Notes under the pieces: model-generated
What the model was told of the DNA's origin: nothing
What the model saw: only the letters and a program-made list of their open reading frames with translations
Databases searched by the model: none
Program-made: the position numbers and the translations under genes
Assembly (NCBI GenBank): GCA_965214225.1
Contig: OZ243942.1
Location: 3,106,035 to 3,170,034, forward strand
Direction: 5' to 3'
Origin: Polyangiales bacterium
GTDB lineage: Bacteria; Myxococcota_A; Polyangia; Polyangiales; CBDCBC01
Length of the DNA: 64,000 bases
Part shown: piece by piece, positions 1 through 64,000 of the stretch
Numbering within the stretch: the stretch's first letter is position 1
How the letters are laid out: every line of letters begins with the position of its first letter

Positions 1-660
1 TGCGTCCCCCTCCTCGTCGATGTAGAAGGTGGGCGAGTTTCCGAGCTCTCCGCTCCCATTGGTCGAGTCACGCATGAGACCTTCCGGCGTCTCTCCCCCA
101 TACCGAAGAGCCTTGTTCCAGGAACTTCCCTCTTCACCATCCGCCCAACTCACGGTGGGTGTGACGTGCGTTGCCTTGGTGAAGATGCCGAAGCGCCGCT
201 CCTTATCGTAGTCCCATCCCGTACCTTCAGGCGCATCCTGGTGGAGCGCATCAACCGGCTCGATGTAGTAGCTGCACCGCGTGGGCCAACCGCGGCCCAC
301 CATCTTCTGGAGGTCAAGTGTCGCTTCCGCACCATCGCCAGTGGGTATAGCCGTCTTGGCTCGGACGAAGGTACTGCAAAGCTGCTCCCGCTCAGTCGAC
401 CGGAGCTCCTGACTACTATACGCAGCTCGCCCCTTCGCCTTGACCCTAAAGAGAAATTCGGTCAGCAGGGGTGAGTCCGGGCATGCAACTGGTCGTGCAG
501 CATCCTCGCGAAAGAGTACAGTTATCTTAGAGATGGGTCCGACACGGTTAGATTGCGTAGCCTCGGAAGCACCCTCCGCCGTTCCGCCCGCCAAGTCAGC
601 TGCCTCAGCGGCACATCCAGCGAAGAGTGTCGCAGCCACGAATAAAGTTGTTGCTCGCAT
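1..660 (-). CDS. putative lipoprotein, partial (3' end runs off the left edge of the window)
   Basis: Absent from the ORF track because it has no stop inside the window. A reverse-strand ATG at 660-658 opens a frame that stays open to base 1 (220 codons). The N-terminus MRATTLFVAATLFAGCAAEA looks like a signal peptide with a lipobox. No family recognised. Confidence 0.5.
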   Translation of the reverse strand, partial: MRATTLFVAATLFAGCAAEAADLAGGTAEGASEATQSNRVGPISKITVLFREDAARPVACPDSPLLTEFLFRVKAKGRAAYSSQELRSTEREQLCSTFVRAKTAIPTGDGAEATLDLQKMVGRGWPTRCSYYIEPVDALHQDAPEGTGWDYDKERRFGIFTKATHVTPTVSWADGEEGSSWNKALRYGGETPEGLMRDSTNGSGELGNSPTFYIDEEGDA

Positions 661-762
661 GCCAGTCCCTAACGTCGAAGAGTATCATAACTTGATGCAG
701 GAACCGAAGATGCACGCTCCGCCTGCACCTTCGGAAGCCTAACCGCGTACTGATGCACCGAT

Positions 763-798
763 GCAAATCAGGTGCCAAACGCAAATCAGGTGCCAAAC
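763..798. repeat. 18-bp direct tandem repeat x2 (GCAAATCAGGTGCCAAAC)
   Basis: Two identical adjacent copies read directly from the sequence, in the intergenic spacer. Confidence 0.8.
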
Positions 799-1020
799 CT
801 GAGACAGCCCAGCTGAGCCCAGAGATGAGGCGAGGTGAGCCAAGGGTCCATTCCTTTCGGGGGAGATGCTTCACAGAGCGTGGCCTATCCACCCGATTAG
901 CGCCCCAAATCGCCCAAGGTGAAGGCAAGTGCAAAGTTGATGAAGCTCTGCGTATTCCGCACGCGCGTCGGCAGGCTTCGCTTGTTTCGCTACGAACCCC
1001 GGTATGGTATCCGGAGCGTG

Positions 1021-1227
1021 TAAACGTTCCCCCCCAAGCCTATGCGGTTTTCGAGGGTGTTTCAGCATCGAGCGCGCCCGCACGGCTAGGAGACGCGCAG
1101 TTGTGTGCGTAACGACGACGCCGGATGACGAAAGCCGATGCTGGAACATCCTCGGAATGGAGTTCTCGTCGTTTCACTCCTGCGATCCCAGTGGTTTTAT
1201 GCCTCCGAGGGGGGGCTGAACACTTAC
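1021..1227 (+). mobile_element. MITE-like non-autonomous element, copy A (about 207 bp)
   Basis: Near-identical to the reverse complement of 32174-32348 except for a 30-35 bp internal indel. Imperfect terminal inverted repeats: TAAACGTTCCCCCCC ... GGGGGGGCTGAACACTTAC. Flanked by the direct repeat CGGAGCGTG at 1012-1020 and 1228-1236. No ORF of its own. Confidence 0.7.
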
Positions 1228-1380
1228 CGGAGCGTGTCCGATCTGGCAGACCCTGCCTTCAGCGAGAGCAGAAGCCCGGGAGCACAATCGCGCGCTCCAT
1301 CAGCTTAAGGCGCACTTCTCAAAAATCTCTCAGCGGCACACTACATGTCGACGAGCTCAGCCGTAGTTCACGCCCGCTAG

Positions 1381-1968
1381 TCATCCTTCATTCCGGTCAG
1401 CGTTGCGCTTCTCAAGCGACTCCTCAAGCTGTTGACTTTGCTTCTGCAAGATCGTGGCTCCAGTGGAGGCGAGAATGCCGAGAATCAGGTATCCCGTGAA
1501 GGCTTGCATGGCTGCCATAGCCCGCCCCACGCCTTGCGGCTGAAAATCGCCATATCCAAGGGTGGTAAAGGTGACCACAGAATAGTAGAGAGCGTGGCCA
1601 AAGTTATGCGTGACCTCGCCGCCCTGCGTCGTATCAATGATTCCGTAGCGCGCGTAGATTGCGGCGAAGGCGAGCAGGAGCGCACTTAGGTTGAACAACG
1701 CCATGGGTAGCTCAATTGCGATCCGGAACTGGCTCGCCAGAATGCGCTTCACGCGCTTTATGAGCATACCGATGAATGCCACCACGAACGCGACGCCTAG
1801 AGCGCAGGTGGCAACCTGCCGCCAGATGCCGGAAGGAAGGAATCGGGTGAAGCCGACCCACACTCCGCCGAGTAGCAGGAAGAGAAAAGCTGCAAATACG
1901 ACAGACGCTGCCATCTCCCTCTTTGGAATGACTGCGGCGGCTCTCTGCGGACTAGGGTTCATGAACAC
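1381..1968 (-). CDS. potassium channel protein (two-TM/pore-loop type)
   Basis: 195-aa hydrophobic ORF carrying the K+ selectivity-filter signature TTLGYGD (VVTFTTLGYGDFQP), flanked by TM helices. Confidence 0.85.
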   Translation of the reverse strand: MFMNPSPQRAAAVIPKREMAASVVFAAFLFLLLGGVWVGFTRFLPSGIWRQVATCALGVAFVVAFIGMLIKRVKRILASQFRIAIELPMALFNLSALLLAFAAIYARYGIIDTTQGGEVTHNFGHALYYSVVTFTTLGYGDFQPQGVGRAMAAMQAFTGYLILGILASTGATILQKQSQQLEESLEKRNADRNEG

Positions 1969-2148
1969 GTCTTAGACACCGCTCTTGTCAGGGCAAGGTT
2001 TGGCCAACGGGTGTTAGCAGAAGAATGTGTTGAACTCGGCTCAGTCGATTCCACGGTCGATTCCACACGAAGCTTGATGAGCATGGGTGGTATCCGGTCA
2101 TTCCTTGGTGAGTCGCTTTTCGAGGAGGTTGTGCGACACAGCGCACAG

Positions 2149-2580
2149 CTAGCCGAACTGGTCCAGGCATAGCCGCAGCTTCGCAGCAACTTCCGCTGAC
2201 TGCGTGTCGTTATCATAACGCGTGCGCGGCCAAAAGAAGCCGCGTAGTCCGTCTTTCGGCCGCCGGGGCACCACGTGGATGTGCAGGTGTGGGACGCTCT
2301 GGCTCACCAAGTTGTTCATCGCCACGAAAGTGCCTTCCGCCTCGAGCGCGCTCACCATAGCGAGCGCCAAGCGCTGCGATGCGAGCATCAGCGGCTTCAT
2401 CAGCCTTGGGGGAAGCTCATGAAGGCTTTCGATGTGAAGCTTTGGGATGAGGAGGGTGTGTCCGTGAAAGAGAGGTCGCCGGTCGAGGAAGGCGAGCAAA
2501 TTTTCATCCTCGAACACGCGGTGTGCAGGAAGCTGCGCGGCAGCTATTTGGCAGAAGATGCAGGAGGTCATGCTGCGCAA
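2149..2580 (-). CDS. HIT (histidine triad) family hydrolase
   Basis: Has CIFCQI near the N-terminus and the histidine-triad motif HLHIHVVPR near the C-terminus. Size (143 aa) is typical. Confidence 0.9.
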   Translation of the reverse strand: MRSMTSCIFCQIAAAQLPAHRVFEDENLLAFLDRRPLFHGHTLLIPKLHIESLHELPPRLMKPLMLASQRLALAMVSALEAEGTFVAMNNLVSQSVPHLHIHVVPRRPKDGLRGFFWPRTRYDNDTQSAEVAAKLRLCLDQFG

Positions 2581-2794
2581 TCTAGCGCAGCTCGCTCATA
2601 AGTCCGCGGCAGCTGATGGGACTGCTTCTGCTGCATTAGCTGCCGGTCACGTAGGAACTCTACGCTCGTGGACTGGACCGCCGCAGACGGAGGAACCGCG
2701 GGGAAGATGCCAGCGCCACAACAGCTCATTCCCGAAGACTGGCAAAACGGGCAGGGGTGCCTACTAGTAGCGAGAGAGACAGCGGGAGTGGTGA

Positions 2795-3634
2795 ATGAGG
2801 TGCAAGCGTGAGGAGAGGCCGTGGAGCCGGTTGGCAAACGTGGCGTTTGCGTTATTGGTCGTACCATCAGGGATGCATGCTTGCTCTAAACGCGGGTCGC
2901 AGGTGAACCGCGCCCCTGTAGCTGCCGAGGCGCCGAGCGCGCCCTCCACCGCGCCGGGAGGTCGTTCCACAGCCCAGCGTGAAGATGCCGATGTGCTGCA
3001 CGCGCGGGCTCGAGCCGCATTGGTGGAGGAGCTTCGCCAGCAGGGGATAAAAGACGAGCGGGTGCTTGAGGCGGTTCACTATGTGGCGCGGCATCAGCTG
3101 GTTCCCGAGGGACACAGAGCGCGCGCATATGCGAATGAGGCGCTTCCGATCGGTTATGGTCAGACCATCAGCCAGCCATACATCGTCGCGTTGATGTCGC
3201 AGCTTGCCAGCGTGGGCCCTGGAGAGAAGGTGTTGGAGATCGGCACGGGGTCAGGCTATCAGGCTGCTGTTCTGGCAGAGCTAGGTGCGGAGGTGTTCTC
3301 TGTTGAAGTCGTCGAAGAGCTCGCCGATGCGGCTATGCGAAACATCGGAAAGCTGGGGTATCAAGACAAGGTTCATGTGAAAGTGGGTGACGGCTACGAG
3401 GGGTGGCGCGCACACGCGCCATTTGATGCCATTTTGGTGACGGCGGCTCCACCTGCAGTTCCGATGTCGATCAAAGAACAACTCGCTGTAGGCGGCCGAT
3501 TGGTGGTGCCCGTGGGCAAGGAGCAGCAGGAGTTATTGCTAGTCACACGCGAGGACGGCGGCTTCAGCACCCAGCGGATGATTCCTGTGCGCTTCGTCCC
3601 AATGACTGGCGAGGTCGAGCGACGCGACAGCTAA
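2795..3634 (+). CDS. pcm: protein-L-isoaspartate O-methyltransferase with an N-terminal signal/lipoprotein-like extension
   Basis: Contains GYGQTISQPYIVALM and the SAM-binding motif VLEIGTGSGYQAAVLA, with a VPVG...L C-terminal region typical of Pcm. The first ~60 aa (LLVVPSGMHACS) look like an export signal, so the start is uncertain. Confidence 0.9.
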   Translation: MRCKREERPWSRLANVAFALLVVPSGMHACSKRGSQVNRAPVAAEAPSAPSTAPGGRSTAQREDADVLHARARAALVEELRQQGIKDERVLEAVHYVARHQLVPEGHRARAYANEALPIGYGQTISQPYIVALMSQLASVGPGEKVLEIGTGSGYQAAVLAELGAEVFSVEVVEELADAAMRNIGKLGYQDKVHVKVGDGYEGWRAHAPFDAILVTAAPPAVPMSIKEQLAVGGRLVVPVGKEQQELLLVTREDGGFSTQRMIPVRFVPMTGEVERRDS

Positions 3635-3738
3635 CGGCGCCGTCCCACCCGGAGGCGGAGAGCTGACGCGAGGCTGAAAGCTCCGCAGGCGGTAGGCTTA
3701 CCTCTCGCCTCTGTAGCAACCATCGCTCTTATTACGAG

Positions 3739-4122
3739 CTATTTTTCCAAAACGGGAAGATCCTCGCGGGTGCAATAGCTCACAGGATCATCGGGATTGA
3801 CGAATATAAGAGGCTCGCAACGAAAGCCTGCTTTGCAGTCGCAGGTTGGACTCCCGAGCGTCCGGGGTGCGCCGCAGATGCAGCTGCAGAAGACGCGTTC
3901 CTGTATCTCATTTCGTGGCGTGCAGCTCTCGCCCGTGCAGTCAGCTGCTACGTCGCCCTCCACGCCGTACACGGCACATGGATTTAGACCGCAGTCGGGC
4001 GCTCGGGTCTCTAGGTAAGCCGACCTCGGATCAATCCCCCTTCCGGCACGCGCTGCGGCATACAGGGTTTTCCAACCAGCTCCTTCGCCGATCGCCCGCA
4101 GGCGTAGCCGTGCGGCTCGCAT
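3739..4122 (-). CDS. cysteine-rich hypothetical protein, possibly an N-terminally truncated paralogue of 7147-7818
   Basis: The C-terminal ~95 aa align residue for residue with the C-terminus of the 7147-7818 product (DPxSAY..R.P.CGLNPCAVYG...ERVFCSC.CG.P....C.CK.GFRCEPLIFV.PDDPVSYC). No signal peptide is visible. Confidence 0.45.
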   Translation of the reverse strand: MRAARLRLRAIGEGAGWKTLYAAARAGRGIDPRSAYLETRAPDCGLNPCAVYGVEGDVAADCTGESCTPRNEIQERVFCSCICGAPRTLGSPTCDCKAGFRCEPLIFVNPDDPVSYCTREDLPVLEK

Positions 4123-4314
4123 ACCTCTTGTGGAAGCTGGGTGGCCCGCTCAACTGGGTGGCCTGGCTACCAAAACTTCGACTTTCGGGATATTTAGCTC
4201 CTGCCGAGATTCCTCTGCTGCGCATGGCTTGGCAAATAAGCGGCCGACGCCTTCAGCTCCTTGGTCAAGTCGCCGATGATAGACGTGGGAGGCGCGATTC
4301 CTTCTGAACACGCT

Positions 4315-5610
4315 ATGGGCAAAGCACTTACATCGGCTAGAGCCATTGCTGTTGGAGGCGGCAAGGGCGGTGTGGGTAAAAGTATCATCGCCTCAAACTT
4401 GGCGATAGCGCTGGCGAAGCGCAACAAGCGCACGGTGCTCGTTGATGTTGACCTTGGCGCGCCAAACCTACACACCCTCCTTGGCATCGGAAACCCCGGT
4501 AAGACGCTTCAATCCTTCTTCGACAAAGAGGTCAAGCGCCTGGATGAAGTAGCGATTGAGACGCACGTCCCCGGCTTGCGCCTGATCGCCGGCGTGGGAG
4601 CCGTCCCCGGTGCAGCCAACATCATGCACAGCCGTAAGCTGAAGCTGCTGCGCCACATCCGGATGTTGAACGCGGACGCGGTTGTGATCGATTGCGGCGC
4701 TGGGGTCACCTACAACACGCTCGACTTCTTCCTGGCGGCTGATCATCGCCTGCTCGTCGCCACTCCCCAGCTCACTTCTCTGCAAAACACGTATTGCTTC
4801 CTCAAGGCTGCTGTTTATCGCAGCATCAAAACGCTTGCGGAAGACCGCGCAGAGGCTGACCTTTTCACAGAGGCATCTGACAAGTCGGAAACAGAGCACC
4901 TCAAAACACTGATCGAGCGTGTCAAGCCCGAGCGCCCCGCCTTCGCCGAGGCCATCGCCACAAGCCTCGCGTATTTTGGCTGCTCGCTCATCGGCAATCA
5001 AGCTCAGGACACACGGCAGCACAACGTGTTTCACGCCGTGACACGGATGATGCGCGAGTTTCTCGATGTAGAGGTGAATGTGCTCGAGGTGCTCTCACTG
5101 AGTCGGAAGGTGCACGATTCGGTCAACCTGCGTGAGCCACTTCTTTCTCTGGCGCCCGAGCATAAGGATGCCGCTGCACTCAATCGCATCGCTCGAGCTC
5201 TACTAGACGTGGATGTGGACGAGTTGCGAGATGCGCGCCAGCGCGCCTCCGAGAAGGAGGAGAGCGAAGAGGACGCGGCATCGAAGGAGGAGCGCCTACC
5301 GGAATCGCTGACGCCGTTCCTCCGAGGCGAGGAGCGCCACTCCGTCAACTGGAAAGCGCGCCTAAAGCACGAGGGAGCGGACTTCGAAGTCACAGTCACC
5401 GACATGTCGGCCAAGGGTGCTGGCCTCGAAGGTGCTAGTGCCCTGCCGCAGGATGCAAAGGTCACGCTGATCATCGCGCAGGACGGACAAGAGCAGGAGC
5501 TTCGTGGCGCCGTATGCTACGTCAAGGAGTCGGAGGGGCGGCTGGGCATTCAGTTTGCGGATGAAGAAAGCGAAGCGCACGCGCAGCAACTCCTCCAGAA
5601 GGGGACATGA
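4315..5610 (+). CDS. ParA/MinD-family P-loop ATPase fused to a C-terminal PilZ domain
   Basis: Deviant Walker A GGGKGGVGKS near the N-terminus. The C-terminal ~100 aa carry PilZ signatures (RGEERH ... DMSAKGAGL). The ORF is open from TTG 4261, and ATGs at 4276 and 4315 are alternative starts. Confidence 0.8.
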   Translation: MGKALTSARAIAVGGGKGGVGKSIIASNLAIALAKRNKRTVLVDVDLGAPNLHTLLGIGNPGKTLQSFFDKEVKRLDEVAIETHVPGLRLIAGVGAVPGAANIMHSRKLKLLRHIRMLNADAVVIDCGAGVTYNTLDFFLAADHRLLVATPQLTSLQNTYCFLKAAVYRSIKTLAEDRAEADLFTEASDKSETEHLKTLIERVKPERPAFAEAIATSLAYFGCSLIGNQAQDTRQHNVFHAVTRMMREFLDVEVNVLEVLSLSRKVHDSVNLREPLLSLAPEHKDAAALNRIARALLDVDVDELRDARQRASEKEESEEDAASKEERLPESLTPFLRGEERHSVNWKARLKHEGADFEVTVTDMSAKGAGLEGASALPQDAKVTLIIAQDGQEQELRGAVCYVKESEGRLGIQFADEESEAHAQQLLQKGT

Positions 5611-5663
5611 TCTACGTCTGTTCCTCACGCAAAATCATGTAGTTGCGAATGAAGTTGGGTCGC

Positions 5664-6362
5664 TTAGGTGACTACCGTGCCGTTGGGCCGCCTTTCACAC
5701 CGCTCGCGATCGACCAGGCGGGGGTCATGTGGAGGGCTGCTGCCGCAGCTAGCCCGATCTCTTAGCCAGCTGCGGTAACGCTCGGCTCGGCGTGAAGCAT
5801 CGGGTGCCAGCGAGGTGTACCAGCTGTGTGGCGTCCAGGTTTGACGGAAACGGTCGAGACTGTGGAGAGGTTCAGGTGCAGCAAGATGCATCCACGCAGT
5901 GCTCCACGGGTAGTGCTCAGGGTCTTCAACAAGGCCCGCCCGCACAGGATTCAGGTCCACGTAGGCGAGCACCGCAGCGAGCTGCGCTTCGCTGGTTGCG
6001 GGTTTGCACCCGAAGCGCTCCTCGAAGAGCTTGCCCGAGTTTCCCCGCCTCTTGTTCCTTCTCTGGGCGTAGCGCTGACACGTCAGCTTCAAACATAAGG
6101 ACAAGCTTGGCGCGTCGGCTGCCGTCAGCACCAGATGCGCATGGTTGGCTAGGAGAGCGAACCCGTGGAGCGACGCACGTGTGCGGTGCATGGCGTCACT
6201 GAGCAAGTCTAGGAAGGATGCGTAGTCATAGGCGTAAGAGAATAGCCGACGTCGGTTGTTCCCACGCAGCCAGACGTGATGAGGGGCGTTGCCAACGACT
6301 TGGTATGCGCGAGGTTTGCGGGCCACGATAAGAGGTCGTGCAATGCATGAAATCGTTGCCAA
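5664..6362 (-). CDS. Y1 (HUH) tyrosine transposase, REP-associated (RAYT)/IS200-like family
   Basis: HUH motif in LLANHAHLVLTA, RGNNRRRLF near the N-terminus, and a catalytic-Tyr region AYVDLNPVRAGLVEDPEHYPWS. Single gene with no TnpB partner. The track start is TTG. Confidence 0.8.
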   Translation of the reverse strand: MATISCIARPLIVARKPRAYQVVGNAPHHVWLRGNNRRRLFSYAYDYASFLDLLSDAMHRTRASLHGFALLANHAHLVLTAADAPSLSLCLKLTCQRYAQRRNKRRGNSGKLFEERFGCKPATSEAQLAAVLAYVDLNPVRAGLVEDPEHYPWSTAWMHLAAPEPLHSLDRFRQTWTPHSWYTSLAPDASRRAERYRSWLRDRASCGSSPPHDPRLVDRERCERRPNGTVVT

Positions 6363-6412
6363 CCCACCTCGATTTCCAAGTGGTTGTTTCGGCGTCGCTT
6401 TTAGATGTGGTA

Positions 6413-6450
6413 CGTGTCCCCGGTTTGGGCCCGTGTCCCCGGTTTGGGCC
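6413..6450. repeat. 19-bp direct tandem repeat x2 (CGTGTCCCCGGTTTGGGCC)
   Basis: Read directly from the sequence, immediately upstream of the transposase gene. Confidence 0.8.
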
Positions 6451-6597
6451 GCGAGCTAGCAACGCCTCCGGAAGTTGGTAACGTGCGGCCTGGTGGATTC
6501 CAACCTAGTCCCTTGAACCGCGTAACACTCGCCCCGCCACCCTCGATACACGCAGCCTAGTGGTTGATCTTTCCTGCAAGGTTGCTAACCTTGCGCG

Positions 6598-6924
6598 ATG
6601 AAAAAAGCATTTAGAGCAGGTCTGCTGATCATCGGCCTCCTAATCACGGCGTGCGGCGGAGACGACTCCAGCGAGGCGGCACAACGAGCATGTGAAGATT
6701 TTGTAGATGCATTCGTAGTACGGGCTGGTGAATGCGGAATAGCCGAACAGGAAGCCCGCTCGCAACTTCTGGCGCTTTTACGAGGAGCAGGCGGGTCGTG
6801 CGACGACGTGCAAAAAGTTGCCGATGAATCCGAGTTCTACGACAGCTGCTTGCCTGCAGTTAAGGTACATCCATGCGACGGCGGAGGTCTTCCAGCAGCA
6901 TGTTTGGATCAGCTGAGCTTTTAG
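6598..6924 (+). CDS. small cysteine-containing lipoprotein, function unknown
   Basis: MKKAFRAGLLIIGLLITACGGDD is a signal peptide plus lipobox. 108 aa with 7 Cys. Confidence 0.6.
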   Translation: MKKAFRAGLLIIGLLITACGGDDSSEAAQRACEDFVDAFVVRAGECGIAEQEARSQLLALLRGAGGSCDDVQKVADESEFYDSCLPAVKVHPCDGGGLPAACLDQLSF

Positions 6925-7146
6925 GGCTCTTGGCCCTTTAGGGTGGGTCGGGGGCGACGGAGATCCCCAGACGTGACATCCCGGAGGGATGAACGACACG
7001 TCATTATATGCTAGGGCTGAAATCCTCATGACATGTACGGGAAGTGGTGTAGGATATGACCACCCCCCAGGTTGATTGGTAGTCAACGCACCCAGGTTGA
7101 TTGTTGAGCATTCCTGAGCAAATCGGGCGGTGGAGTGACCCCCAGG

Positions 7147-7818
7147 TCATAACATCGGCAGGTCATCGCGGATGCAGTAACTCACCGGGTCGTCCGGATC
7201 GACGAAGATGAGAGGTTCGCAGCGGAAGCCGTTCTTGCAGGCACATAGCAGCGCTTCCGGGACGGTAGGGCTGCCGCAAACACAGCTGCAGAACACGCGT
7301 TCCTTGACAGCTTCCTCCGATGCACAGTCGCTTGTGCAGCTAGGTTGGGTGCTGCCGTCGAGACCATAGACGGCACATGGGTTGAGGCCGCAGCCGGGCG
7401 AGCGCGTGTCAAAGTAGGCAGACTGCGGGTCGAAACCACCTTCGGGCACGCGGACCGGTAGACACGCCGCCCCAACCAGCTCCTCAGCGGACTTTCCGCA
7501 TGCGTAGCCATAGGGCTCGCAAGTTTCTGGCGGAAGGTCGGCGATGCTACTTTCATCCGCCTTTGGAGAGCAGACGATGGCTTCTCTTTCCAGCTCAATC
7601 TGATGCTCGGTTCCTTCGGGGCATTCGAAGGGTTCCGGTAGTGTGGCAAGCAGTTCGGCGGAGTAGACGCAGTAGCGCGCGTTATCCACCTCAACGCCGG
7701 TGCCGGGACCGCAGTCCATGAAGTGTGCTTCGTCGCCGCTGCAGCCAATGCTCATTGCGGCCAGTGCACCGATGAGCCATCTGCGCGTCGCGATGGCGAA
7801 CGTTCTATTCCTGTTCAT
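7147..7818 (-). CDS. cysteine-rich lipoprotein (full-length paralogue of 3739-4122)
   Basis: The internal ATG at 7818 gives MNRNRTFAIATRRWLIGALAAMSIGCSG (signal peptide plus lipobox). The longer track ORF (to 8025) would overlap the upstream gene. The C-terminal domain is shared with 3739-4122. Confidence 0.7.
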   Translation of the reverse strand: MNRNRTFAIATRRWLIGALAAMSIGCSGDEAHFMDCGPGTGVEVDNARYCVYSAELLATLPEPFECPEGTEHQIELEREAIVCSPKADESSIADLPPETCEPYGYACGKSAEELVGAACLPVRVPEGGFDPQSAYFDTRSPGCGLNPCAVYGLDGSTQPSCTSDCASEEAVKERVFCSCVCGSPTVPEALLCACKNGFRCEPLIFVDPDDPVSYCIRDDLPML

Positions 7819-8890
7819 CGTCTTGCCTTTCTTGCGGGGGGACGTGCGCATCGCTGGCGCTTTGCTCGATGTATTGTCCGAGGTAGAACGTGACCCGCTC
7901 ACGCTGCTCCCTGGGATGCGTTTGGTTGTACGCATCGACTTCTTCTCTAAGCTTCGAGGCCATCTCCCGGAGGATCTCAAGTTGCGCCAGAACGGCTTCA
8001 CGCAGTGGATGATCGCCTCCCACATCGTAGGAGAACGTGCTTCCTCCTACGTGCGGGTTGGGCTCGCCGCGGTGGTGCTCTTCGGCTTTGGCGCAGAGGG
8101 TGTTGACGACGGCGCGGAAGTGGAATGCGACCGCCCCGGCCCACCCCTGGGCCTGATGAAGGGGCACACGAAAGGCCTCAGCTACGTATGCATCAGCGGC
8201 TGCCTTGGAACCCCTGGTCAGGTTTCCCTGCTCCTCTAGCTGCTTGGCGGCAGAGGCGAGCACCTGCAAGGGAACCGAGGGAAGAAGTTTCTGCAGTTCC
8301 TCCTGCGTCTTCGGGCCGTGCTCTCGCAAGAGCGCCCAGACCATGGCGGCCACCGCCGGAACGCTTTCCGCTTCACTTAGCGATGTATCGAGCGTGTCTT
8401 GGACGCGGTAGACGACCTGCTCGCCCTCGCCGCGGCGGTAGACCCACCCTTGCGCCACCAGGTCGTTGACCATGCCGACCACGAGCGAGGGATCTTCCTG
8501 GCGAAAGCGCTGCAGAAGTTTTTCTCTTGGCACGACCTGTTCGCGGATGAGGTAGGCCCACACCGTTTGCCAGAGCGACCGCTGCCGTACGCCCTGCGCT
8601 TCATCGGCGCGCTTGAGCTTCTCGTAGTAGGCGCGAATGCTCATGCCAAACATGTCGGCAATGACCTTATGCGCCAGACCCTGCTCACGAAGGGCCTTAG
8701 TGAGTTCGGCGAAGATCTGGTCGGCGACGTGCGTTAGCGGGGAGCGGTAGCCACCGGAAGTGGCGAGGCGCGCCACCATCACCATGCTTTGTCTGACCAG
8801 CGTGTCGACGAGTGAGAGGACAACCATGCCGATTACGCTAGCAGTTGTCGCTCGCCCCTGGCGAGTGCGGATTCCCGCACGTGCGATCAC
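7805..8890 (-). CDS. hypothetical protein with HTH / winged-helix-like segments (possible transcriptional regulator)
   Basis: 361-aa ORF with coding-like GC3. It has an HTH-like stretch (LAHKVIADMFGMSIRAYYEKLKR) and wHTH-like segments (LVAQGWVYRRGEG..VVYR). Its stop overlaps the start of the downstream lipoprotein gene by 14 nt. No family recognised and the start is uncertain. Confidence 0.5.
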   Translation of the reverse strand: MIARAGIRTRQGRATTASVIGMVVLSLVDTLVRQSMVMVARLATSGGYRSPLTHVADQIFAELTKALREQGLAHKVIADMFGMSIRAYYEKLKRADEAQGVRQRSLWQTVWAYLIREQVVPREKLLQRFRQEDPSLVVGMVNDLVAQGWVYRRGEGEQVVYRVQDTLDTSLSEAESVPAVAAMVWALLREHGPKTQEELQKLLPSVPLQVLASAAKQLEEQGNLTRGSKAAADAYVAEAFRVPLHQAQGWAGAVAFHFRAVVNTLCAKAEEHHRGEPNPHVGGSTFSYDVGGDHPLREAVLAQLEILREMASKLREEVDAYNQTHPREQRERVTFYLGQYIEQSASDAHVPPQERQDDEQE

Positions 8891-9006
8891 TTCGCTCCCA
8901 CGATGGCGATTCTGAACGGGCGGCGTTGGGGTGGCGCTGCCTCTGCAGGGTCGGAGGCGCCATCGTGGGTAGTTGTGTCGCCGGGACCGCCGAGAGCTCA
9001 GGCGCT

Positions 9007-9024
9007 TGTAAAGTGATCTTTACA
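9007..9024. promoter_or_regulatory. AT-rich palindrome TGTAAAG-tgat-CTTTACA (site 1 of 4)
   Basis: Perfect 7+7 inverted repeat with a 4-bp spacer, about 120 bp upstream of the 7805-8890 gene. The same motif recurs at 37084, 45315 and 45408. Confidence 0.5.
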
Positions 9025-9067
9025 CCGCCGACGATCCCTGTGGCCTCTTCGTGAGAAACGCTGAGAA

Positions 9068-9153
9068 AAGGGGACGCGTGTCAACCTTTTCAACCGTCGG
9101 AGTCGTGGCTGACTATCACTGTGACGGTTGACAAGGTTGACACGCGTCCCCTT
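9068..9153. repeat. long imperfect inverted repeat (31-bp arms, 1 mismatch, 24-nt loop)
   Basis: AAGGGGACGCGTGTCAACCTTTTCAACCGTC ... GACGGTTGACAAGGTTGACACGCGTCCCCTT, read directly. It lies next to the transposase-gene relic. Confidence 0.8.
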
Positions 9154-9171
9154 GCCCCGCCTTCACAGTGC

Positions 9172-9247
9172 GGTCTCTAAGCCAGCTGCGGTCACGCTCG
9201 GCTCGGCGTGAAGCATCGGGTGCCAGCGAGGTGTACCAGCTGTGTGG
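9172..9247 (-). pseudogene. 76-bp relic copy of the 3' part of the Y1 transposase gene
   Basis: 9181-9247 matches 5765-5831 with one mismatch (GCCAGCTGCGGT[C/A]ACGCTCGGCTCGGCGTGAAGCATCGGGTGCCAGCGAGGTGTACCAGCTGTGTGG). Similarity is lost on both sides. Confidence 0.75.
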
Positions 9248-9452
9248 AGCGCGTGGGATTCAGTGTGCTGATGAGGAAAGTCGAGTGCACGCGTAGGGTA
9301 TCTGGAAAAGGAGGAGGCGTAGCGACGTCTTCCTGACGGACATCCGACAACAAGCTGACGGAAGCTCGTGCGTCTCGAAGCCGAAATGTCAGATGTTCGC
9401 TAGGAAATCGCACATCCTTTGGTGGCACAGAGCCTGCAATGATGCAGCATTC

Positions 9453-9959
9453 ATGAACCTTTCGCGCACCATCGCAATCCTGTTCCTCCTGCAGCTGAGC
9501 CACGTTTCCGCAGCGAGCGCTAGCCAGTTGCGGAAGCGCAGCAGAAACCAGCTCCGTGCCATTGTAGAAGCACCCATTGAAGCGGCAGCTTCTCCGTGTT
9601 CAGTTAACGAACTGCATCTTCCAAGGTCGGCGAGCGTGCCGCCTGGCGAACTGGCCGTCGACGTTGATCTGAACGCACCCTTGCGCGGAAACCGGGCCAC
9701 CGCGAGGCTGCAACTGACGGGTTCTAAGGGGTCTATGGGAATGACCGTGCCGGTGTCGCTGACCTGCCCGCCTCCCGTGCTGGCTGCGGGTGCTGGTGTC
9801 AGAATCGTGGCTAAATCCGGTCTGGTGCGCGCTTCCGTTCCCGGTAAGGCGCTGCAAGCAGGACGCGTGGGGCAGCTGGTGCGCGTGCGCAACACCGTCA
9901 CACACGCGACCATGAGTGGACGCGTGGTGGATGGGCAGACGGTCGAGGTGATTCGATGA
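9453..9959 (+). CDS. flgA: flagellar basal-body P-ring formation chaperone FlgA
   Basis: Signal peptide MNLSRTIAILFLLQLSHVSAASA. SAF-like C-terminus (GKALQAGRVGQLVRVRN..T...SGRVVDGQTVEV). Its stop overlaps the flgH start (ATGA). Context is flgH/flgI. Confidence 0.75.
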   Translation: MNLSRTIAILFLLQLSHVSAASASQLRKRSRNQLRAIVEAPIEAAASPCSVNELHLPRSASVPPGELAVDVDLNAPLRGNRATARLQLTGSKGSMGMTVPVSLTCPPPVLAAGAGVRIVAKSGLVRASVPGKALQAGRVGQLVRVRNTVTHATMSGRVVDGQTVEVIR

Positions 9960-10636
9960 GACCTATAATCGCAGCACTTCTTCTGATGGTTGTAGGGTGT
10001 GCCGAATACACGCCACCACCCAAGGCGCCGAAGTCGCGCAAGTACGAGCATGGAAAGTACGACAGCACGCAGCCAACCTCGGACGGGTCGCTCTGGCAGG
10101 ATTCGGCCAGGGGGCTGTTTGCCGACTTCCGCGGCACCCGCGTAGGCGACCTAGTCACCATCCTGGTGGACGAGTCACCGGAGGCTCAAGGCAACGCCGG
10201 AACGGAGATGGACCGCAACTCGGAAGTCTCCGCTGGTGTTCCGAGCTTCTTCGGATTGACCCAGGCGATGAAGAGCGCCTACCCAGACATCGAACCGGAA
10301 GAGCTGTTCAAGGTGATGAGCACCGGGAGCTTTGACGGCACCGGGCAGACCAAGCGTGGGAGCCGCGTGCGTTCACCGATCTCCGTGCGGGTGAAGCAGA
10401 CGATGCCGAACGGTGATCTCTTTATCGAAGGAAATAAGACGCTGCTAGTCAACGACGAGGAGCTGCGCATCTACATCTCCGGCGTCATCCGACCCGAAGA
10501 CATCCAGACCGACAACACCGTCAACTCCAGCCGCATTGCGGACGCAGAAGTGGAGTTTACCGGTCGCGGCGTGTTGACAGACAACCAGCGTCAGGGGTGG
10601 CTGACCCGCATCATCAGTTCAATCAACCCGTTCTAG
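9956..10636 (+). CDS. flgH: flagellar L-ring lipoprotein FlgH
   Basis: Lipobox LLMVVGCAEY. FlgH-typical SLW....R.LF.D.RA..VGDLVTI, and NGDL.I.G.K....N.E...I..SG.+RP.DI. Confidence 0.9.
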   Translation: MRPIIAALLLMVVGCAEYTPPPKAPKSRKYEHGKYDSTQPTSDGSLWQDSARGLFADFRGTRVGDLVTILVDESPEAQGNAGTEMDRNSEVSAGVPSFFGLTQAMKSAYPDIEPEELFKVMSTGSFDGTGQTKRGSRVRSPISVRVKQTMPNGDLFIEGNKTLLVNDEELRIYISGVIRPEDIQTDNTVNSSRIADAEVEFTGRGVLTDNQRQGWLTRIISSINPF

Positions 10637-10644
10637 GAGGTTTT

Positions 10645-11760
10645 GTGAGGCATTTGAGGCGTGCATGTTTGCTTTTAGCCGCTTTCGGGTTGGCCTGGAC
10701 CGCTCAGTCAGCGGACGCAGCCCGCATTGAAGAGCTGTGCGACGTCAAAGGCGTCCGCAGCAACCAGCTAATTGGCTACGGCCTTGTGGTTGGGCTCAAC
10801 AACACCGGCGACACCGGGCAAGCGCGCTTTACGGTGCAGAGCACAGCAGCCATGCTTCGGCGTCTCGGCGCAACCATCGACCCGCGCACCATTCGCACAC
10901 GCAACGCTGCGGCGGTGATGGTGACTGCCACGTTGCCGGGTGCTGTTCAGCCAGGCACGCGCATCGACGTCGTGGTCTCTTCATTGGGTAATGCGCGCAG
11001 CTTGCTTGGCGGCACGCTGCTGCAAACGCCGCTCTATGCGGCGGATCGACGCGTCTACGCGGTGGCGCAGGGTCCGCTGCTCATCGGCGGCTACTCTGCA
11101 TCCGGTCGTACCGGTTCGAGTGTCCAGCGTAACCATACGACAACAGCCCGTGTTCCACAGGGCGCCATTGTCGAGCGCGACGTTCCTACGGTTGCCCTTG
11201 CAAAGCAAAAGTCCATCGTGCTGACGCTGAGAGAACCATCCTTTGTGACGGCACAGCGTATTGCAGAAGCTATCAACACCTCGCTCGGAGATGGCGCTGC
11301 AGCGGCCGTGAGCGCTGGCTCCGTGAGGATGAATCCGCCGCAGAAGTTCCGTGGCGACCCCGTAGGACTTCTAGCGACGGTGCAGCTACTGGAGGTTGAG
11401 CCAGATACCCCCGTAAGGGTGGTCATCGATGAACGCACTGGCACAGTCGCGCTTGGCGCGGGTGTGCGGATTTCTGAAGTGGCCGTTGCGCACGGGGGCC
11501 TCACGGTCGAAATCAATGAATCAGTCGCTGTCTCTCAGCCGCAGGCGCAGTTCGGGCAGGGGTCGACCGCGGTGGTGCCGCAATCGGACGTCCGTGCCAC
11601 TTCGGAGCAAGGCAACGTAAGGCTTGTGAAGACCACTGCCGAGCTTTCCGATGTGGTGAATGCTCTCAATGCGCTCGGGGCACGTCCGCGGGACCTGGTC
11701 GGTATCTTTCAGGCGTTGCGCACAGCGGGTGCACTGCGCGCCGACATCGAGGTCCAATGA
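10645..11760 (+). CDS. flgI: flagellar P-ring protein FlgI
   Basis: GTG at 10645, 5 nt after an AGGAGG. Signal peptide followed by ARIEELCDVKGVRSNQLIGYGLVVGLNNTGD, which is a diagnostic FlgI N-terminus. C-terminus ...LNALGARPRDLVGIFQALRTAGALRADIEVQ. Confidence 0.92.
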   Translation: MRHLRRACLLLAAFGLAWTAQSADAARIEELCDVKGVRSNQLIGYGLVVGLNNTGDTGQARFTVQSTAAMLRRLGATIDPRTIRTRNAAAVMVTATLPGAVQPGTRIDVVVSSLGNARSLLGGTLLQTPLYAADRRVYAVAQGPLLIGGYSASGRTGSSVQRNHTTTARVPQGAIVERDVPTVALAKQKSIVLTLREPSFVTAQRIAEAINTSLGDGAAAAVSAGSVRMNPPQKFRGDPVGLLATVQLLEVEPDTPVRVVIDERTGTVALGAGVRISEVAVAHGGLTVEINESVAVSQPQAQFGQGSTAVVPQSDVRATSEQGNVRLVKTTAELSDVVNALNALGARPRDLVGIFQALRTAGALRADIEVQ

Positions 11761-11875
11761 TCACCACTGTCAGTGCACACCATGCTTGTGTCGCGTCTTC
11801 AGGCATTGCGCGCACAGGGAGCATGCTCGGCACGCCACGTGCGCCTCACTGCAGAAGGGAGCGAGGCAAGTACAT

Positions 11876-11927
11876 CTGCGCCACAGCCACCTGCGCCACA
11901 GCCACCTGCGCCACAGCCACCTGCGCC
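11876..11927. repeat. 15-bp tandem repeat x3.4 (CTGCGCCACAGCCAC)
   Basis: Read directly. It lies in the unusually long (316 bp) flgI-flgJ spacer. Confidence 0.8.
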
Positions 11928-12076
11928 CCAAGCGGGTTATCATTGGGCGTGGTCAGGCGTGGCAGGTCGTCCGGCCGAGTTTTCCGCTTAGGTCCTCTTC
12001 AAGAGTCCGTAGATGGACGTCACATACCTGCGCAGGCTGCGGAACGACCGGAGCTGCACGTGGAGGAGCAGGCCGG

Positions 12077-13210
12077 ATGACGTTACCTGTTGCACCTTTG
12101 CCAAGTGATGAGTCTCAGCGGGCCGAGCGGGCGGGTGCGCAGTCGCAACGTCAGGCGCAGAAGGCCGCGAAGGAGTTTGAAACCCTGTTTGTGCAGCAGA
12201 TGATGAAAGTCATGCGCACGTCAATGACAAGAGGGATGAGCGAATCGGCGATGGGGGGATCACAGTACATGCAGATGTTTGACGCAGCGCTCGCCAACTC
12301 GATCACCGAAACCGGGGCCCTCGATTTGCAGCGCATCTTTACCGCCGGCTTTGATGACGAAGACGCTCCGGTCAAGACCGTGCATGCCATGGCCCCTCTG
12401 CGCGCAGGGGCCATGTATGGCGTGATCGCCCCTTCCTCAAGCGGGCCTCCTCTGCGCGGAGCCACAGGCGCGATGCAGCGGGCTGCGGCCCAACTTATCG
12501 GTGTGGGAGGGGCGGAGCGATGGGGTCGAGAGGGTCGCCTTTTGCCCCAGGACCTCGCCAGCAACTACGCCGCTCGGTTGCAGGACGGTAAGGCTAAGTT
12601 CAACGTCAACGACGCGAGTGGTTACCAGGGGTACTATAAGTGTAACTTGTTCGCCTTCGAGCTCGCCCGTCGAGCAGGCTTTCAAGTGCCAGTTGTAGGT
12701 CGCAAGCGTGGCTTTGGCTATCCGGTTTCCAGCGCTGTAGCCCAAGATGCTGCGAGCAACCGGCAGGTCAGAGGCAACTGGGGCCGAGTTGTGACCGGTG
12801 AAGGTGCGAGTTCATTAGACGCTGGACTTCTGCAAGGAAGTCGGGCGTTCATGCTTGCAGCAAGCGCCTCTGACCCAAAGCGTGCAGGCCACATGGCGGT
12901 GGTGGAGAGGGTGCGAGAGGTCAAACACGACAACCAAGGCAAGATCAAGCAAATCGTGTTCGATGGCTGGGAGGCGAGGTCGAAAGGTGCGCGGCACCTA
13001 CAGCAGCGCACATGGAATCGCAGCGATACCCATGGCGGACACGACGTTCGGGGGGGCTTTGGGAACATCGAAGTCATTGAGTTAAAGCCGGCACAACGCG
13101 GCAAAGTGCAGGAGGTCGCGCTCTCCAAACCCGGCTTGCCATCCAAACATGACATTTTTGCCTCAAGTTCTCCGCTCCATCGTCCGATTGCTAGAAGGGA
13201 GGGAACATGA
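12077..13210 (+). CDS. flgJ: FlgJ-like protein: rod-binding domain fused to a putative Cys/His (papain-fold, NlpC/P60- or CHAP-like) domain
   Basis: ATG 12077 is preceded by GGAGGAG. The N-terminal AAKEFETLFVQQMMKVMRTSM is the FlgJ rod-binding signature. The C-terminal half has a candidate Cys (GYYKCNLFAFELARRAG) and His (RAGHMAVVERV) pair. The 5' extension of the track ORF (11660-12076) overlaps flgI and a repeat, and is not credited. Confidence 0.75.
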   Translation: MTLPVAPLPSDESQRAERAGAQSQRQAQKAAKEFETLFVQQMMKVMRTSMTRGMSESAMGGSQYMQMFDAALANSITETGALDLQRIFTAGFDDEDAPVKTVHAMAPLRAGAMYGVIAPSSSGPPLRGATGAMQRAAAQLIGVGGAERWGREGRLLPQDLASNYAARLQDGKAKFNVNDASGYQGYYKCNLFAFELARRAGFQVPVVGRKRGFGYPVSSAVAQDAASNRQVRGNWGRVVTGEGASSLDAGLLQGSRAFMLAASASDPKRAGHMAVVERVREVKHDNQGKIKQIVFDGWEARSKGARHLQQRTWNRSDTHGGHDVRGGFGNIEVIELKPAQRGKVQEVALSKPGLPSKHDIFASSSPLHRPIARREGT

Positions 13211-13470
13211 AGATCGACGGGAGCTCAAGGTCTCCATATATTCGCCAGCAATCTCTGGCGGGGCAGGCTTCAAAGGCCAGACCAGACGCCACAAGGGGCG
13301 AGAGCGTGCGGCTGTCCGGCGAGGCGGACCTTCTGCAAAACGCTCGTCAGCCTGAGCGTACGGATCGGCAAAGGGTGGAGAAGCTTCGACTCTCCCTTAG
13401 CGAAGGCACCTTCGAGGTCGATCCGTACAAGATTGCTGACGCGATGTTGCGTGAAGAGCGGCTGGCATAG
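13207..13470 (+). CDS. flgM: anti-sigma-28 factor FlgM
   Basis: 87 aa. C-terminal VEKLRLSLSEGTFEVDPYKIADAML is typical of FlgM. ATGA overlap with flgJ. Position before flgN-flgK-flgL. Confidence 0.8.
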   Translation: MKIDGSSRSPYIRQQSLAGQASKARPDATRGESVRLSGEADLLQNARQPERTDRQRVEKLRLSLSEGTFEVDPYKIADAMLREERLA

Positions 13471-13626
13471 TGTTGCGTGAAGAGCGGCTGGCATGGTGTT
13501 GCGTGAAGAGCGGCTGGCATAATGTTGCGTGAAGAGCGGCTGGCATGGTGTTGCGTGAAGAGCGGCTGGCATGGTGTTGCGTGAAGAGCGGCTGGCATGG
13601 TGTTGCGTGAAGAGCGGCTGGCACAG
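13445..13626. repeat. 26-bp tandem repeat x7 (TGTTGCGTGAAGAGCGGCTGGCAnnG) beginning inside flgM
   Basis: Unit starts at 13445, 13471, 13497, 13523, 13549, 13575 and 13601. Unit 1 encodes the last 8 codons plus the TAG stop of flgM. Units differ only in the last 2-3 nt (TAG/TGG/TAA/TGG/TGG/TGG/CAG). Confidence 0.95.
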
Positions 13627-13674
13627 TGCAGGCCCGTCACCAGCGGCATCTGCCATGGAGGAGCGAAGACGAAC

Positions 13675-13986
13675 ATGAACACTCAACTTGAGAAAGATCT
13701 CTACTGCTTGCTGGAACAGGAGCGCGAAGCGGCAAGAAGCGCCGATGTCGGTCAGCTTCTTAGCCTCCAGGACCAGAAAAGCACGCTGATGGCGCAGTTG
13801 CTAGATGGCGAGGGTGAACCTCAGCTGGATCCAGCCACAACGCAGCTGGCTACATCAAACGTCAAGCTCATCCGCCACCTGTGCAGTTGCCTACGGGGTC
13901 TGACTGCCGGCGGTGACCCCGATGTGTACTCTGCCTCTGGAGAGGCTCGCTCCATGCGTCCCTCGTACGTCAAGGGCGCACTGTGA
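13675..13986 (+). CDS. flgN: FlgN-like flagellar export chaperone
   Basis: ATG 13675 is preceded by GGAGGAG. About 103 aa, helical, Q/L-rich (LLEQEREAARSADVGQLLSLQDQKSTLMAQL). Sits between flgM and flgK. The longer track start (13597) lies inside the repeat array. Confidence 0.6.
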   Translation: MNTQLEKDLYCLLEQEREAARSADVGQLLSLQDQKSTLMAQLLDGEGEPQLDPATTQLATSNVKLIRHLCSCLRGLTAGGDPDVYSASGEARSMRPSYVKGAL

Positions 13987-15374
13987 CAGCGCTGTTTGGC
14001 CTTCTTCGTACGGGCGCGAGTGGAATGAAAGCCCACTCTTACTCGCTCAACCTGTCAGCCAATAACGTCGCAAACGCTTCGACACCGGGATATGTTCGGC
14101 GAAGTACCGTGCTGCAGGAGCAATGGCCACCGCCGCCCATTAGCGGCGGCGTGCAGGTGACTGGAACACGTCGCCACGTGGACCCCTACCTTGAGAAGCG
14201 GATGCTTTCAGCTGAATCGATGAAGGGCCGTGCGGAAGCAGGTGTGGGAGGTTTGGGCATACTCGACAACGTTTTTGCCGAGGGTCCGGGCCAACTGGGT
14301 GAAGCCATTGCGCACTTTGAGACAGCACTCTCCAGCCTGGCCTCGCAGCCAAACGACGGCGGGGTGCGCTCCGATGTGCTGGGAAGGGCTGAGCAGCTGG
14401 CCCAGGCCTTCCGCAACACGGCTGATTCGGTCGCTCAAGCTCGGGATGACCTGAACCAACGCGTGGTTGAAACTGTAGGCGATGTCAATCTGCGGCTAGA
14501 GCAGATCGGCGATCTCAATATTCGCATTGCGAACATAGAGGGCACCGGAGGCGACGCAAGCTCGATGCGCGACCAGCGAGAGCAACTGGTGCGGGAAGTC
14601 GCCGAACGCGTGCCGGTCAGTGCGCTCGAAAATCAGCGAGGCGGCATCAACCTTGTGCTCACGGGCGGAGGGACGCTGGTCACCGCAGAAGGTTCGGTGG
14701 CGGTCCTGGGGTTGGATAACGACGCATCAGGCGACACAACGGTCACCTTCACTGAGGCTGGCGGTAAGGTAGAAGTGACCGACCGGCTAACCAGCGGAAG
14801 CATTGGAGGCTATCTGGCGGCACGTGACGGTGCGTTGGCAGACGCCCGCGATGGCTTAGACAGTCTCGCGCACGATATTGCCACGGCGTACAACGATGTG
14901 CACAGCGCAGGCTTTGACCTAGACGGCAACACGGGAAGTAACCTGTTCGCTCCTTCAGCGACAGCTGCGGGTGCCGCAATCACCATGCGTGTATCCGACG
15001 ACGTCAAAGGCAACCCCGATGCGGTTGCTGCAGCCACAGATGCAGCTCAGGTTCCTGGCGACAACCGCAACGCGCTTGCCCTTCAAGCGCTGAGCTCAGC
15101 GAGCATTGCTGGAGGCGGAAGTGCAACCGCCTCAGGGGCCATGGCGTCGATGACCGGATCAGCGGGGCGCTCAATCTCTTCGTTTAAAGACGATGGTAAT
15201 TACGCAGACGCCGTGCATCAGCAGCTGACGGAGATGCGGGAGGCAGTCTCCGGTGTATCTATGGACGAGGAGATGACCAAGATTACCTTCTATCAACGCG
15301 CCTATGAAGCATCAATACAGGTTTTAAAGACCGCTGATCAAATGCTGGCCGAACTAATCAACATGAGGAGATAG
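13983..15374 (+). CDS. flgK: flagellar hook-associated protein 1 FlgK
   Basis: N-terminus LFGLLRTGASGMKAHSYSLNLSANNVANASTPGYVRR. C-terminus EEMTKITFYQRAYEASIQVLKTADQMLAELINM. GTG start overlaps the flgN stop. Confidence 0.92.
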   Translation: MTALFGLLRTGASGMKAHSYSLNLSANNVANASTPGYVRRSTVLQEQWPPPPISGGVQVTGTRRHVDPYLEKRMLSAESMKGRAEAGVGGLGILDNVFAEGPGQLGEAIAHFETALSSLASQPNDGGVRSDVLGRAEQLAQAFRNTADSVAQARDDLNQRVVETVGDVNLRLEQIGDLNIRIANIEGTGGDASSMRDQREQLVREVAERVPVSALENQRGGINLVLTGGGTLVTAEGSVAVLGLDNDASGDTTVTFTEAGGKVEVTDRLTSGSIGGYLAARDGALADARDGLDSLAHDIATAYNDVHSAGFDLDGNTGSNLFAPSATAAGAAITMRVSDDVKGNPDAVAAATDAAQVPGDNRNALALQALSSASIAGGGSATASGAMASMTGSAGRSISSFKDDGNYADAVHQQLTEMREAVSGVSMDEEMTKITFYQRAYEASIQVLKTADQMLAELINMRR

Positions 15375-15376
15375 AG

Positions 15377-16252
15377 ATGCGAGTGACTGAGGGTATGCTG
15401 TCCAACCTTGCGCGTGAGCGCATCACCCGAGCTCGCTCTACTGTTTATGAGGCGCAGCAGGTGGCCGGCACTGGGATTCGCGCCGGCAAGCCTTCGGATG
15501 ACCCTACAGCAGTGGCAATCGGTGCACGCGCGTCTCATCAGAAGTCCCTTGCCGTCTCACGCATGCGAACTGCCGAAGCAGGCCTCGGAAGCTTGCAGTT
15601 TCAGGACGGCACCCTCGCGGACGTGGGAACATTGCTCTCTAGGGCCAAGGAGCTTGCGCTGCAAGGGTCCGGAGGCGCCGCTTCAGATTCTGACCGCGCC
15701 GTGCTTGTTGAAGAACTCAATGCCGTGCGTGAACAGGTCCGCTCGCTCGCGAATGCTCGATTTGACGGGGAATACATCTTCTCTGGGTATGCCACTGGGA
15801 CGCAGCCATTCGCCGCCGACGGCACCTACCAGGGCGGCACAGACACAGTTGAGCTGGAGGTGGCGGCAGGTGTGAGAGTGGCCAAGGGAGTGACTGGCGA
15901 AGCTGCTCTTACCCTCGGGGGAGGTGACAATATCTTCACTGCCCTTGACGCTCTTCATACCGCCTTGAGCAACAACGACCCGACAGCCGCACAGGACACA
16001 GTTGGTCAAATGGACGATGCCATTCGTCAAGTGGCCAAGTCGCGTGCCACGGTGGGAGGCCACATGCAGAGCTTCCAGACGGCGTTTGCAGCGGCCGAGC
16101 GGGTGTACGACTACGCTTTTGAACAGCGTTCGCAGCTCATCGAAGCCGATCCATTTGAAGCGTACACCGACCTCAGCCAGGCTCTTCAAGCTCTCCAGGC
16201 GGCGTCACAACTTGCGCAGTTGTTGCCGCGTGAGGGGCTCCTAGGAGGATAA
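15377..16252 (+). CDS. flgL: flagellar hook-associated protein 3 FlgL
   Basis: MRVTEGML..., PSDDPTAV, and a flagellin-like C-terminal helix (DPFEAYTDLSQALQALQAASQLAQ). 291 aa. Confidence 0.88.
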   Translation: MRVTEGMLSNLARERITRARSTVYEAQQVAGTGIRAGKPSDDPTAVAIGARASHQKSLAVSRMRTAEAGLGSLQFQDGTLADVGTLLSRAKELALQGSGGAASDSDRAVLVEELNAVREQVRSLANARFDGEYIFSGYATGTQPFAADGTYQGGTDTVELEVAAGVRVAKGVTGEAALTLGGGDNIFTALDALHTALSNNDPTAAQDTVGQMDDAIRQVAKSRATVGGHMQSFQTAFAAAERVYDYAFEQRSQLIEADPFEAYTDLSQALQALQAASQLAQLLPREGLLGG

Positions 16253-16258
16253 TAGCTT

Positions 16259-16915
16259 ATGCTGACACTAAGCCGCCGTGTAGGAGAGCGCGTACTCATC
16301 GGCTCTACCATTGAAATTGAGGTTGTAAGTGTGACGGGAGGTCGGGTGCGTCTCGGCATTCGCGCCCCTAGGGCCTACCCGATTCAACGGGGCGAGCTCA
16401 TGGAGAAGATCGAGGTCGAGACAAAGCGAGCGGCGATCGAGCGAGCTTCTGATCCTAGTGAAACTGGACCTGAAATCGTGTTTTGTGAGGGTATTCTTGG
16501 CCTGAGCGGGCACGACACGTTCAAGCTCTACGACATTTCTGCGCGAAGCCCGTTCCGCATGCTGGAAGCCACTTCGGCAGCGGGTATCTGTCTTCTGGTC
16601 GTGCCCGTACGCGAGGTGTACGAGGCATACCCAGAGGAAGAAGCTCGTTCACTTGCCGACTTGGATCAAGGCGAAGAGGCGGTAGTATTTGCCATCGCCA
16701 GTGCACCAGCTAACGGAGAGCCATTGACCGTCAACCTCTCTGCGCCGCTCGTAGTGAGTCTAGAGAGTTTTCGCGGAAAGCAGGTCGTGCTGGACAGAGA
16801 GGAGCTGCAGCTGCGGCATCCTCTTGCACTCACGGCGCGTCCTTCAGTGCCACCTCCGCCCTCTCCAACAGCGGCCCCCGACCTTCGTCTCTGCGAAGAC
16901 GCAGCGTGCTCATAG
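16259..16915 (+). CDS. csrA: CsrA-FliW fusion protein (single uninterrupted ORF)
   Basis: Residues 1-55 (MLTLSRRVGERVLIGSTIEIEVVSVTGGRVRLGIRAPRAYPIQRGELMEKI) form a full CsrA fold signature. Residues ~60-205 (EIVFCEGILGLSGHDTFKL...SPFRMLEA...LLVVPV...AVVFAI....EPLTVNLSAPLVVSLESFRGKQVVLDREELQLRHPL) match FliW. No stop or frame change lies between them. Confidence 0.8.
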   Translation: MLTLSRRVGERVLIGSTIEIEVVSVTGGRVRLGIRAPRAYPIQRGELMEKIEVETKRAAIERASDPSETGPEIVFCEGILGLSGHDTFKLYDISARSPFRMLEATSAAGICLLVVPVREVYEAYPEEEARSLADLDQGEEAVVFAIASAPANGEPLTVNLSAPLVVSLESFRGKQVVLDREELQLRHPLALTARPSVPPPPSPTAAPDLRLCEDAACS

Positions 16916-17421
16916 GGGCAGGCACGCCGTTGCCGGAAGTGAAGGGCTTCGGCCGTGACACCCATCGCCGCCCAGCACGCGTTGATCATGCGAACGTGCT
17001 CCCACTCGATTGCCTTACTAGCTGGCTACGCACCTCTTTTCCGGCGGGCTGCCGCACGCGCAGAGGTTCTGCCGGCGGCGGTTGGGATGATATCCAGCCT
17101 CCACCTGCGGTAGAAGCATCTGACGTAGCCCTCCGTCCAAGACGGGAAACGAGCAGAGGTGTTGATTCTCTCTACCGAAGCAGACCACAATAGGACCATA
17201 CCTCTCACTCGGGAGCGCGGACCACCCTCCGCGGTTAGTTTACCACGTCTACTCACACCGACTTAGCGCCACAGGCATTAGTAGGAAGAGGACACTGTCT
17301 TCCTCTACGTGTTGAGGCGAGGTGCACCGTGGTAGTCTTTGTCTTAGAACCCGAAATGATCAGAGGGTTTAGCGGGAATCCTGCAGGGCGCGTGTTCCTC
17401 AGGGCGAGTGAGTAGAGGAGC

Positions 17422-20208
17422 ATGTACGCTGGGGCTCCACAGACCGATCAAGAACAAGCTGCGAGGCGTGCAAAGCCCGTGGTGCTGATCTTGGGATGTC
17501 CCGAGGTGCCCGAGGACGTGGTGCCTAGTGGAGCGATTGGGTTGCACTTCGATGAGCTGGTTGAAGCTCCTGCTGTACATCCTGTTGTCTGCGTAGTTGG
17601 TCCCCGCCGGCCACAGCCGATGCTTGCGGTGCAGCAACTCATCCAGTCGTTTCCGGGCACTGAGGTAGTCATCGTTTCCACACCGGATGCGCATCAGGAG
17701 CTTGAAAGGCTGGTGCAGGGGACTCCGTTGGTTCCTCTCAGTACAACTGTAGTGACCGACGTTGCGAGCCTCGGCGATGCTCTGGAACGCGCCTACGCGC
17801 GTTCGTCTCTCGCAATGAGTCATGGTGCTGCGCGGCGCAAGGAAGAGACTGCAACTTCGCGCGCACAATCCTCAGGTCTGCATAGGATTCGTAAGCAACT
17901 TGAAGACGAGGATGAGCAACAGAGCCTTCGAGAGTTCTATGAACTCTACAGGGTCCAAAGGAACAGTATCTTGAAGGCCGTGTGTGCGGAGGTAGCAGAC
18001 GTGCCTGCTTTAGCCATGTCGGTTGAGTGGTTTGGACGTGTGATAGCACCCGACGCTCAAGCAGAGCTAGAGGGGCTAGCGGTCTACGAAGCAAAATGGC
18101 AGCCGCTAACAGAGCAGTTGCAGAAGGCAGGTGAAACGCTGGCGTTGTTGGGTGTGGCCCACCATGCGTGGACTCAGCTTCAACTGCGGACCCGGCGCCA
18201 TATCCTAGAGCATGTGCTTCAGGAGCAAGCGCTTGAGCTCGTTGAACTCCGCAGGGCGTTAGTCGGTATGGAGACGTTCTGCGCGTTCGTGCAGTCGGCT
18301 GTGAGTCTGGGGTATTACCAGACGACTGATAAGCGGGAGCGCGCGCGTGCCCAACGTGAGGCGCTCTACCAATCAGTAGTTGAATCTTCAGGGGATGCCA
18401 TCGCTAGCAAGACTCTCCACGGCATCATCACTAGCTGGAACAAGGGGGCCGAGGAACTTTACGGCTACACACCAGGAGAGGCGGTCGGACAGCACGTGAG
18501 TCTTGTCGTTCCGGAGAGGAAGCGCGCAGAACTCAGCGGGATCATGGATGAGGTTTTAGCGGGGAGGCCGGTGAGTCTCGACACCGTGCGCGTCAGGAAA
18601 GATGGGCGGGAGGTGGAGGTCGCTCTCACGGTCTCGCCAACGCGCGACTTCTATGGAGAGGTCCGTGGAGCGTCGGCCATCACCCGCGACATCACCGAGC
18701 GCCGACGCGTGTTCCGCGAGCTCAAGCGTAAGAAGAAGGCACTTGAACGCGCTCGACGGAGTTTTGAAGATCTCTACGAAAATGCTCCCGACATCTATTT
18801 CTCGGTCATGTTGCGCGACGGCACGATCACGCAAGCTAACGCGACCGTCGAGGCGCGTTTAGGCTATACCCCGATGGAGGTGGTGGGGCGCCCCTTGTGG
18901 GACCTTTTTGCGCCGAGGGAACATGAAAACGTGCATCAAGTTCTGCGGGAACTTATCGAGGCCGGCCACACCTCAAACCGTCGCTTGCGTTCGGTTAGCA
19001 AAGACGGTCGGAGTGCGACAATGCTCCTTAGCGCTTCAACGGGGCGGGATGAAAGAGGACGAAATCTATATGCACGCTGTGTGCTGCGGGATGTAAGCGA
19101 GGAGGTGGCGCTTGAGGCTCGTAGGGCCGCGATGCTTGACGGTGCGCTCGACGGCGTGATCACAGTTGATGGTCGAGGCGATATTGTTGAGTTCAATCCA
19201 GCGGCGCAACGCATGTTCGGCTACAGTGCGGACGAGGTCATCGGGCGGTCTCTTGCGGATACGATACTTCCCGAGCCCTACCGTGAAAGCTATCGACGTG
19301 GCTTACAGCGCTACCTTGAGACAGGAGAGGGAGTGATTCTGGCCAAGCGCGCAGAGCTGCCGGCTCTGCGGAGCGATGGGCACCAGTTGATGACGGAGGT
19401 GAGCATCGTACGGTTACATGGGATTGAGCCACCGCTCTTCACGGGCTTTGTCCGCGACGTGTCTCGGCTCAAGGAGATGCAGGAAGAGCTGGTTGAGACG
19501 GTGAATGTGCTTCGTCGCTCTAACAACGATCTGGAGCAGTTCGCGTACATCGCATCGCATGATCTTCAAGAGCCGCTTAGGATGATTTTGGTGTACATGG
19601 GCCTCTTTGTTCACGAGTACGGCAACACGCTCGACGAGCAGGCGGCAAAGTACGTGAGCTTTGCCATGGAGGGTGCGCGTCGGATGAAGCGGCTCATTGA
19701 CGATCTTCTGGCTTACTCAAGTCTTAGCACGCGCAGGCCCAGGATCGGCGTCTGCGACCTCGGTAGATCAGTGACTGAAGCCATTGCCGTGCTCAAGCTT
19801 AATGTTGAGGGGGCAGGAGCAAAGCTTGTAGTCGACCATTTGCCGGAAGTTCAGGCTGATGAGGAGCAGATGGTGCAGCTTTTTCGCAACTTGATCAGCA
19901 ACGCCACCAAGTTCCATGCTGAGCACGAAGTGGAGATACGTATTTTGGCTGAGCGTGACGAACAGGCCTGGGTCATCAGTGTGAAGGATGATGGAATCGG
20001 GGTTGAAGCAGAGTATGCCGAACGCATCTTCAACATGTTTCATCGACTTCACGAGCGGAGTCGGTTCGGGGGGAGTGGGATTGGTTTGGCCATCTGCAAG
20101 CGCATCGTCACCGGGCATGGCGGTGAGATCTGGGTTGAGAGTGCGGGTGGTAAGGGTTCAACCTTTCGGTTCAAGCTACCAGATCAACCTTGCACCGACC
20201 CTGTATAG
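17422..20208 (+). CDS. multi-PAS sensor histidine kinase
   Basis: Three PAS-like modules (ITSWNKGAEELYGYTPGEAVG; VEARLGYTPMEVVG; FNPAAQRMFGYSADEVIG). H-box FAYIASHDLQEPLRMI. ATP-lid GGSGIGLAICKRIV and GKGSTFRFKLP. The N-terminal ~150 aa are of unknown type. Confidence 0.9.
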   Translation: MYAGAPQTDQEQAARRAKPVVLILGCPEVPEDVVPSGAIGLHFDELVEAPAVHPVVCVVGPRRPQPMLAVQQLIQSFPGTEVVIVSTPDAHQELERLVQGTPLVPLSTTVVTDVASLGDALERAYARSSLAMSHGAARRKEETATSRAQSSGLHRIRKQLEDEDEQQSLREFYELYRVQRNSILKAVCAEVADVPALAMSVEWFGRVIAPDAQAELEGLAVYEAKWQPLTEQLQKAGETLALLGVAHHAWTQLQLRTRRHILEHVLQEQALELVELRRALVGMETFCAFVQSAVSLGYYQTTDKRERARAQREALYQSVVESSGDAIASKTLHGIITSWNKGAEELYGYTPGEAVGQHVSLVVPERKRAELSGIMDEVLAGRPVSLDTVRVRKDGREVEVALTVSPTRDFYGEVRGASAITRDITERRRVFRELKRKKKALERARRSFEDLYENAPDIYFSVMLRDGTITQANATVEARLGYTPMEVVGRPLWDLFAPREHENVHQVLRELIEAGHTSNRRLRSVSKDGRSATMLLSASTGRDERGRNLYARCVLRDVSEEVALEARRAAMLDGALDGVITVDGRGDIVEFNPAAQRMFGYSADEVIGRSLADTILPEPYRESYRRGLQRYLETGEGVILAKRAELPALRSDGHQLMTEVSIVRLHGIEPPLFTGFVRDVSRLKEMQEELVETVNVLRRSNNDLEQFAYIASHDLQEPLRMILVYMGLFVHEYGNTLDEQAAKYVSFAMEGARRMKRLIDDLLAYSSLSTRRPRIGVCDLGRSVTEAIAVLKLNVEGAGAKLVVDHLPEVQADEEQMVQLFRNLISNATKFHAEHEVEIRILAERDEQAWVISVKDDGIGVEAEYAERIFNMFHRLHERSRFGGSGIGLAICKRIVTGHGGEIWVESAGGKGSTFRFKLPDQPCTDPV

Positions 20209-20227
20209 CGAGGCACACTCATCACTC

Positions 20228-20635
20228 ATGAAGCTTAAGAACAACGAACACGTGGTGATGGTTGATGACAACGAGGGCGATGTCTACCTCGCCAAGATTT
20301 GCTTTGAGCAGTCCAAGGTCACCAATCCTTGGATGTCTTTCCCGAGTGGAAGCACGTTTCTTGAATTCCTTGAGGAAGTGAAAGGCGGGGAGCACAAGAT
20401 GCCCGCCCTGGCTTTGCTAGACATCAACATGCCCGGCTTGAGCGGGTTGGAGGTGCTTAAGAAAGTGCGGCAGAATAAGTTCTTTGACGAGTTGCCTTTG
20501 TTCTGCATGTTGACCAGCTCCTGCGATCCGAGAGACAAGGCACAAGCCCATGAACTGGGAGCATCAGGTTTCGTAACTAAACCCGACCGTTTTCAAGACT
20601 ACGTGAAGTTCTTCAACTCGCTCATCGGTGAGTGA
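20228..20635 (+). CDS. single-domain response regulator (CheY-like receiver)
   Basis: VVMVDDNEGD, LLDINMPGLSGLEVLKKVR, and TSS...GASGFVTKP. ATG 20228 is chosen because the longer track ORF overlaps the kinase gene. Confidence 0.88.
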   Translation: MKLKNNEHVVMVDDNEGDVYLAKICFEQSKVTNPWMSFPSGSTFLEFLEEVKGGEHKMPALALLDINMPGLSGLEVLKKVRQNKFFDELPLFCMLTSSCDPRDKAQAHELGASGFVTKPDRFQDYVKFFNSLIGE

Positions 20636-20817
20636 CATGCACTATTGCATGTCACGTTTAGTCATGCTTGAGGATAGCCATCACGGGTGGGACTAACCGC
20701 ATCAGCGACTCCGTAGTCAGCTGGCTCGTGCTCACCGGCGAAAGTGGCACTGTTAAAGAGGTGGCCGCACGCGCTCTGCACGAGTGGAGCGAACGTCGGC
20801 CCTCATCTAAGTGGCAT

Positions 20818-23800
20818 CTAGGGTTCCCAGGTCACGTCCACACCCCAGTTGTCCGGAGGACTGAAGATCATGGAGCCGACGAAGCTATTAGGGAAGTACA
20901 ACTCGATGAGGCCACCTACGACGTTCTGCTGCACCTGACCCGCGGTGCCAGCCTGCGTGCCGGTGCCTGCGCCCGAGTTGCTGGAGGCGAAGCCCTCGAC
21001 GTAAGCTCCCTGCACTACGTCGCCGAGGAAGCGTAGATGGTCCTGTATAACCGAGTCCAACTGCCAGCCTGCGCGGATTTTGCCTCCTCCAAAACCGCTT
21101 TGCCCACTCTCGATGGCAATGGTCGGAATCAAATCACCAAACTCCCGTCGAGCCCCAACAGTGAGCAGGCCGGCAGTCAACCCCGCTAGGAAGGAGCTAG
21201 CCTGTTGATCGGCTGCACGCTCGTCAGCTTGAGACAAGCGGGTTCCGGTTCGCCGCCCGCTGATCAGTAGCGCGATGATCTCGGCTCGGTCCGTGATCGA
21301 CGGATTGCTCGATGCAAACTCGATACGCGGGTTCTGCAGTCGCCCGCTCACCGTGACGCTAATGTAGTCCGCTTGCTGTCCTCGCGGAGAATATGTAGCG
21401 TAAAGGTCGACGGTGGGGTTGATCTCGCCTTCTGCGTCAAAGTTCAGGCTGCCGCGCAGAATATCCAGCTTCTTTCCGAAGATCTCAAAGTACCCTCTGA
21501 GCATCTGGATGTAACCATTCACGCGCAGTTTGGGTGCCCGGTACGTGCTGCTAAGGTCACCGGCTACTTCTACAGAGAAGTCTTGCCGTCGGACTGTGAC
21601 AGGACGGCTTAGGTCAATGCTCAGGTTGTACGGATACGCTGAATCTTGCGCGGATGCTGTTGCGGCTCCATGCACATGGACGTCCGCGTGGTGTTCCAGC
21701 GGCTGTAAATCACGCTTCGTGTCGTCGGGAAGTTTCACATACAGCTTTTGTAGATCGAGCGTGGCATCGGTTCGATCTTCTTCAAGCTTCGCTCGCAGTC
21801 GTGCGCTACCCGTCAGAGAAGCCAATGGGGTTCCTTCGCTACGAATGGGAAAGCTATCCGCGTCGATTTGAAAGTCGAGGCCGCTCGGTGTCAGCCCCTC
21901 AAACCTCATGGGTCCGTGCAGGCTGACTGTTCCACTTTCATCGCGCGCAGAGAGTGGATAGCTTGGGTCAAAGATAAGACTTCGGTTGCGCAACACGGCG
22001 CGTCCTTGTAACGCGTAAAGATGCGCACCGACACCCACTGCTTGCAAGCAGCCATCTTTGACCGAAACAGAACCGCTTAGGCGCGTTCGGTCTCCTGATG
22101 CTTCTATGCGAGCGTAGCCCGTAGCCAGTCCATCGCCCTCTACAATCCAAGGCACGTAAGCAAGCAGCGGCTCGAGCAGTGCCTCCCGAAGCTTGACCTC
22201 GATGAGCGTCCGCCCACTGCCCTGAAGTGCGGGTAGTGCTTGCGCCTGCTCCCACGCGATGGGTACGGCAGCGTGTAAGCAGCCGGAATGCTGCCATGTG
22301 CCGGTAAGACTGCCGCAGATCATGCTGCGAGAGCCTCGCTCTTGCTCGAGCGGCTGACCGCATCGACTTCGGCGTTGGCCTGTGCGTGCGGGTGTCATCA
22401 GCACGGATAGATCGGCTGTAGATTCGCGTGTTGTCTTCAGTAGTCCGTGCACTTGGAAGGGGTGGGAGAGGGTGGTTCGTTGCGTGTTCGAGATATAGGA
22501 GAGTCTCAATGCCGGTGACTTGGCCGTGAGCGACAGGGAGGGTTCGGCACCGAGAACATCGGAGGCCTCAAGATCCATCGTGATGTTGCCTTGGCCGAAG
22601 CGGCAAAGCCAGGGCATCTCTTGCACCCGCGCATCGCGAATAGAACCGGTCACATCGAAGGTCGGGGGCGTCTGCAGTGAACCCTGTTCAAGCCAGGTGC
22701 TAATGGGGGTATAACCAGTTGCCTCCAGCACAACCAGCGGCCGGTCGCGGTCACGGCCGATTAGCCGGACGTGCGCTATCCCGCTGTTCAGCGTGGCGCT
22801 CAGGTCGAACTGAGGGCGGTGTGCCGCGGCGCAGCTTGATGATTCAGGCTCACGCAACCATTTCACGGAGGCGTTGAGCGATCCGCCTAGCTGCGAATGG
22901 CTGCGCGACACATCAAGCGTGCCACGCACCATCAGCTCGCGTGGAACTAAACCATCAAGCATGGCAGGCAGCGACGATGTACTTCGAGGCGGGACGGTGG
23001 CTTTGAGGTTCCATCTTTCGTTGGAAAGCTGCCATAGCGCACGTTGCGGTTCAGCAAGCAGCTGGCGTGCGTCGGCGTAATAGTCTGCATCGATAGAGAT
23101 CAGCACACCCTGTTGATCGAGCAGCTGGAGTTCCCGGAAGCCGAGGTGGCTGCGGTTGTAGGAGACATCCCCACGAAGATCCAAACCTCTAACTCCCTCT
23201 AGAGCAAAACGCTCAACTTGAAATGTCGCAGAAACCGTGGGGTCGCGGCCCTGACCTGCCCAGCCAACCTGCGCAGTGAGAAGTCCTTCAGGTAGGCCTG
23301 GGGGTACGAGTCCGGTGCCCGATAGCGTCTTTAGGTCAAGCCTCTGCGTGTCGATGGTGCCCTCAAAGGTCGCGTCCTTGAGCCGCTGCAAAAGAGGCTC
23401 GTCTACTTGCGGCAGTGAGGCAACTCCGGTCGCCGAAATAGCACCCGCCTCCGGAGCAGTCACAGTCGCGTCTACGCGAAGGTCACCCCCCGAGTAGTTG
23501 ACGAAGTACGACAGCATGGCTCCGCTGAGGTTCCGCCACCGCACCTCCTGCGCGGCACCTGAGAAGGTGATGTCTGGGGAGCGCCTCGCTCCTGTCACCT
23601 CGAGGTGAGCATCCAGCCGACCATCGGCATTTAGCTCAGGCGCGGCGGCAATGGATTGAAGCGCTCGCAGGTCGAAGTGTTGTACCTCCGCTGTGAGATG
23701 CAGCCTGTCCTTCTCAACGCTCCCGTGCGCTTCGAGCCTTTCAGCACCATGCGCAAGAACCACCCGTCCCACTTGAATATCGAGGTCACGGCTGATGCGG

Positions 23801-25521
23801 AGGTTAGAGACTTCACCGCGCCACGCATCCTCCCCGCGCGTGTAGACTAGGTTGTTTGACTGAAGTGTGTAGCCATCGGCGGACCGGGTAGCGGAAGCTG
23901 CAAACTGAAGGCTTGTGCTGTTGTCGGCATCATAGCTTCCGCTCAACAGGAACGTGCGTGGGCCTCCTCTCAGATCAAGCTTTGCTTTACCAATGCGGTA
24001 GTTCGCGTAACGCATTTGTGAACCCTCGACCTTCAGATCGAGGGCGGGCGCCAACCATGCGCCGCTGATCTCTCCTTTGACCTCAAGCGTCTCTCCCCGA
24101 AGTTGATCCAACCTAGGCTGCTTTATCCTAGTCTTTCCCCTGATCCGTAGGCGCTCTGTTGGCGTGTTGAGAAGCAGCGTCCCGCTGCCTTCAAGTGAAC
24201 CAGAGGCAGATGGAAGAAGAGAGGAGAGGGTGACCTGTTTGCTGATGCGCGGCACATTTGCCTGCCAGGCGAGACTGATCAGGCCGTCGGTGGTGGCCGA
24301 GCCAGAGGCAGAGATGCGGATGCCATCCTCCAGGCTATGGAGGTTTCGGACGTACATTTTAGAGGGTTTGAGCACGAGCGTACCCTTGGCCGCTGGCAAC
24401 TCCACCCCGTTCCAGGTAAAGGGCTCTGACGTGATTTCAACCGTGGGATCTTGCCCCTCTGCTGCTTCAGCAGCGGCTTGTACATATGCTTTTCCGCCAA
24501 GGGTGATGTCGGGCCCTGTGCGAAAGAGCTTGCCAATCTGCAGAGAGTTCGATGTTACGGTGACACGGCTGCCAAGGTCATCGAAGCTGCCGTTGATTTC
24601 GGCTGCTCCAGCGGATGTTCGCAGGTCTGCGTGGAGGCGCAGCTTATTTCGCGGGCCCTTCAACTCGACTGAACCCGATGATGCGGCGGCGAAAGGTTCG
24701 GCCCACTCGAAACCTGCCCCCCGCAAGGTATCGGCAGATATGCGCGAGCCACGCATGTTCAACGTGAGCTCAGGCAGCGTATCGGGTGTGGAGCGCACGT
24801 AGGCGACTTCTCCCTGCACCCTTTCCTTTCCTGATTTTGCCTCGTAGTGAAGGTGCACGCCCCCGCGCTCAAGGTTGGTAACAACCGTGCCAGAGATCTT
24901 GCTCACCTGGGCATCGAATGGGAAGGGCTCGATGACCTCAAACTGAGCATCGGATAGGGTGATGCGTAGATCGCCCTGCGCGTAGATGTGGCCGTGCGCC
25001 CTCACATTCCGCGCCACCAGGCCCTCCAGCCCGAGAAACTGGCCCTTGATCATGCTGCGAGTGAGCCAGATCGAATCGACGCGGGCGCGGATTCCAGGTC
25101 CTCCTTCCATCACAGAGGGTCGCGCGGGGCGGAATGAGTTGAAAAGCGTCGGTTCGTCATCGGGTCCATCGATGAGCGTGAACGTCCCTCCAGTCGCCTT
25201 GATGCTAGGCATGTGAAGCAAGCCAAAAGCCAACTTCCACAGCTTCAGTTGGACCACCGCCACCTCCAGGACGGCTACTTGTTGCCCCTGTGGGTCACGA
25301 AGACTCACCCCTGAGAGAACGACACGGTTCAGGCTCAGCTTTTCGATGCGACCGATGGCGAAGCGGCCGCGGATCTGCTGGCTGACAAGTTCACCAATGA
25401 CTTGCCGGACAGCTTCGCGGCCTTGAGGCCTGTCGACGTGGTAGCTCACGCTCAATCCGAGCGCGCCTATGCTCACGGCGCTCCAAAAGATGAGTAAACC
25501 TAAGCGTACAAGCCAACGCAC
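20818..25521 (-). CDS. tamB: translocation and assembly module protein TamB (AsmA-like/DUF490)
   Basis: 1567 aa with an N-terminal membrane anchor (LGLLIFWSAVSIGALGL), a long beta-rich repetitive body, and a C-terminal DUF490-like region (VSGRLQNPRIEFASSNPSITDRAEIIALLISGR ... W). Lies immediately downstream of an Omp85 gene. Confidence 0.85.
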   Translation of the reverse strand: MRWLVRLGLLIFWSAVSIGALGLSVSYHVDRPQGREAVRQVIGELVSQQIRGRFAIGRIEKLSLNRVVLSGVSLRDPQGQQVAVLEVAVVQLKLWKLAFGLLHMPSIKATGGTFTLIDGPDDEPTLFNSFRPARPSVMEGGPGIRARVDSIWLTRSMIKGQFLGLEGLVARNVRAHGHIYAQGDLRITLSDAQFEVIEPFPFDAQVSKISGTVVTNLERGGVHLHYEAKSGKERVQGEVAYVRSTPDTLPELTLNMRGSRISADTLRGAGFEWAEPFAAASSGSVELKGPRNKLRLHADLRTSAGAAEINGSFDDLGSRVTVTSNSLQIGKLFRTGPDITLGGKAYVQAAAEAAEGQDPTVEITSEPFTWNGVELPAAKGTLVLKPSKMYVRNLHSLEDGIRISASGSATTDGLISLAWQANVPRISKQVTLSSLLPSASGSLEGSGTLLLNTPTERLRIRGKTRIKQPRLDQLRGETLEVKGEISGAWLAPALDLKVEGSQMRYANYRIGKAKLDLRGGPRTFLLSGSYDADNSTSLQFAASATRSADGYTLQSNNLVYTRGEDAWRGEVSNLRISRDLDIQVGRVVLAHGAERLEAHGSVEKDRLHLTAEVQHFDLRALQSIAAAPELNADGRLDAHLEVTGARRSPDITFSGAAQEVRWRNLSGAMLSYFVNYSGGDLRVDATVTAPEAGAISATGVASLPQVDEPLLQRLKDATFEGTIDTQRLDLKTLSGTGLVPPGLPEGLLTAQVGWAGQGRDPTVSATFQVERFALEGVRGLDLRGDVSYNRSHLGFRELQLLDQQGVLISIDADYYADARQLLAEPQRALWQLSNERWNLKATVPPRSTSSLPAMLDGLVPRELMVRGTLDVSRSHSQLGGSLNASVKWLREPESSSCAAAHRPQFDLSATLNSGIAHVRLIGRDRDRPLVVLEATGYTPISTWLEQGSLQTPPTFDVTGSIRDARVQEMPWLCRFGQGNITMDLEASDVLGAEPSLSLTAKSPALRLSYISNTQRTTLSHPFQVHGLLKTTRESTADLSVLMTPARTGQRRSRCGQPLEQERGSRSMICGSLTGTWQHSGCLHAAVPIAWEQAQALPALQGSGRTLIEVKLREALLEPLLAYVPWIVEGDGLATGYARIEASGDRTRLSGSVSVKDGCLQAVGVGAHLYALQGRAVLRNRSLIFDPSYPLSARDESGTVSLHGPMRFEGLTPSGLDFQIDADSFPIRSEGTPLASLTGSARLRAKLEEDRTDATLDLQKLYVKLPDDTKRDLQPLEHHADVHVHGAATASAQDSAYPYNLSIDLSRPVTVRRQDFSVEVAGDLSSTYRAPKLRVNGYIQMLRGYFEIFGKKLDILRGSLNFDAEGEINPTVDLYATYSPRGQQADYISVTVSGRLQNPRIEFASSNPSITDRAEIIALLISGRRTGTRLSQADERAADQQASSFLAGLTAGLLTVGARREFGDLIPTIAIESGQSGFGGGKIRAGWQLDSVIQDHLRFLGDVVQGAYVEGFASSNSGAGTGTQAGTAGQVQQNVVGGLIELYFPNSFVGSMIFSPPDNWGVDVTWEP

Positions 25522-25533
25522 GTGCCGAGCCTA

Positions 25534-25643
25534 GTGCAGATTCACGAGAAGAACAGTGCAGATTCACGAGAAGAACAGTGCAGATTCACGAGAAGAACAG
25601 TGCAGATTCACGAGAAGAACAGTGCAGATTCACGAGAAGAACA
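25534..25643. repeat. 22-bp tandem repeat x5 (GTGCAGATTCACGAGAAGAACA)
   Basis: Five identical copies starting 13 bp upstream of the tamB start codon. Confidence 0.95.
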
Positions 25644-25744
25644 GCCACGACAGCTACGAAGTAGCGAGTGCTGCGGGTTCAAACGGTGGGGCTAGAACGG
25701 GTGCACGATCAGACTGACAAGAGGGTACATACGTGACGATTTTT

Positions 25745-25810
25745 GAGGGGTCGTCATCCGCTGATCGCCCCTGCAGTGAGGGGTCGTCATCCGCTGATCG
25801 CCCCTGCAGT
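25745..25810. repeat. 33-bp tandem repeat x2 (GAGGGGTCGTCATCCGCTGATCGCCCCTGCAGT)
   Basis: Two identical copies in the Omp85-tamB spacer. Confidence 0.9.
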
Positions 25811-25957
25811 AGGGCCGAGGCGCCGGAGTTCTCGTCGACTGCGTCTCCTGCGATCCCGGCCTATCTACGAAACGAGGCCCTGCGAAGCGGTAAGCCAGCG
25901 GATGGCGGGGCCTCAGAAATCGCGCTCGCATGAGTCTCGAAACGATTTCGCACCCGG

Positions 25958-28120
25958 CTAGAACGCTTCGCCGATGGTAAGATTGTAGGCCCCTGGTATG
26001 CGGAAGAGTCCAAGGTCGAGGTCGAATGGCTGGCGACGCAACACAGCATCCCCTAAGGTTTGGAGTCCCGGTACCCGGTACCCTACGTCAAAGCGTAAGG
26101 GCCCGACAATCGTTTGGTAGCGAAGGCCCATACCCATAGACACTTGAGGACGGTCAAAGCGAAACTGCGTATTGTCGATAACGTCTCCCGCATCTGAAAA
26201 CAACACCACTCCGAAGTTCTCGCTCAGGCTGATCCGGAGTTCTGCCGACGTCTCCCATCGGCGCAGCCCCCCCTCCACCCCATCACCGAGGTAGCCGGGC
26301 ACGAAGCCGCGGTTGCTATTGGAGCCCCCGCCGCGCAAGCGGTATGAGTAGGGGCCTAGGCGCTCTCCTGCCGGATCGAGACCGGAGTCTGCCGCGACGA
26401 TGTGCATAATACCCAGTCTGAGCCGCGTTGCAAAGACGATGCCTAAAGGCAACGGCACGTAGAAGCGAACATCGGGGACTACACGGACGTACGTCCAGAA
26501 GGAGACCTCCGGCAGGAGCCCGGCGGTGTGAATGGAGAGGTCGGTGAAGAGCCCACGGGTCGCGCGTGTGGAGTCATCGCGCAGGTCCAGGTTGGCGTAA
26601 CTTTCCAGAAAGAGGACGCGGTAGCTTTGCAACTGCTGAACACCGGCCGTGCGGCGGTCCGCGTCGAAGCCCTGATCATCGAACGGGAAGAACATGTTAT
26701 AGTGAGCGGCGACTGTGCTGAAGACTGTGCCGCCGAGCGTGCTCCAAGACCGCTGCGGGCCGACGCGCGCATCGATGGCATCGCGTTGGAAGGGGCGCCC
26801 GAAGAGGTCGGGCCCCACATCCCACTGGGCACCGGCAACGAGGCTTGTGCGACCCTCCAGAAAATCAGGCCAGCGAGAATCAACCGTCAGCACGTTTCCA
26901 GGCAGCACTTCGCCTGGGGAGGGAAACTGGTTTCTGATGACCAGCTTCGGCCGCTCCTCAATCCGCACGCGTTGGAGTCCACCGAATGCGTTGCGGAACT
27001 CAGCAAAACCCAGCAGATGCACATCCCACTGCCGCACCTCCTGCGCGCTATAGCCCTCGAGCCGTGTGATCAAGCCCGACATGATGCCTGCGCCCACTCC
27101 CCAACGGAAAAGACGCCCAGGAACCACTTCGATCAGCACGGGTATGTCTCGACCGGGAGCCGCAGTGTCGGGTTCTACCTCCACAGACGAAAACGCACCG
27201 AGTGCGTAGATGGCGCGTTGCGCCTCCTCGATTGCGGTAACACTAAACGGCTGCCCACGGAGGAGGTTGGCCGTGTGAAGGACCACTTCCTTTGAAATTT
27301 TCTTGGCGTCACCCACACGAACCTGCACGTCACCGAACGTGCACGAGGGGCCCGGGAAGATCTCAAAGGTCACCTGCGCTTCGCGGGTTTGCGGGTTGAC
27401 GCGCACGTTGCCGCTGATGCGTGCCTTGGCATATGAGGAATCGCGCAAAATGCGGAGCAGCGACTCTTTGCTTTCGTCGTAGAGGGATTCATCGAAGGGC
27501 GCACCACGCTCAAGGAAGAGGGCGTTTCGCACGCCGCCCTCTACCTTTTCCGATAGCGGCTGATGACTGATGATGCGGATCTCGGACACGCGAACAGGCT
27601 GACCCTCTTCAACCTGGAGCCGAACGCGCACCTTGCACGCCTCGTCCTCCCCGCAGCCTCCAAATCCTGCGGTTCCGGCTGCCGCTTCGGGCGGATCAAC
27701 TTCGGTGCTCAGTACGCGGGCGTCGTAGTAGCCACGGGCGCGGTACCAGCGCTCGATGCGTTCAACGTCGCGCTGGAAAATGGCCCGATCGAATAGAGGC
27801 CACTCCGACCATGGCCACGAAGTGGGCCAGAAAGGCACCAGAACGTGGTCAGCATCAAAGGGTTCTTCGCCACACGTGGGACTTGGGTTGCGGCTGATGT
27901 CAAACTGCGGCTTTTCCCTCGCGCGGGTCGCAAGGCAGGCCTTAAGCGCTTGCTCATCCAGGCGCTCGGCTCCCTCAACTTCGAGCGAGGCAACGCCATA
28001 GCGGCGCTTTGGAATGCTGGCGCAGCTTGCCGCACCGAACGTGAGAAGCATGAGCAGCACGCACGCCCAGCGGGGTCTTTGCTTGTCCGGGAGCACATTG
28101 AGTGTGTGATGGGAGTACAT
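25958..28120 (-). CDS. Omp85-family outer-membrane protein partnered with TamB (TamA/TamL-like, apparently lipidated)
   Basis: POTRA-like repeats followed by a beta-barrel that ends in a terminal aromatic residue (...YNLTIGEAF). Start taken at ATG 28120, which gives MYSHHTLNVLPDKQRPRWACVLLMLLTFGAASCAS (signal peptide with lipobox). The longer track ORF would run into the miaB promoter region. Confidence 0.8.
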   Translation of the reverse strand: MYSHHTLNVLPDKQRPRWACVLLMLLTFGAASCASIPKRRYGVASLEVEGAERLDEQALKACLATRAREKPQFDISRNPSPTCGEEPFDADHVLVPFWPTSWPWSEWPLFDRAIFQRDVERIERWYRARGYYDARVLSTEVDPPEAAAGTAGFGGCGEDEACKVRVRLQVEEGQPVRVSEIRIISHQPLSEKVEGGVRNALFLERGAPFDESLYDESKESLLRILRDSSYAKARISGNVRVNPQTREAQVTFEIFPGPSCTFGDVQVRVGDAKKISKEVVLHTANLLRGQPFSVTAIEEAQRAIYALGAFSSVEVEPDTAAPGRDIPVLIEVVPGRLFRWGVGAGIMSGLITRLEGYSAQEVRQWDVHLLGFAEFRNAFGGLQRVRIEERPKLVIRNQFPSPGEVLPGNVLTVDSRWPDFLEGRTSLVAGAQWDVGPDLFGRPFQRDAIDARVGPQRSWSTLGGTVFSTVAAHYNMFFPFDDQGFDADRRTAGVQQLQSYRVLFLESYANLDLRDDSTRATRGLFTDLSIHTAGLLPEVSFWTYVRVVPDVRFYVPLPLGIVFATRLRLGIMHIVAADSGLDPAGERLGPYSYRLRGGGSNSNRGFVPGYLGDGVEGGLRRWETSAELRISLSENFGVVLFSDAGDVIDNTQFRFDRPQVSMGMGLRYQTIVGPLRFDVGYRVPGLQTLGDAVLRRQPFDLDLGLFRIPGAYNLTIGEAF

Positions 28121-28231
28121 AGCCGAAGGACCTGTGGAAGGCATCCTGCGGAGGGCATCATTCGTTGCGCGCCCCGCTGGCCCTCTGCGCAGACAACTGG
28201 CTCTCGTCCCGTAGGCTGCTACTTTGAGCCG

Positions 28232-29776
28232 ATGCGTTATGCCGTTCACACGTTTGGCTGCCAAATGAACATGCACGATTCAGAACGAATCGAAGAGGTG
28301 CTGATTCGAAGCGGGTATAGCAAAGCCAACGGCGTTTCGGATGCAGATCTCGTTTTATTTAATACCTGCAGCGTGCGCGAGAAGGCAGAGCACAAGCTAC
28401 TTAGCGCCGTTGGTAGACTTCGCCAAGAAAAGCAGGTGCGGCCCGAGCTTGTGATTGCAGTTGCGGGTTGTGTTGCGCAGCAGGAGGGTGAGGCGCTGCT
28501 CAAGCGGTCCGATCTCATCGATATCGTTTTGGGGCCGGATAATATTCCCGAGCTTCCGAAGTTCGTTGAAGCACTAAAAGAGGGCGCGCCGCGCATCTCG
28601 CACACGATCTTCGACCTTGAGCAACCCACGTTCCTGCAAGCCGATCCTTCGGTCAGAGCCACCTCCCTCTCGACCTTTGTCACGGTGATGAAGGGCTGCG
28701 ACGAACGCTGCACCTTCTGCATCGTCCCCTACACCCGTGGCTCAGAGCGCTACCGCTCAGCCGATGCCATCGTGCAGGAGATTCAAGCTCTGGTGGCGGC
28801 AGGTACGGCAGAGGTCACGCTCCTTGGACAGACGGTTAACTCGTGGCATGAGCCCGGCGCGGATCAGGGCGAGCTTTCGCAGTTCTCCAAGCTTCTGCGG
28901 CGCATCGCACAGGAGGTGCCTAACCTCCGACGTTTGCGGTATACGTCGCCTCACCCGCGGCATGTGACAGACGCGTTGCTTTCTGCCCATCGCGACATTG
29001 AGGTGCTCGCAGAGCACGTGCATCTCCCGTTGCAGTCTGGTTCGGACCGCGTGCTTCGAAGGATGCTCCGGCGCTACAGCCGCGAAAAGTTCCTCTCTGC
29101 GGCGTCCGCGCTCAAGGCTACGCGGCCCGGACTGACGCTGTCCACCGACATCATCGTCGGGTTTCCCGGAGAGACTGAGGCGGATTTCCAGAAAACGCTT
29201 GAGGTGGTGAAAGAAGCGGCATTTAGCTCCGCCTTTCTCTTCAAATATTCCAAACGCCCGGGGACGCCGGCGCTAAAGCTTGAGGGTGAGGTCGAACCGA
29301 AGGTGGTTGAGGAGCGCTTTGAGCGGCTTTTGCGGCTAACGGAGGCGCAGCAGCAGCAGCACCTCAAGAGCCTTGTGGGAACAGAGCAGCGGGTTCTCAT
29401 CGAGGGCGCGAGCCGGAGCGGGCAAGGGCAGGTCTTCGGGCGCACCAAGCGCAATGAGATAGTCCATGTGCAAGCGGGCTCCGCCGTGCTTGGAGGCTCC
29501 GCCGTGCCTGGAGGCTCGAGTGAAGTGCCGGTCAGGGTCCTGCGCGCCAATCGGCACTCGCTGTTGGGTCAGGTGCTGCCGGGTGCAGTGCCTAGCGGTG
29601 TGCATGCAAGCGATGTGCTGCCAACTCACGTGCCGTCGGGAGAGGGCTTATCCGGACAGGGCTCATCTGGTGCTCAGTTCTCGATGAGTCCAGTGCCTGC
29701 CGGACCGGAGACGGAAGTCGCTGCGAAGGCTGTAAAACGCCGGCACCTCCCGATCCTCGACTCGGCTGTGGCGTGA
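28232..29776 (+). CDS. miaB: tRNA-2-methylthio-N6-dimethylallyladenosine synthase MiaB
   Basis: MRYAVHTFGCQMNMHDSERI (UPF0004 cluster), radical-SAM motif CDERCTFCIVP, and a TRAM-like C-terminus followed by a low-complexity tail containing a 21-bp duplication (GSAVLGGSAVPGGS). Confidence 0.9.
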   Translation: MRYAVHTFGCQMNMHDSERIEEVLIRSGYSKANGVSDADLVLFNTCSVREKAEHKLLSAVGRLRQEKQVRPELVIAVAGCVAQQEGEALLKRSDLIDIVLGPDNIPELPKFVEALKEGAPRISHTIFDLEQPTFLQADPSVRATSLSTFVTVMKGCDERCTFCIVPYTRGSERYRSADAIVQEIQALVAAGTAEVTLLGQTVNSWHEPGADQGELSQFSKLLRRIAQEVPNLRRLRYTSPHPRHVTDALLSAHRDIEVLAEHVHLPLQSGSDRVLRRMLRRYSREKFLSAASALKATRPGLTLSTDIIVGFPGETEADFQKTLEVVKEAAFSSAFLFKYSKRPGTPALKLEGEVEPKVVEERFERLLRLTEAQQQQHLKSLVGTEQRVLIEGASRSGQGQVFGRTKRNEIVHVQAGSAVLGGSAVPGGSSEVPVRVLRANRHSLLGQVLPGAVPSGVHASDVLPTHVPSGEGLSGQGSSGAQFSMSPVPAGPETEVAAKAVKRRHLPILDSAVA

Positions 29777-30186
29777 AGCCTACGCACAAGCTGCGTGGGC
29801 GATGGGCAGGCGTGTTCAAGCGCTGGGCCCCCGCCGTTCTCTACATGATGCTCATCTGGCTCGGCTCGGCGGTGCCGTCCAACTCGCGACTGATGCCCGA
29901 TGTCGGGATCACAGGCGCTGATAAAGTGGTACATTTTGCCGAGTTCATGGTCCTTGGCATCCTGCTGAGTCTTCCTCTAGTCCACCGCACCTCGTTTCGT
30001 CCGGCGCTTTGGGTGTGGGGGATTTGCGTGTGCTGGGGCGCGCTGGACGAGCTCCATCAGGTGTATGTGCCTGGCCGTGAGCCGGACGTATTGGATCTGT
30101 GTGCGGACGCACTGGGCGCGTCATTCGGCATCGCGGCCACGCGCTACTTGGGCACGCGTCGGCGGACGGGTTCAGTTAATACCTAA
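29773..30186 (+). CDS. VanZ-like family membrane protein
   Basis: 137 aa with 4 TM segments, plus DKVVHFAEF and ALDELHQVYVPGREPDVLDLCADALG, which are typical of VanZ-like proteins. Confidence 0.7.
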   Translation: MKPTHKLRGRWAGVFKRWAPAVLYMMLIWLGSAVPSNSRLMPDVGITGADKVVHFAEFMVLGILLSLPLVHRTSFRPALWVWGICVCWGALDELHQVYVPGREPDVLDLCADALGASFGIAATRYLGTRRRTGSVNT

Positions 30187-30218
30187 CCATAGTTAATATC
30201 TAACACAGGTTAGATATC

Positions 30219-32021
30219 TTACTCGCTGCCTACGCGCAGCACGGCATGGAAGGCTTCCTGCGGGATTTCCACGCGGCCCACGGACTTCATCCGCCGCTTG
30301 CCGGCTTTCTGCTTCTCTAAAAGTTTCCGCTTGCGGCTGATGTCGCCGCCGTAGCACTTTGCAGTGACATCCTTGCGCATCGCCCGGACCGTCTCCCGCG
30401 CGATAATGCGCGCACCGAGCGCCGCCTGAATGGCCACTTCATACTGCTGCTGTGGAACAATCTCTTTGAGCTTTTCAGCCAAAGCTCGGCCCATGTGGTA
30501 GGCCTTGTCGCGGTGTACGATGGCGCTGAGCGCATCCACCCGGTCACCGTTGATCAGCATGTCCAGCCGGACGAGCGGATTCCGCATGTAATCCGTCACT
30601 TCGTAGTCCATTGATGCGTAGCCCTTGGTCAGAGACTTCAGCCTGTCGAAGAAGTCGAACAGCGATTCGGCCATGGGTAGCTCGTACGTGATGATGACGC
30701 GGTCGGCCGAAGCATACTGGACGTTCTTCTGGATGCCACGCCGCTCCTCGCACAAGCTAATCACAGCGCCCACAAAGCGGCTCGGCGTGTGGAGCGACAT
30801 CTGCACATAGGGCTCCTCGATTCGGTCGATCTTGCCGGGGTCCGGCAGCCGCGAAGGGTTCTCTACAAGGAGCACCTCATTGTCAACGGTGTAGACCTTG
30901 TAGATGACGCTTGGGGCTGTCGTGACAAGGTCAAGATTATATTCCCGCTCAAGCCTCTCCTGCACCACGTCCATGTGCAGCAGTCCAAGGAACCCGCAGC
31001 GAAACCCAAGACCGAGCGCGTCTGAGGAGTCGGGTTCAAAGGCCAGGGCAGCGTCGTTGAGCTGCAGTTTCTCCAGCGCCTCCCGCAGCTCGCCGTACTG
31101 ATCGCTGTCACTGGGAAACACACCAGAAAACACCATCGGCTTGATCTCTTGAAAGCCGGGAAGGGGTGAGGCAGCAGGCTCGCGTGCGAGGGTGATCGTG
31201 TCGCCTACCTTGGTTTCGGTGACGGACTTAATGCTCGCCGAAATGAATCCCACTTCGCCTGCTCGAAGCTCGGAGAGTGCCTGCGGAAACGGAGAAAAAA
31301 CACCAAGCTCGGTAACGTCATATTCGCTTTTGCCCACCATCATGCGCATCCGGTCGCCCTTGCGCAGCACGCCGTCGACCACGCGTACCATCACCATTGC
31401 GCCTCGGTAGGCGTCGTACCAGCTGTCGAATATCAGCGCGCGGAGCGGCACGTCGCGCCTGGCGGTTGGCGGAGGAACTTCACGCACGATGGCCTCGAGT
31501 ACGTTGTCTACCCCTTCGCCGGTTTTGCCACTCGCCGCCACGGCATGTGTGGTGTCCAGGCCGATGACTTCCCGAACCTCGCGCTCGACACGCTCGACGT
31601 CGGCGCCTGGAAGGTCCACCTTGTTGAACACCGGAACAATAGCCAGGTCATTCTCTACAGCCAAGTAGGTGTTAGCCAGAGTTTGCGCCTCCACGCCTTG
31701 CGTCGCATCCACAATGAGCAAGGCCCCTTCGCAGGCAGCAAGAGAGCGTGAAACTTCGTAGCTAAAATCCACGTGACCCGGCGTGTCAATCAGATTGAGC
31801 TGGTAGACTTGACCGTCTTTTGCTGTGTACGACAGACGAACGGTTTGCGCCTTGATCGTGATCCCGCGCTCTTTCTCAAGTTCCATCTTGTCGAGAAACT
31901 GCTCGGTGCGCTCACGCGCCGACAGCGCGCCGGTTACATCGAGAATGCGGTCTGCCAGGGTGCTCTTGCCGTGGTCTATATGAGCGATGATCGAAAAGTT
32001 GCGGATGTGACTGGCTTCCAT
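30219..32021 (-). CDS. lepA: translation elongation factor 4 (LepA)
   Basis: [34 protein letters not shown], and the LepA-specific C-terminus (...[26 protein letters not shown]). Confidence 0.97.
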
Positions 32022-32173
32022 GGCACCAACGTTCGCGGTTATCTCAAGCTTCTGCTGGGCGCGGTGAGGCCACTGCGACCAGCTCGGAGAAGCTAGCTTA
32101 CCGACCTCTGCTGCTCAACCTGCCCAACCTGCTCATCTCGGTTAATCTGCGCCACTCGGCCTAGCTGAGGCCT

Positions 32174-32348
32174 GTAAGTGTTCAGCCCCCCTCGAAGGCG
32201 TAAACCACGGTTTCCGAGGATGTGTCAGAATCGGCTTCGTCCTCCGGCGTCGTCGTTACGCACAAAAGTGCGCGCCTCCTAGCTGTGCGGGCGCGCCCGA
32301 TGCTGAAACACCCTCGAAAACCGCATAGGCTTGGGGGGTGAATGCATA
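32174..32348 (-). mobile_element. MITE-like non-autonomous element, copy B (about 175 bp)
   Basis: Reverse complement matches copy A (1021-1227) apart from a 30-35 bp deletion and a few substitutions. Flanked by its own direct repeat CTGAGGCCT at 32165-32173 and 32349-32357. Lies 10 bp beyond the stop of the RHH gene. Confidence 0.7.
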
Positions 32349-32367
32349 CTGAGGCCTTGGCTGCCGC

Positions 32368-32562
32368 TTATGAACTTCGTCGTGCAACCTCTTCCAAGCT
32401 GAGCTGTCCTGGAAGCTCTTCTGCATACCGCCGAAGGACGAGGTCGATTCCCTCCCGAATGTACACGGCGATTGGCACCTTTGTGCGCTCATGAAGGGCT
32501 TTGAGCCGCTCATTTTGCTCTGCGGTGATGTAAATTGTGGTGGAAATCTTCTTCCGGCCCAT
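32368..32562 (-). CDS. ribbon-helix-helix (CopG/Arc-like) DNA-binding protein
   Basis: 64 aa. KKISTTIYITAEQNERLKALHERTKVPIAVYIREGIDLVL follows the beta-strand/helix/helix RHH pattern. No adjacent toxin or ParA gene is recognisable. Confidence 0.65.
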   Translation of the reverse strand: MGRKKISTTIYITAEQNERLKALHERTKVPIAVYIREGIDLVLRRYAEELPGQLSLEEVARRSS

Positions 32563-33097
32563 GCCGCTTGCCTACCCGCGCGCTTCTGCGCCTTAAAGAG
32601 CACAGAAAGTTCCATAAAAGTAGCACGAAACCCGCGCAGCCGACTACTTCTTGGTCGTCACCGGTCAGAGGCAGACCCACCAGGAAGGCACGCCCGCCGA
32701 GGAGGTTGCGCATCCGGCTTTCTTCGTTGAACGCCATCCTCACGCACCTTGGTTACCTTGGTGCGCCCCGGTGGGCCTGGTGTGCAAAATCAACCTGGGA
32801 GGCGCTTGAAGGCGTGAGGTAAGTCAGCCCGAGTGCGGAGCACCCCTGGCCGTCTGCATCGGCTGCTAAGGCCGTGATGATGGAGCGCGTAGACCGGACG
32901 CGGGTAGCGGGAGGCGTTACGCGGTTCATCACGGCCTAGTTGGCTTTTTATGGGCGTCGTGCCAAAATATCGGCCAATCTAAGGGCAGCTTGCCGGAGGC
33001 GGCTTGTCAGCGCCGAAGGGACGAAGTGGCGGCGCGGAAGAAGTGGCCGCGCACATGCCGTTCTCCGGACGGCCTCAGGACTCGATCGAGGAGATCT

Positions 33098-33868
33098 ATG
33101 AAGAAGCGTCTCAGCCAAAACGACCTCCGGCTCCAAACGGCCTCTGCTCTGCTGGGCTACGCCACTCTTGCAATGGTCGGCGTTGCATGCGGTGGAGGCG
33201 ACAAGGCGCTGAAAGGTTCGAAGAGCAGCACCACGATTCTCAAGCAATGCAAGGCATCAGGTCACCGAGTCACCGAGGTTGATGTCAACAACGACAAGCG
33301 CGCCGATGTGCGCCACTTCTTCAAGGAGACTAAACGCGTTTGTTCTAAGTTCGACATGAACTTCGACGGCGTAGCGGATGCCACCCGCTACTACTCGCCC
33401 GTCACAGGGCAGCCTGTGCGGGAGTACGACGACTTCGACTTCGACGGCAAGACCGATCAGATCGTGTTCTTTGAGAAGGGCAAGCTTGCGCGCAAGGAGC
33501 TGGACACCAACTTCGATATGTCGATCGATACGTGGATGTGGTGCGACGGAGCCTATGTGGTGAAGGTTGAGCGGGACCGAAACAGAGACGGCAAGGCCGA
33601 CGCGTGGGAGCACTACGCTAAGGGGAAACTGGCGCAAGCAAGCTACGACGACAACAACAACACGAAGCCGGAGCGCTGGGAGAGGTACCGGGACGGTCGC
33701 TTGGTTGAGGTTCATGAAGACCTCGACAACGACGGGACCGTGGACCGGAAGGAAGCGGTCCGGGTTGAGGATGCTGGTCCCGAGGTGGCGTCACTGATGT
33801 GCGAGACACCCGCGTCTGATACTAAGAAAGCAGAAGCGACGCGCGGGAAAGCAGGGGCGGCGCAATGA
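33098..33868 (+). CDS. lipoprotein with repeated DxDxDG-type (calcium-binding-like) motifs
   Basis: MKKRLSQNDLRLQTASALLGYATLAMVGVACGG (lipobox). Repeats DVNNDKRADV, DMNFDGVAD, DFDFDGKTD, DRNRDGKAD, DLDNDGTVD. Confidence 0.7.
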   Translation: MKKRLSQNDLRLQTASALLGYATLAMVGVACGGGDKALKGSKSSTTILKQCKASGHRVTEVDVNNDKRADVRHFFKETKRVCSKFDMNFDGVADATRYYSPVTGQPVREYDDFDFDGKTDQIVFFEKGKLARKELDTNFDMSIDTWMWCDGAYVVKVERDRNRDGKADAWEHYAKGKLAQASYDDNNNTKPERWERYRDGRLVEVHEDLDNDGTVDRKEAVRVEDAGPEVASLMCETPASDTKKAEATRGKAGAAQ

Positions 33869-34686
33869 GACGGGTGCGGACGACGATGACAGGCTCCATG
33901 AGGATGATTGGCGCGCCATGGGTGGCGCTTCTCATGGTGGGGTGTGGGGGAAGTCAGAAGCAGGTCGAGGCGGCGCAGACGGTGGAATCTGTCGAGCGCG
34001 CCACCCCGCTTAGCGGACTAACGGCTCCGATAAGAAAGCTCAAGCTTAGCCGATGCGATGCGATTCGAGAGAACCGGGAGCTCAAGGAGTACGACACCAA
34101 CAACGACATGATAAACGATGTGCGGAAGGTGTTCATCCTCGCAGGCGCAGCGCCCGCCGTCCGCCGCATCCTTATCTGCCGCGAAGCGGATATTGACCAC
34201 GATATGCGGAAGGATGTCATTCGTTACTACGACGATGAGGGCCGCGCTGAGCAAGAGGAGGCCGACCGCGACTTCGATGGAAAGATTGATAGCGTCACCT
34301 TCTTTGAAGACGGCGCGATAGCGCGCGAAGAGGCCGACCTCAATCGTGATGGATGGGTCGACATCCGCACCTACTACGAGGACGGACACGTGATTCGAAC
34401 CGAGCGCGATTTGGCGCGACGCAGCCGAGGCGGAAAGTGGAAGCCCGACCGCTGGGAATACTTCGAGGAAGGAAGGCTTGTCCGCATGGGCTCCGATTTG
34501 GACGGAGATGGGAAGGTTGATCGTTGGGATCGGGACTTCGAGCTCAAGCCGAAGTATTCGTCTTCGCTTCTAGAAAATCAGGCGGTCGATCGCGACGAGG
34601 CCTACGCCACCGGCACTGAGAAAGAGGAAGATTCGGACGACGGGGCGGCAAGCGAGAAGGAAGAGAAGCCCGTCGAAGCTGATTAG
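33865..34686 (+). CDS. lipoprotein with DxDxDG-type repeats (tandem paralogue of 33098-33868)
   Basis: Start overlaps the preceding stop (ATGA). Lipobox LLMVGCGG. Repeats DTNNDMINDV, DIDHDMRKDV, DRDFDGKID, DLNRDGWVD, DLDGDGKVD. Acidic tail. Confidence 0.7.
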   Translation: MRRVRTTMTGSMRMIGAPWVALLMVGCGGSQKQVEAAQTVESVERATPLSGLTAPIRKLKLSRCDAIRENRELKEYDTNNDMINDVRKVFILAGAAPAVRRILICREADIDHDMRKDVIRYYDDEGRAEQEEADRDFDGKIDSVTFFEDGAIAREEADLNRDGWVDIRTYYEDGHVIRTERDLARRSRGGKWKPDRWEYFEEGRLVRMGSDLDGDGKVDRWDRDFELKPKYSSSLLENQAVDRDEAYATGTEKEEDSDDGAASEKEEKPVEAD

Positions 34687-34767
34687 GGCTTCAGGGGTCG
34701 TCATGATGACCTCCCTTGTTCGCGGCGGCGGGGTGACCGGGCCGCTGTTCATGCTACGTGAGGCGGC

Positions 34768-35487
34768 GTGGCAAAGGAGCGTTTGCAGAAGATCCTCTCT
34801 CAGGGGGGCATCGCCTCAAGGCGACGCGCCGAGGACATGATCCGCGAGGGGCGCGTCACCGTGAACGGGACGGTGGCGTCGATCGGCATGCAAGCCGACC
34901 CCACCAAGGATGAGGTGGCGGTCGATGGCACGGCCGTGAGCCGTGAGTCCCGCCGCTATTATCTGTTTAATAAGCCGCGCGGAGTCGTCACCACAATGCA
35001 CGATCCCGAAGGCAGGTCCAAAGTGGCAGACTATGCCGTGGATCTCCCGGTGCGGGTGCGTCCGGTGGGGCGCCTCGACATTAACACCGGTGGGGCGCTG
35101 CTGCTGACCAACGACGGGGAACTGGCGCATCGCCTGCTCCAGGCCCAGCGCAAAGTGATGAAAGTCTACCGCGTGAAGATCAATGGCATCCTTGAGGTGC
35201 GGCAAATCGAGCGATTGATGGCTGGCGTTCGGCTAGATGATGGCAAAGTGACCGCGCCTGCTCAGCTCATCGTGCTTTCCGAGGATAGCGCGACGTCACT
35301 GATTCAACTTACGCTCCATCAGGGCATGAATCACCAGGTGCATCGGATGATGGAGTCCGTCGGACTTAAGGTCATGCGCTTGATCCGTACCTCATTTGCT
35401 GGGCTTACAGTGGAGACCTTGCGCTCTGGGAAGCTGCGAGAGCTCCGTGCCGCCGAGGTGCGTCGTCTCAAGCGTCTTGTGGAGTGA
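34768..35487 (+). CDS. pseudouridine synthase, RsuA/RluB family (S4 domain plus catalytic domain)
   Basis: S4-like N-terminus (ERLQKILSQGGIASRRRAEDMIREGRVTVNG) and catalytic motif VGRLDINTGGALLLTNDGELAHRL. Confidence 0.88.
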   Translation: MAKERLQKILSQGGIASRRRAEDMIREGRVTVNGTVASIGMQADPTKDEVAVDGTAVSRESRRYYLFNKPRGVVTTMHDPEGRSKVADYAVDLPVRVRPVGRLDINTGGALLLTNDGELAHRLLQAQRKVMKVYRVKINGILEVRQIERLMAGVRLDDGKVTAPAQLIVLSEDSATSLIQLTLHQGMNHQVHRMMESVGLKVMRLIRTSFAGLTVETLRSGKLRELRAAEVRRLKRLVE

Positions 35488-35732
35488 AGGCGCAGTTATG
35501 ACACATGCCATATTCTTGCACCGGCAACTCTGCGGGTCGAGAAGCAGGTAGGGCGGGATGGGGCATCGCCCTCATTTGCAGTACGCTATCCGTCCGGTGA
35601 AGCTGTCAAGCCAGCGAGCATCGGGTCTCGGGATGAGGCCGACAGATGATCACACACTGCGACAGATGTCCACGGCTCACGATGAGGAGGAGCGCGGCGT
35701 GCAAGCATCATCAGATGGCATGTCAGAACGCC

Positions 35733-35760
35733 TTGACACAACGCCTTACATGAACATAAT
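35733..35760 (+). promoter_or_regulatory. sigma-70-type promoter candidate for tRNA-fMet
   Basis: TTGACA (35733-35738), a 16-nt spacer, then CATAAT (35755-35760), about 20 nt upstream of the tRNA 5' end. Confidence 0.5.
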
Positions 35761-35779
35761 CCCGCTCTGACCACACAGA

Positions 35780-35855
<76 letters not shown>

Positions 35856-35856
<1 letters not shown>

Positions 35857-36736
35857 TGCTTGAGGATGGGGCGCATCCTCTGCGCGAGAAGGCCGGATTA
35901 GATGTTGATTATCAGGCTGACGCCTGAGGGGTCCGGCCCCCACAGAATGAGTAGAGCTGGCATGCTTGAGGATGGGGCGCATCCTCTGCGCGAGAAGGCC
36001 GGATTAGATGTTGATTATCAGGCTGACGCCTGAGGGGTCCGGCCCCCACAGAATGAGTAGAGCTGGCATGCTTGAGGATGGGGCGCATCCTCTGCGCGAG
36101 AAGGCCGGATTAGATGTTGATTATCAGGCTGACGCCTGAGGGGTCCGGCCCCCACAGAATGAGTAGAGCTGGCATGCTTGAGGATGGGGCGCATCCTCTG
36201 CGCGAGAAGGCCGGATTAGATGTTGATTATCAGGCTGACGCCTGAGGGGTCCGGCCCCCACAGAATGAGTAGAGCTGGCATGCTTGAGGATGGGGCGCAT
36301 CCTCTGCGCGAGAAGGCCGGATTAGATGTTGATTATCAGGCTGACGCCTGAGGGGTCCGGCCCCCACAGAATGAGTAGAGCTGGCATGCTTGAGGATGGG
36401 GCGCATCCTCTGCGCGAGAAGGCCGGATTAGATGTTGATTATCAGGCTGACGCCTGAGGGGTCCGGCCCCCACAGAATGAGTAGAGCTGGCATGCTTGAG
36501 GATGGGGCGCATCCTCTGCGCGAGAAGGCCGGATTAGATGTTGATTATCAGGCTGACGCCTGAGGGGTCCGGCCCCCACAGAATGAGTAGAGCTGGCATG
36601 CTTGAGGATGGGGCGCATCCTCTGCGCGAGAAGGCCGGATTAGATGTTGATTATCAGGCTGACGCCTGAGGGGTCCGGCCCCCACAGAATGAGTAGAGCT
36701 GGCATGCTTGAGGATGGGGCGCATCCTCTGCGCGAG
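35856..36736. repeat. 106-bp tandem repeat x8.3, abutting the 3' end of tRNA-fMet
   Basis: Unit starts at 35856, 35962, 36068, 36174, 36280, 36386, 36492, 36598 and 36704 (the last is 33 bp). Copies are identical by eye. The unit contains TCCGGCCCCCACA (compare tRNA 3' TCCGGCCCCCGCA) and three perfect hairpins. Confidence 0.97.
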
Positions 36737-36971
36737 TGATCTTCCGGCGGTCTTCTCTGGGAGGCTTGGCGCTGCGACCTCACAAAAGGAGTATATGAGT
36801 ACGGGCGTCTTTCTCAGCATACAGGAGTCGTACATACCGAGCGCTAGCTCCTACGCCCTGTCACTTGTGAGGGCGGTAAACTTGACGATAGACCCGTCCC
36901 GGGTTGACAAGAATGCGAGACACGGGCGTAGAGGCTGAGGGCGCTCTTGCAGCTTCGCCGTAGCTGTAAAG

Positions 36972-36995
36972 CAACCGATACAAGAGTATCGGTTG
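36972..36995. repeat. perfect 10-bp inverted repeat CAACCGATAC-aaga-GTATCGGTTG preceded by a TGTAAAG half-site
   Basis: Read directly. The half-site TGTAAAG lies at 36965-36971. Confidence 0.6.
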
Positions 36996-37083
36996 GGAGG
37001 ATTCGGAGAGAGGTCCAGCAGAAGTGAGCATGCGCCACCGCAGAGGTAGAGCTAGCTGCACGGCGAGGGGGTCTCGATGTGTT

Positions 37084-37101
37084 TGTAAAGCAGCCTTTAC
37101 A
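37084..37101. promoter_or_regulatory. AT-rich palindrome TGTAAAG-cagc-CTTTACA (site 2 of 4)
   Basis: Perfect 7+7 inverted repeat in the non-coding tract between the 106-bp array and rtcB. Confidence 0.5.
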
Positions 37102-37197
37102 CAGCAGCATCTAGAAAGCGAGCCAAGGCAGCAGGCCGGGCGCGTGCCGGTAGGCCACTCGTGTTGATAGGCCACGCGGTAGAGCAGGACGGGCTGA

Positions 37198-37518
37198 CTA
37201 AGCCGGACAGGGCGCGCAGCGGACCTGCATGTGCTTGCGCAGCCAGTAGGTGCCAGCAGGAAACTCGGTACGGCGGTGGCCCTCGGTAAAGCGCTGGTAG
37301 GCCAGCTTGTAGGCTTGAATGAAGGCGCGGAGTTTGTCGATGGCTGCTTTTAGCACGCCCGGCGTCTCTTTGCCGGTGACCCGCAGGTGACGTGAAGGCT
37401 GCGTCTCTTTGGTTTGTGGCCGCTGCCACGGCTTGCACTGACCAAGCTTGCGGAGGCCGAGGAGGCGGCCACGGTGCGCCTTACGCCACGCGTGCTGCCT
37501 TTCCTTGAGCTCCTCCAT
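37198..37518 (-). CDS. hypothetical protein, possibly a C-terminal relic of a transposase-family protein
   Basis: 106-aa ORF with coding-like GC3. The tail ...AFIQAYKLAYQRFTEGHRRTEFPAGTYWLRKHMQVRCAP resembles, from memory only, C-termini of some Myxococcota proteins annotated as transposases. No catalytic domain is present. The frame stays open upstream of the ATG without a start codon. Confidence 0.3.
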   Translation of the reverse strand: MEELKERQHAWRKAHRGRLLGLRKLGQCKPWQRPQTKETQPSRHLRVTGKETPGVLKAAIDKLRAFIQAYKLAYQRFTEGHRRTEFPAGTYWLRKHMQVRCAPCPA

Positions 37519-37681
37519 CAGGCCGCTCCAGAAGGCCGGGTTACTGGAGGATGCATGGTTACTGGAGGCGTGCTCAAGAGGCGGCGGGGTGACGGCGAGC
37601 TCAGCATGGGGCTCTCTCGTAGAGACGAGGAGTAGGTCCGCCTGTCCTCCACCCTCTCATCGAGCCTGCTCACCGCGCGGT

Positions 37682-38920
37682 CTAACCCTTCACACAGACG
37701 ACCTGTCGCAGGGTGTGGACAACATCGACGAGGTCTCGCTGGGCAGCCATGACGTCGTCGATTGGTTTGTACGCCATCGGGGTTTCGTCGATCACATGCT
37801 CGTCTTTGCGGCACTCGATGCCTTGTGTGGCCTGGGCGTGATCTTCGACAGAGAAGCGCTTTTTAGCTGCAGTTCGCGTCATGCTCCTGCCTGCTCCGTG
37901 ACTGCAGCTGTGGAAGCTCTCGTTGTTGCCTTTGCCACGGACGATGTACGATTTGGCTCCCATGCTGCCCGGAATGATGCCGAGGTCGCCTTTGCGCGCC
38001 CGGACCGCGCCCTTTCGAGTTACGAACACGTTTTCGCCGTAGTGGTATTCGGTTGTCACATAGTTGTGATGGCAGTTGACCGCCATTGCTGCTGCCGAGA
38101 AGCTTGGAAGGTCAGGGCGGTCTTCGAGCGCCTGGAGCACAGCCAGCATCATCAGCTCGCGGTTTATGCTGGCGAAGCATTGCGCCCACTCAACCGCTTC
38201 GACGTAATCGTGGAAGTAATCCGAGCCTTCTAGCAAGTAGGCAAGGTCGCGGTCGGGGAGATTGATGTGCCACCGACGCATTTCCTCTTTCGCCAATGCG
38301 ATGAAGTGGGATCCGATTCGGTTGCCCACCCCGCGTGAGCCACTGTGCAGCATCACCCAGACCTTGTCTGCTTCATCGAGGCACACCTCGATGAAGTGGT
38401 TCCCGGTTCCCAGAGTTCCAAGGTGGTTGGCAGAGTTGCACTTTTCAATCTTGGGATGCTTCTCGACAATCGCCTGAAATCCTGTGGCTAACTTCGACCA
38501 ACCTTTCTCTGCCTTCTCGGGAAGGGCGCACCAGGCTCCTTTATCACCTCGTCCCCCGTTCCCGCTTCGGCCGTGGGGCACGGCTGCTTCAATGGCGGAG
38601 CGGATGCCATGCAAGTTGTCTGGTAGTTGAGAAGCCGATAGCGTGGTCTCCACCGCCATCATGCCGCAACCGATGTCTACGCCGACCGCGGCCGGGATGA
38701 TCGCCTGTTTGGTTGCGATGACGCTTCCGACAGTCGCCCCCTTGCCCACGTGGACGTCCGGCATCGCCGCGACCCACTTGTGCACAAAGGGGAGCGACGC
38801 GATGTTTGACAGCTGCTGCTTGGCGCTGTCATCCATCTGCACCCCCCTCACCCACGCCTTGATGGGCTGGCCGCTGGTTTCGAAGAGCTCGTAGTTGCGC
38901 TGAGTCGGTGCGTTTCCCAT
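37682..38920 (-). CDS. rtcB: RNA-splicing ligase RtcB
   Basis: 412 aa. Contains PDVHVGKGATVGSV, GVDIGCGM, HSGSRGVGN, NCHHNY, IIPGSMGAKSYIVRGKGN and SCSHGAGR. Confidence 0.95.
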   Translation of the reverse strand: MGNAPTQRNYELFETSGQPIKAWVRGVQMDDSAKQQLSNIASLPFVHKWVAAMPDVHVGKGATVGSVIATKQAIIPAAVGVDIGCGMMAVETTLSASQLPDNLHGIRSAIEAAVPHGRSGNGGRGDKGAWCALPEKAEKGWSKLATGFQAIVEKHPKIEKCNSANHLGTLGTGNHFIEVCLDEADKVWVMLHSGSRGVGNRIGSHFIALAKEEMRRWHINLPDRDLAYLLEGSDYFHDYVEAVEWAQCFASINRELMMLAVLQALEDRPDLPSFSAAAMAVNCHHNYVTTEYHYGENVFVTRKGAVRARKGDLGIIPGSMGAKSYIVRGKGNNESFHSCSHGAGRSMTRTAAKKRFSVEDHAQATQGIECRKDEHVIDETPMAYKPIDDVMAAQRDLVDVVHTLRQVVCVKG

Positions 38921-39374
38921 AGCGTTATCTTAGATCATTCGGTATGCCGAGCCACTTCCCTCACTTTCGCTCAGCCGGGTTCTTCTTTAGCCTCAGTGAT
39001 AAGTCCCATACGTCACGATAGACGAGGCGGGTGGTCTTCGGAGCTTACGGCTCCACTCTCGACTCAGGTAGGCACGCGGGGAGGCAGGAGAGGCGCCGGG
39101 ACCGCTGGCGCTCCACGCTGACGCTTCGTCGTCACAAGGAAGGTTCTTCTGAACGACCGGCTCGAGTGGCTGTATTGCCTCCAGCATCACGAGAGAGCTG
39201 TGGATCGAAGAGCCCCGGGGCGCGTCGACGTGGAACCCATGCTGCACCGGATCATGTGTCGGTTGTCCCCGCCCGCGCTCTCGAGGTTCGTTCCGGCGAC
39301 TCGGCAGGGGCAATGAGTTGCCTCGCATCGAAGTCTCTCCCAGAGGGTGCGGCCCCTCCGGAAGAAATCGGCCA

Positions 39375-40154
39375 TCAGAGGTCGATGGTGACGCCGACAG
39401 GGCAGTGGTCGGAGCCCAGCACATTGGGAAGAATAAACGCCTCCCTCACAAGCGGCTTAGCCGCGGGAGAGGCAAAGACGTAGTCGATGCGCCAGCCAAC
39501 ATTGCGCTCTCGGGCATTCATCGCTTGGTACCACCAGGAGTAGTGACCGCCGCTTGGCTCAAACATGCGAAAGGTGTCGGTCCAACCTGACGTCACCCAA
39601 CGCGATACCTCTTCTCGTTCTTCAGGAAGGAAGCCACTGGTCTTCATGTTCTGTCGTGGGCGTGCCAGGTCGATTTCATGGTGGGCGGTATTGAAGTCAC
39701 CCATCACCAGCATAGGCACGCCCGCGTTCTTTTCCGCCTCCAGACTTTGCCAGAGGGTGCGGTAGAAGTTGAGCTTGTAAGGCACCCGAGCGTTGTCGCG
39801 GTTGCGTCCACTCCCTTTGGGAAAGTAGGCGTTGACGAGCACAAGGTCGCCTAACTTCGCGCGGATGAAGCGCCCCTCGACATCAAGCTCTTCTTGTTGG
39901 AGTGACGTTCGCACATCCGCGAGCGTCTCCTTCGACAGCACGCCGACGCCGCTATAGCCGGGACGCTCTGCGGGCGAGAAGTGGCTACTCCAGCTTGGAA
40001 GTTGCGGCAGAAGAGGTTCGATTTGCTCGTGTTTGGCACGTACCTCTTGCAAACCGATGAGGTTGGCGTTGAGTGTCTCGACCGTGTCTGCAAAGCCTTT
40101 GCGCATCACGCTGCGAAAGCCATTGACGTTCCAACTGATGATCCTCATCGACAA
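39375..40154 (-). CDS. xthA: exodeoxyribonuclease III
   Basis: MRIISWNVNGFRS, LQEV, MGDFNTAHHEIDL, WRIDYVF and GSDHCPV. Confidence 0.93.
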   Translation of the reverse strand: MSMRIISWNVNGFRSVMRKGFADTVETLNANLIGLQEVRAKHEQIEPLLPQLPSWSSHFSPAERPGYSGVGVLSKETLADVRTSLQQEELDVEGRFIRAKLGDLVLVNAYFPKGSGRNRDNARVPYKLNFYRTLWQSLEAEKNAGVPMLVMGDFNTAHHEIDLARPRQNMKTSGFLPEEREEVSRWVTSGWTDTFRMFEPSGGHYSWWYQAMNARERNVGWRIDYVFASPAAKPLVREAFILPNVLGSDHCPVGVTIDL

Positions 40155-40323
40155 GCCTTACCATAGCTGGCGAAGGGTGGCCGGGAAGTAAGGCCGAACA
40201 CACATCCTACACCCAGGCCTACTTAACTTCTGTTCTTGGAGCAAAATCGAGAGAATGATTTCGCCTTGATCTTTGCGGGAAGCAACATGGTCGAGGCACG
40301 GCTCTTGCTTGCCTACAAGAGTC

Positions 40324-42174
40324 ATGTTTACTGAACGGCATTTCGTGCGCCTTCCGGCGCTAGTGTTCTGTCTGTGGTGTGGCGTGCTTTCCCTAGGGAT
40401 TTTTTGCTGTGGCACGACACCGGAGTCGATCACGTCACAGTCTTCGGGCCAGGAGCGAGGGGCGTTCTTCGGGGTTGGGCCGTCGTGGCGCGCTGAAGGT
40501 CAGGCGGATCAAGAAAAGATTGTATTTGAGGGTCTGAAGCTTCATCTTTCCATCGGGGGAAGCCCAAGCATAGATGAGGCCTTTGATCACGCCAAGAGGT
40601 ACTCCGTTAGCGAAGGGTACCTGCATTACCTTAATCTAGATGCACTGACTGAGGGGGAGGCAGAGGAATGGTTGGAGTCTGTTCTGCAGCGTGTGAGATT
40701 GAGCCGCAGCGGTCGTGCGCTCGCTATGAGCACGGAGATGTATCGCACGGGCATTGCCTTTGTGAAGGACAAAGACGACTTGGATATCATTCTAGGCGAG
40801 GCCAACCCTTTGGTGATGCGAAGCATTGAGAGAGAGGTTCGAGTTGAGCTAGGCCACGCCCTCGCCTGGAGCCGATATGTCGATCGAGAGGACAACATCA
40901 CATCTGAGGAGTTAGGTCAGCTTGAGGCTGAGGTTGATCAGGTTTACGAAGACGTGAAAGATCAGCTAGTTGCGACTCGCATCATCTCGCGACTGATCGA
41001 ACGGCACTGGTCAGGAGAGCGGGAAGACGAGATTCAGCCGATCTGGCGAGACTTCTTGGAAGAGTACTATCCGTCGGAGGCGCAGTCGTTGCTCAACCCT
41101 GAAGTGTTGAGCACGGAGCACCCGCTTTTGTCGCTCGAGAAGATGTTTGCTCTTTACGACCGCCGCGCCGCCATGTTCAACGGACTCTACGCTCAAGCGT
41201 GGGAGGTCAAGCCTGTGAGGATGTTCGTAGTTCCTGTCGACTTCGCGGGATTTGTTGAGTCAATGGCGCTGATCGTCATTCACACCGAACACGCACAAGA
41301 AGCCGAGCATCTTGATGAAATGCTTCTTGGGGCCTTGCTGGATGCTGCAGATGCGGTCAAGGCACGCGACCTTTGGGGGCTCTGTGGAACTGCCGAGTAT
41401 GCTTCGGTTCCCGATATGGTCCACGATCCGCTAGAGTGCGTTGGTGAGCTCGTTGAACGTGATGCGGGTCACTTCGCGGACCTGACGCCGTCGCTGCTAA
41501 GTTGGGCACGCGTGTCTCCTCATGCTCAGGGCCAGCTTGAACAGCATGCCTTTCCCGAGTTTGCGACTCAGGAGAGCAAGGACCGCCTCTTCAATTACGC
41601 GCAGGATGTCACGCTGCCCTGGCGTTATAAGTATGGCACGGCACCTCACGAACCTGAAGACATAGAGCAGTATGTTCGCTGGGCCCAGGGTGACTTTCTC
41701 GACGACCTGCTGCGCATCCTTCAGTTTGCTCGCCGCACGCGGTTTGTCGCCTCGGTGTTCTCTGAAGCTTCTAACGAGGGAGCGGCGATGCCCTGGCGCC
41801 TGGCCCTGGCAGCGGAAACTTTGAAGGACCTCGTGGACGTAGACAGTGATTACTTCGGAGGTAGCATCTTTAGCTCACGCGAGCTTAGGATGCTCGACGA
41901 TGAAGACCGGCGGAGACAACAGGACTTCTGGCGTGAGGCAACGCTTCCGCTCAAGCCCTTTGATGCTCCCTCGCTCGGTGCTCCTTTCTTCGATACTGGA
42001 GACATCGACATCACTGCGTTCGCCATGGCTTCGTACATGAACATCGACCTATCCGATCCGAGGGAGCTCGACCGCCTGCTAAACACACTTCTAAATAAGC
42101 CACCGGAAGAATGGCCTTTCGGTGCCGCGGGAAGTAAGGCAGACCGGGCGAGTGGGTCCCTTCGGTGTGACTAG
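40324..42174 (+). CDS. large hypothetical protein with an N-terminal hydrophobic/Cys-containing signal region
   Basis: Long ORF (open from 40273). MFTERHFVRLPALVFCLWCGVLSLGIFCCG looks like an export signal. The body is acidic and helical with no motif I recognise. Confidence 0.55.
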   Translation: MFTERHFVRLPALVFCLWCGVLSLGIFCCGTTPESITSQSSGQERGAFFGVGPSWRAEGQADQEKIVFEGLKLHLSIGGSPSIDEAFDHAKRYSVSEGYLHYLNLDALTEGEAEEWLESVLQRVRLSRSGRALAMSTEMYRTGIAFVKDKDDLDIILGEANPLVMRSIEREVRVELGHALAWSRYVDREDNITSEELGQLEAEVDQVYEDVKDQLVATRIISRLIERHWSGEREDEIQPIWRDFLEEYYPSEAQSLLNPEVLSTEHPLLSLEKMFALYDRRAAMFNGLYAQAWEVKPVRMFVVPVDFAGFVESMALIVIHTEHAQEAEHLDEMLLGALLDAADAVKARDLWGLCGTAEYASVPDMVHDPLECVGELVERDAGHFADLTPSLLSWARVSPHAQGQLEQHAFPEFATQESKDRLFNYAQDVTLPWRYKYGTAPHEPEDIEQYVRWAQGDFLDDLLRILQFARRTRFVASVFSEASNEGAAMPWRLALAAETLKDLVDVDSDYFGGSIFSSRELRMLDDEDRRRQQDFWREATLPLKPFDAPSLGAPFFDTGDIDITAFAMASYMNIDLSDPRELDRLLNTLLNKPPEEWPFGAAGSKADRASGSLRCD

Positions 42175-42303
42175 TTTGCGGGTCTAACGCGACCTCCGTC
42201 CGGACGACGCCGTAAACCTCGCCGCGGTTCCAAGAACTTCGCTAAGGACCCGGGTGAAGTGCTAAAGTCGTGAGGCGAACGACTGGGACACACGTGGGGT
42301 TGT

Positions 42304-44718
42304 ATGACTAGGGATTTTTCACGCGCTCGGATCATAAGGAACTGGCTTGGCATCCTCCTGATGGGCGTGTGGGCTAGCGGATGTTCCTGCGGGGGCGAGG
42401 GCGGAGGTGAGAGCGGCGATGACAACGCGAACTGCGCCGTTCCTTGCCGGCAAGGCACTCTTTGCTGCGAGAACGGACAGGAGTGTATCGACGACCTGAT
42501 CTGCGCGGCTCCGTGCGCTGGCACGCGATGCGGTGACCATGGCGCCATCTGCTGCGCCGAGGAGCAAGCTTGTCTGGACGGCGTGCTTTGCGCGGCCACC
42601 TGCGAAGAGGTGCAGCTGACCTGTGGAGAGGACCTGAACATCTGCTGCGCAAGCACCGATGTTTGCTTGAACGATGGCTGCGTAGAACCCGGCACCTCAT
42701 GTGCTGATGATTTTGATTGCGCCATCGAAGACGGGAAGTACTGCGAGACCGTCATCGGACGCTGTTTGGATACTCCGGAGAACGTGAGCTGCGAACTGCC
42801 CCCCGACACGGACCCACTCGATCCGACGGAGGAGTGGCACTGGCCGGGTGTTGAAATCGGTGGAAAGCTTTACGAAAATGTGATCGCTAGCCCTGCCGTG
42901 GGCGATGTGTCAGGAGACGGCATCCCGGACGTGGTGGTGCCGGTGTACGCAGGCTCCAATCTCGACGACGCTATTCTTGTAGCACTAAGCGGCAAGGACG
43001 GGACGCTGCTCTTTTCAATCGGGGGAGCCAACTTGCCAGACTCTATCTCTCCTGTAGCGCTTGGAGATTTCGATCCGACCGACGAGGCGTTAGAAATCAT
43101 TTACACGGTGGACAATGCCGGGTCGCTGCAGGGCGGACTACGCATCGTCGACGGCGACGGCACAACAGAACTCGGACGCCGGGTGAGTTATCCTGGAGTA
43201 TCGGATCGCATCGCGCCGGCAGTCGCTGACCTCAACGCAGACGGCACACCAGACGTTGTGGCCGGGTGCAATGGTCTCAACGGCAAAGACATTGGTGATG
43301 CCTCGCAAGATATCTTCAGCGGTGAAGCTTGTGAACATGTGACACAGCAGGGAGCGGCTTTTGTAGCAGTGGCCAATCTCGACGCAGACCCCGCACCCGA
43401 GGTCACGTCCGGTGCTGTGGCTTACAATGTCGATGGTTCAGTGTTGTGGCGTAAGCCGGTCGATCACGGCTTCTCTGCTATCGCGGACCTTAATCTCGAT
43501 GGCGACCCTGAAGTGGTTGTGATTAGCTCAGACCCTGACTCTGGGAGATTCGCCACCATCGTTGTGCGAGACGGGGCAACGGGAAACATGTTGATCGGTC
43601 CAGGTGGCTCGTGGAGCGACGCGAGATACGATTTGCCTGTAGGAGTCTTACCCCCCGGTCAGAAGTTTTGGAACATAGGTGGTCCGCCTACAGTCGCCGA
43701 TTTCGATGGCGACGGCTTACCTGAGATAGCTGCAGCTAGCCAGGGGCAGTATATAGTCTTTGATCCCGATTGCCTGCCGAGCCCGCCGCGCCAGGGCGGA
43801 GCAGCGTGTGGTTCTGTCAACTTCATTCTGTGGCAAGCCAACACACAGGACTATTCCTCAAGTGCCACGGGCTCGAGCGTGTTTGACTTTCAGGGCGATG
43901 GAGCGGCAGAAGTCATCTACAACGACGAGTGCTTTCTGCACATCTACAACGGGCGGGACGGCACAGAAGCGCTCAGTGAACCCATCCCGAACTCCACACG
44001 AACAGCCATCGAGTATCCACTGGTGGTTGATGTGGATGGCGACGGCAACTCGGAAATCGTTGTCCCCGCTAATCGTGATAAAGCGGTCGGCCGCGACAAA
44101 TGCCAAAACGCTTACGCTGCGCTTTATGGTGTGCCCGCGAGCGAACTCCCGGACGCGATCCGCACAGGCACATCGGGCATCTACGTCTTCGGCGACACGC
44201 AAGACCGTTGGGTCCGCACGCGGCCGATCTGGAACCAGCACACGTACCACGTCAGCAACGTCACTTCCACGGGCCAGGTGCCTCAGGTGGAGCAGGACAA
44301 CTGGACAGTGGAAGGGCTCAACAACTACCGGCAAAACGTGCAGGGCGGGCTCGTGCTCAATGGCCCTAATCTGCAAGTGGAGCTTGATGCAGCGGCTCGT
44401 TGCACGTTGAAAGAAATGAGCCTCTCTGCCAAGGTCACCAATGTCGGCGCACGTGGCGTGGCAGCGGACATTGCGGTGGCGTTCTATAGCGTCGTGGACG
44501 ACGAGGAGACGGAGATCGGCTCAGGCGTGACCACGCGGCCTCTGCTTCCTGGTGGAACCGAGCGTATTACACTGATTGTGGAAGACATCGATGTGACGCG
44601 TCCGCTGACCTTTCGCGTCAAAGTGGACGTGGAAGGCGGTAGCGGCGTGGTTCGGGAGTGCCGAGAAGATGACAATGTCTCTGAGGCAACAGCCTCGTGC
44701 GCTCTTGAGGCGAGCTAG
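42304..44718 (+). CDS. secreted lipoprotein: Cys-rich CC-repeats, FG-GAP/VCBS beta-propeller repeats, and a CARDB-like C-terminal domain
   Basis: Lipobox LLMGVWASGCS. Four C..G..CC....C...C modules (myxobacterial-type Cys repeat). At least seven FG-GAP-type loops (DVSGDGIPDVVV, DLNADGTPDVV, DLNLDGDPEVVV, DFDGDGLPEIA, DFQGDGAAEVIY, DVDGDGNSEIVV). Confidence 0.8.
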   Translation: MTRDFSRARIIRNWLGILLMGVWASGCSCGGEGGGESGDDNANCAVPCRQGTLCCENGQECIDDLICAAPCAGTRCGDHGAICCAEEQACLDGVLCAATCEEVQLTCGEDLNICCASTDVCLNDGCVEPGTSCADDFDCAIEDGKYCETVIGRCLDTPENVSCELPPDTDPLDPTEEWHWPGVEIGGKLYENVIASPAVGDVSGDGIPDVVVPVYAGSNLDDAILVALSGKDGTLLFSIGGANLPDSISPVALGDFDPTDEALEIIYTVDNAGSLQGGLRIVDGDGTTELGRRVSYPGVSDRIAPAVADLNADGTPDVVAGCNGLNGKDIGDASQDIFSGEACEHVTQQGAAFVAVANLDADPAPEVTSGAVAYNVDGSVLWRKPVDHGFSAIADLNLDGDPEVVVISSDPDSGRFATIVVRDGATGNMLIGPGGSWSDARYDLPVGVLPPGQKFWNIGGPPTVADFDGDGLPEIAAASQGQYIVFDPDCLPSPPRQGGAACGSVNFILWQANTQDYSSSATGSSVFDFQGDGAAEVIYNDECFLHIYNGRDGTEALSEPIPNSTRTAIEYPLVVDVDGDGNSEIVVPANRDKAVGRDKCQNAYAALYGVPASELPDAIRTGTSGIYVFGDTQDRWVRTRPIWNQHTYHVSNVTSTGQVPQVEQDNWTVEGLNNYRQNVQGGLVLNGPNLQVELDAAARCTLKEMSLSAKVTNVGARGVAADIAVAFYSVVDDEETEIGSGVTTRPLLPGGTERITLIVEDIDVTRPLTFRVKVDVEGGSGVVRECREDDNVSEATASCALEAS

Positions 44719-44758
44719 GAGCCTGTCATCACGTGAATGTGGCAATGCCTGTGAAATA

Positions 44759-45214
44759 AGCCACCTCGCGGCTTACCTCCTCGGAAAAAATCCTCAAATA
44801 CGTTGAGTATTCTGCGGTTGTTTCCTGCGGGGGCGCTCGCGACGTGACTCATTTGACAGGCATTGGTGCTGGAGCCACCTCGCGGCTTACCTCCTCGGAA
44901 AAAATCCTCAAATACGTTGAGTATTCTGCGGTTATTTCCTGCGGGGGCGCTCGCGACGCGACTCATTTGACAGGCATTGGTGCCGGAGCCACCTCGCGGC
45001 TAACCTCCTCGGAAAAAATCCTCAAATACGTTGAGTATTCTGCGGTTATTTCCTGCGGGGGCGCTCGCGACGCGACTCATTTGACAGGCATTGGTGCCGG
45101 AGCCACCTCGCGGCTAACCTCCTCGGAAAAAATCCTCAAATACGTTGAGTATTCTGCGGTTATTTCCTGCGGGGGCGCTCGCGACGCGACTCATTTGACA
45201 GGCATTGGTGCTGG
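44759..45214. repeat. 114-bp tandem repeat x4
   Basis: Unit starts at 44759, 44873, 44987 and 45101. Copies differ by about 1-4 substitutions. Each unit contains a TTGACA hexamer and a small hairpin CTCAA-atacg-TTGAG. The in-frame track ORF 44844-45305 is a by-product of 114 = 38x3. Confidence 0.95.
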
Positions 45215-45300
45215 AGGCACTGGCAGTGATCGGACGTGGCACCAGCTGAAGGTCGCTCCCGCAGGTCGCAGCTCCTTGCGCAGCCGACCGTCGCACATCT

Positions 45301-45332
45301 TGTAAAGAGAGCTCTGTAAAGAAACCTTTACA
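45301..45332. promoter_or_regulatory. AT-rich palindrome TGTAAAG-aaac-CTTTACA (site 3) plus an extra TGTAAAG half-site
   Basis: Half-site at 45301-45307. Full palindrome at 45315-45332. Confidence 0.5.
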
Positions 45333-45404
45333 AAGTGTGCACTCCCGCAATGTCAACACACATGCGGCTGATTTCTACGGCGTACACCCGTAGGAAAGGG
45401 CAAG

Positions 45405-45428
45405 CCTTGTAAAGGAATCTTTACAAGG
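45405..45428. promoter_or_regulatory. AT-rich palindrome CCTTGTAAAG-gaat-CTTTACAAGG (site 4, 10+10 perfect)
   Basis: Longest version of the motif, about 300 bp upstream of the first hsp20 gene. Confidence 0.5.
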
Positions 45429-45720
45429 TGTGGGATACGAAGTTCTCGCTCCTTACCATGCAGTTCTAGGGTCTTCCGGGAACGCGCGCTGTGTGCGCCG
45501 ATCCGCGCCGCTGCGTGCTTCGGAGTGGCTGTGCGCTTCACAGGTAGGGTCCGGACGCTAACTTTGCGGGCAAGGGGTTGCCAGCCAAAGACCAATGGTT
45601 ACCTTGATCAAAGAGCGATGAAACGCTGTAAATGCAGTGCCATCGCGGGTAAAATGCGCTTTTGGTGGGTCGCTTCTGGCAGTGCCGAAGCGGCGAGCAA
45701 GAGCCGGCAAGGAGGTAACG

Positions 45721-46197
45721 ATGTTGACTCGATGGAACAACTTTGGATGGGGCGAGCCGGATCGTCATAACCATTCGATGAGCGATCTGCGCCGCGAGAT
45801 GTTTAGGCTCTTCTCTGACATTGATCGAGGCATGGGAGCGGTGGAAGAAGGCGGCATGTTCGGTAGCTCAGTTTGGCCTAGGGTGGCCGTGCACGACTCA
45901 GGTTCTGAGTTCGTCGTACGAGCGGAAGTTCCTGGTATGGGCGAAAGGGAAATCGACGTCACACTAGAACAAAACACGCTGACGCTAAAAGGAGAGCGCA
46001 AAGTCGAAGTGCCGGAAGGTTTCGCCGTGCACAGGCAAGAGCGTCAGAACGTGTCTTTCGCTCGAAGCTTCTCTCTTCCAGCCAAAGTGGACGCAGAGAA
46101 GGTCGAGGCAAGCCTACGAAACGGCGTGCTGGAGTTGAAGTTGCCAAAGGCAGCGGAGGAGCAGCCTCGACAGATTCAGGTCAATACGTCGTTATAG
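45721..46197 (+). CDS. Hsp20/alpha-crystallin family small heat-shock protein
   Basis: ATG 45721 follows AAGGAGG. Alpha-crystallin-domain pattern: WPRVAVHDSGSEFVVRAEVPGMGEREIDVTLEQNTLTLKGER ... FARSFSLPAKVDAEKVEASLRNGVLELKLPK. Confidence 0.9.
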   Translation: MLTRWNNFGWGEPDRHNHSMSDLRREMFRLFSDIDRGMGAVEEGGMFGSSVWPRVAVHDSGSEFVVRAEVPGMGEREIDVTLEQNTLTLKGERKVEVPEGFAVHRQERQNVSFARSFSLPAKVDAEKVEASLRNGVLELKLPKAAEEQPRQIQVNTSL

Positions 46198-46228
46198 TAG
46201 GTTCGTCATGAGTGCAGGAGGTATAGTA

Positions 46229-46609
46229 ATGGCACAAGCAACGAAAGAAACAGAGCGTTCTCAGGCATCCCATCTTACGGAAAAACAGAGAGCCGACGCC
46301 CAGAGCGCCACGCCGAACGTTGATGTTTACGAGAACCAGGATGAGATACTACTGGTGGCGGACCTTCCAGGCGTATCGGTTGATGAACTTGATATCAACT
46401 TAGACGGCTCAGAGCTGGTGATCCAAGGAACCCAGGAAGAGAGTCCAGTCGCGTCTGGCAAGCGTCTCTCATTCAGTCGCAGCTTCCGCGTCCCGCAGTC
46501 GGTCGAGCCGCAGGGGGTCAAAGCCGAACTTCGGCAGGGTGTTCTGATGCTTCATCTGACGAAGTCAGAGGCTTCGAAGCCCCGGCGCATCGAGGTCTCG
46601 GCAAACTAA
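46229..46609 (+). CDS. Hsp20/alpha-crystallin family small heat-shock protein (second copy)
   Basis: ATG 46229 lies 7 nt after GGAGG. Contains PNVDVYENQDEILLVADLPGVSVDELDINLDGSELVIQG ... FSRSFRVPQSVEPQGVKAELRQGVLMLHLTK. Confidence 0.88.
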   Translation: MAQATKETERSQASHLTEKQRADAQSATPNVDVYENQDEILLVADLPGVSVDELDINLDGSELVIQGTQEESPVASGKRLSFSRSFRVPQSVEPQGVKAELRQGVLMLHLTKSEASKPRRIEVSAN

Positions 46610-46627
46610 GCCCAACCCGGACAGGTC

Positions 46628-46670
46628 AGGAGGCAGCAGTCGCACTGCCAAGGTTCGACTGCTGCCTCCT
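46628..46670. terminator. strong hairpin between convergent hsp20 and gor (possible bidirectional terminator)
   Basis: AGGAGGCAGCAGTCG - 13-nt loop - CGACTGCTGCCTCCT, a perfect 15-bp stem. There is no clear U-tract, so intrinsic termination is uncertain. Confidence 0.5.
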
Positions 46671-46828
46671 AACGCTGTTGCCTCCCAACTCTTCGGCCTC
46701 ACCGCGCCCCAAAAGCTTGTCATGCCGTTCCACGCCGGAACCCGTTCCACGCCGGAACCCGCATTGCGGAAGGGCTCGGCAGCTGCCGTAGTGATGCAGG
46801 CGTAATAGGATGCAATGGGCCGTTACTT

Positions 46829-48189
46829 TCAGTTGGCCCGGCGGCTGCGCATCGTCACAATCTCCTCGGCTGTGCTGGGGTGGATGCCAAGCGTGCGGTC
46901 GAAGTCTCTCTTGGTGGCTCCGCACTCCATGGCGACCGCAAAGCCTTGCACAATCTCTGCAGCCTCTGGCCCCACGACGTGGAGACCGAGCACCAGGTCT
47001 GTCTCCTTCTGCACAAGGAGCTTGACGAAAGCCCTCTCATTCCTCCCGCTGATCGTGTGCTTGAGCGGCTTGAAGTTGCTTTCGTACACGTCGAACTCCA
47101 AGCCGCCCTCTTTCGCTTGCTCCTCACTCAGCCCCACCGAGGCCATCGGCGGCTGACTGAAGATAGCCGTAGGCACATGGCGATGATGTACCTTCACCTT
47201 CTCCTTACCCGTGAGCGTTTGAGCGAGAGCTTGACCTTCCCGAATGGCTACCGGAGTCAGGTTGTAGCGGTCGGTCACATCTCCCACCGCGTGGATGTGC
47301 GGGACCGAACTCGTAGCATACTCATCGACCAGCACAGCGCCGCGTGAGTTGGTACTGACGCTGACTTTCTCCAAGCCGAGCGATTTCGTCTTGGGCTTGC
47401 GTCCGATTGCATAAACAACAAGGTCCACGTCGACATGGCTACCGTCCGTCAAATGGGCACGGATGCCATTGTCGTGCTTCTCTAGCTTCTCAGCGATCGT
47501 GTTAAGGCGGAGGTCGAGGCATGTTTTCCGGAACTCATCCTCGAGAAACTTTGTCGTTCCGCGGTCGAAGTGGTGCAACAGCACATCGTGTTTGGCAGCA
47601 ACGGTGGCCTGGCAGCCTAAGTAGTGAAGGATGCCAGCAAACTCAACCGCAATGTAACCCCCACCCATGATCAGCGCCCGCTTTGGAACCTCGCGGATGT
47701 GGAAAAGCTCATCGGAGATTATCCCCAAGTTCGCTCCGGGGATCTCCGGCCGAATAGGTTCACCCCCTGTGGCGATGACGATGTGCTTTGCGGTGAGAGT
47801 GCGCTCACCATCCACGCCAACGCGATGGTCGCCTTCGAGCTTGGCCCACCCCTTGAGGAGTTCAACGCCCGCCTTTCTTAACAGCTTCTCGTAGATGCCG
47901 TTGAGCCGCGCTATCTCAGTGTCCTTCTTCTCTAGAAATGTCAGCCAATCGAGCGAAGGCTGCTCGAACTGCCAGCCGTATCCGGCAGCGTCCTTCCAAT
48001 CTTGGCTGAAGTGGGACGCGTACACCATCAGCTTCTTTGGGATGCAGCCCACGTTGACGCAGGTGCCGCCGTAGTCCCGCCTTCAATCAGCACCGTCCTC
48101 GCACCCCGCTCCGCGCATACCCGAGCGCAGCGGACGCCCCCGGAACCACCACCGATCACACACACATCAAAATCGTAACTGTCTGACAT
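46829..48189 (-). pseudogene. gor: glutathione-disulfide reductase, reading frame broken by a 1-nt deletion near 48074-48075
   Basis: The N-terminal piece (frame of the 48028-48495 ORF, from ATG 48189) reads MSDSYDFDVCVIGGGSGGVRCARVCAERGARTVLIEGG. The next frame continues YGGTCVNVGCIPKKLMVYAS... to ...IHPSTAEEIVTMR (46829-48052 ORF). Two orphan nucleotides lie between the GGG codon (48078-48076) and the TAC codon (48073-48071). Confidence 0.8.
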
Positions 48190-48303
48190 ATATGGACTAA
48201 GGCATAGAGCGAGGGAGACGCAAGCGCCAGGCATTCTTAATGGCGGCCCGACTGCCACAAACCAGCTGAGACTTCCCCGTGCCGCATGTCGGCATCCACG
48301 ACA

Positions 48304-48402
48304 GGTCCGAGGGCAGATGCATCGCGGCTCACTCAGCGGGACCCACCGCCCTTTGGGCGGTCCCCCCAATACGTTCGCTCGCGATGCATCTGCCCTCGGA
48401 CC
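48304..48402. repeat. perfect 22-bp inverted repeat with a 55-nt structured loop
   Basis: GGTCCGAGGGCAGATGCATCGC (48304-48325) pairs with GCGATGCATCTGCCCTCGGACC (48381-48402). The loop contains the hairpin ACCGCCC-ttt-GGGCGGT. It sits in the divergent spacer between gor and the PPC-domain gene. Confidence 0.9.
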
Positions 48403-48430
48403 GGCCACCGCGCTGCACGGGCTCCCACTG

Positions 48431-48499
48431 CGTCGCCACCAGGTGCTGCGTCGCCACAAGGTGCTGCGCCACCACCAGGTGCTGCGCCACCACAAGGTT
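48431..48499. repeat. 18-bp imperfect tandem repeat x3.8 (CG[TC]CGCCAC[CA]AGGTGCTG)
   Basis: Read directly, adjacent to the 22-bp inverted repeat. Confidence 0.8.
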
Positions 48500-48622
48500 T
48501 AGACGGTTCATCTCTGCCTCCAAAAGTAGATGTGATTACCCTGCAGGCGGAGACTGGCAGATCGGTTCCCGCGGTGGTGAACGGATGCTTCACCGCTGCG
48601 GACAATGTGCTAACTTCCTGCC

Positions 48623-49537
48623 ATGACCTTTCGGCGGGCTGAAGAAGCGTTTCATCTTGTCGGAAGGCTGGAGCGTGGCGACCAACTGCCAGAGTCGCTG
48701 CTACGCGCGTGCGCGCAGCATAGCGTTCGTGCAGCGTGGCTTAGTGGCCTAGGTGCGGTAGAGTGGGTGGAGCTGGCTGAGTACGATCAATCGGAGCAGC
48801 GGTACACCGAGCCCCGGCGCTACGACGCTCCCTTCGAAATCCTCAAACTCGTTGGCAACCTTTCGCTCAAAGACGGAGAGCTCTTCAGCCATCTGCATGT
48901 TGTGCTCTCGAGGGAGACCCGTGATGGCGTTGAGGTGATTGGAGGACATCTAGTCAGAGCATCGGTGTTTGCGTGCGAGCTTCACCTCACGTGTTTTCGC
49001 GAACTCGAGCTCCATCGCGAGCTCGATGAGGCCACCGGACTCTATCTTTGGAAGAGCGAGATACAGAATCCTTGGAAAGGCGACACACTGGAAGAGGGCG
49101 CCGGAGAGAGTGGCCTCGGCGGTACTCAAGAGGCGCAGCCGGGCCTGCAAGCTGCCACCTCGTGGTCTGCAGTGGGCGCGGCGCTTTCCGCTCAAGAGAA
49201 TCAACAGCGCATGCAACAAGCGACGCAGCAGGCGTGGCAGCAGGGGTGGCAGAGCGCGGCCGCAAAGGCGCAGCTTGCGCAAGGCTCAACGGAAGCGGGC
49301 GTTCGCGCGGTCTCTCTGGGCCCTCGTGAGCTCAAGCGAGGAGACACGCTTGATCACCCCCGCTTTGGCACCTGCCACGTGCAGGGCACAATGAAGGAAG
49401 GCGGAGTCCGCATCCGTCTAGCAGACGGAAGTCACAAGACGATCAAGCTTGCGGTCTTCGAGATTGCGGAGGCTTCGGCAGGAGCACCGGGGAAACGGCA
49501 GTTCGTTTTGAAGCCGAAGTCGGATAACCTAAAGTAG
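48623..49537 (+). CDS. PPC (DUF296) domain protein with a Q-rich linker and a C-terminal domain of unknown function
   Basis: The N-terminal ~130 aa (FHLVGRLERGDQLPESL...GLGAVEWVELAEYD......EILKLVGNLS..DGELFSHLHVVLS......GGHL..A.V.ACELHL) fit the PPC/DUF296 pattern. Confidence 0.65.
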   Translation: MTFRRAEEAFHLVGRLERGDQLPESLLRACAQHSVRAAWLSGLGAVEWVELAEYDQSEQRYTEPRRYDAPFEILKLVGNLSLKDGELFSHLHVVLSRETRDGVEVIGGHLVRASVFACELHLTCFRELELHRELDEATGLYLWKSEIQNPWKGDTLEEGAGESGLGGTQEAQPGLQAATSWSAVGAALSAQENQQRMQQATQQAWQQGWQSAAAKAQLAQGSTEAGVRAVSLGPRELKRGDTLDHPRFGTCHVQGTMKEGGVRIRLADGSHKTIKLAVFEIAEASAGAPGKRQFVLKPKSDNLK

Positions 49538-49781
49538 CCTACGCCGAAGTTCCGAAGCCGCCCGGTCGCGCAGGAAAGATCGATCAGACCGCGGCACCCT
49601 AGACTTCAGAGACCCACACTCAATGCGGATATAAAAGCTTGAGGCAGCTGTCCATCGTTCTCTGCTTTACAATGACCTTTTTGTATAAAAGCGTCGCTCG
49701 AGGTGAATCTGCGCATTTTTCCGTCGTCTTAACCCACAACGATCTACGTACCTACAACGAACTATGATGTCTGGAGGGACA

Positions 49782-50390
49782 ATGCGATACATGGGACCCA
49801 TGGCGACGGCTTTGCTGATGCTAGCTGCTTGCGGAGGCGACGACGATGACAGCAAGGCCTTCTCCACGAGTCTTGACACCAGCAGGCAGGCCTCATCGCT
49901 AAGCGCGGAGGAATACCAGACCTTCTGTCAAGAGACTTCGGAGTTTGCCGATCGAACCACGAACACCGAAGAAACTGTGCGCGGGGCATGTGTGGCGTTC
50001 GTCGTCGCCTTTGCCGACGATTTTGACGAGAACCGCTGCCGTGAGGTCGCTGAGCAGTGCGTGCAGACGACCGACAAGTATCAGGAGCCATCGGTTGACT
50101 GCAGCGACAGCGAGGTGAAGGAGCGCTTCCTGGCTTGCGACGCAACCCTGCAACAGATTGTCACCTGCTACAACGACGTAACCGGTAGCGGCAGTGCCGT
50201 GCAGAGAATCTCAGAGTTCACCTGCGAGAATCCTCCCTCTAAGGAGGAGGTGGAGCAGGTAGTAGGCGATGACCAGCCGATGCCGCCGTCATGCGGAGCT
50301 GTTTCAGAATGCTTGTTGTTTGATTCTGAGGTCGAAGAAGAGGACGAAGTAGACGGCGACGCGTTCATGGAGACACCCTCAGGACCATAG
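49782..50390 (+). CDS. cysteine-rich acidic lipoprotein, function unknown
   Basis: ATG 49782 follows GGAGGG. MRYMGPMATALLMLAACGGDDDD (lipobox). 10 Cys and an acidic tail. Confidence 0.6.
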   Translation: MRYMGPMATALLMLAACGGDDDDSKAFSTSLDTSRQASSLSAEEYQTFCQETSEFADRTTNTEETVRGACVAFVVAFADDFDENRCREVAEQCVQTTDKYQEPSVDCSDSEVKERFLACDATLQQIVTCYNDVTGSGSAVQRISEFTCENPPSKEEVEQVVGDDQPMPPSCGAVSECLLFDSEVEEEDEVDGDAFMETPSGP

Positions 50391-50469
50391 CGTCATGTGT
50401 GGGCCCTTATGCGCTTTGGGCTGCTACGAAGAGCGCGGATTGACGGCAGCCATCCGCGCTCTTCCTCAT

Positions 50470-51411
50470 TTAGCGGGTTGCGCGCAAGCGAACACGAGGG
50501 TCCAAGGCGGCCACGGAAATGTCCGCCAGCAGGTTGCCCAGCTGAACCATGGCGCAGGAGATGATGACGATGGCGGTGATCATTGGGAAGTCGGGTTTGT
50601 AGATCGACTCAACAGCTAGCCGGCCCATGCCCGGCCAGGAGAAGATGCTTTCGGTGATGATAGCTCCTGAAACCAGGAATGGCAGCTGGAGACCCACCAT
50701 GGTGACAACGGGAAGCAACGCGTTGCGTACCCCGTGGACCATCAGAGTGCGTGCTTGTCCCGCCCCCTTAGCACGCGCGGTGCGGATATAGTCCTGCCCT
50801 AGACTCTCGATAAGCTCACTGCGCATGATGCGCGCGTAGGTGGCAGAACCAATAATGGCAAGAGTGAACGCGGGGAGAATGGCATGGCGTAGATGCTCCC
50901 AGAACCCCCAGCCGTAGCCGCCAACGGGAAACCAGCCCAAGCGGAAGGCAACGACCTCGAGGAACAGCAGCCCCCAAATGAAAGAGGGCGTGCTGATGCC
51001 TGCGAAAGCAAGCGCCATAATGCTCCCATCGATTGATGTGCCTCGAAATCGCGCGGCAACGATTCCCACGCCAAGTCCGAGCAAGAGCTCGATGCCCATG
51101 GCCAGTGCGGCAAGTAAGAGCGTGCGAGGGAGGCGCGTAGCAATGGTTTCCATTACAGGGCGGTCATCGCGGAAGGAGGTGCCGAAGTCACCATGTCCCA
51201 GCGAGCCCAGCAAGTTCTGGTAGCGCTGCCAAAGTGGTCGGTCGAGGCCATGTTTCTTGCGGAAGTCCTGCAGCTGAACCGCTTGTGCTCGCGGACCCAG
51301 TTGAGCCACAGCGGGATCGCCGATGAGGTTGAGCAAGAAGAAGACGAGCGTCACAACAGCCCAGAGGATGACGATGGCCCAAGCCATGCGCTTGAGGGTG
51401 AAGACGATCAT
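50470..51411 (-). CDS. ABC transporter permease (peptide/nickel type, OppB/DppB-like)
   Basis: MIVFTLKRMAWAIVILWAVVTLVFFLL, and the EAA-loop region YIRTARAKGAGQARTLMVHGVRNALLPV. Its start (51411) overlaps the stop of the binding-protein gene (ATGA). Confidence 0.88.
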   Translation of the reverse strand: MIVFTLKRMAWAIVILWAVVTLVFFLLNLIGDPAVAQLGPRAQAVQLQDFRKKHGLDRPLWQRYQNLLGSLGHGDFGTSFRDDRPVMETIATRLPRTLLLAALAMGIELLLGLGVGIVAARFRGTSIDGSIMALAFAGISTPSFIWGLLFLEVVAFRLGWFPVGGYGWGFWEHLRHAILPAFTLAIIGSATYARIMRSELIESLGQDYIRTARAKGAGQARTLMVHGVRNALLPVVTMVGLQLPFLVSGAIITESIFSWPGMGRLAVESIYKPDFPMITAIVIISCAMVQLGNLLADISVAALDPRVRLRATR

Positions 51412-53153
51412 GGTGCATCTTCCTTGGCGGCACGACGGGGAAGATCCAGCCAGACGTCGCGGAAGTAGTCGGGCCACACCGGGTGAGGTTTGAAGTTCTT
51501 CACGTACGGCTGCCAGGCAAACATGGCTTGCCCATTCCAGAGGAAGGCCCATGGGGCGTCCTCGGTCAGAATCGTTTGCGCCTTTCGATAGAGCGCCTCT
51601 CGTTTGTTGCGATCGTGCTCTGTGCGAGCAGCGTCAAGTATGGCATCGAGCTTAGGATTTCGGTAGAACGCGCGGTTCTCCGAATCGCGCGGGTGGATGG
51701 CATTGGAATGAAACAGCACGTCGAGGAAGTTGGCGGGGTCAGGAAAATCCTGAGACCAGCCAGTGAGGAACATCTGCGCGGTGTTCCTTCGGCCGGTCTC
51801 CTCGAGGTAGACCGGGAACGCTACCTGCTTGAGCTCCACCTCAATGCCGATCTTTGCCAGGTCGGATTGAGCGAGTTCACCTATTTTCTTGGACGCATCG
51901 CTCTCGCCGAGCCACATCGTGACAGGCCTCGGGTAACCATTCTTGTAGCCGGCAAGTTTCATCTCGCGTCGCGCCTTAGGCAAATCATAACGCTGCCGAC
52001 TCGGGAGGTGCGCATCGTAGCCAAGAAGACCGGGCGGCACGGGTTGACCTGTGATGCGAAGGCGGTGGTTGCGCGCCTGCTTCCACCAGGGGCGGTTGAT
52101 TGCGAAAGCCACAGCCCGTCGCACATGCCGATTGTCGAACGGCGGCATTTCGCAGTTCATCGCCAACCCCCAGATGTCGATCTGCGGGACCTCAGTGACA
52201 TAGGGTTGCCAAGCCTCAGCCTTCTTGAAGAAGAGGTAGTCGGCAGGAGGAAATCCTCCCGTTATATCCAGTTCGCCGTTCCTGAATCGGCGTGTTGATG
52301 TTTCAGCTGAGACATTGAGCAAGTAGATCATGCGGTCGACGTAGGGGTAGCCAACTCGCCAATAGTTTTTGTTGCGCGTGAAGACAATGCGTACCCCGGG
52401 CTCCCACTCCGTTAGTCGAAAGGGACCGGAGCCGACCGGATGATGAGCTGCATCACTGCTTGCGTACATCTCCCGAGGAACGGGATGAGCAAAGGTCATC
52501 GACATGGCGTGAAGGAATGTTTGGTCGGCTTTCGTCAATTGGAAGGAGACGGTGTAGCGGCCGCTGATGCGAATGCCTCCGATGTGCGCACTTCTGCCTG
52601 AGCGGTATGCCTCGAGCCCCTCAATGAGGGTGAAGAACGGGTAAGCGGGCGAGGCAAGCTCTGGGTTGAGCATGTGCTCCATTGACCATTTTACATCGTC
52701 TGCCGTGATCTCGCGGCCGTTGTGAAAGTGGACCCCGTTTCGCAGAGTGAAGGTGAACGTCTTTCCGTCGGACGAGACCTCAGGCATGGACTCTGCCAGG
52801 CTCGGTACAAGTTTGGCTTCGTAGTTGTAATCGAGGAGACCATCGAAAAGAAGCTTGATGCCGGTGGTGGAGAGGACGTCGTAGGAGATGTGCGGGTCAA
52901 ACCCGCGCACGTCGCTGGAGGTGTGGAAGATGAGCGTACCGCCCTGCTGAGGCTGCGAGTGTCCCGCTCCCTTGTAACGGGGCGCTTGAGGCGCGCGAGG
53001 ACATCCCACCAACGACAGAGTGGTCAGTAACAAAGTGGCCAGTAACAGAGCGGTCAGCAACGGGCACAGGAGTGCGGCGAAAGTTTGCAGCCCCTCGTGC
53101 CTCCCTCGATGGTCTGAGGCTAGTTTAGCGATCTTTAGGGTCAAGCGCGTCAC
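51408..53153 (-). CDS. ABC transporter substrate-binding protein, family 5 (peptide/nickel)
   Basis: 581 aa. Signal peptide with lipobox-like LSLVGCP. Family-5 architecture (…GTLIFHTSSDVRGFDP…, …GSGPFRLTEWEPG…, …GWSQDFPDPANFL…). Confidence 0.85.
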   Translation of the reverse strand: MTRLTLKIAKLASDHRGRHEGLQTFAALLCPLLTALLLATLLLTTLSLVGCPRAPQAPRYKGAGHSQPQQGGTLIFHTSSDVRGFDPHISYDVLSTTGIKLLFDGLLDYNYEAKLVPSLAESMPEVSSDGKTFTFTLRNGVHFHNGREITADDVKWSMEHMLNPELASPAYPFFTLIEGLEAYRSGRSAHIGGIRISGRYTVSFQLTKADQTFLHAMSMTFAHPVPREMYASSDAAHHPVGSGPFRLTEWEPGVRIVFTRNKNYWRVGYPYVDRMIYLLNVSAETSTRRFRNGELDITGGFPPADYLFFKKAEAWQPYVTEVPQIDIWGLAMNCEMPPFDNRHVRRAVAFAINRPWWKQARNHRLRITGQPVPPGLLGYDAHLPSRQRYDLPKARREMKLAGYKNGYPRPVTMWLGESDASKKIGELAQSDLAKIGIEVELKQVAFPVYLEETGRRNTAQMFLTGWSQDFPDPANFLDVLFHSNAIHPRDSENRAFYRNPKLDAILDAARTEHDRNKREALYRKAQTILTEDAPWAFLWNGQAMFAWQPYVKNFKPHPVWPDYFRDVWLDLPRRAAKEDAP

Positions 53154-53916
53154 GAAGCCCCTCGCCTAGGAGATTAAATCCGAACACAGTGCACACGATG
53201 AGAAGGCCGGGAAGCACGACCAGCCGAGGCGAGTGCGTCATCAGCGCTTGCCCATCGCGAAGCATCGTGCCCCAGCTCGATTGTGGAGCCTGCACGCCCA
53301 AGCCAAGGAAGGACATCGCCGACTCGACAATCACCATGTTGGCCACCATGGTGGTGGCAATGACGATCACCGGCCCAAGGATGTTTGGGAGGATGTGAGC
53401 AAAGACGATGCGACGGTTTGGACAGCCAATCACGCGCGCTGCCTGCACGTAATCGAGCTCCTTGACCTGCATCACCTTGCTCCGCGTGATGCGAGCCAAA
53501 CTGCTCCACGAGAGCAATCCTAATAGGAGGTAGAGCGACCACAGCTCGGTGCTTTTTAGCGCCTTTTGCACGGAGATTGCTATTAGAAGGAATGGGATGG
53601 ACAGGAGAATGTCAACTAGCCGCATCGCCACTAGGTCAACTACCCCGCCAAAGAAGCCGGAGGCTAAGCCAATCAGCAAACCTGCAATCACTGCCAGCGC
53701 TGTTGCTAGTGTCGCAACCTGGAGGGTCACGCGGCCCCCGTCTAGCAAGCGTGAGAGCTCATCGCGTCCCAGCTGATCGGTTCCAAGCACGAACCTCGAA
53801 CCGGGCCCGACGGGCGTACCGTCATCCATCCGCAGTCCCTCTTCATAGACGCGGTTCGGGTCATGAGGAGCTACCCAGGGCCCCACGAGGGCAAGCCCAC
53901 ACACAACGACAATCAA
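53125..53916 (-). CDS. ABC transporter permease (OppC/DppC-like)
   Basis: GPWVAPHDPN and the EAA loop DYVQAARVIGCPNRRIVFAHILPNILGPV. The track start is TTG. The frame is open a further 16 codons up to the upstream stop, so the true start is uncertain. Confidence 0.85.
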   Translation of the reverse strand: MIVVVCGLALVGPWVAPHDPNRVYEEGLRMDDGTPVGPGSRFVLGTDQLGRDELSRLLDGGRVTLQVATLATALAVIAGLLIGLASGFFGGVVDLVAMRLVDILLSIPFLLIAISVQKALKSTELWSLYLLLGLLSWSSLARITRSKVMQVKELDYVQAARVIGCPNRRIVFAHILPNILGPVIVIATTMVANMVIVESAMSFLGLGVQAPQSSWGTMLRDGQALMTHSPRLVVLPGLLIVCTVFGFNLLGEGLRDALDPKDR

Positions 53917-53968
53917 GGTCGCACCTGTCAGAGCGCCGCGTTGCGACAGTAGACGATGCAGCCTCGGC

Positions 53969-54811
53969 TCACGGGACGTCAGAGGTCACTCCACGTTCAC
54001 AGAACTGTCGGATAGCATCTGCGGTTTCAACAGGCAGTTCCTCGTTAGGAGCGTGCCCTACGTCTTGCATCACGTGAAGCCGTGCACGAGGCAGGAGCGA
54101 TGCCACTTTGGATGCGTGGCTGACGGGAAGAAGCTTATCGTGAGACCCCCACAAGATGAGCACGGGTTGTTCCACAGAAGGAAGAGCAGCTTGCACCGGC
54201 TCAAGCTGCGACATTCGCAAAAATACCTCGTAGGCGGATTCCCGAGAGGTTCTTGCGGTGAAGCGGTCGTAGTAGTGGTCGATGAGCTCTAACGGAACGC
54301 GCTCCCGCCTGTGGACAACCTTGGTTTGGAAATAGTGCCGGAAAAGGCGCGGTCCATACACGTGCAGGAAGGCCCATCGCCCGACCCGAGGGATCTTCAG
54401 CAAGCTGCCTGAGAAGCCAATCCGAGGCGGGTAAACGACTGGCGCAACGACCACCAGGCGCTGCAAGAGGGGAGGCCGCTCCGCGGCTATTAAGAATGCG
54501 ATCGAGCCGCCGAACGAGTGGGCGCACAACGTGAACGGAGTTTCGACCACGCGAGGCAGTGCCTTGGCCAGGATACCTGCGATAGAGCGGGCAGAGTAGG
54601 TGAGGGCGCTGGAGACCTTCGTGCTGGTGCCGAAGCCGGGAAGGTCGATGAGGACACATCGATACTGCGGGGCCAGCTGCCTAGCTACCGCATACCAGCT
54701 CTGATGGTCGACGAGCCAACCGTGCAAGAAAATAAGGGCTGGCCCGTGCCCTTCCTCCCTCACGTGCAGCCGAATCCCATCGACCTCAACTTCGCGAACT
54801 GCTGCACCCAT
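53969..54811 (-). CDS. alpha/beta-fold hydrolase
   Basis: HGPALIFLHGW, nucleophile elbow CAHSFGG, and a C-terminal MQDVGHAPNEE (catalytic His). Confidence 0.85.
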   Translation of the reverse strand: MGAAVREVEVDGIRLHVREEGHGPALIFLHGWLVDHQSWYAVARQLAPQYRCVLIDLPGFGTSTKVSSALTYSARSIAGILAKALPRVVETPFTLCAHSFGGSIAFLIAAERPPLLQRLVVVAPVVYPPRIGFSGSLLKIPRVGRWAFLHVYGPRLFRHYFQTKVVHRRERVPLELIDHYYDRFTARTSRESAYEVFLRMSQLEPVQAALPSVEQPVLILWGSHDKLLPVSHASKVASLLPRARLHVMQDVGHAPNEELPVETADAIRQFCERGVTSDVP

Positions 54812-54968
54812 CTTAGATTACTCCCCACCCGAAGCTTCAGATCGCCGAAAAGTAGCAAAAGAAGCGGCCTTGACGCAAGATCATGGGGAACCTGTCACAC
54901 GTCCTCTGCCATTTTAGTGGAACCGCCGCTCAAGTTTCCATTGACAGGATTCTATTCAATGGAATACA

Positions 54969-55553
54969 TTGAGCGACCTCACGACGATGACACAGAGCGA
55001 ACTCACAGAGCAGCCCCGGGTGGTGCGTAGCAGCGAGCGCAGAGCAGGCTGGACGGAAGCAGAGCTCCAGGAGCTGGAACACGGGCATCCTGAGGGGCTC
55101 GCAACGGCAGAGGTTGTCGCAGCCTTCAGCGCACGAGGTGAGCGTTTAAGTGAGGCCACCGTGCGCAAATACGTGCAGTGGGGCCTTCTCCCGCGCAGCA
55201 CACGTGTCGGACGCAAAGGGAAACACCGTGGCTCCCAAGGTCGCTATCCAACATCGATCATCCGAAGACTCGTGCTCATCCGAGAGCTGATGGGGCGCGG
55301 CCTCACCATTGAGGATATTCGGTCGCAGAGGTTGCTCTACGCCGGTGAGTTGGAGGCTCTGAGCGTGAAGCTCGAGGATGTCTTCAAATCCTTCGAGCGA
55401 GCCATTGAAGCCAATGCGGATACCGCCTCCGTGCCGTTCGCACGTGCGCGAGTTCACGAGGCGCGGAAGCTTGGTGAGCAGCTAACGGAGAAGCTTCGTT
55501 CGCTGGAGCAGCGGCTCAGTCTCGAGATTCGAATGTCACAAGCAGCGATCTAA
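54969..55553 (+). CDS. MerR-like HTH protein with a C-terminal coiled coil
   Basis: [15 protein letters not shown]...[28 protein letters not shown] resembles a MerR-type wHTH. The remainder is helical. Family assignment is tentative. Confidence 0.5.
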
Positions 55554-55603
55554 CTGCCTGTGAAACACAACACACAACAGTAGCGACACGTGAGGAGGGG
55601 AAG

Positions 55604-56128
55604 ATGAGCGTAGGCAAACCGGGAACTAACGCAGAGAACACACGGGGTTCCTTGGCATTGGCGTTGGAGGCAACTCCAGACCCAGGTGAGAGCGACGATC
55701 CGAGCAGGGCACCACGACGTCGCCGAAGCCGTGCAAGGGCGCGGACCATCTCCATCCGTCGCCTCAGCAAAAGTGAGCTCAATCGCGGTCGCGAGCTGTA
55801 TCCGGAAGAGCAATATTGGCGGCCTCAGAACCGCAACGAATGCGTCTCGATGGACCGTCCCTGTCCGTTCATCTCGTGTAAGTATCATCTCTATGTCGAC
55901 GTTCATCCTGTTCGAGGCTCCATCAAGATGAACTTCCCGGACCTCGAGGTTTGGGAGATGACGGAGACTTGCGCGCTGGATATCGCTGACCGTGGCGGCA
56001 TTACGCTAGAGGAAGTTGGCGAGATCATGAACCTCACACGCGAACGTGTGCGTCAAGTCGAGACGCAAGGTCTTGGTAAGCTCGAAGAAGCAGGTGAGCT
56101 GGCACGGCTCAAAGAGCTTGTTCTTTAA
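55604..56128 (+). CDS. small DNA-binding protein carrying only a sigma-70 region-4-like HTH, preceded by a Cys3-His motif
   Basis: C-terminal [28 protein letters not shown] is a region-4.2-type HTH. Upstream lies [17 protein letters not shown] (C-x7-C-x4-C-x2-H). The N-terminus is Arg-rich and disordered. Confidence 0.6.
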
Positions 56129-56129
56129 T

Positions 56130-56156
56130 TGATGCAGCAACGCTTCGGCTGCATCA
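56130..56156. terminator. hairpin TGATGCAGC-aacgcttcg-GCTGCATCA after the region-4 protein gene
   Basis: 9-bp perfect stem starting 2 nt after the stop codon. No U-tract. Confidence 0.45.
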
Positions 56157-56337
56157 GAAGATATGGTTTCCGGCGAAGACCCGCGGCCGAGCGGCCCACG
56201 CTGCAGTGCGTTGAAAGAAGAAGACGTGCACTCCTAGGGCGCGCGAGCGGTTGCGACTCGGGGGCTCAACCCTGCTTCAACCCTGCTGATCAGGGCCGCC
56301 AATTAGGTGCTGCCCCGGCACTGCTGCGCAAGCCGGG

Positions 56338-56722
56338 GCAGGTCACAGAAGCACGTAAGCCGAGTTCTGTTCCTGAAGTTCGTCGCCGACCATCAGGTGG
56401 CAGCCATTCCTCTACGATGGCCATCGCGGACCATCTTTAGCAACCAACCCGGGAACTCAGGCGGGTCACCTTCAAACGCTCCCCTATTTGGTTTTGCACC
56501 GGATGGGGTTTACCATGCGACTGCCGTTACCGGCCGCCCGGTGAGCTTTTACCTCACCCTTTCACCCGTTCCAATCTGCCGAGACTGCGTCTCATCAGAT
56601 GGTGGTCTGCTTTCTGTGGCACTTTCCTGAGGTCACCCTCACCAGCCGTTAGCTGGCATCCTACCCTTTGGAGCTCGGACTTTCCTCCCGCTTGCAACAC
56701 GTGCAGGCCAGCGGCTGCCTGC
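56338..56722 (-). ncRNA. rnpB: RNase P RNA, bacterial type A
   Basis: The reverse strand reads ...GCGGGAGGAAAGTCCGAGCTCCAAAGGGTAGGATGCCAGCTAACGGCTGG...AGTGCCACAGAAAGCA...GGGTGAAAGGGTGAGGTAAAAGCTCACC...CATGGTAAACCCCATCCGGTGCAAAACC...GTAGAGGAATGGCTGCC...GAACAGAACTCGGCTTAC. These universally conserved P4/J11-12/P15 blocks occur in the canonical order. The ends are approximate (+/-15 nt). A GC hairpin (56310-56340) follows the 3' end. Confidence 0.9.
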
Positions 56723-56960
56723 GCCTCTGCGACGGCTCCATGCTACTTCAGTCTGAGTGATGAGCAAGGACCTCATCACTTCACGCGGAGGAGATAGTTG
56801 GCGCGTCGCAGAGGCGCTCGTCCTGCCAGACTCGGCGTATAAGTCGGCATGCTCCACCAGTCGATCACCAAAGGAGCATGCGCCCAGGTGGGTGCGGATT
56901 ACGTGCACCCGACCCGCTCGACGAGGCATCGGCACAATCCCCTAGGCATCGGACAATCCC

Positions 56961-57800
56961 CTAGGCTGCTCGCAGCTCGTTGCAGTGCTGATTGAGGTGT
57001 TCGAGAAGCTTACTCTTCGCCTTTGCCTCTATCTGCCTGGCGCGCTCCCGCGAGATGCCCAGGCGTCGCCCTATCGCAGCCAGCGAAAACGCTTTCTCAG
57101 TATAGTAGCGCTGTTCTACGACGTATCTCTCCCGCTCGGTGAGGACCTTGAGAGCAGAGGACATGCACTTGCCTAGGGTTGTACTGTACTCCTCGCTGAG
57201 GATCGTGTCCTGAACCGACGTCTCCTTGGCCTCCAACGTGTCGAGGAAGGTGGTTTGCGATTCGCCTCCGAGGGGCGTCTCGAGCGAGAGATCCCTTGCA
57301 TCGAGCCTAGCAAGCATCTGGTGCATTGCTTCGGGACTGACGCCGAAACTCTTCGCCAGCTCCTTCCTCTGTTCATGAGCATCCGGAACCACGGATGCGA
57401 GCTTTGCGCGTTCGCGTCTCAGTCGGAAGAAGATTTTGGAGCGAAGTACGCCCGCTCCGGCACTTACGGATGACTGCGACTGGACCACTGCATCGAGAAT
57501 GAAAGCTCGGATCCAGAATGCGGCGTAGGTCGAGAAGCGTGTGCCTTTGTCAGGGTCAAACTTTCTCGCCGCGATCATCAATCCCAGGTTGCCCTCGGCC
57601 ACGAGGTCTGGGAGAGGAATGCCATACCGCCTATAGCCTATTGACATAGCTACGACGTATCCCAAGTGTGATTCCACCAAGCGGTGCATGGCACGGTTAT
57701 CGCCGGCCTGCATCTGTTGAACCCATTTCCTCTCCACCTCAACGGTGGGACGTTTCACCTTGCGAACCCGTTGTAGGTACGCGTCAAAGGAGTCTGTCAT
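56961..57800 (-). CDS. rpoH: RNA polymerase sigma factor, sigma-32 (RpoH)-like
   Basis: Region 2: DLVAEGNLGLMIAARKFDPDKGTRFSTYAAFWIRAFI. RpoH-box-like: LRSKIFFRLRRERAKL. Region 4: LTERERYVVEQRY....SLAAIGRRLGISRERARQIEAKA. Confidence 0.75.
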   Translation of the reverse strand: MTDSFDAYLQRVRKVKRPTVEVERKWVQQMQAGDNRAMHRLVESHLGYVVAMSIGYRRYGIPLPDLVAEGNLGLMIAARKFDPDKGTRFSTYAAFWIRAFILDAVVQSQSSVSAGAGVLRSKIFFRLRRERAKLASVVPDAHEQRKELAKSFGVSPEAMHQMLARLDARDLSLETPLGGESQTTFLDTLEAKETSVQDTILSEEYSTTLGKCMSSALKVLTERERYVVEQRYYTEKAFSLAAIGRRLGISRERARQIEAKAKSKLLEHLNQHCNELRAA

Positions 57801-58050
57801 GCTCTGTAAGTTACGTTACGTAACGTAACTTGGCAAGAGGAGTGGCACGAGATTTCTACCGTAAGTGGGGTCAGGCCACCGAGCGCGTTACGCTGAAGAT
57901 GCGAAGGCGCATGTAATAAAACTCTATCCCGGTCGCAGAACTTCGCGCGGCGGCTCCTCAGAGCCAGGTCTACGGTGGAGGCCGCTTCCGACAGCCGTCG
58001 CCGAAGCTTGCTCCAGTCATGTGTACGCAGCAAAGCCTGCTGACACTCAG

Positions 58051-58130
58051 CCGGTCCCGTACTGAGGCCGGTCCCGTACTGAGGCCGGTCCCGTACTGAG
58101 GCCGGTCCCGTACTGAGGCCGGTCCCGTGT
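58051..58130. repeat. 17-bp tandem repeat x4.6 (CCGGTCCCGTACTGAGG)
   Basis: Unit starts at 58051, 58068, 58085, 58102 and 58119 (partial). Lies in the spacer between the sigma-factor gene and erpA. Confidence 0.9.
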
Positions 58131-58181
58131 TGCTCGAGTAGGCTAGGCGTAGGCGGTCAGTCCCTGGCCAGACGGTTACGG

Positions 58182-58505
58182 CTAAACGGCGAAGCTTGAG
58201 CCACACCCGCAGGAGCCGGTTGACTTCGGATTGAGAAACTTGAACCCAGCTCCGTGCAGCCCCTCGACGTAGTCGATTTCCGTGCCCTCGAGGTATTGGT
58301 AGCTCATCATGTCGATGTAGATCTTCACCCCATCGGTCTCGAAGATCTGGTCTAGCTCTGTCGTCTCATCCTCAAAGTAGAGGTCATAGCTGAAGCCAGC
58401 GCAACCGCCGCCCACGACCCGGACTCGGAGGCCTTGCTCTCCAAGTGCTTCTGTGTTCCTAATCTCTTTTACCTTCTGGCTCGCTTTATCGGTCAGCGTG
58501 ATCAT
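58182..58505 (-). CDS. erpA: iron-sulfur cluster insertion protein (HesB/IscA/ErpA family)
   Basis: ATG 58505 gives MITLTDKASQKVKEI...LRVRVVGGGCAGFSYDL...GSCGCGSSFAV, which carries the three conserved Cys of A-type carriers. 107 aa. Confidence 0.9.
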   Translation of the reverse strand: MITLTDKASQKVKEIRNTEALGEQGLRVRVVGGGCAGFSYDLYFEDETTELDQIFETDGVKIYIDMMSYQYLEGTEIDYVEGLHGAGFKFLNPKSTGSCGCGSSFAV

Positions 58506-58776
58506 GCTGCATTCACCTCGATTCCAACTATAGAGCATCCCGCGCAAATCGGCCAGTCGCAGGTCAGGCCTGGGTCCCCCCCGCGTCCTGGAAGCGGTTC
58601 TATTCGCGCTCCCGCTCAACCGACTCGGAATGCGGCTGCCCTCCGTGCACCTTTCCTCCTCTACGCCCGTTCTAGTGCAAGTTCATCTGACAGACTGATC
58701 GATGCGCGTCTTCTTTGCGCTGGGAGGGAGTTTGATGACCACTTGAGCCAAGGGTTTGTCGAGGGTACACCGCGGA

Positions 58777-59520
58777 ATGGCAAAAGAAACAAACCGACCG
58801 GTTGCGCTGGTGACGGGTGGCGGTCGAAGACTTGGTGCTGCGATAGCTCGGCGCCTTAGCGCAGATGGGTTTGACCTGGTCCTGCACGTTAACAGGTCAC
58901 TTAAAGAGGCTGAAGCGCTGGGGAAGGAGCTGCGCAGAGACGGCACCGCGGTGTGGATCATGCAGGCTGACCTTACCGATGCGGGAGCCGCGAAGGCTCT
59001 CGTGGGAGAGGTCGTGAAGCAAGCGGGCCATTTTGATCTTTTGGTAGCTAGCGCTGCAAACTTCGAGCGGGTTCGGTGGGATGACGTGGATGCAGCCGCC
59101 TGGGACCGGGCCATGCACTTGAACCTTCGGGCGCCTTGGTTGTTGGCGCAGGCGGCGAGTGGACCACTTGCTGATCAAGAGGGGTCTATTGTCTTTATAA
59201 CGTGTTTGAGTGCTTCAGTCCCCTTCAAAAACTACTTGCCCTATGTTGTGTCCAAAGGCGCACTGCAGCAGTTGATGCGTGTCCTGGCCCTTGAACTCGC
59301 GCCCGCTGTGCGCGTCAACGCGGTCGCGCCAGGCACCGTGCTTCCACCCCCCGATTTGGAGGTCGAAGTGTTAGCGCGTCTTCGTGAACGGACACCGCTG
59401 CAAAAGCTAGGTGGCGCCGAGGATGCGGCCGCTGCAGTAAGCTACCTTGCACAAGCTTCCCACGTGACCGGTCAGGAAATCATCGTCGACGGCGGCCGAT
59501 CTGTCGGGGCGATGACCTAG
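58777..59520 (+). CDS. SDR-family oxidoreductase (pteridine-reductase-like)
   Basis: VALVTGGGRRLGAAIARRL (TGxxxxxG), NxAS, the YVVSKGAL catalytic YxxxK, and VNAVAPG. Confidence 0.85.
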   Translation: MAKETNRPVALVTGGGRRLGAAIARRLSADGFDLVLHVNRSLKEAEALGKELRRDGTAVWIMQADLTDAGAAKALVGEVVKQAGHFDLLVASAANFERVRWDDVDAAAWDRAMHLNLRAPWLLAQAASGPLADQEGSIVFITCLSASVPFKNYLPYVVSKGALQQLMRVLALELAPAVRVNAVAPGTVLPPPDLEVEVLARLRERTPLQKLGGAEDAAAAVSYLAQASHVTGQEIIVDGGRSVGAMT

Positions 59521-59555
59521 GCCTGACTGATCACGCGGTCTGAGGTGTCGCACTG

Positions 59556-60494
59556 TCAGACGGTGCGGTCAAAAATGAGTTGCGCGTCGTCTGCGCGGTA
59601 CGCCCCTTGCTCTAGGATCCGCGTGACTGGCAAATACCCCAATGCGAGGTTCTCGCCGCCTCCACGCTCCTCTGGGGAGACCGAGGTGATGAGCCCGATG
59701 GGCTCACCCTCTAAAGATACGTCCGCTCCCCGACGTACGCTTCCCTCCACCTTAAAGCGGACCAGCGAACGCCTGAGCTTCCCCCGATTCTCAAGCATGC
59801 ACACCACCTCTTGGCCGATGTAGCAGCCCTTCGAAAAGGAAATTGCGCGATCGCGCAATCCTGCCTCTTGCGGCAGCGTCTCCTGCGTCAGGTCGAAACC
59901 GAAGCGGGCGCGCGGCGCTTCAAGTCGAGCTTGCTCCCATGCTTCCTCACTTACCTCGAGTCCCTCAGCGTTCTTGACGCACTGCCTCAGGGTCGCCGAG
60001 GAAGCATCGGTTTGAGGAGCTACGACATCCACGCCGCCTTGGCCGAGTCTGTCGCAGTTATATTTCACCCACTCTTTGGGGAGCATCTCGGCAGCAGAGA
60101 CGCTCTTTGGCCCTTGAAAAGTGAAGAGCGAGAGGTGGGGTGTCTCTTCAAGTTCGACATCTTCCATAATGATCTGGCGATCGAAATGCTCGAGCAAAGA
60201 AGCCTTCGCTTCCTCAGGAACAACAGCAAAAAGAGCGTCAGCATGGGCGGTGAGCCACAGCTCAGAAACGACCTTGCCCTTGGCGGTGAGACTTAGCGCG
60301 TAGACTGCGGCAGAGGCACCTAAGTGGCTTGTATCGTTGGTCACCTGCCCCTGAATCCAACTCAACCGGTCCTCGCCTGTTATCTTGATCAGCGTAAGTT
60401 CCTGCAGCTTCCGGGCCCCAACCTCCGACAGCAGAGCCCGTCGCTCGCGTTCTAAACTTGACTTCATATTCAAGACTGTACCAAACCCCAGCAC
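59556..60494 (-). CDS. ygfZ: folate-binding Fe-S cluster repair/tRNA-modification protein, YgfZ (CAF17) family
   Basis: GcvT-like fold with the family signature SFSKGCYIGQEVV (KGCYxGQE). Confidence 0.85.
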   Translation of the reverse strand: MLGFGTVLNMKSSLERERRALLSEVGARKLQELTLIKITGEDRLSWIQGQVTNDTSHLGASAAVYALSLTAKGKVVSELWLTAHADALFAVVPEEAKASLLEHFDRQIIMEDVELEETPHLSLFTFQGPKSVSAAEMLPKEWVKYNCDRLGQGGVDVVAPQTDASSATLRQCVKNAEGLEVSEEAWEQARLEAPRARFGFDLTQETLPQEAGLRDRAISFSKGCYIGQEVVCMLENRGKLRRSLVRFKVEGSVRRGADVSLEGEPIGLITSVSPEERGGGENLALGYLPVTRILEQGAYRADDAQLIFDRTV

Positions 60495-60695
60495 GTACGC
60501 TACCCGTTCAAAAAGACGCGGTCATATCGTGCAGGCTGCGGTTGCGTTTGGGAGCGGCGTTATTGTCCGCCGGGCGTTGTTGTCCGCCGCGCGTGCGAAA
60601 GTGACTCACGCGGCGAGAGCGGCCTAGACGCCCACGCGTGCTACACTTAGTACCAGTAAAGCTTGAGGGTATGAGTAGAGCTTGAGGCAGTAACG

Positions 60696-62999
60696 ATGAA
60701 CTTCTTTTCACCGCAACCCTACGAACGGGATATGCTAACCCGTGCTGGTCAGTTCATTGCCGCATTCAGCGCTTGCATGGCATGGCTGATAGGCGGTTGC
60801 GCTAGTCCTAAGGAATCTGCCTTTCCACGCATCGCGCAGGGCGTTGAGCAACGGTGGACGGCAGAGCCGGTATTTGCCGAGCTGACCTTTGACGACCCAG
60901 TCTCAATGGTGCAGGCGCCGGGAAGCGAGCGCCTCTTCGTGGCGGAGCGAGAGGGAAGACTTTTCTCCTTTGAGCAGCGGCAGGATGTCACTGAAAAGAA
61001 ACTGGTGCTGGACCTGAGCGCCGAGACCCAAGGGCACGGCGATTCGGGTCTCCTAGGGCTCGCTTTTCACCCGAAGTACGGCGAGAAAGGAAGGGGTCAT
61101 CAGTACCTGTACGTGGCGTATGCGTTCACGGAAACCCCCATTCAGGGGAGGCCGGTGCGGACTACGGAGACCTGGTCTCGGGTGTCGCGTTTCACGCTGT
61201 CTGATGCTTCGGGAGTCGTTGATCCTGCCTCAGAGGTCGTGCTCATTAACCAGCGGGATCAAGACACGTGGCATCAAGGGGGGGCGCTCCTGTTCGGCGC
61301 AGACGGTTTCTTATACATCTCAATGGGTGATGAAGGCGGCGAATATTGCCAATATGAGAACTGCCAGCTCATCTCAAAAGACCTTTTCGCGGGCGTGTTG
61401 CGTATCGATGTGGCTCAGCGGGGTGGCGACATCAGCCATCCGCCGCCGCGACAACCTGAAGATGGACAGACCTAAGGCTACTTCATCCCCAACGGCAACC
61501 CGTTTGTGGGTCATGAGAATGCGCTCGAGGAGTTCTACGCAATCGGGCTGCGCAGCCCGCACCGGATGACGCGAGACCCGCTTATGGACCGCGTCTGGAT
61601 TGGTGATGTGGGTCAAAATCAACGGGAGGAGATCGATGTTCTGACGAAGGGTGCGAACTTTCAGTGGCCGATCCTGGAGGGCACGCGTGCCGTAGAGGAG
61701 GGCCAGGAGCCGGAAGATAGCTTGGGCGAGTGGACTGCTCCGGTCCACGAATATGGGCGGGATGATGGACGCGCCGTCATCGGCGGCTATGTCTACCGAG
61801 GCACGCGTTATCCGGAGCTTGCGGGTAAGTACGTCTTTGGTGACATCGGCTCAGGCAACGTCTTCGCTCTTTCCTACGAGGAGACGGAAGACGGCTCGCT
61901 GGAGAATGTGCAACGTGAGCTTCTGTTTGAGAGCGGGTTTCAAAATCTGGAGAATGGTATTACGTCGTTCGCCGTGGATGCCGCTGGCGAGATCTACATC
62001 CTAACGCTTGGGGCGGCGGCGAATCTCCATCGGCTGGAGCAGGCGCCTCTTGTGGACGATGCGGCGCCGCAGTTGCTCTCCGAGACAAGGCTCTTTGCTG
62101 ACATGGCAAGCCTTGAGCCATCGGAGCACCTGCGCGGGTACTCGGTAGTCCAGTCTCTGTGGTCGGACGGAGCAGACAAGCAGCGGTGGATGTATCTGCC
62201 AGCGGGTGAGCACATAGCGGTTTCGGAAGATGGCGCCTTTGCCTTTCCGGAGGGCGCAATCTTCGTCAAGCATTTCGAATTCGCGCTTGATGCTGGTGCT
62301 CCTGAAAGAAAGCGGCGTCTTGAGACGCGTGTAACAGTGAAGACCGACGATCATCTGTACGGAATGACCTACAAATGGCGCGAGGATGGCACCGACGCCG
62401 ATTTGCTAACGGAACGTCTGGTAGAAGAGCTAGAGGTGTTGGATGGTGAGGGCCGCCCGGCGGCGCAGAGCTACATGTATCCGTCGCCTCAGGACTGCTT
62501 GACGTGCCACACACGAGAGGCGGGTAGTGTGCTTGGAGTGAGCATGCCTCAACTGGTGGGCGACGGCGACACACGCTCGCACCTGGAGGCGTGGAACAAG
62601 GACGGCGTATTCGAGCCTCCGGCGGAGGCGGCCGACGCGCCGTTTGAACTAAGCAGCTTGGACGATGAAGACGCCACATTGGAGAGCCGAGTGCGGTCGT
62701 ATCTTCATGTGAACTGCGCCCATTGTCATGGCAGCGTCAACCTCCCGCGGGCGAACTGGATTGCGCATGCCGATGTGTCGACTGAGGCTCTGCTGCAAAT
62801 CCGGACGGTGCAAGAGTATCCGGAAGGCAACCGGCTTTTAGTGCCGTGCGAGCCTGAGAAGTCCATCTTGTTTCGTCGGGTTTCAGAACACGGAGGGAGG
62901 ATGCCGCCGCTTGGGACGCTTGAGCTAGACCAGGCATTCCTCGAAGTGCTAAGGGCATGGCTTGAGGGACCGCTGTGCGAGTCCGCTAGAGAGGGATAG
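60696..62999 (+). pseudogene. PQQ-dependent (sorbosone/soluble glucose) dehydrogenase-like beta-propeller fused to a dihaem cytochrome c domain, interrupted by an in-frame TAA at 61473-61475
   Basis: ORFs 60696-61475 and 61506-62999 are in the same frame, and the sequence reads through as ...PEDGQT*GYFIPNGNPFVGHENALEEFYAIGLRSPHRM.... Propeller motifs: GLLGLAFHP, HQGGALLFGADGFLYISMGDEG, GLRSPHRM, GGYVYRG. The C-terminus has two CxxCH motifs (CLTCH, CAHCH). A lipoprotein-like signal (LIGGCAS) is present. Confidence 0.75.
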
Positions 63000-63029
63000 C
63001 TTGGCCGAGTGCGTCTTCTGTCTCTTGTG

Positions 63030-63827
63030 CTAGCCGAGGCGCAGCGGGCCGGAGTGGAGGCATTGTATTCCGCTGGCGGTCACGAGCCGAGCGCCGCCTG
63101 ATGAATGGACGCCGAGAAAGATGCCTTTCTCGACACCGCAGAGCGTCTGACAACCCCGCCAGCAGAGACGGTGGCCCACGCGGCAGACGAGACGATGCGC
63201 CCCGTGAAGCTCAAGTTCCACCAGAGCCTTCTCTGCCTGCGTTAGCACGGCTGCAGCAACCTCTGACCGGTCCACGTCATTGTTAGGGAGCTGCGCCCTA
63301 AGCGAAGTTGCCGTCTGCGCCAGAGCTGAGGGAAACCTCTCGCGGTTGACGTTGATTCCGATGCCGATAACGCATGCCCCTTTGGGCATTCTCGAGGACG
63401 ATTCGACCAGGATGCCAGCGACCTTCTTGCCGCGGATGTAGACATCGTTGGGCCACTTGATGGCCGCCTTTGCGCTCCCGCCAAGGAAGCGCTCCGCGGC
63501 CTTTGCTACGGCCAGGCCCACGCTCAGGGTGATGAGGGGCAGGTTGGCCGGGGGTAGGGTGCTGCGCTCAACGATGGATAAGTAGAGGTCGGTTCCTGGA
63601 GGCGAAGACCAGTCCCTTTGATGTGCACCGCGGCCCGCCGTTTGGCAGTTGGCGATGAAGGTAGCGCCTCGCGGCGCGCCCCGGGACAAAGCCTCTCGTG
63701 CAAGGTCGGAGGTTGAACTGACCTGACGGAACAGGTGCAAGAACCTACCCATGTGCTGGGTTGAGAGTGCACGCTGCATGCGCACCACGGAGAGGTCATC
63801 TACTTCAGCGACTTCTGGGGAGGTCAC
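63030..63827 (-). CDS. birA: biotin--[acetyl-CoA-carboxylase] ligase (group I BirA, no HTH)
   Basis: QTAGRGAHQRDWSSPPGTDLYLS (GRGRxGR-type), and KWPNDVYIRGKKVAGILVE. GTG 63827 overlaps the upstream stop (GTGA). ATG 63779 is an alternative start. The longer track start (63983) overlaps the upstream gene. Confidence 0.88.
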   Translation of the reverse strand: MTSPEVAEVDDLSVVRMQRALSTQHMGRFLHLFRQVSSTSDLAREALSRGAPRGATFIANCQTAGRGAHQRDWSSPPGTDLYLSIVERSTLPPANLPLITLSVGLAVAKAAERFLGGSAKAAIKWPNDVYIRGKKVAGILVESSSRMPKGACVIGIGINVNRERFPSALAQTATSLRAQLPNNDVDRSEVAAAVLTQAEKALVELELHGAHRLVCRVGHRLCWRGCQTLCGVEKGIFLGVHSSGGARLVTASGIQCLHSGPLRLG

Positions 63828-64000
63828 TCGCGCACTCCCTGGTGGAGGACAGTCTGGTGGAGGGCAGCTTCGAGAACGTTGCAGCCCGCGTGCACAAGTG
63901 CGGCCGCGCCGACGCCGCCGCGCCACGTGCGCAGTGCGCCGAACAAGAGACCGGGGAGAAACACTGAGAGTCGGGCCAGCCACGGGCCTTGAGCCAGATG
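63824..64000 (-). CDS. CPBP (CAAX/Abi-like) intramembrane protease family protein, C-terminal fragment (5' part outside the window)
   Basis: A reverse-strand frame open from the window edge reads ...WLARLSVFLPGLLFGALRTWRGGVGAAALVHAGCNVLEAAL...RE*. The hydrophobic tail with an H..xN motif is typical of the last CPBP motif. The assignment is tentative because only 58 aa are visible. Confidence 0.45.
   Translation of the reverse strand, partial: HLAQGPWLARLSVFLPGLLFGALRTWRGGVGAAALVHAGCNVLEAALHQTVLHQGVRE

Follow-up and report, generated by a model that had tools for sequence, protein, structure and literature searches.

The inverted repeats of IS66-family insertion sequences (IS) begin with GTAAGCG, and the direct repeats that flank these elements are 8 bp long (PMC11946415, citing TnCentral); the inverted repeat of ISPsko1, for example, reads GTAAGCGTCCGG... 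(PMC12888890). The single-ORF members of the family make up the ISBst12 group, which is also characterized by 8-bp direct repeats and includes ISDge4 with its transposase of 449 aa (PMC12898284). The canonical members (IS66, IS679, ISPsko1) are 2.5-2.8 kb long and contain three ORFs (tnpA-tnpB-tnpC). Bacterial MITEs are mostly intergenic and are mobilised in trans by a cognate IS. Our search of the literature for a described IS66-derived MITE family found nothing specific, and the link from IS66 to MITEs is poorly documented in the literature searched. Described bacterial MITEs such as Correia/NEMIS, MITEAba12 and the IS982-derived Cardinium MITE share with the elements analyzed here the short size, the inverted repeats, the individual target duplications and the foldback structure but belong to other transposase families and have duplications of other lengths.

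The stretch of 64,000 nucleotides that we analyzed (hereafter, the window; C1:3106035-3170034, in contig C1 of a 3.67-Mb genome assembly with 59% G+C, 6 contigs and ~95% completeness) contains two copies of such an element, with the following features:

1020-1227, + strand (genome C1:3107054-3107261): MITE copy A, long form, 208 bp
1012-1019: left 8-bp target-site duplication of copy A, CGGAGCGT, read directly, its length taken from the family-wide analysis
1228-1235: right 8-bp target-site duplication of copy A, CGGAGCGT, read directly
1020-1035, + strand: left terminal inverted repeat of copy A, GTAAACGTTCCCCCCC, from the alignment of 22 copies (family consensus GTAAGCGTTCACCCCCC)
1210-1227, + strand: right terminal inverted repeat of copy A, GGGGGGCTGAACACTTAC, read directly and from the alignment
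1158-1191, + strand: 34-nt module, TGGAGTTCTCGTCGTTTCACTCCTGCGATCCCAG, the indel between the long and short forms
32174-32349, - strand: MITE copy B, short form, 176 bp, a foldback hairpin
32166-32173: first 8-bp target-site duplication of copy B, TGAGGCCT on the + strand (AGGCCTCA in element orientation)
32350-32357: second 8-bp target-site duplication of copy B, TGAGGCCT on the + strand

The original prediction, made from the window alone, described the two copies as near-identical apart from an internal indel, and alignment confirmed this description at these positions: the copies are ~92% identical in the 128 nt that they have in common and ~89% identical in the 37 nt at the right, and the indel is the 34-nt block of copy A (1158-1191), which is replaced by ACCG in copy B. 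The element starts with GTAAGCGTTCA, its first base being G, and finishes with TGAACACTTAC. It contains no transposase gene, and the ORFs that enter it are only Arg-rich read-throughs. Among these are the ORFs at 753-1112 (+) and 32256-32615 (-), whose look-alike C-termini had been noticed previously and are indeed tails read from the element, so that the MITE accounts for both spurious tails, which is chiefly an annotation gain.

A BLAST comparison of both copies with the 3.67-Mb genome identified ~23 family copies at 87-95% identity, besides more distant relatives, which rules out a chance origin of the window pair. The long form is represented by ~13 copies of ~208 bp (89-95% identity) and the short form by ~10 copies of 173-180 bp (roughly 176 bp); the MITE core had no exact match among metagenome contigs. 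In the alignment of 22 copies, the terminal inverted repeats (GTAAGCGTTCACCCCCC and GGGGGGCTGAACACTTAC) are complementary at 17 of 18 positions, that is, imperfect, as had been proposed, and a second, subterminal inverted pair is located further in. Being small, multi-copy and gene-less, with terminal inverted repeats and target duplications of their own, the window repeats are a MITE, and on this central point the original prediction is upheld by the ~23 copies of 176-208 bp, each with inverted repeats and an individual target duplication. The tree of the backbone of the 22 copies is star-like and poorly supported, with the long and short forms interspersed.

Pairing all GTAA[GA][CT]GTTCA ends with at most one mismatch in inverted orientation at a spacing of 40-450 bp delineated a wider superfamily of 48 inverted terminus pairs that bound elements of 60-401 bp. 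As is typical of bacterial MITEs, the insertion sites are mostly intergenic: across the junctions of reconstructed empty sites, an open frame of at least 300 aa spans 8% of the sites, compared to 62% of 2,000 random positions. Across the reconstructed site of copy A, the open frame comprises 195 aa of Arg-rich junk. Two composite elements (C1:1767185-1767584, 400 bp, and C1:3469575-3469939, 365 bp) each contain a copy of the window MITE with a degraded right end, followed by a further 160-220 bp that finish in a proper terminus, and the outer 8-bp duplications of both composites are perfect.

The flanks of the 48 pairs match at 8 of 8 positions in 20 cases, at 7 of 8 in 15 and at 6 of 8 in 5, and every duplicated 8-mer is distinct among the superfamily insertions; no target-site consensus was seen in 36 insertion sites. 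Because every copy has its own target duplication, the family spread by transposition rather than by segmental duplication, as had been argued from the different direct repeats at the two window copies; with all the sequences different and 35 of the 48 pairs matching at 7-8 of 8 positions, this reasoning holds genome-wide.

What required correction is the length of the duplication. The 9-mers that had been described as bracketing the copies do exist (CGGAGCGTG at 1012-1020 and 1228-1236 for copy A; CTGAGGCCT at 32165-32173 and 32349-32357 for copy B), but the true footprint is 8 bp in both cases: the left 9-mer ends with a G that already belongs to the element as its first base, and many other copies show flanks that match at 8 of 8 positions and differ at base 9, such as C1:1072744 (ACGGCATC then g/t), C1:1715959 (CTTCGGTA then g/a) and C1:1961450 (AATGAAAG then g/c). 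Of the 36 insertions with a flank match of at least 7/8, 10 have G as the ninth flank base, against a genomic G content of 29%; given that this is the background frequency, the target duplication is 8 bp long, and both window copies just happen to have G at the ninth position. The proposed genome-wide count of copies and their flanks thus yielded the anticipated many copies with variable duplications, which, however, are 8 bp in length instead of 9.

An empty site, another suggested check, could be restored within the same genome for a sibling MITE (C1:2459520-2459698, 179 bp, duplication CGTACACC), which sits within a copy of a ~60-76-nt hairpin repeat. When the sibling and one 8-mer are deleted, the remainder aligns gaplessly across the junction with many uninterrupted paralogues of the host repeat, and these hold the 8-mer of the sibling's site once.

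To which transposase family do these elements belong? The consensus left end of the MITE in the 22-copy alignment, GTAAGCGTTCA, begins with the IS66-type motif GTAAGCG. The pattern GTAAGCGTTCAGG derived from the termini is patchily distributed among the 201 genomes of the order, with 29 matches in the window's genome, 200 in G045, 65 in G034, 42 in G067 and 4-8 in a few other genomes, compared to 0-2 matches with a reversed-pattern control. What these termini enclose in G045, G034 and G067 are MITEs of 48-275 bp, flanked by perfect 8-bp duplications. Two genomes of the order, G162 and G120, encode full elements of 1,535-1,554 bp with MITE-like termini (GTAAGCGTTCAGGGGGG / GTAAGCGTTCACGGGGGG and GTAAGCGTTCAGGCCCCAA / GTAACCGTTCAGGGGG) and perfect 8-bp duplications (CCAGCGAG, CCCACGAG, TCGATGGC and CACCGGAC); the left end of the G120 element is the same as that of the MITE at 17 of the first 19 positions. 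Each of these elements contains a single ORF, of 483 or 509 aa, with DUF6444 and DDE_Tnp_IS66 domains (and, in G162, also a weak, sub-threshold match to zf-IS66), and the ORFs match PF03050 at 3e-39 and NF033517 with 307 and 301 bits (NCBIfam cut-off 180). Beyond the first 11-19 bp, the MITE has nothing in common with these foreign IS copies.

The combination of GTAAGCG termini, 8-bp duplications and autonomous IS66 elements with the same termini places the family with IS66. Accordingly, the IS4, IS5 and IS1 types that had been named as candidates for the parental family were not borne out, the duplication being 8 bp, the termini GTAAGCG and the autonomous partners encoders of IS66 transposases. 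A single-ORF DDE transposase of the IS66 family, similar to those of the ISBst12 group, is very probably both the source of the MITE and the enzyme that moved it in trans, and the window element is one among many IS66/ISBst12-type MITE families in the order. Such a transposase, acting in trans, would recognise the 17-18-bp termini GTAAGCGTTCA(C/G)CCCCCC and cut the target with an 8-bp stagger, with the result that every insertion would be bracketed by its own 8-bp duplication. The element itself is a mosaic of IS66-type ends, ~75 nt of hairpin-repeat homology and, in the long form only, the 34-nt module.

The likeness to the ISBst12 group (ISBst12, ISDge4) consists in the GTAA... termini and the 8-bp target duplication (PMC12898284). 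The ISBst12-like autonomous relatives are ~1.5 kb in size with one transposase ORF (DUF6444 + zf-IS66 + DDE_Tnp_IS66), whereas the window elements are 176-208 bp long and non-coding, with an interior that is unrelated to any IS and comes from host repeats. Canonical IS66 elements, ISPsko1 (GTAAGCGTCCGGCG...) among them, share the GTAAGCG start and the 8-bp repeats with the window MITE (PMC11946415, PMC12888890) but differ from the partners in G162 and G120, which are single-ORF. These observations add to the case for single-ORF IS66 elements as a source of large MITE families, here with a patchy distribution across a Myxococcota-like order.

Mobilisation in trans by a transposase located elsewhere had been part of the original prediction. 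A DDE transposase acting in trans is indeed required, but no intact driver was found in the window's genome: a full-length IS with the MITE termini, the search for which had also been proposed, was found in G162 and G120 but not in the ~95% complete assembly of the window's genome. The only long terminus pair with a perfect duplication there (C1:278491-279971, 1,481 bp) is a MITE that carries an IS110-family insertion, not an autonomous IS. The search of the same genome for PF03050 produced two loci only, both defective:

C1:3225990-3227643: resident IS66 locus 1, 1,654 bp, termini GTACCTGGTCAGTC, no duplication, ORF frameshifted
~C1:1195032-1196311: resident IS66 locus 2, with one end, GTAACCGGTCAGTCCC; 5'-truncated, lacking the N-terminal domain and the second end

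The transposases of both loci are only 33-38% identical to those of G162 and G120, and their termini (GTAACCGGTCAGTC and GTACCTGGTCAGTC) differ from those of the MITE family. The family copies are on average 5.4% diverged from the consensus. From this divergence, 41% of the duplications are expected to be perfect and 39% to contain one mismatch; the observed values are 42% and 31%, respectively, among the 48 pairs, which include some false pairings. Because the decay of the duplications matches the divergence of the elements, the family looks like an old burst that is decaying neutrally. Given that the only resident IS66 copies are two defective, distantly related ones and that the MITE copies are ~5% diverged, the family is probably a fossil that is now immobile in the window's genome, judging from the sequences of its copies and of the potential drivers. 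The ~100 repeat termini per strand of this genome can be attributed to IS66-type MITEs that now appear to lack a resident driver.

The alternative that fares best is that the family is still mobile, cross-mobilised either by a resident IS66 with termini of the GTAACCGGTCAGTC class or by a copy located in the 5% of the genome that the assembly lacks. The resident IS66 termini agree with the right end of the MITE, GTAAGTGTTCAGCCCC, at ~12 of 16 positions, a second MITE class with resident-type termini has ~70 ends per strand, and the assembly is 95% complete, all of which leaves room for this scenario. Nevertheless, we consider continued mobility unlikely: neither resident transposase gene seems intact (the N-terminal domain and the left end are missing from one, and the other has a frameshift and no duplication), the closest MITE pair is only ~95% identical, and the equality of duplication decay and element divergence argues against recent activity. 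The second class, also IS66-type, has the termini GTAAC[CT]GGTCAGTC, which match the two defective resident IS66 copies; its members include C1:3053030-3053235, 2724588-2724763 and 239412-239553, and several copies have perfect 8-bp duplications.

In addition to the MITE copies, the window encodes a different type of transposase:

5664-6362, - strand: gene for a RAYT-like Y1 (HUH) transposase, solo and without a second copy in the genome

That the REP/REPIN-like spread of the elements by this gene product would explain the family is very improbable. In its favor, the gene is single-copy and RAYT-like (55.9 bits to NF047646, REP-associated tyrosine transposase, below the NCBIfam cut-off of 80), and the elements are hairpin-rich. 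To our knowledge, however, HUH/Y1 transposition produces no target duplications, which are present in 35 of the 48 elements (7-8 of 8 flank positions matching), and the termini are inverted repeats of the IS66 type; the view that the Y1 gene in the window is an unlikely driver is therefore sustained. Moreover, neither a MITE copy nor a module copy was detected in the surroundings of the Y1 gene, and the homologues of its product, encoded by 50 of the order's 201 genomes, have no apparent connection with the MITE; among the six module-carrying genomes, four encode a homologue. The REP/REPIN reading is thus contradicted for the whole element and could apply only to the 34-nt module.

Equally poor are the prospects of the repeats being genes for a conserved structured non-coding RNA. 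The extensive self-complementarity that had been reported for the interior is strong in copy B (-44.2 kcal/mol, computed as a DNA fold; z -5.1) but weak in copy A (z -1.9), the module interrupting the right arm of the foldback in the long form. The long hairpin of the short form and the probable location of copy B inside a transcribed gene pair are what an RNA gene would have to build on. Against it, the copies occur in both orientations with individual duplications, are absent from the sister genus and have no match in Rfam at the gathering thresholds or at E<=1. Covariation, which had been named as the pattern that would point to a structured RNA, was not observed among ten short copies: the covariation term of the RNAalifold consensus is unfavourable (+1.79), double changes affect just 2 of 56 pairs, in one sequence each, and pairing is disrupted by many of the substitutions. 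In scans for promoters and terminators, no site was predicted within either window copy.

The least probable reading, a MITE of a family with 9-bp duplications (IS4, IS5/IS903 or IS1 type), has in its favor the literal 9-bp direct repeats at both window copies and can be dismissed given that the ninth base is the element's own G and a background-level flank base elsewhere, that many copies diverge right after an 8/8 match, and that the autonomous elements bearing the GTAAGCG termini encode IS66 transposases.

In the window, copy B lies between two genes on the same strand:

32368-32562, - strand: gene for the RHH protein
30219-32021, - strand: lepA

The gap between these genes is 346 bp in the window, and the MITE together with one duplication accounts for 184 bp of it. 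In the sister genus (G001, L042 1500-1710), 15 bp without any element separate the RHH orthologue (83% identical) from lepA; this genome, the sole other representative of the same family, contains neither a copy of the element nor its termini. The insertion of copy B splits a seemingly conserved two-gene RHH-lepA unit. No contigs with an exact match to the flanking RHH protein were found, and no close relative yielded an exact empty site for either window copy.

The interior of the MITE has a separate history. Its centre (~75 nt) is 75% identical (57/76) to a hairpin unit that forms arrays with a ~120-bp period elsewhere in the genome, which indicates that a member of another repeat family was captured by the MITE. 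Tandem arrays of this ~76-nt unit are present at C1:3212066-3212485, 1336100-1336276 and 636785-637206. The right half of the long form, including the module, is common to other MITE families with the same termini at 73-82% identity.

The 34-nt module is found in 46 copies in several otherwise unrelated repeat families of the window's genome. Among 12 long copies, the mean minor-allele fraction in the windows that cover element positions 130-169 is 0.003, compared to the whole-element mean of 0.048, so that the module varies ~15-fold less than the remainder of the element. When up to 3 mismatches are allowed, it is present in 6 of the 201 genomes of the order, representing five families, in a different local repeat in each; a scan of genome contigs for the module identified one MAG only. 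This invariance could result from selection if the module is a binding site, from short-tract gene conversion between its numerous copies or from mobility of the module itself. It is possible, if doubtful, that the module is a functional or independently propagating unit rather than inert passenger DNA, and it could represent a REP-like protein- or RNA-recognition site. In G038 (C1 ~3513680-3513850; L007 1435-1611), a genome from a different family of the order, the module is bracketed by a direct repeat of ~65 bp, both copies of which contain the 3' end of a tRNA gene; this arrangement looks like a tRNA integration scar.

The module is also the site of insertion of a resident IS110-family element, for which two copies and two solo ends were identified:

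C1:278711-279886, - strand: IS110-family element
C1:2505889-2507080, + strand: IS110-family element
C1:2646097: solo end of the IS110-family element
C1:1284993: solo end of the IS110-family element

The ORF of this element encodes 332 aa and scores 234 bits on NF033542 ('RNA-guided transposase'). All insertions are within the 34-nt module and interrupt GAGTT-CT-CGTCG at the CT (3/3 left and 3/3 right junctions): the left ends all follow ...CCAGAGTTCT and the right ends all precede CTCGTCGTTTCACTCC, so that, compared to the intact module GAGTTCTCGTCG, CT is present at both junctions. REP sequences serve as insertion sites of IS110-family elements (IS621, ISPpu9/10). The module resembles these targets in being a short, conserved, dispersed sequence with a fixed IS110 insertion point (CT), but differs from them in being embedded in IS66-type MITEs and other repeats. 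If the invariance of the module is functional, the MITE would spread a specific target of an IS110 bridge-RNA recombinase, and IS66-type MITEs would then act as carriers through which a second, unrelated mobile element gains additional safe landing pads. The non-coding left end of the IS110-family element contains CAGAGTTC and CGTCGT strings, which could be bridge-RNA guides.

Follow-up and report, generated by a model that had tools for sequence, protein, structure and literature searches.

The gene for the anti-sigma-28 factor FlgM in this Polyangiales genome ends inside a tandem array, and the question raised by the locus is whether that array acts as a switch on FlgM or on the coupling of flgM to flgN, or is simply an amplification of the 3' end of the gene. 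The first of these possibilities was the one preferred in the first-pass annotation, whereas the second was offered there as a fallback. Considered here are the window, namely the whole 64,000-nucleotide stretch of contig OZ243942.1 to which all coordinates below refer unless otherwise stated, the 3.67-Mb genome, the corresponding loci of relatives, and assembled read sets. The explanation that best accounts for the observations, with a probability of roughly 75%, is that the array represents a recently formed bacterial minisatellite, which arose by replication slippage or by microhomology-mediated tandem duplication, rather than a dedicated switch.

Architecture of the Tandem Array

By direct reading of the sequence, by Tandem Repeats Finder (TRF), and by a pattern search, seven 26-bp units were found arranged head to tail on the + strand from 13445 to 13626, precisely as the first-pass annotation had placed them. 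The units begin at positions 13445, 13471, 13497, 13523, 13549, 13575, and 13601, with unit 7 ending at 13626. The TRF call itself extends from 13445 to 13623 (period 26, 6.9 copies, 96% matches, 0 indels, score 337). All seven units share an invariant 23-nt core, TGTTGCGTGAAGAGCGGCTGGCA, for which the pattern search returned seven exact copies within the array and none in 100 shuffles. With up to three mismatches allowed, this core occurs at the flgM locus only across the 3.67-Mb genome. The units differ solely in their closing triplets, which from unit 1 to unit 7 read TAG, TGG, TAA, TGG, TGG, TGG, and CAG, the other 23 x 7 positions being identical. The array and the reading frames within it are as follows.

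13445 to 13628, + strand: tandem array of seven 26-bp units plus a 2-nt TG microhomology (sequence, TRF, pattern search, unitig depths)
13468 to 13470, + strand: TAG, the working flgM stop codon and last triplet of unit 1 (sequence, ORF list)
13493 to 13522, + strand: mini-ORF for MVLREERLA, 9 aa, opened by the ATG of unit 2 and closed by the TAA of unit 3 (sequence)
13545 to 13610, + strand: mini-ORF of 21 aa, running from the ATG of unit 4 to a TGA within unit 7 (sequence)
13571 to 13678, + strand: predicted ORF of 35 aa, opening with the unit 5 ATG and closing with a TGA that overlaps the flgN ATG (ATGA) (ORF list)
13597 to 13674, + strand: putative extension of flgN by 26 N-terminal codons, opening at the unit 6 ATG (open reading frame)
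13629 to 13674, + strand: rest of the flgM-flgN spacer, non-repetitive and containing GGAGGAG at 13657 to 13663 (sequence)

Unit 1 consists of two-thirds of a Met codon, seven complete flgM codons (LREERLA), and the TAG stop. The earlier statement that it supplies the end of flgM and its stop codon thus holds, although the eight codons counted there become seven plus two bases of the Met codon. Likewise, the variation is indeed restricted to the stop triplet, but it affects three positions rather than two, the additional one being the first base in unit 7, where T is replaced by C. Four of the units end in CATGG and thereby provide ATG codons at 13493, 13545, 13571, and 13597. The mini-ORFs reported previously were in this manner confirmed, as was the in-frame connection of the last ATG with flgN (ORF 13597 to 13986). 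Indeed, this frame runs open into flgN only because unit 7 closes with CAG and not with TAG. Immediately following unit 7, a TG at 13627 to 13628 repeats the first two bases of the unit, and such a 2-nt microhomology at the end of an array is as expected for slippage.

Presence of the Array in the Read Sets

The locus was present in two runs of one sample, referred to here as X1 and X2, in the form of Logan contigs, in which rare alleles are not visible. In X2, the unitig corresponding to the TGG junction has a depth of 99.3 as compared to 24.5 and 28.8 for the flanks; the resulting ratio is 3.7, and the value calculated for four TGG junctions is 3.95. A unitig spanning two successive TGG triplets has a depth of 59.2 and a ratio of 2.2, as compared to an expected value of 2; this ratio would be approximately 4 were the TAA unit a TGG unit. 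In X1, where unitigs containing the TAA unit also occur, the TGG-junction unitig has a ratio of 3.9. As expected, the array interrupts the de Bruijn unitigs, all of which match the assembly with no differences. No variant unitigs were observed in X1 or X2, and the depths fit the seven-unit allele, with the proviso that contigs drop rare variants. The assembled allele is the dominant allele in the sample. A contig with the TAA unit (window positions 13500 to 13567) is absent in the deeper run, X2, and present in the shallow one, X1, and the missing contig is probably the result of bubble removal by the contig builder rather than of a different allele.

These data bear on the suggestion that the array, or its variant triplets, might be an artefact of assembly or consensus calling, absent from the cells themselves. 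The assembly is of the metagenome type, the locus is present only in runs of one sample, which is probably the assembly's own source, and X2 lacks a contig carrying the TAA unit. Against this, every junction type is covered by error-free unitigs in X1, and the depth ratios of 3.7 to 3.9 and 2.2 match the values of 3.95 and 2 predicted by the assembled order of the units. An artefact is hardly credible.

The Late-Flagellar Operon and its Wide Junction

The flgM gene lies in a late-flagellar operon on the + strand that comprises flgA-like, flgH, flgI, flgJ-like, flgM, flgN-like, flgK, flgL, and csrA-fliW genes. The three genes of immediate concern are listed below.

13207 to 13470, + strand: flgM, anti-sigma-28 factor, 87 aa (Pfam PF04316, E 1.7e-10, 41.4 bits versus a cut-off of 25)
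13675 to 13986, + strand: flgN-like chaperone gene, 103 aa (location shared with relatives, between flgM and flgK; N-terminal alignment; length in relative L024)
13983 to 15374, + strand: flgK, hook-associated protein 1 (Pfam FlgK_D1, E 5.7e-54)

The start of flgM overlaps the stop of the flgJ-like gene (ATGA), with a GGGAGGG sequence positioned 4 nt upstream of it, and the stop of the flgN-like gene overlaps the GTG of flgK (GTGA). There is a single FlgM match in the genome and no second flgM copy. A gene for a FliA-type sigma factor is also present (211 bits, above cut-off). With respect to Pfam FlgN (PF05130), the flgN-like product scores 16.9 bits (E 0.009), which is below the gathering cut-off of 30.5; its homologues in three of the four relatives described below give weak matches to the same family, the best with an E-value of 4.5e-5. 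The assignment was made because of the conserved position between flgM and flgK and the alignment with the relatives.

The junctions of the operon (window positions 9393 to 16915) measure, in order, -4, -40, -32, -4, +204, -4, +2, and +6 nt, where the two larger overlaps (-40 and -32) depend on the chosen start calls. The flgM-flgN junction is the sole wide one, and 156 of its 204 nt are contributed by the six extra units of the array. Elsewhere in the operon, a perfect 15-bp x 3.5 array, CTGCGCCACAGCCAC, is located at 11876 to 11927, either ahead of the flgJ-like gene or within its 5' portion, and reads as HLRHS repeats in ORF 11660 to 13210. This ORF (516 aa) has no Pfam match at E <= 0.1, though its product displays a rod-binding-like stretch.

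Four relatives were available for comparison, three from the species-level genome set (L009, L013, and L015) and one from a protein search (L024). The gene order flgJ-like, flgM, flgN, flgK is maintained in all four, and the flgM-flgN gaps are +5, +2, -1, and +8 nt. The array at this junction is absent in each of them. The FlgM proteins of the relatives end in ...MLREEL, ...MMEEES, ...MLDEER, and ...MLREER, and that studied here ends in ...MLREERLA, two residues longer. The tail of FlgM is the part that binds sigma-28. As predicted from the gene, FlgM is intact, with a C-terminus of native length that includes the sigma-binding region. These relatives are fairly distant: the best of the species-level set shows a FlgK identity of 48%, a search of 5.8 billion proteins for closer FlgM relatives yielded only the protein itself and one 42% match, and scans with FlgK of genome_contigs and metagenome_contigs gave no matches.

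In native gene pairs, coupling by termination and reinitiation falls steeply with distance and is nearly gone at 20 to 40 nt (PMC10666635). The flgM-flgN spacings of the relatives are within the range that predicts coupling, and at +204 nt coupling would therefore be lost at this junction, so that flgN is presumably translated here independently of flgM.

The Start Site of FlgN

In the relatives, the Shine-Dalgarno sequence of flgN (GAGGAG) sits in the last codons of flgM. It is homologous to the GAAGAG of the array unit, which is positioned 8 nt before each array ATG. The tail of the 16S rRNA in this genome is canonical, ...CACCUCCUUUCU (CCUCC), and the array ATGs have GAAGAG alone upstream, without any 4-nt Shine-Dalgarno core. 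By comparison, the ATG at 13675 is preceded at a distance of 11 to 13 nt by GGAGGAG (13657 to 13663). For FlgN, the N-termini from L013 (MGTQELLQEL...) and L015 can be aligned with the sequence MNTQLEKDL... that begins at 13675, and the called flgN gene of L024 encodes 103 aa, equal to that of flgN here when read from 13675. FlgN thus most probably starts at 13675 with its own GGAGGAG.

Alternatively, translation of FlgN might in reality begin at 13597 and yield a protein of 129 aa, the first residues of which, MVLREERLA, would copy the sigma-28-binding tail of FlgM. The frame is open thanks to the TGG of unit 6 and the CAG of unit 7, and the FlgN of one relative, L009, is longer at the N-terminus. 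Nothing corresponding to the extension exists in L013, L015, or L024, however, no Shine-Dalgarno core lies upstream of 13597, and it is 13675 that has GGAGGAG and that yields the 103 aa of L024. Translation from 13597 is highly improbable, and the extension has probably come about by chance through the TGG and CAG variants.

Tandem Arrays Throughout the Genome

By TRF, 1,208 non-overlapping tandem arrays were identified in the 3.67 Mb of the genome. Among these, 408 have a period of 9 to 60 and at least three copies, with units that are unrelated, and 132 have at least four copies at 95% identity or better. The commonest periods are 15 to 18. For arrays with periods of 9 to 60 and at least three copies, the density is 11.1 per 100 kb, as compared to 3.1 per 100 kb in the relative having the best FlgK match (160 kb; G005:C8:1-160000, L025-L032) and 1.4 per 100 kb in G001, the only other family member (73 kb sampled). 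The tendency to form arrays may be older than the genus, as the density is also raised in the relative with the best FlgK match (3.1 versus 1.4). Loss of repair genes, whether for mismatch repair or for single-strand exonucleases, was considered as the cause of the repeat richness and rejected: mutS, mutL, recJ, and xseA are all present in the genome, above their cut-offs and without internal stops. Within the window there are two other perfect arrays (22 bp x 5.1 at 25533 to 25644 and 17 bp x 4.6 at 58050 to 58128) and others with longer units (106 bp x 8.3 at 35855 to 36736 and 114 bp x 4.1 at 44759 to 45220).

The distribution of the 408 arrays relative to genes was determined with a crude home-made caller based on codon usage, which gave 2,801 genes and on which the in-gene and stop-overlap counts depend. 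Intergenic arrays number 194, where random placement would give 53. Of the 226 arrays whose period is a multiple of three, 138 lie within predicted genes, as opposed to 11 of the 182 having another period. At gene boundaries, 48 arrays overlap a predicted stop codon, where approximately 23 would be expected by random placement, whereas those overlapping a start codon (17) match expectation (18). In 27 of 37 indel-free arrays that overlap a stop, the real stop lies in unit 1 and the later units repeat it. The array at flgM is the second highest-scoring member of this stop-overlapping class. The simplest reading of these counts is that tandem duplications arise genome-wide and that selection removes those that break a reading frame.

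A probable course of events at flgM can be proposed on this basis. The last 26 nt of flgM, including the TAG stop, would have been duplicated, and the copies laid downstream in the flgM-flgN spacer. Unit 1 would continue to encode the native C-terminus of FlgM, and the later units would form an untranslated spacer. Because the duplicated segment carries the stop codon, FlgM would remain unchanged; the duplication would cost nothing at the protein level and would escape the selection that acts against frame-breaking arrays in coding sequence. Translation of flgN would begin at its own start, 13675, with its own GGAGGAG, and the main physical effect of the array would be the widening of the flgM-flgN junction to 204 nt. 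The array shows the attributes of a minisatellite in that it is built from head-to-tail, near-identical units within the range of approximately 10 to 100 bp and in that the unit is locus-specific. The fallback of the first-pass annotation, a neutral amplification of the 3' end, is supported by the membership of the array in the class of 48 stop-overlapping arrays and among the 408 minisatellites, the native C-terminus of FlgM, and the FlgN start at 13675.

Several other elements were sought in the array and its surroundings. An RNA element or attenuator was rejected: no Rfam family matches the array region at E <= 1, the region folds less stably than its shuffles (z = +3.1), and no + strand terminator is predicted there. 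There is no sigma-28-type promoter in the array, a scan of 9000 to 17000 having produced just two weak matches elsewhere. Decayed older units in the remaining 48-nt spacer were likewise dismissed, as 13627 to 13680 scores 14 against a trimer of the unit, a value that is not significant, at least that score having been reached by 217 of 2000 shuffles and by 302 of 1720 windows from the genome. A literature search on tandem repeats at flgM found nothing relevant.

Variation in the Stop Triplet

All three variable positions among the 7 x 26 positions of the array lie in the copied stop triplet. The chance of three hits in the named triplet is (3/26)^3, or approximately 0.0015, and it is approximately 0.01 for any three adjacent columns. 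Each of the variants TGG, TAA, and CAG is one transition removed from TAG. An ancestral TAG is for this reason most parsimonious, and this fits an origin of the array from the native stop. Such clustering is not predicted by neutrality, and it counts against the explanation favored here, as does the fact that the TGG and CAG variants together create an ATG and an open frame into flgN.

Two general causes for the clustering were examined and set aside. For decay of, or selection at, copied stop triplets throughout the genome there is no clear excess, 14 of 111 columns being variable in such triplets as compared to 48 of 523 elsewhere, and the other stop-carrying arrays mostly repeat the stop unchanged. 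Mutagenesis specific to unit junctions fails as a general process as well: in the 47 arrays with two to four variable columns, these columns are spread evenly along the units, and in none is there clustering at p <= 0.05. If a TGG unit spread while selection retained a stop in unit 1, at most one of the three differences would be explained. The clustering is left as a moderately improbable coincidence that was spotted after the fact.

Switch, Relay, or Neutral Spacer

The consequences of exchange between unit 1 and the later units were enumerated for crossovers 5' of the triplet. Replacement of unit 1 by unit 2, 4, or 5 adds 12 aa to FlgM, and replacement by unit 3, with its TAA, leaves FlgM unchanged. 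Replacement by unit 6 adds 26 aa, with termination at the TGA in the ATGA overlap with the flgN start. Replacement by unit 7 produces a 207-aa FlgM-FlgN fusion, which is in frame because 6 x 26 = 156 nt, or 52 codons. The earlier assertion that any event involving unit 1 would alter FlgM is therefore correct only for events in which the triplet is replaced, and even then one of the six outcomes, that with unit 3, is silent. Gain or loss among units 2 to 7 alters neither FlgM nor FlgN, which is not the placement seen in contingency loci. Known contingency tracts have units of 1 to 8 nt placed such that each step shifts the frame.

Seen in this light, a contingency switch, in which slippage or unequal recombination of unit 1 with one of the later units would replace the flgM stop often enough to be useful and thereby vary sigma-28 control or flagellar gene dosage among the cells of a population, is quite unlikely. 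The sequence does permit alleles for FlgM + 12 aa, FlgM + 26 aa, and the 207-aa fusion, and the variation of the array is confined to the stop triplet. Most slippage events, however, would fall among units 2 to 7 and leave FlgM untouched, no variant unitig appears in X1 or X2 at depths that fit the seven-unit allele (contigs drop rare variants), and the steps of the known tracts are short and every one changes the frame. Moreover, this array is but 1 of 48 that overlap stop codons next to unrelated genes, so a flagellar-specific design is needless. The slippage- or recombination-based switch preferred in the first-pass annotation thus found no support. About equally unlikely is that the array serves as a functional spacer with relay ORFs, in which ORF 13571 to 13678 would hand ribosomes on to flgN and in that way make up for the loss of its coupling to flgM. 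That ORF overlaps the flgN ATG by 4 nt, the GAAGAG that lies 8 nt before the array ATGs is homologous to the flgN Shine-Dalgarno sequence GAGGAG of the relatives, and there is precedent in the role proposed for the ORFs inside mycobacterial MIRUs (PMC12548453). On the other hand, GAAGAG does not contain any 4-nt Shine-Dalgarno core, flgN has its own GGAGGAG, and the ATGs fall in all three frames, such that one per frame follows by arithmetic. A tunable junction in the flagellar operon might also be envisaged, whereby rare recombination of unit 1 with later units would give native FlgM, FlgM+12, FlgM+26 with ATGA coupling, or the FlgM-FlgN fusion, and the restriction of variation to the stop triplet would reflect selection on this series or on the relay ORFs. 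Such a junction is very unlikely; if it were real, sigma-28 control in an uncultured, flagellated, Myxococcota-like bacterium would be subject to a contingency device built from a minisatellite.

For the neutral minisatellite, which remains the preferred explanation, the array is by itself of little consequence, being one more minisatellite with both neighboring proteins intact. It does provide a clear example of why frame-breaking tandem duplications survive at the 3' ends of genes. It also offers a natural example of a translationally tight flagellar operon opened up at one junction, from -1 to +8 nt in the relatives to +204 nt. Were the array unstable, it would offer a simple strain-typing marker for an uncultured lineage and would allow a test of whether the FlgM/FlgN stoichiometry tolerates uncoupling.

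Comparison with Known Repeat Systems

In Campylobacter jejuni, homopolymeric tracts phase-vary flagellar regulators. The array at flgM resembles such simple-sequence contingency loci in that a repeat tract lies at a flagellar regulatory gene and has a frame-shifting period (26 = 2 mod 3). It differs from them in the length of its unit (26 nt versus 1 to 8 nt), in its location after the stop, where ordinary gain or loss is silent, and in the absence of observed heterogeneity in the contigs of the one sample.

The MIRUs are intercistronic repeats of operons, the internal ORFs of which overlap the stop or start codons of the neighboring genes by 4 nt and are thought to preserve coupling (PMC12548453). 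The similarity lies in the position of the repeat within an intercistronic gap and in the predicted ORF 13571 to 13678, which overlaps the flgN ATG by ATGA. Whereas the MIRUs constitute a dispersed family of 40 to 100 bp found at many loci, the 26-bp unit is derived from flgM and is present at a single locus.

The closest counterparts are within the genome itself. In the other stop-carrying arrays, such as that of 23 bp x 9 at C1:2991450, unit 1 likewise holds the last codons and the stop, which are repeated in later units, and in most cases the period is not divisible by three, as at flgM. The array at flgM is distinguished from them in that the stop triplet is its only variable part and in that it lies inside an operon whose other junctions range from -40 to +6 nt.

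Variable-number tandem repeat (VNTR), or minisatellite, loci of bacteria serve for MLVA typing, for example in Yersinia pestis and Burkholderia pseudomallei. Shared with these loci are the head-to-tail, near-identical, locus-specific units of 10 to 30 bp, the placement at or beside the ends of genes, and a presumed origin by slippage. Copy-number polymorphism defines VNTRs, whereas the array described here is known from one assembled allele, and its host has far more such loci than is usual, 11 per 100 kb as compared to 1.4 to 3.1 in relatives. The array at flgM is a further case of a known kind, the bacterial minisatellite, and is ordinary for so repeat-rich a genome.

Follow-up and report, generated by a model that had tools for sequence, protein, structure and literature searches.

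Protein-based control of CsrA has the FliW-CsrA system as its ancestral form. In the flagellin (Hag)-FliW-CsrA switch, described in Bacillus subtilis, Campylobacter jejuni, Clostridioides difficile and Helicobacter pylori and represented by the Geobacillus thermodenitrificans structure 5DMB, CsrA and FliW are separate polypeptides whose genes are associated with the late-flagellar genes flgM, flgK, flgL and fliS and with the flagellin gene. In Bacillus, fliW precedes csrA and the two genes are translationally coupled; both stoichiometry and translational coupling matter in the B. subtilis system (PMC6529632). Free FliW can be titrated independently in switches of this type, and a single FliW is enough for each CsrA dimer in B. 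subtilis (PMC6529632, 10.1101/2020.07.02.184341), while the crystallized 5DMB heterotetramer has a 2:2 composition. Residue N55 in helix α1 of CsrA contacts FliW in B. subtilis and C. jejuni, and substitutions at this position abolish FliW binding in both organisms (10.1101/2020.07.02.184341, PMC7829508). The mechanism by which FliW allosterically shuts off CsrA is still debated (10.1101/2020.07.02.184341).

The idea of a protein partner controlling CsrA is shared by CesT of EPEC (5Z38), which is unrelated in fold to FliW and has no flagellin input. To our knowledge, CesT has never been found fused to CsrA. A regulator joined to its own inhibitory domain is known from ECF41/ECF42-type sigma factors, which carry a regulatory C-terminal extension; the concept of an attached regulatory domain is shared with the locus described here, whereas the inhibitor fold is unrelated and flagellin is not an input. 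Fusion of interacting partners ('Rosetta stone' fusion) is itself a well-known evolutionary pattern. The operon place of our locus and its csrA to fliW order recur in unfused Myxococcota (loci L033, L037, L047, L051, L057, L066, L070 and L071) and in Geobacter sulfurreducens, where csrA to fliW is the native order within the operon flgJKLMN-csrA-fliW (PMC13407953). In these unfused pairs the stop of csrA abuts or overlaps the start of fliW, with the genes in frame at some loci, CsrA totals 70-112 aa including its tail, and FliW begins at a codon of its own and keeps its N-terminal strand; two genes thus give two proteins, in contrast to the single chain found here.

The locus lies in a 64-kb stretch of Polyangiales bacterium DNA, here called the window. 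The fusion gene occupies positions 16259..16915 of the plus strand and has 218 codons beginning with ATG; reading of the ORF confirmed the absence of any stop or frame change reported in an earlier sequence-only reading. An AGGAGG Shine-Dalgarno sequence, read directly at 16243..16248 (plus strand), is located within the 3' end of flgL, 10 nt before the ATG, and the flgL stop is separated from that ATG by 6 nt. Pfam matches identified the upstream part of a late-flagellar operon, flgM-N-K-L, at 13207..16252 on the same strand, consisting of flgM (13207-13470), flgN (an ORF extending to 13986, with a likely start at 13675), flgK (13983-15374) and flgL (15377-16252), which bears out the proposed position at the end of this operon. 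Both the CsrA and the FliW Pfam profiles matched above their cut-offs within the one frame, showing that the two proteins are covalently joined as had been claimed: the last gene of the flagellar operon encodes a genuine CsrA-FliW fusion polypeptide. Within the 64-kb window neither a second csrA or fliW nor a flagellin gene was found, the latter result being the same as on first inspection.

The CsrA module comprises residues 1-58 (16259..16432, plus strand), made up of the β-strand core and helix α1 (residues 45-58). The Pfam CsrA profile PF02599 matched residues 1-52 over positions 1-52 of 53 in the model with 67.5 bits (cut-off 27), in agreement with the complete N-terminal CsrA signature noted beforehand, and the score for the NCBIfam equivalog csrA TIGR00202 (62.8) was below its cut-off of 70.1. 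Comparison with PDB sequences matched the CsrA half to 5DMB chain D, and PDB CsrA chains gave an E-value of 4e-9. In a Foldseek search the predicted structure contained the CsrA protomer fold, β-strands followed by a C-terminal helix, with TM-scores of 0.80-0.88 (target-normalised) and an rmsd of 1.2-1.5 Å to the CsrA/RsmA chains 5Z38, 2BTI and 1VPZ. The window protein has each of the residues that we take to be RNA-binding in CsrA (L2, L4, R6, R7, R44 and E46, E. coli numbering), and among the 112 members of the fused family described below L2 was present in 109, R6 in 110, and R44 and E46 in 111 each. Residues 45-58 (GELMEKIEVETKRA) align to the CsrA helix α1 consensus GELVDRIEAENRRA and form a helix in the AF2 prediction. 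Position 51 is I in the window protein and I, V or L in the family. Codon 55 (ACA, Thr; 16421..16423, plus strand) is the site of the FliW-contacting N55 of B. subtilis and C. jejuni CsrA; N55 is retained in 96/112 family members and T55 is unique to the window protein, where it may weaken the CsrA-FliW contact in cis. The sequence-only reading had taken M48 to be the only internal Met and the residues following it (MEKIEVETKRAAIE) to resemble the FliW N-terminal strand. Neither point held, since M101 is also present and these residues both align with and are predicted as CsrA helix α1.

The FliW module, residues 73-189 (16475..16825, plus strand), includes N159, A162, K174 and Q175. It was matched by the Pfam FliW profile PF02623 over the full model (positions 1-122 of 122) with 70.1 bits (cut-off 25), and the best score among the NCBIfam fliW equivalogs (NF009793 and others) was 58.7 against 130, with the match starting from profile position 11-19. 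By these scores the fusion protein is divergent, neither half corresponding to a full-length NCBIfam equivalog. The FliW half matched 5DMB chain A, part of the same solved complex as the match of the CsrA half, and Foldseek recovered the FliW fold with E-values of 1e-8 to 5e-7 and target-normalised TM-scores of 0.73 to 5DMB_A, 5JAK and 5DMD and 0.67-0.68 to 2AJ7. In the alignment to 5DMB_A and 2AJ7, N159, A162, K174 and Q175 correspond to N108, A111, K123 and Q124 of B. subtilis FliW, a cluster that touches CsrA N55, and across the family N159 was found in 108/112 members, A162 in 102/112, P163 in 112/112 and Q175 in 111/112. On the FliW side the contact residues N108, A111 and Q124 of the B. 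subtilis switch are shared, here as N159, A162 and Q175; on the CsrA side the family shares I/V51 and, in most members, N55, while the window protein combines I51 with T55. The claim that FliW is matched along its whole length was correct for the PF02623 model but not for stand-alone FliW, whose N-terminal strand of about 20 residues ('MKIxTxRFGxLEI') is missing, so that alignments begin at approximately FliW residue 21. This strand is present in unfused relatives and in the distant fusions P0038, P0052 and P0064, and is missing in the clade of the window protein. A Pro/Ala-rich C-terminal tail (residues 190-218 and the stop codon, 16826..16915, plus strand) is not conserved; its length and sequence vary across the family, its pLDDT is 65-79, and its dN/dS is near neutral in related pairs.

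The two modules are joined by a linker of residues 59-72 (IERASDPSETGPEI; 16433..16474, plus strand), which stands in place of the distal CsrA tail and the FliW N-terminal strand, both present in the Bacillus-type switch and deleted here. Relative to unfused pairs, the CsrA tail and FliW strand 1 together have lost approximately 20-25 residues at the junction. The distance from A58 to G78 is 19 residues in the window protein, and it follows a narrow distribution in the family, with a mode of 19-21 and a median of 21. The linker has a pLDDT of about 73 in the AF2 model and a dN/dS of 0.12-0.67.

Fused relatives were gathered using an exhaustive HMMER search, and genomes were scanned with a tighter sub-alignment; a word-indexed protein search with the single sequence had returned only the self-match, and a first genome scan by exact peptides gave no matches. 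The search for other single-chain CsrA-FliW proteins yielded a family of 112 unique sequences, with approximately 40 full-length representatives after clustering at 50% identity. Both Pfam domains were found in 53 clusters (90% identity), some of them on 18-40 independent contigs. The fusion was present in 20 GTDB species genomes, all Myxococcota (Polyangia, Polyangiales, Sandaracinaceae) and including one closed 9.07-Mb chromosome, and the synteny flgA-H-I-M-N-K-L-fusion was common to at least 16 of the 20. Fusion with the same junction architecture is found in every one of the closest relatives (35-47% identity). Strong purifying selection acts on both halves, dN/dS being 0.01-0.12 for CsrA and 0.01-0.27 for FliW. 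The fusion is old and has been retained, and it was probably inherited vertically in a clade of flagellated Myxococcota. Its gene order had been regarded as inverted, but csrA to fliW is normal in Geobacter and was also the order at 14 loci of Myxococcota and other lineages where the genes are separate; among the loci examined, fliW to csrA occurred only in Firmicutes and Acidobacteria. An inverted order was thus rejected as a special feature, and the unfused csrA to fliW pair is evidently the ancestral state.

The window protein is a natural single-chain CsrA-FliW pair that probably was inherited vertically and probably works as an in-cis auto-inhibited flagellin switch in the form of a 2:2 dimer. 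Its most likely function, we infer, is that of a flagellin-FliW-CsrA partner switch in one polypeptide, in which tethered FliW would inhibit CsrA and flagellin would release it. Dimerisation through the CsrA core would produce a 2:2 assembly resembling the 5DMB heterotetramer, a composition which the fusion would, by analogy, enforce. In the default state the tethered FliW would sit on CsrA helix α1 and RNA binding would be off. As unexported flagellin builds up, its C-terminus would bind the FliW module and displace it, and the released CsrA core would then occupy GGA hairpins over the Shine-Dalgarno sequence of the flagellin mRNA and repress translation; when export restarts, the tethered FliW would re-dock immediately. 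The 1:1 stoichiometry, reached in B. subtilis through translational coupling, would be hard-wired by the fusion, reducing a three-protein partner switch to a two-component one. Because one FliW per CsrA dimer is enough in B. subtilis, an obligatory 2:2 complex would represent a different regime.

Several features are compatible with an auto-inhibited CsrA released by flagellin, as the sequence-only reading had suggested, namely the conserved interface residues, the constrained linker length and the compactness of the AF2 model. The AF2 monomer had a pLDDT of 91.2 and a pTM of 0.80, and Foldseek matched both the CsrA and the FliW folds in it. This pTM is beyond that expected of two domains joined by a free linker and followed by a disordered tail of 29 residues, which argues for a defined inter-domain contact. 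Strands β1 and β5 of CsrA are not formed as strands in the model and are unpaired, which is consistent with an obligate intertwined CsrA dimer. As judged by alignment, the family conserves the residues with which CsrA binds RNA and also, on both of its sides, the helix α1/FliW contact through which CsrA is antagonised in Bacillus and Campylobacter; since the same FliW residues are conserved in free FliW, their conservation alone is no proof of an intramolecular contact. Docking of FliW in cis on the N55 surface is what we infer from the pTM and this conservation only. In relatives whose flagellin genes adjoin the fusion, AAGGA is found in a hairpin loop over the Shine-Dalgarno sequence, which is suggestive but not specific and constitutes weak evidence. 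More tentatively, the fusion could be a self-contained flagellin sensor, turned off by its own FliW and on by flagellin, that arose several times independently (once in the large clade of Myxococcota, and again in fused groups elsewhere whose junctions and contexts differ), T55 marking a 'loosened' switch in the window protein.

The same switch might operate in trans, with the FliW module docked on the partner protomer or bridging to a second dimer, which would build up chains or oligomers. The intertwined CsrA dimer offers two symmetric FliW sites (PMC7829508), either of which a linker of 14-20 residues could reach, and the monomer model is compatible with both arrangements. Nothing decisive speaks against docking in trans; the AF2 monomer does attain its high pTM with an intrachain arrangement, and we consider the trans form unlikely. 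It is also conceivable that no in-cis inhibition takes place, FliW serving just to bind flagellin, as a chaperone or to recruit CsrA to flagellin or its mRNA, or CsrA just as a dimerisation scaffold. The sequence features that would count against an in-cis switch, T55 at a key contact site in the window protein and the loss of FliW strand 1, favour this explanation, as do the location of some distant fusions outside flagellar operons and the presence of a free csrA adjoining the fusion in one distant lineage. The retention of N55 in most of the family, together with its nearly invariant partner Q175 and with I/V51, points the other way, and R6, R44 and E46 are essentially invariant, so the CsrA module should be more than a scaffold. 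The defined inter-domain contact argued from the compact AF2 model, and a constrained linker length that would not be expected of a passive tether, likewise make the absence of in-cis inhibition improbable.

It had further been proposed that the gene might give two products, the fusion plus FliW from internal initiation; a wider form of this reading takes in free CsrA, start codons other than M48, and proteolytic cleavage in the linker. An in-frame ATG does occur at codon 48 (nt 16400) after a G-rich stretch, and the linker has the lowest constraint and model confidence, so proteolysis there could still occur. However, almost every one of the 112 family members carries V, L, Y, F or I at position 48, the ATG lacks a good Shine-Dalgarno sequence and falls midway along CsrA helix α1, and the N-terminal strand expected of a free FliW is missing. 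No conserved, consistently placed in-frame start with a Shine-Dalgarno sequence was found between codons 40 and 85 in 24 fused loci. On these sequence grounds internal initiation at M48 is unsupported, and a second product by any route is very unlikely. That adjacent csrA and fliW were merged artefactually, through a stop lost or an indel gained in sequencing, assembly or annotation, has a negligible probability and can be regarded from the sequences as effectively refuted: unfused csrA and fliW abut or overlap and at five loci share a frame with one stop between them, so one error could in principle make a fusion, but the nearest relatives are fused with a like junction in the 20 species genomes and in dozens of metagenomes assembled independently, the junction residues are deleted and not just read through, no vestigial stop, start or Shine-Dalgarno sequence is found at the junction of fused loci, and the linker is under purifying selection. 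As just 7/14 unfused loci are in frame, and these loci are non-independent, the unfused pairs give no signal of programmed readthrough.

No description of a natural CsrA-FliW fusion was found in the searchable literature, in line with the sequence-only reading, and a mention in subscription-only partner-switch papers is possible. Within the flagellated Myxococcota the fusion is conserved throughout one whole group, and databases file it as "CsrA" only. The family is widespread in metagenomes and MAGs under the annotation 'carbon storage regulator CsrA', so its FliW is hidden and would be missed by surveys of FliW presence or absence in flagellated Myxococcota. It brings no new fold or chemistry; as an experiment of evolution, the strongly conserved single-chain form fixes the stoichiometry at 1:1 per protomer and shows which parts can be dispensed with (the distal tail of CsrA and strand 1 of FliW) and which are retained (helix α1 with I51 and N55, and FliW N159, A162 and Q175). 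The fusion is also a handy one-protein construct for structural and biophysical work on the off-state and on flagellin release.

An Rfam scan found nothing near the fusion gene, and its sole match in the window, 'mir-3150' at 9071-9150 on both strands, was under threshold and was discarded as a palindrome artefact. Terminator and promoter scans gave counts equal to the shuffled expectation. A 26-bp tandem array, which was considered as a CsrA sponge and dropped because it holds no GGA motif, is located between flgM and flgN.

The CsrA-FliW ORF at 16259-16915 (+ strand) was found to be one uninterrupted frame of 218 codons, beginning with an ATG located 6 nt past the flgL stop codon and 10 nt downstream of an AGGAGG at 16243-16248. 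Pfam profiles detected a full CsrA domain in residues 1-52 (67.5 bits, cut-off 27) and a full FliW domain in residues 73-189 (70.1 bits, cut-off 25), bearing out the sequence-only reading that both proteins are encoded as a single polypeptide. Neither half reaches the NCBIfam equivalog cut-offs, and the FliW equivalog matches start only from profile position 11-19. Among PDB sequences, the N-terminal half matched CsrA chains including 5DMB_D and the C-terminal half matched FliW chains 2AJ7 and 5DMB_A, 5DMB_D and 5DMB_A being both chains of one solved FliW-CsrA complex from Geobacillus thermodenitrificans.

A single-sequence word-indexed protein search returned nothing beyond the window's protein itself. 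An exhaustive HMMER scan covering 1.84 billion cluster representatives gave about 40 proteins, 180-246 aa in length, whose alignments span the full length at 29-47% identity, and a profile search located both Pfam domains in 53 clusters at 90% identity, some of them found on 18 and 40 independent contigs. A scan of GTDB species representatives revealed the fused ORF in 20 genomes, all Myxococcota (labelled Polyangia, Polyangiales, Polyangiaceae, Sandaracinaceae, or 'Deltaproteobacteria' or 'Myxococcota bacterium' MAGs), one of which is a closed 9.07-Mb chromosome. With 112 unique fused sequences assembled in total, the CsrA-FliW fusion is a conserved family, neither an artefact nor a one-off. 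As in the window, flgA-flgH-flgI-flgM-(flgN)-flgK-flgL precedes the fusion in at least 16 of the 20 genomes, in several of which fliS or flagellin genes lie a few kb away; the window's FlgI is 61-70% identical to the FlgI of fusion-bearing genomes, which makes a flagellated myxococcotal origin of the window most likely. Cultured Myxococcota are known for gliding, not swimming. Complete Gram-negative flagellar sets (flgA, H, I, K, L, M, N, fliS, fliC) occur in a large number of MAGs from Polyangia, Sandaracinaceae and other Myxococcota (loci L008-L027, considered together with the window).

In a crude neighbour-joining tree of the FliW module, the window's protein forms a long basal branch in a large, essentially all-fused Myxococcota clade, and at least five further fused groups are interspersed with free FliWs. 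The database proteins P0038, P0049, P0052 and P0064 retain the FliW N-terminal strand, two of them with a vestigial Met, and their junctions differ from that of the window's clade. Contexts vary as well: P0038 follows flgK-flgL, P0052 follows a ClpB-like gene, P0070/P0151 adjoin an HDOD gene and a flgM-like gene, and in one metagenomic lineage (L091, 1700-2875) a free 80-aa csrA sits 230 nt before the long-linker fusion P0035, so that free CsrA and fused CsrA-FliW coexist there. Because the fused groups are interspersed with free FliWs and have different junctions and contexts, the fusion likely arose repeatedly. Other single-chain forms in the databases include tandem CsrA-CsrA proteins (about 60 cluster representatives among P0026-P0150), three 4×CsrA proteins (P0041, P0066, P0142) and three FliW-FliW proteins (P0028, P0043, P0084); in covalent CsrA 'dimers' of this kind the RNA sites would differ from each other, making them pseudo-dimers.

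Separate csrA→fliW genes, abutting or overlapping on the same strand, were found at 14 loci of other Myxococcota and other lineages in the GTDB genome scan, and the Bacillus-type order fliW→csrA at seven loci from Firmicutes and Acidobacteria. The Geobacter sulfurreducens operon, flgJKLMN-csrA-fliW, has the order of the window, with two genes there and one here (PMC13407953). Since the unfused loci and Geobacter share it, the order of the fusion, previously described as inverted, is the normal 'delta-proteobacterial' one. Most simply, the fusion derives from a csrA→fliW pair through a deletion that removed the csrA stop together with the fliW start. CsrA encoded by a separate gene is 70-112 aa long with a tail beyond helix α1, and unfused FliW opens with 'MKIxTxRFGxLEI…' about 20 residues ahead of its FxxGIxGF motif; in the window's clade the distance from A58, which closes the 'ENRRA' helix motif, to G78 in the FxxGIxGF motif is only 19-21 residues, and therefore some 20-25 junction residues, FliW strand 1 among them, have been lost. 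The earlier claim of a match along the whole length of FliW thus holds for the Pfam domain, but alignments to solved FliW start at residue ~21 because strand 1 is lost. An in-frame csrA-fliW arrangement occurs at 7 of the 14 unfused loci, which are non-independent, so its frequency is not clearly above chance. At five loci (L028, L031, L034, L037, L066) exactly one stop codon separates csrA and fliW in the same frame, and one point mutation or stop-codon readthrough would yield a fusion.

Using nine pairs of related fused genes, dN/dS was 0.01-0.12 for the CsrA module, 0.01-0.27 for the FliW module, 0.12-0.67 for the linker and about neutral for the C-terminal tail. The CsrA RNA-binding residues are essentially invariant in the family (L2 109/112, R6 110/112, R44 111/112, E46 111/112). 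In the interface known from genetics and structures, CsrA V/I51 and N55 on helix α1 face FliW P26, F58, N108, A111 and Q124, the last hydrogen-bonding to N55 (10.1101/2020.07.02.184341; PMC7829508), and C. jejuni CsrA does not need its final 15 residues to bind FliW (PMC7829508). An explicit 5DMB_A alignment placed FliW N108, A111, K123 and Q124 at N159, A162, K174 and Q175 of the window's protein, and retention is high for N159 (108/112), A162 (102/112), Q175 (111/112) and N55 (96/112), with I, V or L at position 51. With these contacts kept and the C. jejuni tail dispensable, the fusion therefore appears to keep exactly the antagonist-contact elements and drop the dispensable tail; the exception is T55 of the window's protein, the sole T55 among the 112.

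An AlphaFold2 model built from a 32-sequence alignment reached a mean pLDDT of 91.2 and pTM 0.80, with pLDDT ~73 in the linker and only the Pro-rich tail weak. Both parts superpose on known folds, the FliW part on 5DMB_A, 5JAK and 5DMD (TM-score 0.73-0.74, normalised to target) and the CsrA part on CsrA/RsmA protomers (TM-score 0.80-0.88, rmsd 1.2-1.5 Å). For a two-domain protein whose 29-residue tail is disordered, a pTM this high means that the placement of the domains relative to each other is predicted with confidence; the identity of the interface we infer from the pTM and residue conservation. CsrA β1 and β5 do not form strands in the monomer model, as expected, since in real CsrA both pair with the other subunit.

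In B. subtilis, a ~1:1:1 stoichiometry is secured by fliW-csrA translational coupling, and small imbalances abolish motility (PMC6529632). Whereas coupling sets the FliW/CsrA ratio there, the window's clade has a covalent fusion, which by analogy would be an extreme solution to the stoichiometry requirement. As the most economical model we infer a partner switch acting within the molecule or within the dimer, in which CsrA would be held off by the tethered FliW until cytoplasmic flagellin binds FliW, and the freed CsrA would then repress flagellin translation. In relatives, the flagellin genes adjoining the fusion place AAGGA within the loops of short hairpins that cover the Shine-Dalgarno, and the L007 leader has a second, upstream GGA hairpin; this classical CsrA-site architecture is a weak hint of candidate sites. 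Alternatively, the FliW module may dock in trans, may have a recruitment role only, or may be separated from CsrA by linker proteolysis. Internal initiation at M48 yielding free FliW, as proposed from the sequence, is unsupported because Met48 occurs in only a few family members, no conserved in-frame start with a Shine-Dalgarno was found between codons 40 and 85 in 24 fused loci, and residues 45-58 are modelled as CsrA helix, whereas those after M48 were read earlier as resembling the FliW N-terminal strand; nor is M48 the only internal Met, M101 being another. The CsrA-FliW fusion is a real and conserved version, on one chain, of a two-protein module that has been studied in depth; it is suggestive as to mechanism, should be of interest to Csr and flagellar-regulation specialists and useful to structural biologists, and is an instance of the familiar pattern in which interacting partners become fused. 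Public databases already contain the fused proteins and give precomputed matches to both Pfam domains, and where a source name is given it is only 'carbon storage regulator (CsrA)'; the architecture is visible there, masked by the name 'CsrA'. No natural fusion was found among 8 million searchable full texts, only engineered tags and reporter fusions, in agreement with the first impression that none had been described.

Upstream of the fusion are flgA, flgH, flgI, a flgJ-like ORF, flgM, flgN, flgK and flgL, and downstream is a PAS histidine kinase; as noted from the sequence, no flagellin gene follows, and none, nor a second csrA or fliW, is present in the entire 64-kb window. The flgM-flgN spacer is occupied by a tandem array at 13445-13623 (26-bp unit, 6.9 copies, 96% identical, period not a multiple of 3) that repeats the last 26 nt of flgM (…ATGTTGCGTGAAGAGCGGCTGGCATAG) and contains no GGA motif. 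For flgN, the ATG at 13675, with GGAGGAG upstream, is the probable start, not 13597. A perfect 15-bp tandem repeat (3.5 copies, CTGCGCCACAGCCAC) lies at 11876-11927 in the 5' part of ORF 11660-13210, whose flgJ-like homology begins only downstream of it. Upstream of flgA, an 80-nt near-perfect palindrome at 9071-9150 drew an Rfam 'mir-3150' match on both strands that is clearly spurious (54 bits against a gathering score of 100). A weak match to an IS200-like Y1 transposase was found at 5664-6359 (- strand; 22.4 bits, just below the cut-off of 23). The gene at 4261-5607 (+ strand), which precedes the flagellar cluster by a few kb, encodes a P-loop ATPase of the ParA/MinD type that carries a PilZ (c-di-GMP-binding) domain at its C-terminus and may be an FlhG/MinD-like placement factor with c-di-GMP input.
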